Positions 1-64,000 of a stretch of 64,000 bases of DNA are shown here, piece by piece (position 1 is the first letter of the stretch; each line of letters starts with the position of its first letter). The position numbers and the translations under genes are program-made. The notes under the pieces were generated by a model. That model did not search any database and was not told where the DNA came from. It was given only the letters and a program-made list of their open reading frames with translations. The stretch is from Tubulanus polymorphus (taxonomy: Eukaryota; Animalia; Nemertea). Location: positions 4,340,001 through 4,404,000 of the forward strand of contig NC_134025.1 of the NCBI RefSeq assembly GCF_964204645.1. The letters are read 5' to 3'.

Positions 1-3000
1 AAATGCTCATGACAAAAAAACACTGGCTTAAAATCTACATTTGTGTAATGTTATAACTGGTGTTTTTATGTACTCAAAATGATCACTTGAAAAAAGGGTG
101 CACTTACGAAACGTTTTTGGGGGTGTCATTTTCTATCTGATGGTCAATCACATTGAATACATATTTGAAAATGCACCGGCTCTAAACTTTTTCTCAGGCA
201 GGCAAGACAAATAGATATAAAAACATAGAGGTCCGCGCGCTCTTTGAAGGCATACAAATTAATCAAGAAGACAACAATTTTTGAAGTTGGATATCTGGAA
301 TGTATTCCGTCAACGGCATATATTAGAATAGACAGAGTACAGGCAGGACCAACTGTTCTACTGATTACTTGGGTCAAACAAGGTGTTAAAACTCTTCATA
401 CAAATTACCCTCGTAAAGATACCAAGTTTATACGAGTAATTGTTCAACATCAGTAGAAACATATCCATCACCAGCCGCATCTATGCCTGCTTATCTTTAG
501 TTGGATCTAAAGTTCCACAGCCGCGCTCGCAGTACTTTCATCCTTCCCTTCATTGGAGTTTTTTGGAAGTTTCGTTTTTATGCGTTAATCACTTTTTTGA
601 ATTTGGTTATAAACATATTGAGTCAACGAGTTGAAATTTGGACGGGATGGAATTCTCGTGGAATCCATAAAATAGCTTTCAAAATTCACTCGGTCCAAAA
701 TAAGCCTACTGGTCTTTTATTCAACTCGTTTTTGAACAATAAATTTCAGTCTTTCGAAATTTTTAATGCAAGACCAAGAAAACGTATACATGCATATATT
801 GGCCACGAAATTGATTAATTATGTTGCACTTAGAAGTAGAAAACCTGAGACGACTGGTGACGACAGTAAATGTGGTATCACATTGTTACCTGCAGGGCTA
901 TATGAGCATGGGAAATATTTCTTAGATTTTCACCGAGGCCAAGGTGAAGGAAAATTAACAGGAGCGTCCAATTTATGTTTTTATACGTGTATTGAAAATG
1001 ACCATATAGGCTGGATTCTGGAGAAACATCTCATCATTCGAATACATGAGGTATTCAACCAAAAGCTGTATTTCATATAGTGTTACCCAAGTGGGATACA
1101 TATGGACGATGTGGTCCCCTGATAGTACACAAACTATCGTGTTATTGATTCTCAAAAAAGCACGGACGCAACAAAATATGTTAAGATGTTATAAACGTAA
1201 GTCGAAAGATTTTGAAAAAAATTGATGTAGAAGAGAGGATTTGTGCTATAAGTTAAATAACTTAATCGCATTTATGTTATCGCGGGGTACTGCCATCTTT
1301 ACAATCGAATATGAATCTGTAAGCATGATGATTTCGATGAATCCATTTCTGAATCAGTCAACCAGACGTTTTAATTCTACAAATCTTTACATGCTTTCCA
1401 GTGTTCGAAATGAAATTTCATACGTCCTTGTCAATTCAATAGTTTTCTGTATAGCCTAATCGGTGTCTGAATGAATTTAATATGTTAGATAGATGTGAAC
1501 AATGAAATAAATCGGTAATTTAGATATAGTAGAACCAAAAAAATTGCGAGACTTTTCCCAAAATTCTATAAAATTCCATAAATACTATATAGACTCTTTT
1601 AGGCACATTTTTCCAATTTTTTTTAAATCTCTCGCCGGTTTTTGTGTATCAGCATCAATCCAGTTATTACTATCGTCAATATCTATATCATAACTTACCC
1701 ATGTGTCCGATCATTTGGATAACGATATATTGGTAAGCAAATAATGATCCAGTTAATTTCACCGCTTACAGCCAGCTACTAAAAGTTATAGCGAGTTGAC
1801 TAATTGTTTTAAACGGTTGCTGCTGATTGGTCCATTAACAACAAGTCTATAGACACATCCCATGTGATACTGGATACTTCGCGTTGCTATTGGTTGAATG
1901 AAATTACTGAAACAAGGAAGGAGTAGTTGAAACCTGATAACTATAATGTTTAAACTTTATTTGTTTATCAGAAATTGACCTCAAATTAGTACGTGATTAC
2001 AAATATGGGCCACTTGGAAGACATCTGTTTTATTGTTTTGAAGTATTTATCGTATTTCACGTTCAACTGTCTCATAAAATGTGATATTTATTGAATAATA
2101 CATCCGGGCGCACAGCTGACCCGCGACGCAGTTCCGATGTGTTTATTATACTTAGAGGAATTATTGCAAAGCAAACAATTGTTATTTTCAAAGTTTCAAC
2201 ATTTGAGATTACACATCATTGACATCTCATTCTACTTCAAACGGAAACTAATGCCGCGAGGTTTTCAAGTGTGATTCTTTTTTTTTTAAATCACAACTTG
2301 CTGCTGCCCCAGACCGCGTCATCTGGCATCAGGCAAAGTGTTTTCATCCGCACCATGTTTACAAGTCTTCGACTTCGAGTATAACTTTGCGGCAGACGCA
2401 AAGAAGTGTGAATGTTTTCCATGGTTTTCTTGTAAAATCATTCGAGCGTTATAAAATCTAAACGTCGGGCGCGAGGAGCGAGTCCTGCAAATGATTACGC
2501 GTAACTGAAATTTCGATCTCGAACGCTGTAAGAAGATCCGAGAAAACATTTTCGGATTTATGATATAACCGGTTTTAGTGCTCTAATTATAAAATACTAT
2601 GAAGTCATACACGTTTGAGCATGCATAGAAGGAAAAAGCACTCGCGTGATGAAAAACCGTGCGATCGGGAAGAAGTATGGTTTTACACTAACTCGCCCTC
2701 TAACGGACAATATTAAGCATAGCCACATCGGATTTGTATTCCTTCGTTGTCTGTCCGAGTGTGCTCACAAATTGCTTCCGATGGACACGTCATAAAAAGA
2801 CGTGCAACGAATTTTCATCTCGGGTCCCATCCACTAACAGTCTACGAGCACATTATATACATATTATGTATTGGAGATGATAATGATACAATATAAGCAA
2901 CAAAATGAGACTTTTGGGGATGGGGATGTTAGACTCGGGGATGTCGTGATGTCAGATCAACAATTATAAAAAAACTTTGTACACATATTGATGAATGAAT

Positions 3001-6000
3001 TATATCATATTAAAAATACTTCCCCATCCTCCCTTCAAATATATCAATATATGGCGCTCAATGCCGGAAATAAAATCAAATTAATGACCGTCAAAAATTT
3101 GTATTTTTACGTGATAAACTAAAATATGAGTAACTGAGAAGAAGATCATTGCCTGATAAAATTCCTTTACTCGACTCTACTTATTTCAAGGAAGGTGGTT
3201 GAGAGTTATAGAGTATGAATATATGGGATGTCGGTAAATTACTTGTTGACACATTTCTGTATCACATTAATGTTACCGTGGGATTGTAATAGGAGAATGA
3301 GTGTCGACCCGTCGGTCGGTGCAGTGACATACTGCGCTTCGGATTTCAGTATTAAGCGGATGATGGATAGATCCAGACAGCAGGTAACTGATTGTTGTTA
3401 AGATTCTCGTCGTTCCTCATATATATCCTTAATAGTTAAACAACCTTACATATTGCCTTTCGAGGTAACGATTCAATTATTAAGATTAAACAGATTCAAT
3501 TATTTTCTTATCTTTATTAGCCAATCTGTTAGATTTTCCAAGAGTCTTGTAGTTTGATCAATCGTTCACGTTTTCGTCGACCATTTTTTCGATGTAAAAT
3601 CGTATCTTATCATCACAGAATTGGATTTCATGTAATGAATAGCGTAATATTTGACACTGGGGATATGATATACCACGACACGCGTCTGTTGTTGAATCGT
3701 CATCAAATGCGTAGAAAACAAGTCACCGAAAACCAACGAAACTATATGCACATTTTTTCTAAAGCTCTTGACACGATTTCACCGCTTGCGAATCGATTCT
3801 AACGTCATTGGAAATGCATCGGTTGAAATAGTTGAAAGTGAAATGATGACTATATGGTATAGCTACGAATGATATTGCAAAACAACCGGCATATTATTAG
3901 ATATAGATACAAAACAGTACATGCGAGTATATGAATAATAAAGAAAAAACTACGTTCTCCATTATGAAATAGACATCTCAAATTGTTCCGCAGGGAAATT
4001 CAATTTGATTTTTAGAGCTTCGTAATGACCTTTCTCGTTGTCGAAAATAACTATTTGAAAATATTCTCTGCCACCATTAGAGCCTGGCGGTATTAATTAG
4101 CGTGACATTGTCGGTGAACACGAAAGCTGTTGCGCTAGATTACAACTCGAACGACCATTCTTTACCAGCGACGAGTATAAATCATCGCTATTCATCATTT
4201 ATCGTCAGTTTTTAAGACAGAGCTGTCAATGCGTGGTTTTAGACGATAAGCGGATTGAGTTAATTGTTTATGAATTGAATCAATAAATTGTCAGTCTTAT
4301 AACAGTTAGGGTGGTAATACCCTTACGTAGAATGGACCTGCGTATGTGTAGACCTTATAGGTGCACGCCGATATGAAGGATGCAAGTCTGTCGCAGGTAT
4401 CCGCTCCAAAAACTTCCGAGGATTTCTGAAAAAAGTTTCGACGATTGCGAAGACGATGACGTTGTTGTTTCTCATGTAAGTTTAAGTTGCCGTGTATATG
4501 TACGTGTTTTTGATGTTATTAATACGAAAATAACTTCCCGTTTCTACGGTTATTCTCGGAAGAATCACCACTAATGCGCCTCCAACTGACAATAAAATCC
4601 CTAGAATTAGTGCTTATAGCGACGTCAGCGAACTGAGATATACCCCAGTACTACTACATTTTATGTCTACGCCAGTTTCAGCTAACCGTTAGCTAAAATC
4701 AATCATTTGACAACTCAATTTTCAAATTTCACACTCAAGTGCAATGTTAATCGGGACGATGAAATTAGAAATATACATTGTATGGTACAATGTGACTGGA
4801 GAGGTTAGCACTATTTACTCAGGCCACACATGGGGTGAAGCTGTGGCAGCGTTCTTACCTCCTGAAGGAGCCACGAAATTCAAAACATCGAGTCCCACCT
4901 CTTGTCGTTAGTTGCACGAATCTATCATATATGGTCGGTTCGATGTATTCATCACAGTAGCTCGAATATTTACTAGAATAACTCAAAGCTTTGTTGTCTA
5001 GTTAATGCGATCATGTCAATGCAGTTTCTAATGTTTTTATACACGCCGTCATTACAGCATTCAATCCCACGATGTGGTCATGAACATATCATACTGGATA
5101 CTTTATTATTTTCCAATATCGTATAAGAAAAGATTGATAATACACGAACTGATTTAAAATGATTTATCACGATATTATAAAATCATTTAGAATTAGTATT
5201 TTACATATTCGAATTAACACTTCAGAATCCGGGCATACTACATCATTCACGGGATAGTTGTCTTATATCAGAATTTCGCTCATCATTTTCCTCGATTTAC
5301 TCATTCCCCAATTACTAAAACACCGTAGTCCACATAATTGATACAACTGGGAAAAGAAAAGATGTCAGTTTTTGGTCTCGACCCGATACAGCTTATTAAT
5401 GAGATATGAATCAATGATTGAACACGTGCCTGGAGAACGCGATTTTAGTCTCATTTATCCACGTTACTTCCACAAGTTCGCGCGTGTAACCTCCAAGCGT
5501 AACGATCACCGTGTTTTATCGAATAGGGGAAACATGTCACATTAGCTGGTTTTACTTAACTTCGTCTCTCCTAGCTGATAAATATAATTAGTTATACCCA
5601 ATGGATTCCGACGTAAATGAGTTAATCAACTCGAGTCTGGACTGCTCAGAGGTACAGCAGCTGTTGGTCAAATCAATAGCACCTTCTACCTTTAGCAAAC
5701 CTAACGCATTCACAGTTGACGGCTGGGAACACGTGATGTCACAATGCGTTTATGCTGTTTTGCTCGGATGTCGTCGCCGTCGAAAGCGGTAAGAATTAAC
5801 GATTAACTAATTACAGACAACGAATTTCCTCGCACAATTGAAAATATTCACGATAACATCACAGCATCTGTTTCGAGTCATTTTTATTTTCACGTATACC
5901 GTAACTTTTCACTATTCGGATTTTACAAGTTTCAACGTTAAACGTTAGTTCAAAATGAATAACTACAGCTTTGGTCTTAAACGAATGATTGGTTTAAGTA

Positions 6001-7604
6001 ATAGCCACCTATGCAAATATATTTACATACATTATATGTTTGCATGTAACAATTCATTTGATAAACGCCATATTGTGAAATTTGTAGAATTCATAACGGA
6101 ATTCAAAGCAGCTGCTTGTGCAACGAAATACGATTGTGGCTAATACACGATCAGCGGGGGTCGGAAGATAAACGTCAACAACGAATAGATGAATTTGACG
6201 CAATCTGACATTACGGATGTACAGAAGATTTTACAGATTTACAAATTGGTTTTACAGAAGATCTTAGTTCTGTTTATCACCTGTGACGACAGGGATCTGC
6301 GCAGTATACCTCCTGTAAAAAGATCGCTGGTTTTCAAACGTGTTCTTTCGTCGACATTATTTGATCTTCTTTTACAATGTACCACCGATTTTCGAATCGG
6401 AAGCTCATTTATTAATGATGAATCATTTGTCAATAGTTGGGCGGTAGATAATTGATTATTTATGACGTGTGCTAGTTGGTGAGAATAACTAAATACTCAA
6501 TCTGTGCCAAATGGATGTAATTATATTCCTATTTCAATTTTATACGTTCATGATTTTACATTAAATATGTGTGGAGTGTCAATTAGAAATTTCGTTTCAA
6601 GTAGAAAAAATTCTGTAGTGTTGTAACATATGAACTCATATATACTGGAGCTGTGATTGGCGTTATTGGAAACATTTATATCACCCGGTTTTGATTAAGG
6701 AGGAGAACAATTTAGAGCTTATTTCTGTTTTTAATAAATCGCTTTGTTATATGACCGGACTGCATAACGCAATTTCCTAATTACGTAGGGCTATAAGTTC
6801 TAACCGTTATCGTGGTAGAAACTAGTGAGAGGAAAGTGTTTAGTATAGTCACAATGATTGCTATGATTTTAGAATTCTAAATGATCAGCATCTTTAGGCA
6901 ATAATTCTAGATTTGGTCGTAAGGAGGGAGATATCAGAGTACCCACGACACCGTAACGACTAGTGTGTCACTCCATCGCCTGTTAGGGTCAAATGTCTAT
7001 AAAACTCAGTCAATGATAATCTAAAAGCCAGAATCACTCCTCAAAATATCGATCGATTCGACAAATTGGTTCCTCCGATCTTGGAATAATCAGCCTGATT
7101 ACTCCAAGGTCCGATGGAATCGAAGGATTGAAGTTCGTCATGGGATCAAGTCAAATTAAATTCAGCCATTCAGTCAATCTGGCATGATTGGTTTTATGAC
7201 CCTTGTGAAATTATCCGGTTCTGCCTGAATACCATAATATCCATTACTGTCTACTTCTCTTTCCACTTCCCGTTTCGTGGATTGTCTAAGATTGCTGAGA
7301 CGGGTCGATAATGATGAAGATCGTCGTTCAGTCTTTTTGAAGAAGGTTGTGTTTGTCGTTGGTTAGTGTTGTTGCTAGTTTTGAATGTGGGGACGATGAT
7401 ATTGTCAATGCACGATACTATTCAATTTCGTCCTCGATACGTGTTTTTCAATCACGAATACAAACAAGATAAAAACTGATTTTATCATTCATAACACGAC
7501 TCATTATCATTAGGATAATCGGATGAAATATCAGTATTTCATGATGTAGTCCAGAGATCTATTGAAATGATTGTGAAAGTCTATACATTTTCTAATTATT
7601 TCAG

Positions 7605-10600
7605 ATGCCGACGGAAAGCGACGAATTTGGGAGAACCAGGTAAGGTATTAATTTTGCTAATCTAATATATCACACACCCTTGGGCCGGGAGAGCAGTACC
7701 TGCATTTCTCTCTGTCCTGCAGTTTAAGTTAATTATACGTAAACCCTTTTTTTCGAAGGAAACGTCGGTAAAATAATAATCTAATTTCGAACATTATCAG
7801 TTACAAGATTCCCACTACAGTAGCTCGTTAGCTAGCGGACAATCCCTGAGCTATAACAAATTTCCTCTAACGACCAGATGTGCTCGTTTAAAGCTTCTTA
7901 TGTAGAATTTCACTTATAAGGCCTATACGTATATTTTCTCCGAAATGAAAATCATTAGAATATGCTAGCCTACTTAGGACTGGGTGTCGTAATGTTCAAC
8001 CATTTCATCTGATATCATTTGTGAATATCGTCATGAACATTTGCACATGCCGAAAGAGTGTTTCTGGTACTTCACCATTGTAAGTATTTTTCATCTCGCT
8101 TTCTATTGTTTTAAGAAGAGGAAAACCTGTCCTGGGACGGCAAATATTGATCCCTTGTCGAATACTTGTTAACAGGTGCTTTGACAATATGCAATTTCCA
8201 CCATTTCAACATGTAGAATGTTTCTCATTTCAGTCGCCTCGGTGTGTTCCGTGGATCGAGTGATACCGAACTCTTCAAACCTCAAGGAACGATTCCAACG
8301 CGGCAAAAACATCGCCAACATTCACCCGAACGTCGTAAATATACAGGTGTTCGTAAGCGAGATCACAGCCTACGGGAGTTAAAAAGAAGTTCCGTGAATC
8401 GTACTCGAACTGTAGCAGCCGTCTCTGCGACAGGTTTCGCCGATGACGAGGTATCTTCTAGACCACAAGGCAGGAATAAACGCGCTGTTAAGTCCAGTCG
8501 CTCGATATCAGAACCGGGTCCGAATCCGTATCAGCGAATCAGAACCAGTAAACGAGATTTAGAATCAACGGGCAATTTATTGCGCGATGATCATCATGAC
8601 AGCGAACTAGGGAGGGGATCCACATCAGAGCCTGATGTACGTCGTAAATCATTGAATTTTGACTCAATAAATCTGTCCGCTTCGCATTCTTCTATATCAA
8701 CGACGAAATGGCCAGATCGTAAAAACAGTCGTTCTATCGAACAGACGCAAAGACCTCCGCCAAAATTCGAAATTCCCGAAGTTCGCGTACAACCTCCCAC
8801 GACAGACACCGAATCGGAATCAACTGGAACTGAAACAAAGGATTTGACTCAAACCACTCGATCAATTAGCAATCATAATGATACGTCTCGGACTACATCG
8901 GAACGTGGCCCTTACGAATCAGCAACCAACGAAGTTAGTAACGTCAAATCAGCATATTAGTACATGATGCAGCATTTCTTTATTAGTCGTTCGTTCATCA
9001 TTTCTATTAGGTATTCTACTGCAGCTCAAAAGAGAGCTTGACTCTCACCTTGTCAGGGCAGCTTGTCAGGAATCTCCTACACTCTTCAAAATTCTCACCA
9101 AAGCGCTTATGGGGAGAGTTTTTTTTTTATCCCGCTTTCTAATTAACACTCTTATGTATACAATCTATCATCCGGGTTGTTGATGATATTCAACTAAACC
9201 GAATAGCTGGATATCCTCAGTTGATTGTTCGCCAACTGAATGATTATTTGCTGCGGGATCTTACAAACGATTTGATTTAGAAATATGTAATTATTTCAAT
9301 ACAAACCAGGATGATATATCAAAAACATACCTATTTTGTAATTTTGTATACATATGATATGATGACGATGTCCGCGTCGTTACAGGTACCAAAACTGGAC
9401 ACAACTGCACTCATAGGCGATAAATGTAATATTCCACTGGATAATGAAGTCTCATCGGTAAAAGTAGAACGAAATATTCTAGCCAAATCACTTTCGAGTG
9501 AGAAATCGGGAGAAATCTCTCATAATGCAGATGTTGATAACGATAATGTAGATAAAGCCGAATCAAAGATGGATAAAACAACTAAAGATATTTCTACGGA
9601 AGCTATTAAACAAATAGAGGAGATTGAATCAGATGATGATGATGACATTCTAAATCGTTCAAGACAGGTAAACGTGAATCTATAAAATTTATAGCTCCAA
9701 ATAATAAATGCGATTCCATCTCAAACACATGGAGTATAATTTCACTGAATGATACGCAGTTCACGTATAATTTCTACCTGAAATGAAGATTTTTATAACT
9801 GAATAGGGATTGTAATTACTCAGTCTTTTGTAGGAGGAGGATTTTGAAATAGAATCAAGTGAATTTGTTTTCGACCCAGACGGTAATATTTCGTACTACT
9901 GGATGGTAAGTACGTGTACATAGGTGTTGGGAATGGAAATTCGACTTCGACTTTTGTTCCCGTTGATAAGACGATTTGATTCGATTTCGAATCCCCAGCT
10001 CCCATTTGTTTCACAAATCACAGCATTTTCTGTTTTTCTTCTGGCTCCGTTGAATGTTCGATTAATCTAAAAACAGTCCTAACTTATGAAATTTATTTTC
10101 GATGAAACGTAACACATCATCATACTACATTGTGAAATATATGTAATTAGATTTGCGAGGTATCGGCAAGTCGCATGGATTATACATACTACATTCAAAC
10201 AACATGTTTTTCAATATTCAATAATTGAGATAAGCATTTAAAACAGCTGAACTATTATTGTATTGATTCTTATTGAATACATAGTTGCATTAGATTCCCG
10301 TTTCGAGTACACATCGCAGCTAGAAAATATTTTTGCGCCTTATGAAATATTAATTAGAAACAAGAATGATGATGAAAAATCAATACGCCCTTTATGAAAT
10401 TTCAATTCTGTGTACACCTGGTATATTCCATTACCAGATTTCTACTGTGCTTTCAGGGACTTGTTACTTTGACGGTGATGTATAACTGTTGGATGATCAT
10501 ACTAAGAATTGCTTTTCCAGAAATGCGCGAAGATGTAAGCTCCAACAAATTTATATCAAATAGCGCAAATAATTGAGTACCACGTGTATTAAGGCCAGCA

Positions 10601-13600
10601 TACATTATGAATTCATGTAGTTTATATGACATAAGTAGTCTTACTTAAGGAATAATAATATCATCACAAGTGACACTTATTTGAGACTATTGAAAGTTGA
10701 TGTTCCCCCTCGTATTAAAAGTCGTGAAAAATACGTCATCGTGCTTTTTTTGGTTTTTCAGCTTGTAAACCAAAGAATGTTTAACTTCTTCGACTTGGTT
10801 TGCGATCTATTCTACCTTGCCGATGTCTTCGTTCAGTTGCGTACTGCTTACCTGGAAAACGGAATTTTGGTAAGATAACCGCAGTAATATTGATATTGGC
10901 TTATGCCGTATTTCAAAATGCTGGAATACGTAAAGATTGTACATTGTCCGTGTATCGAAAAATGGTTCTTATTTCGTTCAGGTGCTCGATCCGGTGAAAT
11001 TAAGTCGGAACTACAGGCGGAAACCGGAATTCATACAAGATATGATCGCCATTGCACCAGTAGGAACCCTAGCTACTTTCGTCGCAAGTCAGTGTAAAAC
11101 CATCCTTTCACACAAAAATGTTGAATAGAAATATGGCATGACATTCTTTTAACTTGTATTATAGGGTTTACAGATACTGCTATCATGGATATTGGGGATA
11201 TCGATGGATGTAAGTTGAATATTATGAATCATATTTACTAAAATTATCATTATGTGAACATCTGTTTAGGCGGGAAAGTAGTATTATACAAACTCCGACC
11301 TCTCAAACCTTGAGCGCATTTATAAAGTGGGTGTCAACTTCTCTCAATGATATTTTGAAATTTGAAAACCCTGGACAAGAGTCTTATTTTTCTCGAGGAT
11401 TTCATATCTGTCATAATCACGCTTTTAATTCTCTTTTTTTCATAGCTGATGTCTATATACCAATTGTCCGAATTCCAAGACTGCTGAAGGTGTCTACTGT
11501 CGGTAGATTTTTCGATATTTCAGACAGTCGCACAAGTAACCCTAATATAATCAGAGCGATGAAACTGTCAATGTATCTAACTTTGGTCATTCACTGGATA
11601 GCTTGTTTTTATTATATGGTATCGCTTGTAAGTGAACTCTTCATCGCTTCTTACGATTAGATGAGCTCCAAGCGATTACCTCGGATTATTTGCCTTCTCT
11701 TGCAGTACGAAGGATTGGGCAGCAATGATTGGGTGTACCCTAATAAAACAGAAGACCTGGTATTCAGAAGGTAGGGCGAAATAATCAAACATCATAGTCC
11801 ATGGTGTCTGTCAAAATAAGTTCTGATTCAAAATTCAGAAGAAAATTTTCGGAATTTCGGAGTGCAATGTACTTGCATAACGACATTGTTCATGCTTATA
11901 TAACACGTAAATCTGCCCATTATATATTTGCAGAAAATACGTGTTATGTATCTACTGGGCAATGATGACTTTGACGACGATCGGGGAGACTGCTGGTCCA
12001 ACGACTGATCTTGTAAGTTTTTGTTTTTCTGTTTCAGCACGTATATACGAACTCTTTATTGGGCAACTATGACCCTTACTACCATCGGTGGTACTAATGT
12101 ACCTGTCACTACAATAGTGAGTATCTATATTGTTTAGTTAGGTTATCGTTGACTGTTTTGATATTGGGATTGGATTCTTTGAGTGCCCGACACTTTATTT
12201 GACGTGATGAAGTAGACACTTATTTCCGACACATTAGAACATCAACCGCTCAACGACTACTTTCAGGAATATATCTTCACTGGTGTTACGTTCCTCATCG
12301 GCGTTTTCGTTTTCGCCGCCGTTGTGGGTAACGTTGGCGACGTCATCAGCAATATGAACGCTGCCCGTCAAGAGTTTCAGTCGAGGATGGACCAGATAAA
12401 ATTCTATATGAATCATAGACGAGTACCAGAAGTATTGCAGAACCGAGTCAAACGATGGGCCGATTATTCCTGGTCGAGGTATGCCTCGACACAACCACAG
12501 CCGCTGAACATACGTGAATAATTTAAATTACCCGTGAACGTATTTTAATGAACCTACTGTTGAAGATACATACATATACTGAAAATCTAACATGAATTAT
12601 TTAGAATGAATTTTTGAGGCGTAGTCTATATACAATCGTATTTGGGTGTTTGTTTGTAGAACTCAGGCGATGGATGAAATATCTATGCTTGAAATGTTGC
12701 CAGAGAGAATTCGGACAGAAATAGCTATACACGTCCATCTCGAGACTCTTAAGAAGGTACCGCTATTTCGCTGATAGCCTATTGTTATATCATCGTTAAA
12801 AGCTAATGTCATTCTCACGCGATCGTCACTATTTTCCGAGCGCTCTAAGTCCACCCTCTGAATAGTAATGATTGCGTATGATGTTTTTAAGGTGAAGATT
12901 TTCGAAGAGTGTGAAATCGGTTTATTACACGAACTCGTGCTGAAATTACGAGCTCAGATTTATTCACCTGGTGATTACATTTGTAGAACTGGAGAAATCG
13001 GTAGATAGTTTTTAAAGGACATTTTTGAAGACTTTTTCTCGTAGCAAATCATGACTGCGTAGGCCTATATATAGTTTATACTTCGTTTCAGGGAGAGAAA
13101 TGTATATAATTAATCACGGCAAAGTAGAGGTACGCGAACCGGAATTGTTCGGTATGAATTTCATAAATTCGATCTAACCATATGATCTAACATTCGTTTC
13201 ATTGAAGATCCTCGTTAACAACTCGACCGCACCGGGAGGAAAGATGGTAGTTGCCAGTTTATCGGAAGGAAATTATTTCGGGGAGATTAGTTTGCTTAAA
13301 TTGGATTCTGGACAGAATAAGTATGTGCTCTTTCATCAACTAACGCAAAATCTATCAAATAAAAGCATCTTAATGAACGGGATTATTTTGTAGACGAACA
13401 GCTGATGTGAGATCTGTTGGATATTCCGAACTATTGGTTCTGTCTAGACGGGATTTGATGAGTGTAAGTATCACATGTGTATATTCGATTAATACACTAT
13501 CGACTGTTTTCAGTACAATTTCTAAATTCTTGATTTTGAATTTTCTAGGCCCTTGTCGAGTATCCTGATGCAAAACAAATATTAGAAGCACAAGCTCGAG

Positions 13601-15006
13601 AGAGGTACATATATATACATTACAAGAGGGTTATGGGCAAATTGAGTAAATCGAGTAAACAGGCATCTTAATGATACCACCCTCTCATTTCAATAATCAC
13701 TTAGATTTAAAATGATCAGACATGGTTCATAAAAACGAGAGAAATCCCACAATAAATTCAGCCAAAAATGAAAAGTTCTATATTAAGTACTGATGATGGC
13801 TAATAGCATTTAGCCGAAAGGTTGCTCGAAATATAATCATCTTTATATAGAACTTTTCATTTTTGGCTGAATTTATTGTGGGATTTCTCTCGTTATCATC
13901 ATACACGGATATTGTGTATTTTCTCGTCTCATGCTTCATTTTGATATGATATCATCTCATTATCGGTAAACAGGATGGAGAAAAATCGAGAGGTTCGTCG
14001 CACGAGTACAGTCGAGTCGAGTGATTCACAGGGAGCTACTGTACCCTCTGCTAATACCGAGCCTCCTTCTTCAAACAAGAAGAAGGACCAACTGATGCAA
14101 CTCATCAAATCAAATGATTTTCAACGCCTCGTTAAAGGAGGAAAAGTCGACGTTGGTAATTGATCTCGTGTTTCAAGAAATGAATTAGTTAAAAAGAGAA
14201 TAGTGATTCATAACGAATCAATTATTTCACAGGAAAAGAAATGTCTGAATTGCGACATGTGATACGAGAATTGAGAAGTTTCGATAGTCAATCGACAAAA
14301 TATCGCATTCAACAGTTAGCTGAAAAGGTCGGTATGGAGATTTTCGACAGAGTTTGTAATCTTATTTCGGTAACTATAACCGGATGCATATATAATAATA
14401 ATGTTGATGTGTATCTCGTAATTTTAGTGCGACGGTTTACAAGAGAAATTAAGAAAACGAGATGTAGAATTACGTCACGCAATTCGTCGAGTGAACGAAC
14501 TTGAGTTAATTCTGGCAAGTCCCGAGGAACGTGTGAAATTACAGTCTCGCAAAAAGTGCAATGGAATATCGCTGAGGCATCGGAAACATAAAGAACCAAA
14601 TAGTTCTGATAGTTTTCTACCCGCAGACACAAACGGAGCGAGCCATTCGCGTAAAATGCGAAGGCAGCAGCGCAGTGAAAGTACTGAAAGTTCTAATTCT
14701 CACAATTCCCCGCGGGATAAGATACATAGTCTCAGTCACGTGGTAGTGCCCGGAATCAGTATTAACGGTGTCGTAGAACAGGAAGTATCTAACTTGATTA
14801 TCGAAAAGGATGACGATGACGATGATCTTGAGATTGACGATGAACTCGATAATCGTGAAGAAAATGAAAAGGTTGTTCCGAACATTTTAGCGGATCTGGA
14901 AAGATTAGCGAACGATGTCAATTTGTACAGTGATACCTCCAAGTATAGTGACGACTTCAGTTCGACTGAAAACTCTTCCGATGATGACGACACGGATGAT
15001 AGATGA
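7605..15006 (+). CDS. Cyclic nucleotide-gated cation channel, A(alpha)-type backbone, multi-exon; true 5' end uncertain
   Basis: Frame-consistent GT-AG exons: 7605-7639, 8234-8933, 9386-9667, 9834-9905 ([14 protein letters not shown]), 10457-10534 (S1), 10762-10869 (S2, [22 protein letters not shown]), 10982-11087, 11165-11209, 11446-11627 (S4-S5, IHWIACFYY), 11706-11770, pore exon 11934-12012 OR 12038-12116, 12267-12478 (S6/C-linker, [19 protein letters not shown]), 12660-12756, 12892-13000 ([14 protein letters not shown]), 13092-13129, 13208-13320 (FGEISLL), 13394-13463 ([13 protein letters not shown]), 13549-13604, 13974-14155, 14233-14327, 14428-15006 (coiled-coil, then acidic tail). Confidence 0.95.
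11934..12012 (+). other. CNG pore exon variant A (79 nt): [27 protein letters not shown]-type TIGE filter
   Basis: Acceptor tttgcag ends at 11933 and donor gtaagt starts at 12013. Phase 2 in and phase 0 out match the flanking exons. Filter Glu codon GAG at 11986-11988. Confidence 0.92.
12038..12116 (+). other. CNG pore exon variant B (79 nt): [27 protein letters not shown]-type TIGG filter
   Basis: Acceptor tttctgtttcag ends at 12037 and donor gtgagt starts at 12117. Same length and phases as variant A, no stop codon. Gly codon GGT at 12090-12092 replaces the filter Glu. Confidence 0.88.
13734..13894. repeat. Perfect 50-bp inverted repeat (61-nt loop) in a CNG intron; probable mobile-element remnant
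   Basis: 13734-13783 AACGAGAGAAATCCCACAATAAATTCAGCCAAAAATGAAAAGTTCTATAT is the exact reverse complement of 13845-13894. Confidence 0.9.
13786..13826 (+). ncRNA. Degenerate minimal (type I) hammerhead-ribozyme-like motif
   Basis: CTGATGA (13790-13796), extra T, stem II GGCTAA/TTAGCC, GAAA (13816-13819), possible stem I AGTA/TGCT. Stem III and the NUH cleavage site are not canonical (GAAAGGTTG), so it is probably inactive. Confidence 0.4.
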
Positions 15007-15688
15007 TTATTCATAATATATCGGAAAAATGATTAAATCTTTATCCAGTGTATTCGATTTAAGTGGATATTTAACCATTATGATGGACAAATGAGTATTA
15101 ATCTGTCGAAATGGAATATTTTTACACGAACGACGCATAATAAATCATCAAACGGTTACTAATTCAGCGTAGCTCAAAGTTGTATTGATGCAGGTTTGAA
15201 AGGAAATTTCATTTGAATTTGCTTTATGATACATAGCTGTCACATCACGACTATTAAAGAAATGCGCAAGATTTCTTTTCTTGTTTCAAGATCTAATTGA
15301 GGTCCAACACTTTGAGGTGTAGTACTGCTATGGGGTTTCGAGGTTTTCACGATCGTTGTTTGTGTCGTATTAGTTATTGAGATGGAAAAATAGGAATTTT
15401 TTTTCATTTCGAGTTATATCTCAACACAGATTCATTTACGATTAGAAAATAGTTATGCCGATATCAAAATATGACTTGACATGAAATCAAATTTTCCTTA
15501 TAAATGATGCCCCCATTACGCTTCCATGAATTTGATTTACAATGATAAACGGACAACTGAAATGCTACTTATGAACATTGCCTTCCATTAGCAATTAGCA
15601 GTTAGAATTAAATAATTTATCGCTATATTACCTAAATGCGAGCGATCTTAGTTTCCGACACACTGTCCACAAGTCCAGAGCCGATGAT

Positions 15689-16852
15689 ATGGAATCGCTC
15701 GTAAAAACTGCTGTATTTATGGCGATCATCACGGATGGAGTTTCTAGTTCAGTTTGCACAAGACAGCTATGCGTGAATCATTGTAAAGCAATCGGTATGA
15801 ATTGTTTTGGAATAGAAATAGATAGGTCGGATGGTTTATGTTGTCACCATGTAAGCACCGAATTTGCGAACGGTAAGAATTGTAACATTTGAAAACTAAG
15901 AATCATTACATCGGTTTGAATGTCTATAAAACACGTAACTCGTAGAAATATGCTCGCTTTTATAAGTATTCACAACACAAACAAACAATTTACACAAAAT
16001 ACATGATCGATTTTACCGATCACACCAGATCCTCATCAGGTCTACTTAGTGTGGGTCTTGTGTGATAATCCAATAACTCTCTATATAATTTGTCGATACT
16101 TTGATACTGGCGTGTCAATTGTTTTCGGATTGATTCAGAAACGGAAGACTTCGAAGATGGATTTGGTTTTTGGGTAACAGGTGGATCAGGGTCCTGGAAA
16201 CGTTACATTGGAAAAACACCGTCGGAAAACACAGGGCCGTCTGGTGATCATACGTCTGGCGGAGGTACGAATTTTTATGTTGAGTGACAACCTAGTCAGT
16301 TCAATTCGTAACTCCTTGAATTGCTTCATATTATTTACTCATTATAATCTAGGTTATTACATATATCTGAAATCGCCCTGGTATGGTAACTGTTATGTAA
16401 GACTCTACAGAATGCTGACGACAACATCAAACAAATGTAAAATGCACTTCTCGTACCACATGTCCGATGATATGACTACAATGTCATCTTATCTCAGACT
16501 TACGATTGGAAGTTCTCAAGTTTTTAAACTTTGGGGAAATCAAGGAAATCAATGGTTTACCAGCGCAAGTTTTGGTGTACCTGCTGGGGTGAATCAATGG
16601 GTAAGGTTCACTCTATACCAAAATGATCTTTCTTGTTATTCTATCGTCAAAAGCATGAAATCGTTCTCTTTTCGCTGTTTTGTCGCTATGGCCAGCTTAA
16701 TCGTAATTTCATTGTTTTTCCTTGTATCTACTAAGTACTAAAATCCAGTTTCTTGTGTTTTCCTTGAATTACAGATTATCTTCACTGGGTACAAAACCTA
16801 TGTATCCCGTTTTGAGATGGCTCTTGACGACATCGTATTTACGAACTGTTAA
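15689..16852 (+). CDS. Secreted Cys-rich + MAM domain protein, copy 1 (211 aa)
   Basis: Exons 15689-15872, 16139-16264, 16353-16600, 16775-16852. Signal-peptide-like MESLVKTAVFMAIITDGVSS, a 6-Cys segment, then MAM motifs DFEDG..W, TPSENTGPSGDHT.GGGYYIYL, C.MHFSYHM, GNQGNQW, ALDDIVFTNC. Confidence 0.88.
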
Positions 16853-17524
16853 ACATCACAATGAAATGGGTTTCAGAAGGAAATGTTAAAATTTATCAAT
16901 TATTTCACTTAAAATATATAACTATGGTAAAAACCAAAGAGGAATTAACATACGCAATACGACGATAATGCATTCGAAATATTGAATTGCATCTTATATC
17001 ACTTTATGTACGAAATTGATTTCATATTATTCTTTTTCTCTACTCGCTGATTGGAATTTGAAACCGAGAAGTCGTAGGTTCTAAGCGAAGTCGTTATTTC
17101 TAATAAATATGAACTCATGCCAATAAAAGTCAGTAATTCCATGATGCAGTTGTAGTTATTATTATGAGAATGACGTTGACTAATTGCAAGGATACATTTC
17201 TCATATCACAGAAGTGATACACACATAAATAATGCATATGCTTTTAGATACGTAGATGTTATCCAGGTTTCTGAAATGTATAAATGCCATTCGTTTAACG
17301 TCACAACACCGTGACGCATGTGAAAAATACACGTGATAAAAGTAACCTCGTTTCGTCAACTGTCAACGTGATATCCACTAGGGAAGGACAGTCGGAACCC
17401 GCAATGATTACTATTTGCCGTTGAAAACGATATTGGGATTTCTGTGTACTAGAATAGCACATATTTACCGCCGAAATATATAAATCTTCTCATTATATTC
17501 TTTTCTATACAATACGGACCACTG

Positions 17525-17623
17525 GACACAGTTTTATAGTCCGGTATTAACTTTAACCCAGGGGAAAATGAATTGAGTTAACCCCCGGGTTTAAGTTAAT
17601 ACCCAGGTCTATAAAACCGGGCC
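17525..17623. mobile_element. Short palindromic MITE, PIF/Harbinger-like (CTG target-site duplication)
   Basis: Imperfect TIRs GACACAGTTTTATAGTCCGGTATTAACTTTAACCC / GGGTTTAAGTTAATACCCAGGTCTATAAAACCGGGCC, flanked by CTG at 17522-17524 and 17624-17626. Confidence 0.65.
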
Positions 17624-18561
17624 CTGGAGCCTAATTGATACTAATCCGTGCCAAATTTTAAATGATAATTCTATATTTTCGTAGATAACGATATTCTATT
17701 CTTTAGCAAAACTCATCCCCAGATTTACTGTATTGCAGACTCATTTTATTATAAAGAATGCCAGTTGTGTAGGTTCACATATATTTTTAAGAGTCTGAAA
17801 ATTTTCTCGGAGTCCAGCGCACTAATCGGTTAATAGTTTGTCCCCTACGGCCATCAAAGACTTTGGCAAGCGAGTATTATGTTAGTTCACATTTTCTCCG
17901 CTATGGTTATACGTAGGGGCACTACAAGACGGTCGAGATCGGACCTCACTGTGGCGGGCGAATCGTGCTTTATTTGATGAAATTAATAGAAATGAAATTC
18001 TCAAACTTTTGAATAGAAATGATTCTCAATTTGATCGATACGATTTTTTATTTCCTAAACACATTCCCTAATACTATTATCAGATACTCCTACTGAATTT
18101 ATGGCCAGTTTATCGAAAAGTTCTGGGTTAAAAACACCCGGTTCTTCGGGTAATATGATAATAAAAAAGTATTTGGTTACGTATTCAGCGTCATTCATAG
18201 TAAAAGTTATCATCACAGTTTGGAAGGAAATTTCATATAATTTCGAATAAGTCACCACTAGCAAACGAATGTCCATGATTTTCTAAGCAAGATTTCTTTT
18301 TATTGGAACTATGTCTTTGAGATCTAATTGTGGTCCATTATTGGAGGTACCGGTATATGGTTTCGGAGCTGGTCGCTGTCGTTATCGGTTTCGCATTGGT
18401 TATTGATAATTTGTTGTGGGGCAAAGTAAATTTGAGTTCACGTTGGTTAACGATCTACTGCTACTTTCCAATAATGATTTAATGATTCATTCCTATATCA
18501 GATAAAATGAATGAGTGTGATATTAGTTTCCGGCACCATGTCCAGGTCCAGAGCCGATGAT

Positions 18562-19730
18562 ATGGAATCGCTCGTAAAAACTGCTGTATTTATGGCGATC
18601 ATCACGGTTGGAGTTTCTAGTTCAGTATGCACAAGACAGCTATGCGTGAATCATTGTAAAGCAATCGGTATGAATTGTTTTGGATTAGAAATACATAGGT
18701 CGGATGGTTTATGTTGTCACCATGTAAGCACCGAATTTGCGAACGGTAAGAATTGTAACATTTGAAAATTAAGAATCATTACATCGGTTTGAATGTCTAT
18801 AAAACACGTAACTCGTAGAAATATGCTCGCTTTTATAAGTATTCACAACAAAAACAAACAATATACACAAAATACATGATCGATTTTACCGATCACACAA
18901 GATCCTCATCAGGTCTACTTAGTGTGGGTCTTGTGTGATAATCCAATAACTCTCTATCGAAATAACTAATTCGTCGATACTTTGATACTGGCGTGTCGAT
19001 TGTTTTCGGATTGATTTAGAAACGGAAGACTTCGAAGATGGATTTGGATTTTGGGCAACTAGTGGATCAGGGTCCTGGAAACGTTACATTGGAAAAACAC
19101 CGTCGGAAAACACAGGGCCGTCTGGTGATCATACGTCTGGCGGAGGTACGAATTTTTATGTTGAGTGACAACCTAGTCAGTTCAATTCGTAACTCCTGAA
19201 TTGCTTCATATTATTTACTCATTATAATCTAGGTTATTACATATATCTGAAATCGTCCCAGTATGGTAACTATTATGTAAGACTCTACAGAATGCTGGCG
19301 ACAACATCAAACAAATGTAAAATGCACTTCTCGTACCACATGTACGATGATATGGCTACAATGTCATCTTATCTCAGACTTAAGATTGGAAGTTCTCAAG
19401 TTTTTAAACTTTGGGGAAATCAAGGAAATCAATGGTTTACCAGCGCAAATATTGATGTACCTGCTAGGGTGAATAATTGGGTAAGGTTCACTCTATACCA
19501 AAATGATATTTTTGTTATTCTATCATCAAAAGCATGAAATCGTTCTCTTTTCGCTGTTTTGTCGCTATGGCCAGCTTAATCGTAATTTCATTGTTTTTCC
19601 TTGCATCTAATTGAACTAAAATCCAGTTTCTCGTGTTTTCCTTGAATTACAGATTATCTTCACTGGGTACAAAGGCTATGGATCCCGTTTTGAGATGGCT
19701 CTTGACGACATCGTATTTACGAACTGTTAA
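18562..19730 (+). CDS. Secreted Cys-rich + MAM domain protein, copy 2
   Basis: Exons 18562-18745, 19020-19145, 19233-19480, 19653-19730. Same structure as copy 1, open frame. Confidence 0.88.
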
Positions 19731-20418
19731 ACATGACAATGAAATGGGTTTCAGAAGAAAATGTTAAAATCTATCAATTATTTCACTTAAAATATATAAC
19801 CATGGTAAAAACCAAAGAGGAATATAGATACGAAATACCACGATAGCGCATTCGAAATATTGAATTGCATCTTATATCACTTTATTTACGAAATTGATTT
19901 CATATTATTCTTTTTCTCTACTCGCTGATTGAGTTTATATGTGATTGGAATTTGAAACCGAGAAGTCGTAGGTTCTAAGCGAAGTCGTTATTTCTAATAA
20001 ATATGAACTCATGCCATTTAAAGTCAGTAATTCCATGATGCAGTTGTAGTTATTATTATGACAATGACGTTGACTAATTGCAAGGATACATTTCTCATAT
20101 CACAGAAGTGATACACACATAAATAATGCATATGCTTTTAGATACGTAGATGTTATCCAGGTTTCTGAAATGTATAAATGCCATTCGTTTAACGTCACAA
20201 CACCGTGACGCATGTGAAAAATACACGTGATAAAAGTAACCTCGTTTCGTCAACTGTCAACGTGATATCCACTAGGGAAGGACAGTCGGAACCCGCAATG
20301 ATTACTATTTGCCGTTGAAAACGATATTGGGATTTCTGTGTACTAGAATAGCACATATTTACCGCCGAAATATATAAATCTTCTCATTATATTCTTTTCT
20401 ATACAATACGGACCACTG

Positions 20419-20517
20419 GACACAGTTTTATAGTCCGGTATTAACTTTAACCCAGGGGAAAATGAATTGAGTTAACCCCCGGGTTTAAGTTAATACCCAG
20501 GTCTATAAAACCGGGCC
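20419..20517. mobile_element. Copy of the same MITE in array unit 2
   Basis: Identical by eye to 17525-17623, with CTG flanks. Confidence 0.65.
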
Positions 20518-21455
20518 CTGGAGCCTAATTGATACTAATCCGTGCCAAATTTTAAATGATAATTCTATATTTTCGTAGATAACGATATTCTATTCTTTAG
20601 CAAAACTCATCCCCAGATTTACTGTATTGCAGACTCATTTTATTATAAAGAATGCCAGTTGTGTAGGTTCACATATATTTTTAAGAGTCTGAAAATTTTC
20701 TCGGAGTCCAGCGCACTAATCGGTTAATAGTTTGTCCACTACGGCCATCAAAGACTTTGGCAAGCGAGTATTATGTTAGTTCACATTTTCTCCGCTATGG
20801 TTATACGTAGGGGCACTACAAGACGGTCGAGATCGGACCTCACTGTGGCGGGCGAATCGTGCTTTATTTGATGAAATTAATAGAAATGAAATTCTCAAAC
20901 TTTTGAATAGAAATGATTCTCAATTTGATCGATACGATTTTTTATTTCCTAAACACATTCCCTAATACTATTATCAGATACTCCTACTGAATTTATGGCC
21001 AGTTTATCGAAAAGTTCTGGGTTAAAAACACCCGGTTCTTCGGGTAATATGATAATAAAACAGTATTTGGTTACGTATTCAGCGTCATTCATAGTAAAAG
21101 TTATCATCACAGTTTGGAAGGAAATTTCATATAATTTCGAATAAGTCACCACTAGCAAACGAATGTCCATGATTTTCTAAGCAAGATTTCTTTTTATTGG
21201 AACTATGTCTTTGAGATCTAATTGTGGTCCATTATTGGAGGTACCGGTATATGGTTTCGGAGCTGGTCGCTGTCGTTATCGGTTTCGCATTGGTTATTGA
21301 TAATTTGTTGTGGGGCAAAGTAAATTTGAGTTCACGTTGGTTAACGATCTACTGCTACTTTCCAATAATGATTTAATGATTCATTCCTATATCAGATAAA
21401 ATGAATGAGTGTGATATTAGTTTCCGTCACCATGTCCAGGTCCAGAGCCGATGAT

Positions 21456-22625
21456 ATGGAATCGCTCGTAAAAACTGCTGTATTTATGGCGATCATCACG
21501 GTTGGAGTTTCTAGTTCAGTATGCACAAGACAGCTATGCGTGAATCATTGTAAAGCAATCGGTATGAATTGTTTTGGATTAGAAATACATAGGTCGGATG
21601 GTTTATGTTGTCACCATGTAAGCACCGAATTTGCGAACGGTAAGAATTGTAACATTTGAAAATTAAGAATCATTACATCGGTTTGAATGTCTATAAAACA
21701 CGTAACTCGTAGAAATATGCTCGCTTTTATAAGTATTCACAACAAAAACAAACAATATACACAAAATACATGATCGATTTTACCGATCACACAAGATCCT
21801 CATCAGGTCTACTTAGTGTGGGTCTTGTGTGATAATCCAATAACTCTCTATCGAAATAACTAATTCGTCGATACTTTGATACTGGCGTGTCGATTGTTTT
21901 CGGATTGATTTAGAAACGGAAGACTTCGAAGATGGATTTGGATTTTGGGCAACTAGTGGATCAGGGTCCTGGAAACGTTACATTGGAAAAACACCGTCGG
22001 AAAACACAGGGCCGTCTGGTGATCATACGTCTGGCGGAGGTACGAATTTTTATGTTGAGTGACAACCTAGTCAGTTCAATTCGTAACTCCTGAATTGCTT
22101 CATATTATTTACTCATTATAATCTAGGTTATTACATATATCTGAAATCGTCCCAGTATGGTAACTATTATGTAAGACTCTACAGAATGCTGGCGACAACA
22201 TCAAACAAATGTAAAATGCACTTCTCGTACCACATGTACGATGATATGGCTACAATGTCATCTTATCTCAGACTTAAGATTGGAAGTTCTCAAGTTTTTA
22301 AACTTTGGGGAAATCAAGGAAATCAATGGTTTACCAGCGCAAATATTGATGTACCTGCTAGGGTGAATCAATGGGTAAGGTTCACTCTATACCAAAATGA
22401 TCTTTCTTGTTATTCTATCATCAAAAGCATGAAATCGTTCTCTTTTCGCTGTTTTGTCGCTATGGCCAGCTTAATCGTAATTTCATTGTTTTTCCTTGCA
22501 TCTAATTGAACTAAAATCCAGTTTCTCGTGTTTTCCTTGAATTACAGATTATCTTCACTGGGTACAAAGGCTATGGATCCCGTTTTGAGATGGCTCTTGA
22601 CGACATCGTATTTACGAACTGTTAA
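21456..22625 (+). CDS. Secreted Cys-rich + MAM domain protein, copy 3
   Basis: Nearly identical to copy 2 (NQW instead of NNW at the end of exon 3). Same four exons, TAA at 22623-22625. Confidence 0.88.
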
Positions 22626-23310
22626 ACATGACAATGAAATGGGTTTCAGAAGAAAATGTTAAAATCTATCAATTATTTCACTTAAAATATATAACCATGG
22701 TAAAAACCAAAGAGGAATATAGATACGAAATACCACGATAGCGCATTCAAAATATTGAATTGCATCTTATATCACTTTATTTACGAAATTGATTTCATAT
22801 TATTCTTTTTCTCTACTCGCTGATTGAGTTTATATGTGATTGGAATTTGAAACCGAGAAGTCGTAGGTTCTAAGCGAAGTCGTTATTTCTAATAAATATG
22901 AACTCATGCCATTTAAAGTCAGTAATTCCATGATGCAGTTGTAGTTATTATTATGACAATGACGTTGACTAATTGCAAGGATACATTTCTCATATCACAG
23001 AAGTGATACACACATCAATAATGCATATGCTTTTTAGATAGATGTTATCCAAGTTTCTAAAATGTATAAATGCCATTCGTTTAACGTCACAACACCGTGA
23101 CGCATGTGAAAAATACACGTGATAAAAGTAACCTCGTTTCGTCAACTGTCGACGTGATATCCACTATGGAAGGACAGTCGGGACACGCAATGATTACCAT
23201 TTGCCGTTGAAAACGATAGCGGGATTTCTGTGTACTAGAATAGCGCATATTTACCGCCGAAATATATAAATTTTCTCATTATATTCTTTTCTATACAATA
23301 CGGACCACTA

Positions 23311-23384
23311 GGCCCAGTTTTATAGTCCGGTATTAACTTTAACCCAGGAGATTTGGACTTACGTCACGACTGTGCAACTGGCCC
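23311..23384. mobile_element. Chimeric MITE remnant in array unit 3 (same left half, different right end GCAACTGGCCC)
   Basis: Left arm GGCCCAGTTTTATAGTCCGGTATTAACTTTAACCC is retained. The right arm is replaced by a terminus matching the element at 44599-44713. Confidence 0.5.
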
Positions 23385-24355
23385 CAGCTGGAGCCTAATT
23401 GATACTATCCGTCCCCAATTTTAAATGATGATTCTATATTTTCGTAGATAACGATATTCTATTTTTTTTTAAATCAAAACTCATCCCTAAATTTACTCTA
23501 TTACAGACTAATTTCATTAGAAAGAATGCCAGTTGTGTAGGTTCACATATATTTTTGAGAGTCTGAAAACTTTCTCCAGCGCGAGTCCAGCGCACTAATC
23601 GGTTAATAGTTTGTCCACTACGGCCATTCAAAAACTTTGGCAAGCGAGTATTATGTTAGTTCACGTTTTCCCGCTATGGTTATACATAGGGGCACCACAA
23701 GTCGGTCGAGATCGGACCTCACTGTGGCGGGCGAATCTTCGTGCTTTATTTGATGAAATTAATAGAAATGAAATTCTCAAACTTTTGAATAGAAATGATT
23801 CTCAATTTGATCGATACGATTTTTTATTTTGCTTAACACATTCCCTAATACTTATAAAAAATTATCAGATACTCCTACTGAATTTATGGCCAGTTTATCG
23901 AAAAGTTCTGGGTTAAAAACACCCGGTTCTTTGGGTAATATGATAATAAAACAGTATCTGGTTACGTATTCAGCGTCATTCATAGTAAAAATTATCATGA
24001 CAGTTTGAATGGAAATTTCATATAATTTCGAATGTCACCACTAGCAAACGAATGTCCATGATTTTCTAAGCAAGATTTCTTTTTATTGGAACTATGGAAG
24101 TCTTTGAGATCTAATTGTGGTCCATTATTGGAGGTACCGGTATAGGGTTTCGGAGCTGGTCACTGTCGTTATTAGTATCGTATTGGTTATTGATAATTTG
24201 TTGTGCGGCAAAGTAAATTTGGGTTAACAATGATTAACGATCTACTGAAATGCTACTTTCCAATAATGATTTAATAATTCATTCCTATATCAGATAAAAT
24301 GAATGAGTGTGATATTAGTTTCCGACAAACTGTCCCCAAGTCCAGAGCCGATGAT

Positions 24356-25541
24356 ATGGAATCGCTCGTAAAAACTGCTGTATTTATGGCGATCATCACG
24401 GATGGAGTTTCTAGTTCAGTATGCACAAGACAGCTATGCGTGAATCATTGTAAAGCAATCGGTATGAATTGTTTTGGAATAGAAATAGATAGGTCGGATG
24501 GTTTATGTTGTCACCATGTAAGAACCGAATTTGCTAATGGTAAGGATTCTAATGTATATAAAAACTAAGAGTTATAGAGGTTTAAAATATCCATAAACAC
24601 TCAACTGGTAGAATACCCTCACTTTTATGAAATTCGCAACGAAAAACATTCAAAATGCATGATCGATTTCGATGTTTACACAAGATTTTCATCTGGTATA
24701 ACTGGCGAGAATCTTGTGTAATGAATAACAGTTACCCCTTACCAGAATTTACATCGGTTTGCTAAACTAATTCACCACTGTTTTGATATTGTTTTGATAG
24801 TGTTTCAATTTTCTTTTGATTCATTTAGAAACGGAGGACTTCGAAGATGGATTTGGTTTTTGGGAAACAACAGGTGGATGGAATCGTTACATTGGAAAAA
24901 CACCGACGGAAAACACAGGGCCATCTGGTGATCATACGTCTGGCGAGGTATGAATTCTTCCTGCATTTTTCATGCTGAGTGAGAACAGTCATTTCAATTC
25001 GTGACTCCTTGAATTGCTTCATATTATGTACTCATTATAATCTAGGTTATTACATATATCTGAAAGCGCCTAGAAATAAAAACTATCATGTAAGACTGTC
25101 CAGAATACAGACGACAACATCAAACAAATGTAAAATGCACTTCTCGTACCACATGTACGATGATATGGCTACAATGTCATCTTATCTTAAACTTACGATT
25201 GGAGCTTCTGAAGTTTTTAAATTTTCGGGAAATCAAGGAAATCAGTGGTTTACCAGCGTAAGTTTTGATGTACCTGCAGATCAATGGGTAAGGATCATTC
25301 TATACCGAAATCACCTTTCTTGTTATTCTATCGTCAAAAGCATGAAATCGTACTCTTTTCGATGTTTTGTCGTTGTCGCCAGCCTAATCGTAATTCCATA
25401 GTTTTTCCTTGTATCTACTAAGTACTAAAATCCAGTTTCTTGTTTTTCTTTCTTGAATTACAGATTATCTTCACTGGATTCAAAACCTATGTTTCCTCTT
25501 TTGAGATGGCTCTTGATGACATTGTATTTACGAATTGCTAA
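24356..25541 (+). pseudogene. MAM domain gene copy 4, diverged, with apparent 1-bp deletion frameshift
   Basis: Exon 2 (24829-24947) ends TCT GGC GAG|gt (phase 0), whereas copies 1-3 end TCT GGC GGA G|gt (phase 1). Joined to exon 3 (starts 25046) it reads GTT ATT ACA TAT ATC TGA. Could be a sequencing indel. Confidence 0.7.
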
Positions 25542-26394
25542 ACATGACAGTGAGATGTGTTTCAGAAAAAAAAAGTTAAAATTAATCATTTATTTCACTT
25601 ACAAACATACAAGTATGGTTAAAAGATCAAAAAGGAAATAAAATTAGAAATATCAAGATATCATGTTCGAAATATTGAATTGTATCTTATATCTCTTCAT
25701 GTAACGTCCCATTACGTCATAGATTATCATTACGCATGAGAAAAATATGCGTGACGTCAGCGAAGAAATTTTAGAAGGTCCAAATATTGCAACTCACTGT
25801 TTTGATTTATTCGGTAACCAGACCACCAGTGAGAAAAATGCGAGCTAGAAGATGACGGCAGAACTGCAAGCGAATCTCGTAAATACCAACGTCCGGCTCA
25901 CAGGGACGCTTTTCGATTTAGTTACACCTACTGAATTTTTCTTCCCAATTATTCATCTCTCAAGGTCAAGCTTAACAAAAATCCGTGGAATCAATTCATT
26001 TTCCAAATATTGGTACTTTCATTTGTTTATATTTACGTGGCCTCATTATATCCAATCAGTTATCAATCTATTAAGTAAGGCAATAATTTGAATCAAAAGG
26101 TCAAAAATTTCATGATTCTGACTGTAGAGCATATTCTCAACAACCTGTTAAATCTGTAATCGCGTATCATTAATCGGATACGTATCATTAATGATGACAC
26201 AGTGGTGTTACAAGTGAACGCTTGCTTGCCCCTGACATTAACTGCTTTAACCAAAGTCTGTTATGAAATTCATCGCATGGGTTGAATTTACCAAATATGA
26301 TTCGTCGTTGGTATATGACTACTGGCAAGTGTTATGCGCACTTCGCGAAGTATTATGTGCGCTTGGCTTAGTTCTCACAAATATACAAGCAGTC

Positions 26395-29300
26395 ATGGAT
26401 TTTGGGAAATATGTTTGTCATTTTGTATTCCTGGTTATATGTACAAATACGGTAGAAAAAAACACAGGTAATTTCTTTTCACTTGACACATCAAATTTTC
26501 ATTTTTTCTTCGTTCAGGGATGATATTCATAATCTTCCAGAAATATCAGATGAAGTTTTCTAAATTCTAGCTTCAGCTTTTTATACTGGAAGGTTAAATG
26601 AATGCTTCAGTATTGGCGCGCACTATACTGATATCGATAATACTACAAGACTTACCGAATTCATTCCGGGTAATGCCGTCATTACTCCCATACCATTTCG
26701 TCAACAACGAGTATTCAATTTGTGTCTAAGATCAACGGATATCTCTGGTCAACATATCCTTATAAAGGTTGACTCGAAGAAACTTAGGTCGTGGTCGCAA
26801 TGTTACAGTTCGCCTAGAGTAGAAGTATCAGATGGTAATATGAAAAGTTTGATATCTGTCGATAATGGCGTATTTCTAACGAGGAAAAGGTACGTGCACC
26901 TGGATGTGTTCATGAAGTACAACACATATAACGTCGAAGGATTTTGCAATGAACTGAGAATTAGCATAGTTGCGATACCAGAAAATATCATCAATATCGA
27001 GAAGAAGGAAATGCGTATCGAGACGTCATTGCCAAAATACGGTAAAATGCACTATACACTTTGGACTCTAAAGAGCGATGTTCGTTTGAAATTAAATCTT
27101 ACATCATTAGATGTCGGCTCGGATAATAAGGCTATAGAAGACTTACTGCAAATATACAAGATGGCAGAAATACGAACACCTTGGGAAAAAATTAACACAA
27201 ATATTTCACTAGATATGGACGATGGGTAAAATATTCATATTCATTTTTCCTTTTTTCGAAGAAGCAAAACCTCGCTTTCAAATGATAATGAGCAATGGAA
27301 TTTTCTTTTGATAATAGCTTTCCAGATAATGAGCATTTACGCATAATCGATGGCTCAACGCAAGGAATTTATTTTGGAAGAGATAAACTTCAACTTACGC
27401 GTAATTTACACGATCGTATACGCAGACAACTGCCATACTTCGTAACGAAATCGACCAGTTTGACCATTCTTCTCATAAACAGGGGTGAAGCTGCATTCAA
27501 TTTGACGATAAAACCAATACCAGGTAATAAACCGTTGAAATTGTGCTAAAGCATATTTCATATAAATTCAGCGTTGATTTTACATATGCAAGTAACTTTA
27601 TTCGCACAATTTTAAAGGTTTGTCCGATGGCAGATACTCGTGTGTGAGTGGTAAGATTATTTCTGCAAATCAACTTGCTGACGGTAAAATCGATTGCGAT
27701 TCCGGTGAAGATGAAACTGTGAATTGTAAGTAGATAAGTAGGCCTTTTAGTAGTTATTGTTAACAGCGTGAAATAAATGAGCATATTCTGCTGAATAAAT
27801 AACCATGAAATTGTACTGACGTTAATTCAGATCATGTCTGGTGGTTCTTTGCGTTGTCTAAAACGGCGGTAATCCCTGGAAACCCTGTAGCTACATTGTC
27901 TTCGCCAAACGTCTTGGTCACCAGAAGAAGTGGAGCTCAGGTTAAAGCACGATATTCGGAGACGATCAACTTCGGTAGTAGAGCACGGAACTGCTTCTAC
28001 GACACAGGTTACGTGTATTTCTTACTTATCGTTTAAAACATATGCAATAATGAATCGGTATCTTAACACTATTTTCTTTTTAGAATATTGTGGAAATGGA
28101 TTTACCATGTATTTCCGTATAAAAGCGAATGGACTGCAAAGAAAAGATGTGTCAATATTTCGACAGGAATATAACGATTGCACATTGACTCAATATGGAA
28201 TAGATATCAAGTTGGCTGAATGCAATCTAAATGTTGAGATTAGTAATAAGCATCATATATGGACATCACAATATTACTCTTCCGAATGTTTACTTCTCGT
28301 TGATTGGTCCGATTTATTTGTTATATGGAGCCCTAGGAATGGCATAAAGGTACGACACAAAAATAAGAAATATCCATAATTATTATTGACGCAAGACGTT
28401 TTAGTTGATATTCTGTTTGACTTTTTTAGTCAAAGTACAATAAAATGTATGTCATTCTAGATCCATATAAACGATGTTGAGCATAGTGCACATGTCGTAA
28501 CCTCCCAGATTAGACTACGATTGTTTTATGGTTCAAACCTATTTGGATTCATGAGTATGTATGGGTTGCTAACTTCATCTTAACTTAAAATAAAACTATT
28601 AAACCTTTTGTAAGATACTCGATAAACATGGCGATTTTTCCAAATGGTACGTACATGTATTGAAGTATAATTTTGTCCATGTCCTATACAAACAGGTCTG
28701 CCATTCAATACGACCTGGCATTCTAATCTTAATATTGTGAGTATCAAGTTTTTCGATTGGGAAGTAACGTTCCAGCAAAGGAAGCGAGCTATTGGTGAGT
28801 CAATTCTTTTTTTATCTTAAAATAGGGATTGACCCTGTTATTTATATGGTTGGTAAATTTTGTTCGAACTTTTTGATTGAGTGTCCCTTAAAAAACCCAC
28901 CGTCAATTCTACCGTTATGCTTTATTATTACATTCGTTTCGTCAATGAACTTCATTAACTTTTATTTAGAGGATTCATGTTTTCCGAATCCGTGTCTTAA
29001 CGGTGGAACCTGCAGGAAGCACAGAGTAAGGAACTTCATCTGCTTGTGTGCCGCAGATTTTTCGGAATCCATGTGTCAACATTGTATGTAATTCACAACT
29101 ACGAAAAAATGGTAAAGTGGGGAAATTGATTGAAAAATTATGCAATTTTTGGCAAATATATTTCAGATGATGAATCATGTTCTGATAATTTACCGCTTGG
29201 AATGATGTCTGGCCGAATTGTAGATTCACAAATAAGATATTCCTCATGTTTATTCGAATCCAAGAATTTCACGAACTTTAAATGGTCGATGCGACTTTCG

Positions 29301-32300
29301 AATAAACCAAGTATCTACTGGAATGAAGTGCATCCATGGATTCCATCTGCAACCGATCAAAAACCATATATCTCGGTAAAAAGTGCTTGCATTTACAAAA
29401 AATCCATAAATCCATTACCTCGTATAGATGAATATATTATGCGCCTTTGTTTATATTTGCAGATAAGTTTCCAATATTGGACATGGGTCAAATCGATGAT
29501 AATCTCTGGATATCCGACGATTTTCCAACTGGTCGATGACAAACGCATTGGATACGCTTATACATTTCAATTACACTACATAGATAGAAACGGAACGTGG
29601 ACATATTTGGTAGAATACGTTGTCATTACTATACAATATCGTTGCGGGTTTTGAGAACTAGCTTTTAAATTATTACTTAATTATTAATCAATTGATTATT
29701 ATCTTAGGAAGAGTACGCGGGAGCTGATCCGGGTGTATATTCTCTGAGACACGACATCACTGCACCCGGTGTATTCAGCAGCTCCATAAAACTCGTCATC
29801 AACAGACCGGATTTATCTAAATATCCAAGCCTGAAAATGGAGGTGTTTGGTTGCGAAAGTAGGTTTCTTTATAAAAACGTTACTTTATTGAAAAAGTGAA
29901 ATAGTAAGAATATGATTTTCCGGAATCTCGTCATTGTTTTAACTTACAGGCGATGAATTAGCTTTTCCTCTACCAACCCTCACTTACAGATTCGATCCCC
30001 AAGGTTAGATTCACAAATGAATAGAATTGGAACATCAAAGAGAAGTACAAATTGGCGATTTGATTTTTGCATTGCAAATGCGTAATGCGTTATGTTTCGC
30101 GGGATTAACGAGTTTTAGGAAGGGTCTTGACTTCTAAAAGATTCTATGCGAAAATCGCCACACAACCAGCTGATCGAATACTGTTTCTTTTGGAATTTAC
30201 AGGAACTGTTCATCCTTTTATGAATTCCACCGATTACACAAAAACCATCGATCCTAACGTCAAATTAAACATCATATCTAATGCATCAGATGGTTACATA
30301 CAGGAGATCAAATATGCCGGACCTCTTCCGGTTTGCCAAAGTCATACTCTGACAGCTGAAACAGATGATGCACCAAATGCTCACCTTACAGTGTAAGTTA
30401 TGAAGTAGAACTCGTTTAATTAGGATTTTCTAATCTGGACTTTCACCTAATTCTGATGAGATATCTGATCCATTTAACCTCGAACCGTGTAAACTATGAT
30501 ATATTCATAATTTGGATTTTACTTGATTCGAAGAAATCTTGGCATCCGAATTAAGTGAGTTATTCTGTACCTGGATACAGTCGAACCTCGGTACAAGCAC
30601 TGATGTTCGACTGTATATGAAACAAGGACTGATGTTCGACTGTATATGAAAATATTCAATATTTGTAATTCAAAAAGGTGTGATTAGAAGTTTTAATGAG
30701 TATAACATCATTTACGTTCACCTTTCTCGTAGCCATGAAGGAAATTCATCGATTCAGTTCAACAATAAAGCATTTGTTTTATCACCCATTCTTCGTATGA
30801 CATGGAATCCAGTTTATTGCGAAAGCAAATCATTAAGTACTAAATTGGTCATTGCCATTGATGTTACCAGTAAGTAGAAATTTATATCAATGATAATCGA
30901 ATCTTAGATATTTTTCTTACAGTGCCTTGATTTCAGATCACTTTAATCATATAGTTCTGATTTATTACTGTAGAATGTTCTGTGTGTCCGACGTCTACAT
31001 TTGAAGCATGTCGCAAAAAATGCGGCCGCTTGTATTTGCCTTCTCCGCTGACACCAGCACATCAGACGAGACCATACGTCTACACGTGGATGATTAAATC
31101 GAATGAGGATTCACATATAACCCTTGTGTTCACATATATGAATAAATACTCAAAGTTTGTGCCAAACGTTACCATAACAGACCAGCAGCATAATCATGTT
31201 CTAGGATACTACTTAGGAAGCTACTTGTCGGTTATCGAAACTAGGAGTACAGCATCAAATGATATCAATTCGGAGAATTCTACGCAACCACAAACTTTAT
31301 CTCAATATTTTTATCAACCATCCGAGGATTTTGTGCCAGTTTTCTGCACGAATTCCAATTCAATGAAAGTAGAAATGACAACATCCTACCTCATTGCATA
31401 TCACCAGTTCTTCAGGTCGCAGTATTTACTTGTTAACAAATCAAAAAGTAGGTAACGTTAATAATTGATTTATGGTGTCTCCTGATTTAAATATCAAATA
31501 TGATATCAGAAGACCAATGCCGCAAACTATGAGCTTGCCTGTATAATAATACATATAGTGCTAAATCTCATGATGACTTCAAGCCCTTAATGGAAAAATA
31601 TACAACATTACAGGTCATGAGATACAATATTCTATTACATTTCAGTTGTAAGTTTCATTAAAAATATGAGTTTTCAGTCTTTTCTTAAAACATACATCGT
31701 CCGATATGTAAGAACATAGTTATGAACGCTTGACAACTATTTTGATGCAACATTCATGTTCTGTAATTTATTCACATTTTTACGACTGCAATGATTTTCG
31801 GAGTAAACGCACGAAAACTTGCCGAACTTGAAAAAACCAGAACAACTTTGTTAGGATTCTTCATAACGTGATATTCCCGTTGACGTTTACAGGATGTAGA
31901 TTTCCCGTCGTGGATCTGGTACCTATTTCCGGTATTCAGATACCTTTGGGTGGTTCATGTAGAATGGGACGGAATAATCTCTACCTACTCTTTCAAAAAG
32001 ATTATAGAATACACGAACTGAGAATCGAGATGGGTGAGAGAAATCCACAAATTTCCATATTTGGTAAAGGGTATTTTCTACGGCGTTTACTAATTTGAAG
32101 AATTTCTGTAGGGATGGATGCCAAGAATAACACGGGCTCATTTGCTGTAAAGACAGGAATGACCACTATGAAAGAGACCACTCTTGTTTTGATGGATACA
32201 AAGATAGTTTCTTTGAAGTTTGACAACCTTCAGCTTTCATTAGTCGGTGATCGTTACTCTGTGAAAATCAACATGAACAAGAACACGACTTGCCGCGTCC

Positions 32301-35300
32301 AACTCCTCGCAGAACGTAAGCTACTATCTTTCAGTAGACATTCCGAAATTAGAGATGAACATTTCACAGATATTATGCTTAGATTTGTCTTACAATAGCA
32401 ATTGGAAAACTGAAGCTGGGCCAAGAATGTAACGTAACGAAAATCTCGAGATTAGAGATGCACTGCTCGGTTATGTCCCGTGTGGATAATCCACACGTAG
32501 ATGACTATTTCAAGGTAAGGCATTTAGAACGCGATGTATTGTGATTTTCGTTTACCAATCTATCAAATTCTACATTTCGTAGGTATCGTTTGGTACAAGC
32601 GTTGTTGTATCTGGTGTGTTCGTTAATCTAGTTAACCGGGGAGGTATCAACTGGTATGCGACCAAACTACAATTCTATTACCTGGATGACCTCGGTAACT
32701 ATAGACCGTGGATGGTTCCTCCCTCGGTAAGTTCCATCCATTATTTCATTTTACTTGATTCAATCCAAGATTGCATATATGATTTTATGACGTGAGGTAA
32801 TTAGAGAAAGTTTCATTATTGCAACAATATTTTCGCAGGCACCAACAGATGTAAATGATTTGTTTATCCCCCCTATCGTCGTTCCAAAAACTGAATTCAA
32901 ACGAAGGTTCGCCTCTAGTCTGATAACATCAAGCGCCTTGGTGAAAAGTTACGGCCAATTTCCCCCTGAATATCAAATTGAAATTCAATTTCTTGGCAAT
33001 TATTTACAAGGTGTTGGTAAGTTTAATGTATACTGAATCGAACACTTGTTCTCGGCAATTCAGTTCGATAGCTTAAGATTTTTAAACATATCTATATCAT
33101 TTCATTCTAACAGTTACCACGCTGAAGCCACAGAAAACGTTCGTCAGTTTTCCAACCCCAGAACACCCCTTCATGGCGAATCGGGACGCAATCTTTGAGT
33201 TCTCGTTGACGTCTAAATTGCTATTCGTTTCATTAAAGCCTGTGCAAGATTCTATTCAACCTGGATACTTCAATTTACCAAAAGAGCAAGTATAAAACTT
33301 ACGCAAATATTACTATCTCAGACGGTTAGATAATCTGCTCTATCTTTTTTTGTCATTTTAGACCCAATGATGAATCAAATACCTACACTGCGTTGAGAAT
33401 ATCGAAAAATAAAGCATTTACTCTCGTATTCACTTCTCTCTTTAACGGAAAACTGCCGTTAGTTATTTCCAGTTCAAAGACTCTTAAACTAACTCTAGAA
33501 ACCCATTTTACGATGAAGGGAATGAATTTTCAATCGAATGGAAGATTGGGTTTCAAAATCTTTTACGAAAGCACAAGTGAGTCTGTATCATATTATCGAC
33601 AAAGTAAACGTAAATGTGATAATCATACCACATGCCTGAAATTTAAAAAAAAACATTGAAAACGATATTTCATTTCAGATATTTCCAGTTGTGATAATTA
33701 CCCTGGAAACTCTTTCGTCTGTTTCCACGATACCGCGTTTATTCATAACTTCGAATATCCAAATGCCAAGTATCGTACCGAAACGCTATGGAAGATTATC
33801 ACAAAACCGGGTTATTTCATCAAATTAGAACTCCTTGAATTTGGCGACGGAAAGCCCCACCCGTGTCTTCGTAATTACATACAAATAAAGGATCTGGTTG
33901 CAGTAACGCGCGATGACAAACGTATATGTCCGCCACCTAAAAATAATGACGCGTTTAGATCTTCGTCGAATGCAGTGACGGTAAAGCACAGTACCGATGC
34001 TAATCTGGGTATGAAGATGTTTTATACATCGGAATTAAGTTTAATGGCACGTGTCGATATTCTTGATATCAGCTCGAATGAAAATTATAGTTCTCTTTGT
34101 GAAAACGGTTGGATTTGGTTTAAGAATAATTGCTATCAACGGAAAATCATTACGACATCATTCAATTGGATAAGAGCAGAGGCAGCGTGTAACACCCTGT
34201 CTAGTCATCTGATCAGTATCGTGGACGAGGACGAGCTCGACTTTGCTCATAGTCTTATGATGAATGGTTCAAATAAACTGGGCGAAGCAATGTTTATTGG
34301 TCTGACACATGGCAAGAATCAAGTAGAGAAAAGATGGTCGGATGGGCGTCCATTGACTTATACGAACTGGTACCGTCATCTTGATAGTATTGCCACCGAT
34401 AACCCAGCTAACTACCAACCTAATGGCGGTAATTTTGAAAGATGTACGTCGATCATTGTGCGGTCGTTGTCCCATAAAGATCACTGGAACGATGTCCCAT
34501 GTTCATTTAACGATCCCGAACTTCCTACGAATATAATCATTTGTAAGAAAAGTCAGAAGAATTGGCCCACGGAATATTTTCTATCATCAGTTAATAAAAT
34601 GCTAGATTCTGCTTACAAGAGACACTCATTACGATGCCCGACATCGTATTTCCAGTGTAATAATGGTGAATGTGTATTGTTAACTAATGTTTGCGATGGT
34701 GTAAATGATTGCCACGATGAAAGTGATGAAACGTCTCTTCTGGCAAACGCTTACTGTACTGAACGATATAAATTCAGGTGCAAAGATGGTGGCACTATAT
34801 CGATATCCAGTGTCTGTGACACTTCACCTGATTGTATCGATAAATCCGATGAAATGGGCTGCTGTAAGTTTTTTTTAATGAAAGTTTCCCTGCTGTTATG
34901 TACAATTTCCATAGATATTTAATATGGTTACTAAATACTATCTTACAGATTATCGGCAATGTTCTTCGACCGAATTCAGGTGTGCAAACAGCCAATGTAT
35001 TGAGGAACGCTATCGATGTGACGTCACGATAAATTGCTTTGACGGAAGTGACGAAACGAACTGCGATGACAAATTGTTCACGTGCTACGATTCGACCCTA
35101 TTGGCGCACGAACGAGTCTGTGATGGAATTGTTGACTGTCCAGGGTTACTGAAAGAAGATGAATATAAATGCTACAACGATTCTTTATCGGGAACCATCA
35201 TCGACTGCATTGATCTGAAAACGGATGTATTAAAGCGTAACCACAGTAGATGCTCTTGTAATAATAAAAAGATGATCGACACTGATATACTTTGTTTATA

Positions 35301-38237
35301 TGACTTCGACAGTGGATGTCGTGATGCCAGCCATTTACAGAGCTGTGAGAATTTCGTCTGCCCTAGTGGCTTCATTAAATGCCCTGGAAAGTACTGTTTA
35401 CCAATACATTTGATATGCAATGGTGTGAATGATTGCCCCGAAGGTGAGGATGAAATCTCGTGTGCTAACAAATCGTGTCCCGGAATGTACAAATGTCGAG
35501 CTAGTAACGTATGCGTTCCTATGGCTCGACGATGCGATCACGTCTTACACTGTCCAAAAGGAGACGATGAGTTTTACTGTGATCTAACTTGTCCGGCTAA
35601 GTGTCGTTGTGCTGGTTTATTTCTGGACTGTTCCAACGCATTGTTATCAGCGCCGCCTATCTTAACATCATGGAGAGACATCCGGAAGCTCGACTTATCC
35701 AATAATCAGCTTATATCATGGACGCAGTTGGCACCCATATCCAATGCATCGATGCTAATTTCACTGAATATATCTTACAATAAACTGGAGAATCTTCAGA
35801 ATAGTCTGGACAATCTCAGCAACCTTAGAGAACTCGACTTGTCATATAATATGCTGAGAACGATCGACGGCGAAACCTTTGAAAACCTTAAAAACCTCCG
35901 AGATATTATCCTTATCGGTAATGCCATAAAGACAATAGCGCCTTACGCGTTTACTGATCAGGAGAATATCAATTCACTGGATTTGAGCGGCATGTTAATC
36001 GAAAAAATAAACGACAATACGTTCGTTGGACTTACGAAGCTCGTAACTCTAAATATAGCTAACAACATGATCAGCGTGCTTTCTACTGATGCATTCGCCG
36101 GTCTTCCAAATCTTGTTGGTCTGGACTTGAGGAATAATACAAAAGATGTGAGTTATTCGCGCGATATATTCGATTCGCTCCCGAAACTCGAATATCTTCA
36201 AAGTGACGAGTTTGCCATTTGCTGTATCGCCGCGCAAGTACTTACTGAGAATTGCCAGCCATTGCCTGATTTCTATTCCTCGTGTAGTAACTTGTTGAGA
36301 AACAATGTTTTACAGTATTGTCTCTGGATCCTTGGATTCATGGCCATCATCGGAAACATCGGAGTCGTCATATCTCGAGTTATCTATAAAGACTTTAAAC
36401 AGTTGGATGGCTTCCTCATTATGAATCTTGCCGTTTCAGATCTTCTCATGGGAATTTACCTCGTAATAATAGCCTCAGTTGATGTTTATTACCGAGGTAT
36501 CTATACTTTAAACGAGAAATACTGGAAGCGGAGCGTCTTATGTAAAATTTCTGGAATACTGTCATCAGTATCTAGTGAGGTGTCAGTATTTGTGCTGCTA
36601 TTTATGACATGTGAACGCTGTGCAACTATCAAATTTCCGTTTCGTAAAACACCCGTCACCCGTAATCGAGGTGCACTCATAATGGCTTTGGCTTGGATTG
36701 GTGTATTTGTGATTTTCATCCTTCCCGTTCTCAAAATACCATACTTTGGAAATGAGTTCTATTCGAATTCGGGTCTGTGCTTGCCGTTTGTTTTGACTGA
36801 CCGAAAAACGAAAGGTTGGGAGTTTTCGGCTGCCATGTTCATATATGCGAACCTCGTCGCGTTCATTGTTATTTTCGTGTGCTATGTTGTCATGTACAAA
36901 CATATCAGAGCTACCGGAATATCGGTTTCCAAATCTAATGATATCTACACCAAAGCTGCCAAGCGAATGGCCGTCATAGTTCTTACTGATTTCATGGCAT
37001 GGATTCCGATCATTGTTTTGGGATTGCTTGCAATGTGCAATGTACAAATCCCTGGTAAGAATTTTAATTGAATCCCTCATATGATTGACACATCATGCTA
37101 ACATTTCATTGGCATTGATCGTTTACTTATAACTTCGTTTCTAGGAGAGGTATATTCTTGGGTTGCTACATTTGTTATACCTATCAACTCCGCCATCAAT
37201 CCGTTTCTTTATACCTTTTCCGTTCTAGCGTAAGTAGCATACACAAGTAATCCCTTACATGCATTTATCATTCTTAAAAATCGACATCTTTACGTCAAAT
37301 CTGTTAATGAACTTTTATATAATCTGAAATTTAAAAAGTGCCCCATTGACCAATACGTACTTGCTTCCATAGAGAACGTCGTCGAATACGTAAAAAGAGG
37401 CAATCGAGAAGAAGCTTCGGACATACTTTATCCACTGGTAAATAAGAAACTTAAATGATATTTACATGTACCACACAGTGTTTATTCAAATATGCATAGA
37501 AAGATTGTTTCTTTTTATTCCTCATAGACACGACTCGAAGTGGTAACCGTAATCCAGCATATCGCGATGATTCGATAATGGGTATTTAATTAATGAATTT
37601 AAATTTGCTGGATGTTTATTCATCCGTAATTGTATAACTCATATAATGCTTCTTCATGTATTCGGTTGATGTCCTTTATTCATAACTTAGATCATATCTT
37701 TGAAAGCAACCTGAAATTCTCATTCCAGCCGATAAAACCACAGATAAGTTTTCTGCCATAAATCGTACAGATGCGATAGCTCATTCAGTCACAATTAGGA
37801 AGGCAGATATGTATTCGAACCTTGCATCGATAGGTTTCAAATTGTCCAAAGAAGATGTTACGAAAATCGGCGATAACATTGGTACAGCCCTTGGGAACCT
37901 GCATAGCTGTAAAATGGCGTACGGGAAAATTACTTTAGAGGATATCATAGTTGCTTACAATAGGACCAATATCAACTCTACATACATTGAATCAAAGGTA
38001 GTTAATGACATAGTAGTGTTTTCATTTAATGACCAAAGAACAATTAATCATTGTCAATCTTTTAATCTGTTTTTTCGGGTTTTTTAGAATGTCGTCATAA
38101 GCGCTTATCTGGTATCAGAAATGGCTGAACTGATGGCTAATCCCGACAAGGAAACCGAAAGACGTGATCTGGTTTATCTTGATGAAATTCTCAAACAGAT
38201 ATCAGATTCCGGAAAGACATTAGACACATATATGTGA
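26395..38237 (+). CDS. Giant GRL101-like LDLa/leucine-rich-repeat GPCR (LGR type C-like), roughly 2,700-2,800 aa, about 30 exons
   Basis: Frame-consistent exon chain from a signal-peptide-like start ([16 protein letters not shown], 26395) through CUB-like, degenerate LDLa (27618-27725), LamG/pentraxin-like ([19 protein letters not shown]), EGF ([12 protein letters not shown]), discoidin F5/8C (CSDNLPLGM...LKMEVFGC), more CUB/discoidin-like segments, C-type lectin (CENGW..FIGL..WSDG..QPN..WNDVPC), about 7 LDLa, LRRNT + LRRs, hinge (SSCSNLL) and 7TM ([41 protein letters not shown]). Tail ends TGA at 38235-38237. Confidence 0.88.
30578..30642. mobile_element. Tiny Tc1/mariner(pogo)-like remnant with duplicated right end
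   Basis: TA-CAGTCGAACCTC ... GATGTTCGACTG-TA. The right end ACTGATGTTCGACTGTATATGAAA occurs twice with a 29-bp period. Lies in an LGR intron. Confidence 0.45.
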
Positions 38238-38756
38238 TTATACCGGTATATCGATGTAAACATTCCGATATTAAAACGACTACTTATTCACCTCTAGTTG
38301 ACTGTATTTGCTTTATTATCATTTATCGGATTTGTCTCATGAGTGGATAATTCTATGTCGTTGTCGCCATGCACTATTGTGTATCTATCATGTATTATGC
38401 AGATTATGGGTAGAACTGTTTCACACTAGATACATTTGAATTGATTTCTATGACGAGGAGTAAATTGTTAATTAAGATTTATTCAACACAAAGTTAAACC
38501 GCTTCTTAGATAAAATTACCTCCGATTGAATTACTCAACAAGAAAAAGCTTGAATAATTTAGTAGTTTATAAACACTTCACTCATTTCATCACGAATTAA
38601 ATTGTTTTGAAACTAGATCTTTGAAAGCTTTTACTGATAAGTAAACTGCGATATTTAAAACCAAAAATATTACGCTTAATTCATTGAAACAATAAACTCT
38701 CCATATATATTTAATACTGTGTGTGCTCAAGCATACACAAAGTCTCAAAAATATTT

Positions 38757-39320
38757 CTATCTTTCACCCTTAAATAATTTCTTGAAACATTTTCTAAATT
38801 GAACAGAACTAAGACAATAAAGATAGAAATTTATGGCAGAATTCAGAGTAATGGACGAATTACAGGCCATATAAAAGATAACCCAGTGATTTGAGAAATG
38901 TATGATCCACGAAGCTACAATGAAACATAAGAACGGAAGATGTGAAACGAAGAAAAAAGTGGATATGAAACACATCATGACGTTCAGCGATTTCTCTTGA
39001 ACGTTGTGTTTCGTGTGTTGTGACATTTCTGCACTTTTTCGGCATATTTTTTTCAGAGCTATGAACAAAGCAATGTTACACGATACTATGATCAAGAATG
39101 GAACGAAAACATTAAAAAGCATATTGGAAACATCGTGATAGATCATAGGGATATATCCACCGACTCTAGATGTACAACTGATCTTACCAGATGTCGTTAT
39201 TTTCGATGAATCTTGAATTGCTTCTTTTTTTGTATAATGTTTTGTATTATAGATAGAGTTCGTCGCATACAGGGGTAGAAACGGTTTGAGTGATATAGCT
39301 GTCGATGATATCGCATTCAT
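38757..39320 (-). pseudogene. Truncated class A (peptide-receptor-like) GPCR fragment, about end of TM4 to TM7
   Basis: FVPFLIIVSCNIAL (TM5), FFFVSHLPF (TM6), NSAINFYLYCLSS.QFR (TM7/H8). No TM1-TM3 sequence recognisable upstream. Confidence 0.7.
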
Positions 39321-39592
39321 AAATTGTTAGAAGATGCGCAATGTGGATTTACTTCCAAATTTCTGTTGCTGGTAGTTTTCGTTTGAAGATTCGATTTGAG
39401 AGAAATGGCAAATCTAAGATTCTACATAACGTACGTTACAATACCAAAATGTAAATCATATCATCTCGAAAATGTATAAAAATTAATGATTAGAATAAAG
39501 ATATGATGATGTTAGAAAGAATATCAATACTACCTGATACATGGTGTATATAGCGTAGCGTGGTGTTTTAGTTGCCCGAAATCAATTGAATA

Positions 39593-40546
39593 TCAGGAAA
39601 ATATCCTCCGAATTAGTATAAAAAACTGCGCTCGAAAATACGAACCAGCCAGACAATAAATGAAAAAGTTAATAGCATGGTTTGAGTGCTTCAATAAAAC
39701 CAAAATTCCGAATACCAATGGAGAACCTATGAAATCATTAACCATGTATGCTTGGTAAGGTAAAGTTGTACTGATGAAGACGATATTAACGGATAACAGT
39801 AAACGAGTCAAGTTATCGTAACGTGAGTCGTCATTTTTTACGTTTTTGTTCATTTGTTTCGCTGCTATGCGAGATCGGTTCAATTGTACAATTATAATCG
39901 TATTACAAACAGTTATGAATAGAAAGGGTAGTATTGAATACGCGGTTGCGGTTACCCATATTCGATATTTTGTGGCGTAGAGTTGCCAGCCCGGTGTTGG
40001 AGCACGACAATTATGTTTACCACGGACGTGTATCAAACTGACGCTCCCCGCAAATACGGTGGAGTTTGCGGCGACGATGAATATCACAACGACTGAAAAA
40101 ATGAACATAGCTCGTCGTACAGTCCAGATAGTTCTGGCCTTTGTCGGCTGTACTACGCATATACATCTTTCAATCGTCAACAAGACGATAATCCACGATG
40201 ACGTTTGTTCGACAAACCTCGTCATGAAAGACAACGAGACACAGGATGCCAGCGATACTGCGCGTATGTCGGGAAGCAACCGTTGTGGCCAATACATAAC
40301 CCTCGTGAATTTCTTCACGAGTAATTCCACATTTATGTCGAGCAGATCAAAGAATGCTAGAAACATCATTAGAATACCGGACGAAGAATTGCGGTAAAAT
40401 TTCGAAGAAGATAGGACTATAAGCGCCAACACGTTCCCGATATTGCCTAGAATAATAACAGGCAACGCTCCGTATTTTATGACGAAGAAGTAATTCTTAT
40501 AGAACGTGAATAAAGTAGAGACTTGTGTTCCGTTGGACGATGACAT
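39593..40546 (-). CDS. Intronless class A GPCR, FMRFamide-receptor/GPR139-142-like family, 317 aa
   Basis: GNIGNVLALIVL, LAFFDLL, SSWIIVLLTIERCICV, ILPFLFITVCNTII, TTLPY, SNHAINFFIYCLAGSYFR; seven hydrophobic segments. Confidence 0.9.
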   Translation of the reverse strand: MSSSNGTQVSTLFTFYKNYFFVIKYGALPVIILGNIGNVLALIVLSSSKFYRNSSSGILMMFLAFFDLLDINVELLVKKFTRVMYWPQRLLPDIRAVSLASCVSLSFMTRFVEQTSSWIIVLLTIERCICVVQPTKARTIWTVRRAMFIFSVVVIFIVAANSTVFAGSVSLIHVRGKHNCRAPTPGWQLYATKYRIWVTATAYSILPFLFITVCNTIIIVQLNRSRIAAKQMNKNVKNDDSRYDNLTRLLLSVNIVFISTTLPYQAYMVNDFIGSPLVFGILVLLKHSNHAINFFIYCLAGSYFRAQFFILIRRIFS

Positions 40547-41406
40547 CAGACTGAAGCGTGTTATCAGAAGATTTTGCCGAGAAACAGATGATAGTCAGAG
40601 AAGATCGACTGATATTAGTGCGGGCATCGGTTGAATACGACGTAAATAAAGAAATGCCCGATCGATACAATATCCAGACATTTCATTCAATCAAATGATA
40701 ATAAAATCAATCAATCAATGATATATTGCTTCACTCGCGATTTGATTTTTAATCAATAACGCAACATCTTTTGTATAATTCCCCATGATTTAAAAGTCAT
40801 TTCTATCTGGTGGATACTAGTTTTGTAAACTGTGGGCTTTCAAACAAAACATATATTGTGAATTCCATCAAAACTTGGATGAATTGTGTTTTTCTTTTAT
40901 CAGGAATTAGGTGAATGTACATGTATATCTTAGTATGTAAGATCGAATACCCGGTAAATGAAATGAACTGAAAATGAATTTCAAAGTGACAAGCGCGAGC
41001 TCTAAGTTATTGGCTGATTTTTGATACGTATTTTTCATGCAGCGTATGTTTTGTATTTGGAAATTTGAGAAATTAATTTCAGCTACTTACGAACGATTTA
41101 GATTCCCGATCAAATAATGATGAGGATTCTGTTTATTTTTCTGGTTGACGATCTGGTGAGAGCGACCTCGAAAATTGATTTCCAACATTTCGCCGAGTCT
41201 CTTTTCTAGAATAGTGACGATTAGTTTCAAATACATGGATGGTCATGTATGTGCAGAAATTTAATTTCAAAAGGAAAAATGGGTTCCTATTATACGGACT
41301 ATAATTAACCTATGGTATCGTATGTGGCAATGTTAGACAAACTCATTTTAGTTAAGGACTTCTAAGAATACAGCGGAGTACCAATATTGCATGAATACTG
41401 TGAGAG

Positions 41407-41970
41407 TCAATGAAAACGTGAAAACATCCTTTTGATAAGCCTAGCAAGCTGTGCTCTGAAATACGAACCCGCCAGACAATAGATAAAAAAATTCATAGCA
41501 TGATTCGAGTGCTTCAATAAAGCAAAAATACCAAACCATAATGGTGAACGGATGAAAATGTGTATCATGTATGCTTGGTAAGGTAAAGTTGTACTGATGA
41601 AGACGATATTAACGGATAACAGTAAACGAGTCAAGTTATCGTAACGCGAGTCGTCATTTTTTACGGTTTTGTTCATTTGTTTCGCTGCTATGCGAGATCG
41701 GTTCAATTGTACAATTATAATCGTATTACAAACAGTTATAATTATAAAGGGTAGTATTGAATACGCGGTTGCAGTTACCCAAACTCGATACTTGGTGGCG
41801 TAGATTTCCCAAGCCGCTGTCAGGGCAAGGCACTTGTACTGGCCCTGTAAACGTATCAGACCGACGCTTCTCGCAAATACGGTGGAGTTTGCGGCGACGA
41901 TGAATATCACAACGACTGAAAAAATTAACATAGCTCGTCGTACAGTCCAGATAGTTCTGGCCTTTGTCGG
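41407..41970 (-). pseudogene. 5'-truncated duplicate of the 39593-40546 GPCR (ICL2 to C-terminus only)
   Basis: Homology starts abruptly at PTKARTIWTVRRA (about 41970). TM1-TM3 are absent from the ~1 kb before GMPPA. Confidence 0.8.
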
Positions 41971-43019
41971 ATTCTATGCCATTTTTAGAAAATATCAAAA
42001 TATAGAATAGAAACTCATCTATAATTATTATCGAAAGGTAAGTAGACCAGTGGTTTACTTCCATCTTTATCACATTTAAAACTATCATTACCGGGGCAAG
42101 TTTGCTAATTCAATCATTATACGAAAAGCAAAGAAAAGAAAACTTTTGAAAACATAACAAAGCTATTGACAACACAGATTACTATTTACAATATAATCTC
42201 TACAGGAGGAATCTATATAATCTAATCCTAAGAATTTATCCAGTCAAATCAGATTTTATTTTCCTAATCGTAATTTGCACGCGTCCTGAATCATAATTGT
42301 ACGGAGAAATAAATTTGACGATTTGTTCCACACGGCTGACAAGAAAATACTTCCCGTGATTATTGACATATATCTGTTTCTACGAGTACGGATGAGTTTC
42401 AGTTTCACTTCGAGTTTTGAAAACTACTGGAGTAGGATGAGTTTTATTTAAAACACGGACTGAAACGTTCAGTTGATGATACCACGTGTATCGTGTTTAT
42501 AAACACAGCAAAGAGCATGTTCACTGCCATCAAAATGGCGGAAACTCTCTTGCGAAAAAAATTGTGAGTCCGCCATGTAAATCGTGATATGATAAATCAT
42601 AAGATAGAAATGCCTACCCTACACAGTTCCTGGCTATGAATCAACGCCGCTTTAAATTTAAAACTTTCCAAATCAAATTTGATTACGCCCGGAAAATCAG
42701 TTTCGATTTGACAGAATAAATTCGCCTCTAGTTGATAAGGTTCTTTAGAAATTAATTATTGTAGACCAACATCTGAACGACAAGTGTATGTACCGGTAGA
42801 TTCATTTGAATGTTGTCCGAGGCGCATTCCATTCCCGCCGTGACTCCGTGTTTTATTCAATGGCGTCATGGAATTTCCTCCGCGCTCAGATACCGGAAAG
42901 CACGTGCTAGTGTTTACATTTGTATCAGCGCGACACCTTGCGGTTATTTTACGTGTGTCAGCTTGTCAAAAAACAACAATCCTTCAATTATTTGATCGGT
43001 ATCGATGCTCGACGAAAAA

Positions 43020-46000
43020 ATGTTGAAAGCTATAATATTAATCGGTGGACCTCAAAAGGGTAAGGCTTTGTTATCGAGATGGGTAATAACGAATGTCGAG
43101 TTATTCTAATATTTTGGGATCGTTTTTGATTCAATTCAATTTAAATTAATCCTTATATTGAAATACTTTTTAGGCACCAGATTTAGACCATTATCGTTAG
43201 AAGTACCGAAACCATTGTTTCCTGTTGCTGGTTTTCCAATGATCCATCACCACATTGAAGCTTGTTCCAAGGTGAGTGACAATTATCAGTTTATTTGCCT
43301 CATCTTAAAAACTCGTCAGTAGTGTATCGTACATCCACAGTCTATCACTCCTTTTTCCGAAGAATTGTAGGTAGACTTCAACTCCTACACACAGAATGAA
43401 ATTGAAACAAGTAGTAGGCCTACCACTACCGCAAAGCCTGTGAATTAAAACAACAAGCCTACCCCTAGCCAATATGCGTCAACCCGGTCATAGACACAGT
43501 AAACATATCAAGATCAAGAAACGACTTGAGACTGAATCTTACTTAAAAGGGTATTTTGTGAATTATTATTCAGGTTCCAGACATGAAAGAGATAATTTTG
43601 ATTGGATTTTATCAACCAAATGAGGCCCTGAGCAGATTTATATTAAGTTCACAGAAAGAGTTTAAAATACAAATAAGGTATGTATGAGCATTCAGGGAGG
43701 AAGGTAAGACATATTTTGTGCACCTCCCTGGTATGATTAAGAATTAATTCGACTTTCATCAAATTACATGTAAGATATTACTTTATTAGCATTTTTTGAT
43801 AAGAGACATACAAACTCTGGAAATTATTTTCAAGCTAATCATTGTTGACCACTTCCAGGTATCTTCAGGAGTACAATGCACTCGGGACTGCTGGTGGTCT
43901 CTATCATTTCCGAGACCAGATTCTGTCTGGTAATCCTAACTATTTCTTTATCCTAAATGCCGATGTCTGCTGTGATTTCCCTCTCAATGAGATGCTTGAA
44001 TTTCACCAACTGAGAGGAAATGGATCACATTTTACAATTATGGCAACCGAGGTAAATGGCAATTTATTTCGATAGCAAATTCTTATTACGTGTATCTTTT
44101 ATTTTGATCTTTTATTTATATATGGGGCTTATTATGAAAAGCGAGGGCTGGTTCTCTTTTATTGAAGTATTTTTTCTGTAGGCCACGAGACAACAGGCAG
44201 TACATTACGGTTGCATCGTTGAAGACAAAATTACTCATGAAGTGTTACATTATGTTGAGAAACCGAGTACATTTGTTAGTTCGAGTATAAACTGTGGTAT
44301 TTACCTGTTCTCACCGGAGATCTTCCAACACATCAGTGTCGTGTTTCAGAAACACATGGAAAAGAAGTTCCTAAAGTAAGTGATGATTATTGATTTGATT
44401 TACTAGTGACGCTGCATTATTCAGTTTTGCATGCCATGCATGTTTTATAGCATAATACCTATTTGATCTTTAAAGCTTGAGACCTAACATATGAAAGTGA
44501 TTATTATGCATTGCATGTTATGAGAATTTTTAATAGCCAATTGGTGTAACCTTTTCATATTGTCAACATAATGATAAATATAATGAATTTAGGACCAGTG
44601 GTCAGTTGCTCAAAAGTTGGTTAGAGTTAACCAGTAGTGACAATTAAAAAGTTCATTGTTACTATGGTATTTATCTGCCGGTTATCTTAAACCAACTTTT
44701 TAGCAACTGGCCCCAGTATTATTGCAATAGAATAGAACTTTTCTTTTTCAAAGTTTTAGAAGCCATTGAACAATTTGGAAATTTTCTGTCAAATCTAAAT
44801 TACAGATAAAAGTTTTAGTTCTGCATACATCCATAGGTAATCAATACAATATTGACTAACTCCCCTAGTAGACTTTTTTACTGTGGATACTGCTCTACTT
44901 TATTTTTTCAATTGAAATGAAGATTGCTGATTATTCGTAATCAATTATTTTACTATTTCTTTTATTTTTCTTTAGTTGATAAGAATTTCTAGAATAACCA
45001 ATAACAAGATATTTATTGTACAGAAGCCTTCTGGGGAAGTATTTGTAAAAGAAACTTGAGTTTCATTCCAAGTTAGCTAAGACAGAATAAACTACACCAG
45101 TAAAACTACTAATTGCTGAGAAAACTAGTTCATTCCAAGTTACAAACTTGGAAAGAACCTCCAATTCCAAGTTCCCCAGGATGCTTTCGTACTATTGTAG
45201 CAGCCAGAGATTTTATAGAAATCTCTTGATTTTAAAACAGGGCATGTCTACCAATGCTGTTTTGTTAATGTAAAATGTTGGATTGTTTGAACAGAAATAA
45301 CTTGACATTTTGTCGTTGTAGTAATGAAATAAGGTTGCAGAGAGGAGAAAGGTGAAAATGTTATTAACATGATCATTATGGCATGTTCTGTTCGTTTGCT
45401 TTCACATGGCTTGAATTGTTCATTACATAATTACTAATGTCAGTTTTCCGGCCTGTTTACCATTAACATAATTAAATATGACCGATAAGTGTGAGTTTGG
45501 ATGAACTAATGACGACCTGCAACAACAACCAGTGCTTATAATTCATGGATGATTTGTAGCGCAAAGATAATTTTTCTGGATGTTCATTCAGTCCGTGGCA
45601 AAAAACTATAGATCAGATAAAGCCATGTCTGTAGTGCAGTTTACTGATGTGACTAACATAGATTCAATCACTAATAGACACGTGTCGAACGACAGAACAA
45701 ACCCGTCTCAATGAATGAGTGATTTCTGTCAAATCCTCCACGATAAACCAATCAATATCCATGTGAAAAAATGTTGCTTTGAAATTCTTTATTTCCACAA
45801 ATATCAATGATACGGCATCAGTATATAAGATCAAATGAATATACCAAATTGAGCTTATTTCAATTGCATACATGCTTCTGTTAGATGTGTTAGTGTACCT
45901 CACTGATGCACAATTTGAACATAGTGCTCCGGATATCTTTAACATGTTATAGTGAATAATGTTATAGTACAAACCTATCCTTGGTCTTTATTTCTGTGCG

Positions 46001-48077
46001 GCTCTTTCTAGGTATATAAAAACTATCAATTCTTATAGGAATTAATTTTTCATGATTTAACTTAAAAGCTTTTACATATGCTGGTAAAAGGGAATGCATT
46101 TTTGCTAAAAAAAAAAAAGTATACAAGGCTTTGTTCCTAAATTTGAGGACATATGTGCCGTAAAGAGTAAATTGGAAATGCATCCAAATTCTTATCTTAC
46201 ACTGCTGGACAGTAGAATTGTACGAGTCCATAAGCTTCCTCCGAAAGTATTTCTCATAATTTATTGAATGGTTTATTAATTGCAGTTTTGATTACAATTC
46301 GTTGTCAAAGGAAAGAATCATGTTGGAATCGGAGATATTCACACCACTAGCTGGAACTGGAAAGCTTTATGTGTACCACACTACTAGATTTTGGAGTCAA
46401 ATCAAATCAGCTAGGTTATATCCTATTTCCATCTCAAATCAAATGAGAGAATTTCAATTGTTATTAAAGGTTAATTTTCTTTTTAGCGCTGCCATTTATG
46501 CCAATCGACATTACCTAGCCATTTATCATAAGACACATCCTGACCGTTTGGCGAATAATGAAGCTGATCAGCCACTTATAAAAGGGGATGTCTACATTCA
46601 TCCGACTGCGGTGGTGCATCCGTCTGCTGTGGTATGTATAATATTAACTGTTTTATGCACTCGAAAAGTGTCAACCTGCATGTCTTGAGTGTAGATGAAT
46701 TTAAGGAAGGATAACTTTGAAATAATGAAAGATTGCCAGAAGTAATTGTTAAATTGTAATCATTTAGGATTCACATTTAAAGCATAGCCCTAAATATTAT
46801 TCTTATAAATACATCTAAATGATGTTGCAATAAACCGCTAGATGGCAGATGTGTAGAATTCCTCGTCTAACATTGATTATCAGGACCACTCCTTTTCATT
46901 CATTAAGTTTGCGCTTGAGTACAGTTACCACGGTAATCAATACTGTAACTCATTCATAATATTGCTGCGTGTACATAGAGTAAATCACATGATGATTTCT
47001 GTAGCGTCCTACAGTAGCCTACAGTAGTAACTCTTATGGTCAAAGAAAAATAAATCTGTACATGAATGAAATACATCCTGCAAAATATTTCAGCCTTGAG
47101 TTTTGATAGCGCTTGACAGAGGAGCTCATTCATCTAAATGCTACTTCTTTTTCATATACCAGTATTTCCCAGTACTTAAATTCCAGGGAAGCATATTATT
47201 ACCGTTGTTAAAAGTTTGTCCCTAGAGTTCATTTTGATACCAGCGAGGACAAGTTAGGGGAAGGGCAGGGCAATATCTCATTGCATGTATTATTGACATG
47301 AATTCTGTAGATGCTGACAAGATTTCCGAAGCGAATGCTAATGGCAAACTCAACATGGCCGCATTTCCTGCTTAAGTGCCATACACGAATGCTATATCTC
47401 ACTTGAATGTTGCCGGTGTTTTGATCAATGTCCATTACAGTGTTTTTTGTCCTATTTTCAGCTTGGTCCTAACGTCACGATCGGTTCAAATGTGATCATT
47501 GGTGAAGGTGTTCGTGTACGTGAATCAATGGTTCTTTCAGGTTCCAATCTACAGGTAACATGAATTCTGTCTTCTGATAATCCTGAATTGTTGAAGTAGG
47601 AATGGCTGCATATTTTGTATTGTTATGAGTAAAAGCAGTAAGATCCAAGCCCCTGATTCATACATTGTAACCAATTATATTTCTGTTGTAATAAATGAAG
47701 TGAGTATTTTCTTTCAGAACCACAGTTGTATATTAAATAGCATCATTGGTTGGAACACTTCAATTGGTGAATGGACCAGAGTAGAAGGAACGTTAAATGA
47801 TCCAAATCCAAATAAGCCATTTGCTAAATTGGAAACGTCTCCTCTATTTGACAATGATGGCAGACTGAATCCATCCATTACTGTCATAGGTAAGTTCTTC
47901 AACAGATCTTGTGCTCCATATTCATATCCATCAAATGTTTATGCTGCTTAATTCTTTTCTGTTTATGTTATTACAGGATCAAATGTATCAATTCCTGCAG
48001 AAGTTATCGTGCTAAACTCGGTTGTACTACCACACAAAGATCTCATATGCAGCTACAAAAATCAAATCATACTGTAG
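43020..48077 (+). CDS. GMPPA: Mannose-1-phosphate guanyltransferase alpha (GDP-mannose pyrophosphorylase A)
   Basis: [30 protein letters not shown] start (another in-frame ATG at 43005). Exons 43020-43059, 43174-43271, 43574-43677, 43859-44051, 44182-44375, (45322-45351 optional), 46286-46414, 46487-46632, 47462-47554, 47718-47889, 47977-48077. Motifs [44 protein letters not shown]-terminal NQIIL*. Confidence 0.96.
44599..44713. mobile_element. MITE, PIF/Harbinger-like (CAG target-site duplication), in a GMPPA intron
   Basis: TIRs TGGTCAGTTGCTCAAAAGTTGGTTAGAGTTAACC / GGTTATCTTAAACCAACTTTTTAGCAACTGGCCC, with CAG on both sides (44596-44598, 44714-44716). Confidence 0.7.
45018..45192. mobile_element. 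MITE-like element with imperfect TIRs and internal TTCCAAGTT repeats
   Basis: GTACAGAAGCCTTCTGGGGAA ... TTCCCCAGGATGCTTTCGTAC; repeated TTCCAAGTT/AACTTGGAA inside. Confidence 0.45.
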
Positions 48078-48733
48078 TAAACAACAAGAATGTAAAATTT
48101 GAAAAACACTTTCCTGTGGATTGCTATGATTCCTGTTTCTTCGTTTTAGTGTGTTTACATACTGGTACAAGATTAGTGGGCATAATTTATTGAAAATTAT
48201 CACTCCAATCAATATGTGCTTTCTTGTCTATGCAATTTTTGTCACCATTAATACCTTTGATCTTGAAGATCAAAACAAATGCTATTCTTATAAGATGCAT
48301 ATATACTGGTATATTATTGGTGAATATGGTATTTGTACTACAGTGTAGTAATCCAGGACTGGACATTGGACTTATGTAATGTTTCTTCTGGTACAAGGTC
48401 ACAAAGTACAAGTGTGGTGGCTCCACTAATCTATCATATTTAATCAATTAATCCTCTCATGGTATAAAATATTGGGTTAATCATATGAACTTGCTGTTTA
48501 CTATTTATTAGAATCCTTGTCATTTTGTTATTATGCTTTATACCAAGTTTATGTTTACTTTAATTATTTCACAGAATTAATTCAGTTATACAGAAAAAAT
48601 GTCGATTTATTTTTATGTATTCATCATTTCATATACAATACAGCTATGACCTGCTCTTTTCTGACTAAACATGAGAAGCAATGTATTTCTTGGGTCTTCT
48701 TTGTTTTCATGGCTTTATTTCACTCATTGACCC

Positions 48734-48905
48734 ACTAAGGATTTGAATGCAAAAGGATAAACCATTCTGGAGAAAGGGTTATAATGGAATCCCAAATATA
48801 CCCGCCCACATCGGTGAAAACTGAGGATTTGAATGCAAAAGGATAAACCATTCTGGAGAAAGGGTTATAATGGAATCCCAAATATACCCGCCCACATCAG
48901 TGAAA
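48734..48905. repeat. Direct tandem duplication, 2 x 86 bp
   Basis: ACT(A/G)AGGATTTGAATGCAAAAGGATAAACC...CCCGCCCACATC(G/A)GTGAAA repeated at 48734 and 48820 with 2 mismatches. Confidence 0.92.
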
Positions 48906-50783
48906 TAGGAATTTTGGTCGTATAGACAATAAGGTGATAAGTTGACTATTCCAAGTCAAAATACTGATGTCCTGTTCTCTGAAAAAACCTGGTGTAATGC
49001 CAGGTGGTGGTTTATCGGAGGCGGTAAATCTGGGATTGACTACATGCATTTATACTTGAAAAGTGACAGATCCACTCAAAATATTAAACAGCGATATTTC
49101 TGGAGTTTATTAACACTTTATTTGTTCAACATGGCTGTATGTTACAGATGATCACATCTTGTCCAGAGTAATGGAGCAACAATTACAATAGTTTTCAACA
49201 AGTCAACCATAACATGCAAGAAATCATTTACAATGAGTTGAATAATACAAATTACGTTCAGAGAGATATAACAATTTTTGAGCATGAATTTTTAATCATC
49301 GCAGAGCACAACACTATTTTTTACGTAGATTCAACACAAGTATTTACAGAATGATATGAACAATTGTACAGTACTGCAGTATATAAGCGTGATGTATCCA
49401 ATTAGAAGCACAAAAATATATTTCATTCTTGGTTTTGATTACAAGTGAATTACCAGTAAAAAGATAAAAGTAAGGTGTTTTCTCCAAATGATGACAATAA
49501 TTTCTCGTTGATGAATTTATTCTTTCAAGTTAAAATTGACTCAGTGAATGACTTTTACTATCCTTTAATAGAAGATATCTTCAGAAACCCAAAAAATATG
49601 ATGTCAAAATGATATTGATAATTCAACCCACCTGACCAACTAGTCCTGTGAGCTTATTGGTCAACAAATTAGGTTTTTCTGACCAATCAGACAGTGAACA
49701 TTTTCATAAATTATGTCCACGTAGATTTCAAACCAATGAGACAATTGTGAGCTTTACCTGCCTAGGAACGTCTTTTTTTACCGTTAGTCACCGAGAGTAA
49801 AACAACTATATCAATATAAACAGAATTGTATTCAGTTGAATGTACATTATTAGGCATTTTTCGGTTCGATTTAAACGAAATAAAATAACATACATCAGTC
49901 CAAATCTCAAAGGTTCTTAACTTTAACTTTTCAAATTTCTAATACTTAATGTTTCGTTATATCCCGTATCATCAGTTTACATAATCTTGATATGGAAAAT
50001 TAGCAATTGTTGAGAAATTCCATTATTATTATGGTATGTACCGAGTAATTATAATATCATAACCACTTATGATGACAGTTAGCTCCGAAACGACTTACAT
50101 ACGCAGTCGAAACCCATACAAGCTTTGTATGCCTGGTGAATGATCAGTAGATTGATACCTGGATCTAGTTAATTAACGCGTGGCGGTGCTAGTTCAGGTA
50201 CATGCAGCGCAGGCACCAACTATCATTCAAGTAGGTTATGAAAACTGACGATTTATCATTATTATAATTCTATACTCGTCGCAACAATCGCACCGATTGA
50301 ACAACACAGAAGGAAATTTAACCACACAGAAACCTAATCAAGAGAATAATACAGTAAGAAGTTGTAATTCTAATTATCATCGCAAATATGAACTTAGTGC
50401 AGATAGAAATATATTTCCTCGTTATTTTATTTTTTACACCATCAGTTTATTAATACACACGTTATAAAATGTTACACAGCATCATACAAGCAAATAATGA
50501 TACAGATCTCTAAGTGAGATTTGCTACCAATGCCTACATCAGCCATAGATATATGACGTGTTTTTTTTCAGATTCATCAGGACTTCCAGTTACGATCCAT
50601 TCCCCTATCTGTGAAACCCCTTTACAAGTGAGCCATTAAAGCAATAATCATTATAAAAATTCAGATTGCAAAAAAATCAGTAATACAGATATTCTGACAA
50701 GCTCGACTAGGTGAGTCGTGCCTTTCTTACATTTTTCAGTAGAATTGTCATCGTTATAATTCGAGTGCTCTCAAAAATATCAG

Positions 50784-50857
50784 GGGTCAGTTTCACAAAG
50801 CGATTACAAAGTCAAACTTGTCATATTCGATCATAATCAGCTCGGTGAAACTGGGCC
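50784..50857. mobile_element. Short MITE-like remnant with GGNNCAGTTTCAC termini
   Basis: GGGTCAGTTTCAC ... GTGAAACTGGGCC, the same terminal style as the other Harbinger-like elements here. Confidence 0.45.
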
Positions 50858-52953
50858 CTAGGGTCTACAAATTGTTCAAGCCACGTACGTTAATAAAAAG
50901 AAAACAAAAATCAAACAAATAAAACTTGTGAGGAATGTCTAAGAAACAATGCCTATTATTTCACACCTGAGAAATCCAGCTTTTTTATTATACATCAGTA
51001 TTACACACAGCTCTTACACCGATCAAAGGCAAGATTAAATCAAAACAAATCAGAGGCTACTTCTTTATCGAGGCGATCGAATAACTTATAGAGTAGAAAT
51101 TCTTCTTTTTTGCAAAAATAAAGGAAGCACTCATCAAGATATATGATAATTCGACAAATACTCACGCATTTATATCATTCAATAACTACCCACTGTTAAC
51201 CTTCAACACTCTTAATTACCACGCATGAACCTTATCAAATGTACAGGAATACATCATAAACATTTCTAACGATCCATACTCCTATGTATCTATTCTAAAA
51301 CTCTTTTCATCTCTACCAAATATCTTCTTATGCCAAAAATTCTTAATGAAAATGTTTCAAGTCAATGCTCCTTAACATAATTTTCTCATACAAGCCATTA
51401 CATTGTATTTCTACAATGGTTGTATCTTTAAAGTTAGTGAAATGCTCAAAATATATGTATATATGAGAATACTATCTTGATTAAGAGAGAAATACTTTCT
51501 GACTCGCATAATACATGTATATGACACAATTGTTTTACTTTACTTTCCGAGGGGCTGTGTCCGCAAGTTCATCTTAAAGATATTATCGGCACCATATTTA
51601 GATAATGTTCCATCATTGTGAGCAAAGTCGCGCTTAAGATTTCAGAAAAATATGTCAACATGATAGACTTTTAGAGTTAGAAGCATTTTTTGGTTGATTG
51701 TCATACGACTGACAAGGCAAAGCCGACAATACTGATATTGCAATTGGTGTGTACACTTAAAATAGAGGGTAAATCGTACAAATAGATTTCGTCCATGCAT
51801 GTGCAAACCTACGTAACGGAACATTATCAAGCCATTCTATTCAAGACCGCTATCACATCACATGGATTCAAGAACAGAATATTGATGGCTGTGATAAACT
51901 TTATGAAGACCAAAATTTTTTTTCCAATGTAGTAATCAACTTATATTCGCAGTTGAATTAGCGCTATCAAAGTATCTACCATGAATTCTATGTTACCCAA
52001 GTCAAATTCCATACAGAAGACTTCATGTGGCCTCATATGAGGACAAAATACACGTAATAAAATTTCATTTTTTTGGTCATTTCTTAGATTTCGAGCTAAC
52101 TGCACGTGCTAATATCAGAATCAGTTTGCAACTGCATTTCTTGAGACAGCTTAAAATTTGAATGAAAAGTAAATAACAAAGAGATGAAAGCACAAAAAAT
52201 GAATAATAATAACAACAGAAAAATGCATATATAATATAAACATCAAAAAGCATGCAAAACATACAACCAATGACGAGCATCTGGTTTAACATAACTAATA
52301 TATCAAAAATAATCTTTGTTATTTAACGAAACTAAGGGTTTGCGAACCTCCTTATACCCTGTTTATCTATATCCATATATACTTTCCATTCCATCCATCA
52401 AACTTACATCCTCAGGTTTTGTCATTTATGAAGTGAAGCAAAAGTCTTGACTATATATTTTACTAGCTCCAGTCACGAATAAAAGCCCTACTTTATTGTG
52501 GAAATAACATAATGATGGTTAAAAGCACATGCATGTACATCAAAATTTACATCACAAATGTCACCAAATTACAGGTATTGCTCACGATAATAATGACAGT
52601 TATGATTTTTTTCAATGAACACTCCCAAAGAAAGCCACGGATTAAAACACACACGCACCACACAAATTAAGCACTTTGAAAGCGGACTTACTCACTTTGA
52701 ACATTATATATAAATAGACAAGAAATACCTCACGGTAAATATTTGAAATCTGGGATACAGAATAATACAGCTAAATCAGTCCCGTATTCTCCATTCACCG
52801 CCGATTAAGCCATTCTCTGCTTTGGAAGGTTTTATCTCGGTATTCTGATTATTCCAATTTGTACCGCGTAAGACTATCCCGCGTCAGATAGAAAAATATC
52901 ATTCTATACGCACTACAAAAGGCGAGTGTTTCTAAACTGATTTCAGGTTGGTT

Positions 52954-55900
52954 TCAGTCGCTATCGCTAGCACCGCTTAGCGTCTCGGGGTCGGACATTT
53001 GAAATGCTTCGGCGAAATATTGTTTCTCTCTGAGATACTGTTTCAACGCTTGTGGCAGTGGTAACTGGTTGATATGATCGTATCGTAAATGTTTCAGAAT
53101 TATAAACCGACAGCGGTGTTGCAACGACTGCATGAGCTCGAAACGTGAAATCGGATACAACAATGCGACCGATGACGGCGGCAACCCAGGCGCGTGCGGA
53201 CGTAAGAAATATAAAAATTTGCCATTCCTGGAATGTTCCATCGCTTTATCGATGAATTCAATGATGGACATTCGACCATGCGAAACCGGCTGCGACCAGA
53301 ATGCAAACGTTCCTACGATGAATAAAGAATAATTATCTATATAAATATGGAACAATATCAATATTTTGCATTATGTACATTAATAAACAATAAATATGGA
53401 TGCGACTATAGATATGAAAATGATCTGTGTTGTTTCGTTTATTCAGGGACACGTTATGCCTATTCAAAACTATAGAAATTCTAATGAGCGAAGATTTACG
53501 GCAGGGCCCTCGAAACAAATACGAAGTCATAACGAGATACAAGAATTCATGACAGCCTATAGCATATGTTTGGTTCTATTAAGACATTTCGTACATCGGC
53601 AATCATGAACTTACCTTGACAATGTTCGATACGCGTGTGATGGGTTTTTCCCTGCGAACGGAAACTAAGACTGAGTATGTAACTGTCATGGGAGCTATCG
53701 CGCACTAGGAATGAACCATCCTTCTTGTTGTGAAGTTTCGCCTCTGCGTCTTCTAGGCTTAGCGGACCCCAGTACCAGCCAACCTATAAACAAAGAAAAC
53801 CCACACGCAACATATAAGTTTATCGGAAAATGCACATCTTCATAGAAATAATACGTACAATAGATAATGACACTAATATAGTTCCACCTATAAGCGATAT
53901 TTCAGTGGGATACATCATTGGGGGCTTCATTACTATTCACCATCAAGGAACAATTTACTGAGTTTCTACACAATATAAATCACCTAGCCAGGAGCGATAC
54001 GAAAATATCTCTCAGAATTTCAATAAACTCCTTTTAATTCCAATCTTAAATGGGTCACTTTAAACCTGCTTTTGTGCTTACAACAGATTCTTAGGATTCT
54101 GTTAACATACAATGCGAGTATGTACACAAATGAGGGTTACACCGATGAGAATAGAACATGATCCAAATCTTCAAAGTTCTCAAGTCAAAAATTGAGTAAT
54201 AACTAATCATAATCAATAGCCCCTTGAATATCTAAATTGAATGCGCATTGCGGTTACATTAGAAATCCCAGAATACCCACATGAATCATGAAATACCCAT
54301 ACCAAAATGCACTTTTTTGGGAACTGTTCAGGCAAACAAATAAACATCATGAAGTACCTTTAGTTTTCCTTGCGCAAAATATCTGAAGGCTGTTAGTATA
54401 GATATTATAGTTGTTTTGCGCTTTGCAAGGTTAAGTTGTTTTATCGTTACGAGAATGCCAGTAATGTGTGATGATGCAGATTATGATGTTTATACTTTGT
54501 ACTTTACAGCGAGTGATAGTGAAATATTATTCTAGCCTTTCACAGGAATGAATAATGGAATTGTGCGTCGAAACATAATTCATCAGAAAATAGTTAAATG
54601 TCATCATCCCCATTAAATCAAAGCAACAAAGGAAATGATGTCCATTTGAACTGAACTTATTCAATAAATAGGACTAAAAAATCATGAATTAGGTGAGAAA
54701 AAATTCGAAATAAATATAACTGGCAATACCAACAACTCCGGTATTTCCAACACATATGAGATATGTAACTCCTTTCATGCCAAACCAATGAAATGTCCAA
54801 ATTTCTATTACCGGTATTCAACTCTGATTTATATTAGATCATTTCCTTCATTCATATTATCGGATTAGTCAGATCGGAGGAATTTCGTTTCTTGGAAAGG
54901 AATTGCAGGTTTCATGGAAAGATCAACTTCAGTTTGCTCAAACCCAGTCTCCTCGGAGGTTACATAATCACTTATAGATCCGTGCTTTAATTAAGTTGAG
55001 ATTTCTCCGTGTTCTTGAATTTTTCAGATTAGACATTTCTTAGCTCTTGAGCTTATAACACTCTCAAGTTTGACACAACTTATGTGTTTATGCCATGAGA
55101 TGTATAAGATACGGGCTCTCGTATGGTGGTGATGTTTTCAGAAGAAATTCTTTGCTAAGTAGCTACTATGTAATAACCTTGTAAACAAGGCAATACTTAC
55201 CTCACGGAGCTTCAGAAGACTGTCGATAAAGTTCTGGGTATTGCGTTCTACAAAAAACAAGCGAAATATTTTCTAAGTTTACTGGCAACGTGTAAGAGTA
55301 CACAATTACATATAATACGTACTTCAAGGTACGGGAGCTGAGAGATTTTTATCACCAGTCAGGTGAGCACGAAAAAAACAACCATAAATCTTTTTTAATT
55401 GAGCACGGAATTTGAACAAGGGAAATACAGCGGTTACAAACGTTCAACGCAAATCAAATCCAAATTTCAAGACGAGATAAACGGACGCTTTTACAACTTA
55501 CGCTAATCATGATTAAATAATACAATTCAGTATTATCAGTGGGTACAGCAATATCAGAGACGCACCCGGGAAGTTTTATAGTTTTTCGTACATTAAAATT
55601 TTGATTTCGTTGTAACTCCTTGTTTTTAAATGAACATTTTTTTTTTGGATTTAAATGAATCTATAAATAATGATAAAACATGTAGAAATTCCAAACATCG
55701 GATTTGTTGCCAGCCAGCGATCAAAAAAGGAAACCAACAGCCATGAACTAATTAGTTCCTAACTTTCAGAGTTTCAGAGAACATCACCAGTCATAACGGA
55801 AAATTCATCATAAACGCGGAAATGATAATATTGCGTAAATCTGACTATTATTCCTATCAGCGAAGGATGAAAAAGACACAAAAACCGAACGAACAAATGC

Positions 55901-58900
55901 AATGTTTTGTCCAGTGCGCAATAGAATTCCGCGTACTTGATTTACGGGACTGTTTAAAGGCTTAGCTACAGCTCGTCTTGTCGATACAGGGATTGGCCGT
56001 GAGTAGCACGAGGCAGTAACATTAATTTATTGCGGCTGTTGCATAAAGAGAGGTTCGGCCAACGCCAAATATTAAACATTACATAATAAGTTATACTATG
56101 TATACACCTGTTAATAGCTATCGGAACAGATTCAATTCCATACAGAATGAAATTTCAGCTTCGTAATTTTCCATTCATTTTCGCCGATGAATTCTAATAT
56201 TTGTTTTAAGATTTACGCAATTAACATCACATCCCTAGTCACATCAAATCTGTTATCAAATGAATAGTATAGCGATGAAAAACGACAAAACTGATATAAT
56301 CTCAGATATTCACGCTAAAAGTATCTTATCTAACTTCCTATATGTAACAGCAATAAGTAATATATTTTGTTTTGTTGATTCTACATTTAACGACAAAAAA
56401 TAACTTTTACCCAAAGAATGAAGTTTCTGACAAATCATTTTGATGCGATGTAGTGTCTACCTTTCCAAAAATTGCACCAGTTTGGAATTTCAGTTTTCCC
56501 TAGTATATGATTTGACAACGACCAATATGGCCGCATCTGCAGAAGTTGTTGCCACAGTATATCATATGTTCGCTCCTTAAAATGGCGTTATTCACAGGAT
56601 GTGATAATTGTTTTGTGGGGAATGAATATGAAATTCACAGTAGCATAGTAAGTAAGGGCGGATGCGGCAATAATTTTTAGTGAATTTTGTTGATGATTGT
56701 CAGTAATCAGTCAGTAAACGAATCCTGCATCACTATTAACCTGAATCTATGGCTTATCGATGTAATGATGAAATTGACAGTTTGATAACCAAACAATGAA
56801 CTGAAAATCTACTGAAGAAGTATCTGGTTACTTACTTAACTACCGAACAATTTTAATATTAGTTTTCAAGGCAAGATGTGATATCGTTTATTGAACACCT
56901 GGCTAAGAACAAATAACAGGAATTTTCATCATTTCATTTTTTTTCAACAGTGAATAATAAGGAAACTGCACATACAATTCTCATCATAACATACCGATCC
57001 CAAGATAGTGTGGCGCTGGTGTGAATGCGATGACCATCACAATATCGTTACGAGTAAAAATGTATAAATACTTGGTTAAGTCGTAATCGTATGAGTTTTC
57101 ACATCATGTATGTCATCGATATTTTCTAAAATTCCAATTCAATTTACGAAGAGTAAGTCATCATTTGGAATCGTCAACATGATGATAGTAGTAAGGCCAA
57201 ATATTACATGAAGATGATCTCTAGAGAGAGAGTTCGAAACGTTGTGTCTTCCATTTTTGATTTTCAATTCTCGATACATAGATTCTACTTTTGATGTTTA
57301 AATTTGTAAACAGTGGGTTTTAATCATATGGCCGTCGACTTGACTGTACAACTTTAAAATTTCGAAACCAAATCAAGGACTACGCTTTAGATCTGGATGA
57401 TTTCTTCATTACAAAAAATAGACAAAGCCATTGAAAACCAAAACCAGTTCGACTTTTCAAGATGATTCAATTTTTGATAAGCTAGGCAACTGAAATAGAT
57501 TTGTTCATGAACTTCTGCATTAAGATGTAATGTTCATATGCATGGAACTAAGCAGGGGTGAACAGATAATGAGTAATTTGTTACCAAAGGGGTAGGTCTA
57601 TTGTTGTATCTTCTTACAATTGCCAAAATTGTAACTTATTTATCTATGAATAATACAATAAATCATGGATTGACTGAACCTCATAAATACCTAACCCCAG
57701 CACCTATTAATTCTCACTGGTATCGGCATATGGCAATGATGGACGCCAGCTTTTCCCAGGCATCAAATATTTACCCTATTTTTAACAAATGTATATACAT
57801 TAAATTTGAATTATACCTGTCAACCAGTTCATTATCAAAAGTTTATACGGAATCCATTGTCGTCCCAGTCAGATTTCAGACCATCTGGCCACCTTTCAAC
57901 TGGATAAATTTGCAAAATATCAAATGATGAATGAATACTTCACATCAGCGCCTGCAACAATGCTTTTTCCTCCCATTTTAAAACCCCAAATGATAAAATG
58001 ATCACGTATCAAAGTGCCATACAAAATATTTTATGAGTGCATGAAAATCGGAATGTATGTCACAGGTGCATTATGCGCAGGATTGGTGATATTCTTTTTA
58101 ACAAATTCATTATTACGTGGAATAACCACAGATTTTTAAATTCAAATTTTTACCTTTGGTGTACTTTTACCTTTGGTCGCTCGACAATAAATCAACCTTT
58201 TAAACTCGTAATGAATAAACCTTCAACAATACAGATGCACACTAAACATTTTTATATTAGAAGTATTGTTCCATTTATTTTGTATGCATAGGAGGTGGGA
58301 AACGTTTTAAACCTACCGGTATTGAACAGTAGTTATGTGATATAATATTAAAAAGTCGGAAAAAGTAATGTACCTATACGATATATGAATAATCTCAATG
58401 CAAACTTCTCTCAACTTAGATCCAGAGTTTAGAATTAGAATTAATATTTGGAATCAATGTCAAGACAGAAAAATACTTTCTACTTCTTGCAGATTATAAG
58501 AGACCGACAATAAATTGGTCTATTCATTACGTTATGGTTCTTTGCGGTTATTTTGAATATAAATAATCTCACAAATAACAGATTTAAGATACCATGGCCA
58601 ATTTACAGGATTTATTTTCAAAATCGCAGTGATTAAATGAATTTACCAGTACGCACTTCTTAATTTTCTAACCTATTTATCTTCAAAATGCCTTTACTTA
58701 AAGAAATTAGGATTAAAATGAAAAAGTTCTTTTAAAAAAAAATTTCATTCCTAAAATGCATTGAAATCCAATAAGCTACCAGGAAAACCATGACTATAAC
58801 TACATACAATCTATTAACCAAGAAATCGTTACCAAATTATCACTTTCGAAAAACTAGTTTAGAAAAAGAAATTCAACCAGATTTAGAGATATCATTCGAT

Positions 58901-61900
58901 CGAGATAGCAAACTATGATTTGATTGAGGATGAGTAGCTCGAAAAGTCTAGACTAGAAGGGGTATATATATATATAAATATATATATATATATTATTACG
59001 TAGATATATACGGGAGTGATTACATCAGGGGCTAACATGTCTGGATCACAGACTCAGACATGTTTCACATCGAGAGCTCGCGCTAACAAGTTAAACGATA
59101 AACTCGGATACCTTACCTCGTCGATACCGCGATCGTTTAAATGGCTACTTCAAATCGACGCATTCTTCCGTGAACAATTAAATCTGGACAATTGCTCTCT
59201 GATGATCGTATGCGCTGTACACGAGAGCGAGCCCATCGGCAACGGGTGCCGACTCTGTGAATGCGCGCGTGGGTAAGCAGTTGAGAAATAAATTATCATA
59301 AGCAATTACTTATGATAAATTATTTTCACCTATCTAACCGGAGAACTCAAAAATTTGAGACTTCGATGCAAAGTTTAAACTATGCGCACAAAGCGCTTAA
59401 GCTTCAATAAATGCGCCCGGGATAAATCTTTGAAAATCAACGACTGCAAAAATGTTCAACTTGTTTTATCGTTTTGAAGGATATCATTGGTCAGGAAAAT
59501 GCAAAAAATTAAAATCCAATAAACCTATAAACCCAAATTTGATAAACGTAAACAAACTTTCTCGCGCCTGAAAGGATCGATAGAAAATTCAATAAAGAGC
59601 TAGAAAAAAATCAGTTACACATACATACCTTGGTCGTTGAGATCAGTCGCCTGGAATGGTCGAGGTGGACTCAAATCATCAGTAATACAACCAGGTGCTG
59701 GTACTGGTGGCAGTCGACGCTGGTCAGAGTTCTTATCACATTTTGTTCCAAGTTTCTTCGTGAAAAGTTTACCGAACGATTCTTTAGATTTGAACAGCGC
59801 GCTCAGCGGATTTTTCTTTTTCTCCTTGACCGACGAAGTCGCGTTCAACGCCTTTTCCGGGCTCAGGTCGCCGCTTTGAAGACTATGAGGGTTTTCGAGG
59901 GATATGCTACGAACGACTTTCTGGGCGATTTTGGAATTATTGGGCGATTTCTTATCGGCGGCGACCTTGCACATTTTGTCAGGTTTACGCGGCGGCGTGA
60001 CGAAGGAATGACGTGAATTTGGTAAATGCAACGATACCGGCGGAGGTGACCCGTGATGTACCGCCGTACTGTGCGACGACGCACGCATTAAACGTACAGG
60101 AATAACCGGTTCCCCACCGACCAACTCCTCCAGCGATAAATGAGTCACTTCGTCCGACGTCGAGTCACAAATCGCGCGACCGAATTCGAGGTTATTTTTC
60201 GCCGGCGATAAGTCGAGCGGTAGCAGCGGCGTCAGCAACTTGAGATGAGAATTCGCGCTGTTCTGGTGTATTTCAGATGGAATCGGCGGCAACGATTTTA
60301 CTTTGATTCGTTCTTGACGAATGATATCTCGACGCGGCCGCATTTTAGCGACCGCCAGATGAACGCCGCTGCTGCGACTTTGATGACCGTCCTGTTTCAG
60401 ATTATAGTTACGTTTTGGAATGGGAGGAGGAGCTACCTCCAGATATGGATGTCGTAAACAATGTTTGAATTCGGCTATGTTGCCGTTATATAAATGACAC
60501 GTACACGGTCGATCTTTGTTTTCTAATTCCTCTTTACTGATCGCCGTTTTCGGTCTGGGTTTACGTCGTTGCTTCTCGCGATTGATTTCTTGATATAACG
60601 GAGGATGTTCCGGTAATTCGTTTAAATGCGCGCCACCGTGAGCCATACCGCCGACCTTTCCGCTTATGTACGTTTTATTTTCGTAGTATTTCGGCGGCCT
60701 GGGCATAACGGCTGGGACGACAAACGAGCCGTCGCTATCGCTATCGCTACTGTAGTCGCTCATATTATCGACGAACTTGTTCGGCGAGATTTGCATCGCC
60801 CTTTCAGCTTCGACGACCAAGTCCAAATTATCACAATAACAAGGATTAGACATGGCAAGAGAATTAAACATCGAACACAAGTGACTAGAATCTACGTCAA
60901 CCGAAGCCGGACTGCCCTCGCTCGGGGAAACTGAACTTTGTCCGCTGTCATCTGGAAACGGGGGAATTGTCATTTTAACGCATTTATTACTAAATTCTTT
61001 AATGCAATCGCTTTCGATGTATTCATTCGCTTTTGACTTTCGTATGTGGTTCAGATTTTCGAATACGAGCGGCCCATCAGTGCTTTCGTCGCTATCATCA
61101 CTACTACTACCGATGTCCCACATGTCGTTATCAGTCACTCGCTCGGGAGATAGAAGATACGTTCGTTCGGGGATTGGTGGAGGAGTATCTTCTGTACTTC
61201 GGGAACATGAATTGGTGTTATTCATCGGTGACAATGATCGAGTTTTTACATTTTTTGTCTTCGTCTTTTGCTTGGGCATCCCGCTTCCCGATCGACTTTT
61301 ATCAAAATTTTCCAATTTCACTGTTTCTGAACTCGAAACAGAGTCAGTGAAATGCTGCAGTTCGATATTCAATAACTGCTGTATATTGACATGAATTGGT
61401 TCATCGGCTGCATTGAATTCGGCATTCTTATCTTTATGATGAAAATTGCTTACCGAATTCATTTTTGCCATTGGTTTTTCCGTCGAATGTGTGCACAGCT
61501 TATCTAAACTAGTATCACCAATCAATAAATTTGAACTTCCAGAATTTTGTCCACAAATTTGGCAAACCTGCAATTTTTCGCAAATATCACGTTCCGTTTC
61601 ATTATTAAGATCAAGTTCGCTATCACAAATAGTTTCGTTACCGCACCCCGTAGTTCCGTCTTCGATGGATGAGATTTTCAGTCGACTCGCAGCAGAAATA
61701 TCCTCACAAACAGCCACTGATAAACGTTTATTAACGTCGCTGTTCGGATCAGTTGTTTCTTCGCTAGTTAACGATTGTTTAGTTTGCTCAGTTTTGATAC
61801 CAGTCGTCGATGGAGCGCGTATTTGTCGGTTAAAGCTGTTGTTATTATCAGACGCGAGATTGTCATCGAAATCGCGATGGTACTTGTTACACCTGCTTTC

Positions 61901-64000
61901 AATGACACCGATTAAACGCGCGTTGTCGGATTGCGATTGTAGTGAACTGAATTCCGGCCGATTTTTCATTTTCGCCGTAGCCGACGATGAGTCGCTCTTG
62001 TCAATCACGACGAGCGACGACGGCAGACGTTCAGTTTGTGAATGAACGCAATCACTGCTCCGCACAACTTTTTTATGAGCGCAACCGACAACGCGATCGA
62101 TATCGATGATGCTACCAGTTCGCCCATCCTGTTCGCGGCTGCATATCGAATCGTTCGTATTATTAGAATTGATACGTACGCCCAGCAGCGGTGATGTCGA
62201 AGTTGTTAACTGATCCGCCTGCTGCTGAATACTCCCAGAACACTCCCCTGTCCTTTCGTTTTCTGCTTTGCACCCATTCAATAGTTCATCGCTGTTACAA
62301 CTCGTATTTCTGTCCGCGAGTCGTTCATTCATCACCGAGCTATCAGTGCACACGGCACTCAATGTGCCACACCTTTGTCGCTCAATTACGTGGTTGCCAT
62401 CGTGAATGCCCGAGCTGCTTTCATTCATAAAGCTAGAACCTGAATGAACATTTCCGCATTGATTAGGATAATTTCTATTCAGATAAGAATCGCTATTGCC
62501 AACATTAATTTCATCCGCGATGTAGCCTTCTTCAAACTTTGAATTGTCCCATTCACCGATGCCTTCCTCGAGCAAACACTCATTGTTTTCTTCATTTTGG
62601 TCGGGATATTTAGAAGCAATTCTTGTGAATAAATCACCACCGGAGGGTGGTCGTTTCACATACACATTGGCATCTGCACTCAAATCTGACCCTATGTTTG
62701 CGCTATAATTATCGTCCTTCTTCGCCAAACATGATAATTGCGTAGAATCCTCGCCTTCTGAAATGATTTTGCCTTCGCAATCTGAATCCCCGCATCTTCG
62801 AGCATCGCGCGTCGACTGTAAAACAGCAGGTTTTTCATTATCGCTAACGTTCGCAAATCGTTTCGAACTAATCATCAACTTTTCATCTTTCATTCCTCGC
62901 GACGATTGACTCGTTGCAAGTTGTTGGTCGCCAACCGGATGCTGGCACTGCTGCAACTTGCTCCGTGTCGCGCCATTATGAATGAATGAATAGTAGTCCG
63001 AAGATTCATTGAGCACTTTATAGTCACGTGACAATCCACAACCCATGCCGCTCGCTGCTGCACGATTTACTCCTGAATCAATTATAATATTTTGCTCGTC
63101 GTTACCCGGGCGAGCTGCAATATCAGTTGCTTCGAACAAATATCCGACGTTGTTGCCCGTGACAACAGAATCGCCGAGAGCTTCCTTCTCCGATAATTCT
63201 CGAATTTCTCGGCGAGCATGTTTTCGTATGAAATCTGGATCGGCGTAGTTCGAGTCGGTTTTTAAGGTTGCATGCGGCGAGCGCGATTCAGGTTCTGCGC
63301 AGTACACCGTTTGGTCGGTGCGCTGAATATGAGCGCCGCTCGCCGTCGAGGAACGCGGAAAAATTTGATAGCTTATACTACGAACACAGTCAGTCGACCG
63401 TAGTTCATCATCCTTCTTACAGGAGATAACATTGTTGCCAGCTTTGTTACAACCACTCCTTGCATCAAGTTCACACGAAGGTGGTTGTCTAGTACCATTA
63501 TTGCTAATGCAAGCTGTTGGCTCAACGACGCCAGTACTGGTAACTAGCGAACATATATCAGTAGGCATATTATTAGCACCCATCTCTGCTCGCGTTATTT
63601 TTACCCCTCGTTCTAGTTCATCAGTTTCAGGCTTCCCCGGCGAGCTAGTTCTTACACCGCGTTCATTCAAACTATCGCATTCATTCATGCCACGGTTTTT
63701 ATCAATGAACTCGGGTTTAATCCGCATGCTGGCAGCCGATTGGTTAAAATCAATAATGTCACTGCATCTCTTAGCAGCCAAGGGATTGGCACTTTCTGCA
63801 TGTGTAATGAGATTACTTCTGTCGTTATTGCTCGTAGCATGACTTTCCTGACAATGAACGCCGCTCCCTTTCGCCGTCGCCATAGAGCCATCATCGGTTT
63901 TTACGGAGTAAACTGCAGCATCAAGTGGTCTATCTGCACCGACGACATCATTCAACGATGCTGAATCATTAGCAGTCGACGGCACCGCGTTCCCAGGGTC
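52954..64000 (-). CDS. SOCS7: Suppressor of cytokine signalling 7-like (SH2 + SOCS box) with very long N-terminus; 5' end lies beyond the window
   Basis: Exons (minus strand): >=64000-59629, 55247-55201 (NFIDSLLKLRE), 53783-53615 (GWYWGPLS..AEAKL..KDGSFLVRDSSHDSYILSLSFRSQGKTHHTRIEH), 53312-52954 (GTFAFW..HSRNGKFLYFLRP..PGLPP..LLYPISRF..SLQHRCRF..LPLP). The HS.NGKFLYFLR..PGLPP segment matches SOCS7 as I recall it. The frame stays open to the window end. Confidence 0.92.
58963..58993. repeat. (TA)n microsatellite
   Basis: tatatatatatataaatatatatatatatat. Confidence 0.9.

Follow-up and report, generated by a model that had tools for sequence, protein, structure and literature searches.

A CNG channel gene with two adjacent pore exons

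The window analyzed here is a stretch of 64,000 nucleotides from the nemertean Tubulanus polymorphus (contig NC_134025.1, positions 4,340,001 to 4,404,000); all coordinates below are counted from its first letter, and all exons lie on its + strand. Positions 9569-15006 hold a CNG channel gene, the coding span being that of the RefSeq model XP_074659135.1 (794 amino acids, 19 exons). The window encodes all 794 residues of this model letter for letter, its coding sequence being interrupted by 18 introns (73-551 nt), all of them GT-AG. The protein carries Ion_trans and cNMP_binding domains and a filter of the form TIGx, and its best solved relatives are CNG channels, which is what is found in a metazoan CNG channel. 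A second CNG gene was not found within the window.

Two other features of the window may be recorded. An intronic, MITE-like inverted-repeat element of high copy number occupies 13734-13935; its arms are 82% self-complementary, and its depth is very high in all four sequencing runs that contain this DNA. Elsewhere, a unit of 1.4-1.7 kb is present in four tandem copies that are 82-94% identical (15607-17300, 18477-20194, 21371-23086, and 24269-25703). The first two of these start with a + strand open reading frame (15689-15892 and 18511-18765), signal-peptide-like at its beginning and then cysteine-rich.

The feature of interest lies between two constitutive exons, both placed by a spliced contig and by the RefSeq mapping. 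The upstream exon (11706-11770) encodes the turret and ends in phase 2. The downstream exon (12267-12478) begins in phase 0, encodes S6 and the start of the C-linker, and is 100% identical to XP_074659135.1. Between them, with a donor after 11770 and an acceptor before 12267, stand two exons that each encode a pore helix and a selectivity filter. Exon A (11934-12012) has the filter TIGE, its Glu codon being 11986-11988. Exon B (12038-12116), which is the one used by the RefSeq model and whose homologous Gly-encoding exons are annotated in other phyla, has the filter TIGG, its Gly codon being 12090-12092. Each is 79 nt long, runs from phase 2 to phase 0, and has AG before it and GT after it. 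The initial annotation had described two tandem exons of this length and phase with good splice sites, and both the coordinates and the translations match.

It had also held that either exon alone restores the reading frame, while both or neither break it, and a frame test confirms this. The frame stays open with exon A alone or with exon B alone; a stop falls 46, 30, and 46 codons past the upstream exon when the transcript includes both exons, neither exon, or both exons with the 25-nt spacer between them. The two exons are identical at 14 of 26 residues and at 43 of 79 bases (54% DNA identity). At eight of the 14 residues that they share, the codons differ synonymously, and these eight include all six differences that had been listed earlier. 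Used alone as a query against the PDB, exon A finds CNGA2 (E=5e-5) and exon B finds CNGA3 (E=0.0013). A pore-exon profile, itself built with exons A and B among its members, gives them 58 and 49 bits and nothing else in the window more than 7 bits.

Thus, the two exons are adjacent, homologous, equal in length and phase, and bounded by canonical splice sites, as mutually exclusive tandem exons are. They also obey a single-exon frame rule, as seen in the stops just described, and are set so close together that joint inclusion is probably blocked, with a spacer of 25 nt against 73 nt for the shortest intron. It is very likely that the either-or exon pair is real.

The subfamily to which the gene belongs

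The gene had been called an “A-backbone” gene, that is, a classical alpha subunit. This did not hold. In whole-protein comparison it does score higher against CNGA (448 bits) than against CNGB (305 bits). However, the CLZ domain (PF16526) was not found in XP_074659135.1 or in eight relatives, while it is present in both CNGA controls, and a tree built without the pore segment places the gene in a clade apart from CNGA (support 100/100 with 37 rows; 100 with 98 rows). Members of this clade come from ctenophores, a sponge (Corticium), cnidarians, molluscs, an annelid, chelicerates, a priapulid, echinoderms, hemichordates, and amphioxus. Tunicate and vertebrate members were not found among the clade matches listed. 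Within the clade, two possible ancient bilaterian paralogue groups receive support of 94 in quick trees, although only 83/86 in a careful tree.

Lagman et al. (2022; PMC9803222) describe CNGC as a CNGA-like clade without CLZ, found in ctenophores, cnidarians, and some bilaterians, and lost in Olfactores. The clade found here is alike in these respects and in its absence from tunicates and vertebrates, and the sponge member is an addition to it. None of eight accessions or accession stems that were tried occurs in the text supplements of that paper. The gene is therefore probably CNGC, an assignment made by distribution only.

A separate observation concerns the ligand. In an ungapped reading, the C-helix (encoded around 13549-14000) has Asn where the CNGA controls have an Asp, the cGMP-selecting residue. 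The ligand preference of this channel may differ as a result.

Exon B had been described as “beta-type.” Here, the single filter Gly stands, and the rest does not. Exon B scores 21.4 bits against CNGA pores and 16.3 bits against CNGB pores. The two other hallmarks of CNGB, a Lys or Arg in the pore helix (filter -7) and an Arg in S6 (filter +32), are Met and Gly here, at positions taken from the numbering in PMC10761061 under a gap-free alignment. The possibility that exon B came from a CNGB gene was rejected for these reasons; exon B is a copy of exon A.

How joint inclusion might be avoided

The spacer (12013-12037), a feature absent from the initial annotation, consists of the exon A donor followed directly by the pyrimidine tract and acceptor of exon B. 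A distance of less than 50 nt between donor and branch point is an accepted steric cause of mutual exclusion (PMC5740500). Here, the candidate branch point for exon B is a CTGAT at 12005-12009, with its branch A at 12008. This lies inside exon A, 29 nt before the exon B acceptor and 5 nt upstream of the exon A donor. It is the only branch-point-like motif 15-45 nt before that acceptor. CTRAY motifs are rare in this gene, being found at two of its 20 acceptors, and CTGAT is therefore ranked as a candidate.

A second element may act on exon A. An RNA hairpin is predicted over its acceptor (11884-11964), with a stem of 13 bp (11897-11909 with 11938-11950), a stem of 5 bp that pairs the AG (11930-11934), and an outer stem of 9 bp. 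Its predicted energy is -29.8 kcal/mol (z -5.4), matched by none of 200 shuffles. At the remaining 19 acceptors, z values run from -2.3 to +1.2. The hairpin ranks first among 570 segments over the gene, the next best having a z of -5.1, in a comparison where it was noticed before the segment was chosen and the grid begins on it by chance. Pairings over a longer range, which would join the intron to both exons, were also considered; these are short and are not claimed.

These elements suggest a mechanism. A spacer of 25 nt, far below the intron size of the gene, would prevent the joining of exon A to exon B. The donor of exon A and the branch point, pyrimidine tract, and acceptor of exon B, crowded into about 40 nt, would compete for recognition. 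The hairpin, when folded over the exon A acceptor, would favor exon B. As a backstop, inclusion of both exons or of neither would shift the frame. Splicing thus likely picks exactly one of the two tandem pore exons.

Exon use in Tubulanus

Four sequencing runs of one study contain this DNA, none of them on record as RNA; one is treated as RNA solely on the ground of the GT-AG joints in its contig. That spliced contig (2946 nt, depth 36.6) joins 11770 to 11934 and 12012 to 12267, and so carries exon A alone. The same run gave an unspliced contig of 192 nt (12094-12285, depth 2.9) that is silent on exon choice, and two other runs resemble DNA. The initial annotation had named the junctions of both exons as a check. 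Those of exon A are present in the one spliced contig, and none of exon B was seen in the two contigs of that run. Contigs, of course, drop variants of equal length, and exons A and B have equal length; this absence is thus uninformative and is no evidence against the use of exon B.

The RefSeq model starts at 9569, downstream of a 5′ exon of the spliced run (8615-8933), and its choice of exon B may therefore rest on homology rather than on reads. We nevertheless regard it as highly probable, on the strength of that model, that exon B is used in this species.

The spliced contig is also informative about the start of the protein. It joins the exon at 8615-8933 to position 9386, which extends the first RefSeq exon (9386-9568). 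The real N-terminus is longer than that of the 794-residue model, and an open stretch of 239 codons rich in Ser, Thr, and Arg (frame 8217-8933) covers the 5′ exon.

Occurrence in other animals

The clade was surveyed through the members of 30 protein clusters, read as they are annotated, where an annotation may miss an exon. Both filter types are found in four of these clusters. In three of the four they occur as isoform pairs of equal length, five pairs in all: Ptychodera flava X1/X2 and X3/X4, Asterias rubens X1/X2, a pair in A. amurensis, and Acanthaster X1/X2. All 11-12 differences within each pair lie inside the homologous interval of 27 residues and include the exchange of Glu for Gly. 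These deuterostome isoforms are database models, seen as proteins and not as genomic exons. In the fourth cluster, that of the crinoids, the two types are in two different species. The proposal that the same pair be sought in other invertebrates was thus borne out, with Glu/Gly isoform pairs annotated in four deuterostome species. Together with the contig that has exon A only and the RefSeq model that has exon B, these pairs uphold the earlier view of a mutually exclusive pair, old and conserved, through which the filter Glu is exchanged for Gly.

The other 26 clusters have one type annotated. Gly is found in Lineus, urchins, one hemichordate gene, one amphioxus gene, and ctenophores; Glu, Asp, or Asn is found in molluscs, chelicerates, an annelid, cnidarians, a sponge, and a second amphioxus gene. 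Priapulus, represented by a single protein, has Gly. Neither the 12 other protostome clusters, nor 23 matches to shorter proteins, nor 150 listed representatives at 50% added a species with both types, and no protein among those examined has two pore motifs in tandem.

Metagenome loci offer a view of the exon itself. In eight such loci, of coral, bivalve, and other type, the exon is again 79 nt long and has identical borders, with a single copy found per locus, which argues that these borders predate the duplication. Two pore exons were found in none of 14 metagenome loci, several of which are too short to exclude a second; two have one pore exon only over the stretch read.

Pairs of related genes that have consecutive accession or locus numbers or share a scaffold length occur in amphioxus, Ptychodera, and Saccoglossus. 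In amphioxus, one gene of the pair has Gly only (13 of 13 proteins) and the other Glu only (all three that have a pore). In Ptychodera, one gene has both types and the other Gly only. Possibly, splice forms were shared out between such genes after duplication.

Ctenophore members combine TIGG with an upstream junction that lacks the Ser discussed below, and some members from spiders, horseshoe crabs, and an annelid have TIGN; the filter charge has, therefore, been lost more than once in this subfamily. Three database models skip the pore exon together with neighboring exons, a sign that the pore region is often mis-annotated.

One origin or several

In each of the four deuterostome comparisons, exon A is identical to the Glu exon at 20 of 27 residues and to the Gly exon at 14; it shares 14 of 27 with its own twin. 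Exon B is nearer to the Gly than to the Glu exons in three of the four comparisons, the exception being Saccoglossus (17 of 27 with the Glu exon, 16 of 27 with the Gly exon). In an exon tree of 39 rows and 27 columns, exon A groups with ambulacrarian Glu exons (94/70, and 96/78 without the filter column). Exon B falls in a Gly group (93/70) that includes one Asn exon and dissolves when the filter column is removed.

The residue at the upstream junction adds to this. It is Ser or Cys in 11 of 12 bilaterian Gly rows and in none of 20 Glu, Asp, or Asn rows, a count from which seven non-bilaterian rows were left out; ctenophore Gly exons have Arg. Profiles trained on deuterostomes, with the filter column dropped, place three of three protostome Gly exons above all 14 non-Gly exons, these rows not being independent. 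Cnidarian and sponge Glu exons likewise lean to the Gly profile, which means that part of the likeness is ancestral.

From these comparisons, a single duplication before the split between protostomes and deuterostomes seems the likely history. An ancestral 79-nt exon, of which coral-type loci have one copy, would have been duplicated once before that split. One copy would then have taken Gly, and in many lineages the annotation now has a single type.

Predicted effect on permeation and gating

Vertebrate CNG channels have TIGE in their A subunits and TIGG in their B subunits (PMC10761061). As described there, the filter Glu is essential for Ca2+ permeation and block, the Gly of CNGB weakens block so that heteromers are blocked less, and replacing that Gly in CNGB1 by Glu restores or strengthens it. 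By analogy, the residue at the outer site of the filter, Glu or Gly, is predicted to set both the strength of Ca2+ and Mg2+ binding and block and the ease of opening. A tetramer made from exon A only would have four filter carboxylates, and each subunit made with exon B would remove one. The ratio of the two in a cell would then grade divalent block and Ca2+ entry, as CNGB does in heteromers, but from one gene.

In the Drosophila CNGA channel, the filter Glu need not give strong block, and block can be 16-fold weaker depending on the residues that follow the Glu (PMC4555469). The exon A filter is TIGETAGP, not TIGETPPP, and lacks two of the three prolines. By the vertebrate analogy, the isoforms probably differ in divalent block; the effect on gating may be just as large, and block, gating, or both may differ between them.

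Alternative explanations

Two alternatives concern the pair itself. The first is an artefact of assembly or haplotype. One run of DNA that spans the stretch may, indeed, be the source of the window. However, exons only 54% identical in DNA are poor candidates for such an error, a contig from a second run spans 12007-12162, across the spacer and exon B, and homologous pairs are present in other phyla. This reading is already largely refuted, and its remaining probability is negligible. The second is that Tubulanus retains exon B as a vestige, intact and yet seldom or never spliced. The spliced run does show the joints of exon A only, and exon B has the longest branch among the Gly exons (0.71) and has lost the Lys that they commonly have at the first full codon. 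Against this, the missing joints carry no weight for the reason given above, and exon B has kept an open frame, exactly 79 nt, good splice sites, and a core that is unchanged despite the synonymous differences at eight of 14 codons. The Gly exon is, moreover, the one used by the RefSeq model and by the Lineus models. That exon B is a vestige is improbable.

The other two alternatives accept the pair and question its history or its purpose. Nemerteans and ambulacrarians might each have duplicated the exon independently and each gained Gly. The change can recur, since ctenophore genes came to TIGG independently, and no other protostome cluster has both types. A tree in which Tubulanus A and B form a clade is not rejected by an AU test (p=0.146; 0.136 and 0.169 with Lineus), and one with an ambulacrarian Glu and Gly clade is rejected when the filter column is dropped (p=0.010) and not rejected when all columns are kept (p=0.079). 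These tests are weak at 27 columns, and the first tree was already known when the second set of constraints was chosen. The constrained trees are, however, 13-22 log units worse. Exon A remains nearer to the deuterostome Glu exons than to its own twin, and the Ser or Cys junction is common to the Gly exons of nemerteans, the priapulid, amphioxus, hemichordates, and echinoderms, but not of ctenophores. Separate duplications are thus an unlikely history. The Gly isoform might, alternatively, serve mainly in gating or as a partner subunit that dampens, through low open probability or voltage dependence, and not in Ca2+ selectivity. Even at saturating cGMP, homomers of bovine CNGA1 E363G have an open probability below 1% (PMC2229390), mutations around the filter make CNGA1 voltage gated (PMC2717697), and the isoforms differ at 11-12 residues rather than at one. 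Against this, the residues that change together may restore gating, and the annotation of Gly only in urchins, Lineus, the first amphioxus gene, and ctenophores suggests that Gly pores can work without a Glu twin from the same gene. A role chiefly in gating is rather unlikely, and it is, of course, compatible with a change in divalent block.

We consider it rather likely that the main explanation holds as a whole: two tandem pore exons, of which splicing likely picks one, giving a subunit with Glu or with Gly and a predicted change in divalent block and opening.

Relation to known systems

The closest known system is exon 15a/15b of NALCN. As described by Senatore et al. (2013; PMC3557258), exons 15a/15b and 31a/31b of that channel are likewise tandem, mutually exclusive pore exons that swap a key filter residue, likewise with the acidic exon upstream and the derived exon downstream. 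The NALCN pair is found in lophotrochozoans, echinoderms, and hemichordates, is single in cnidarians, and has lost one copy in many lineages. NALCN, however, is one chain of four domains in which Glu becomes Lys in one domain (PMC3557258). The CNG channel belongs to another family and is a tetramer of separate subunits in which Glu becomes Gly, so that zero to four subunits of either isoform could mix.

Vertebrate CNGA/CNGB heteromers differ at the same position, TIGE versus TIGG, but their subunits are encoded by separate genes that assemble 3:1 via CLZ, and CNGB has a pore-helix Lys or Arg and an S6 Arg (PMC10761061). The present gene has neither CLZ nor those two basic residues, and its exon B is a copy of exon A. 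In two other cases, splicing alters the pore by different means. Exon 12a/12b of invertebrate Cav3 changes selectivity through a swap of the extracellular turret (PMC6259924), and the alpha1/alpha2 forms of TRPM3 use two donor sites that add 12 residues (PMC9290681). As described, neither exchanges duplicated filter exons.

No precedent for a splice-switched filter in CNG channels had been known to the initial annotation, and no account of splicing that switches a CNG pore exon was found in the open-licence literature, the field covered here; subscription papers were outside its scope. The survey of the subfamily by Lagman et al. (2022) merged isoforms at 95% identity before analysis, which would hide such pairs, and its main text does not have the word “pore” (PMC9803222). 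The Glu/Gly isoforms thus sit unremarked in RefSeq.

Implications for CNG channels

A broader picture can be drawn, although tentatively, being perhaps a little less probable than an even chance. Here, the CNG gene of the bilaterian ancestor would have spliced its own “beta-like” subunit, and the Glu and Gly exons would have been kept for more than half a billion years. Overlapping splice signals and an RNA hairpin would act as the toggle, and the ratio of isoforms in mixed tetramers would dial Ca2+ entry. Later lineages would have fixed one filter (acidic or Asn in molluscs and chelicerates, Gly in urchins) or, in amphioxus, split the two between neighboring gene copies. If this is true, the amphioxus split is a living parallel to the division between CNGA and CNGB.

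In the channels that serve vision and smell, it is the Glu/Gly site that decides how Ca2+ permeates and blocks, and variation there has so far been known only between genes. One gene with both filters, apparently since early bilaterians, would provide a natural pair that differs in one segment of 26 residues. With this pair, one may study what keeps a Gly filter stable and open, and whether mixed ratios grade Ca2+ entry. The pair bears on how a division of labor between alpha and beta subunits can arise, and it would make a second channel family that shows the evolutionary pattern of NALCN. An uncharacterized CNG subfamily thereby also gains its first functional handle, one that is directly testable in sea stars and acorn worms.
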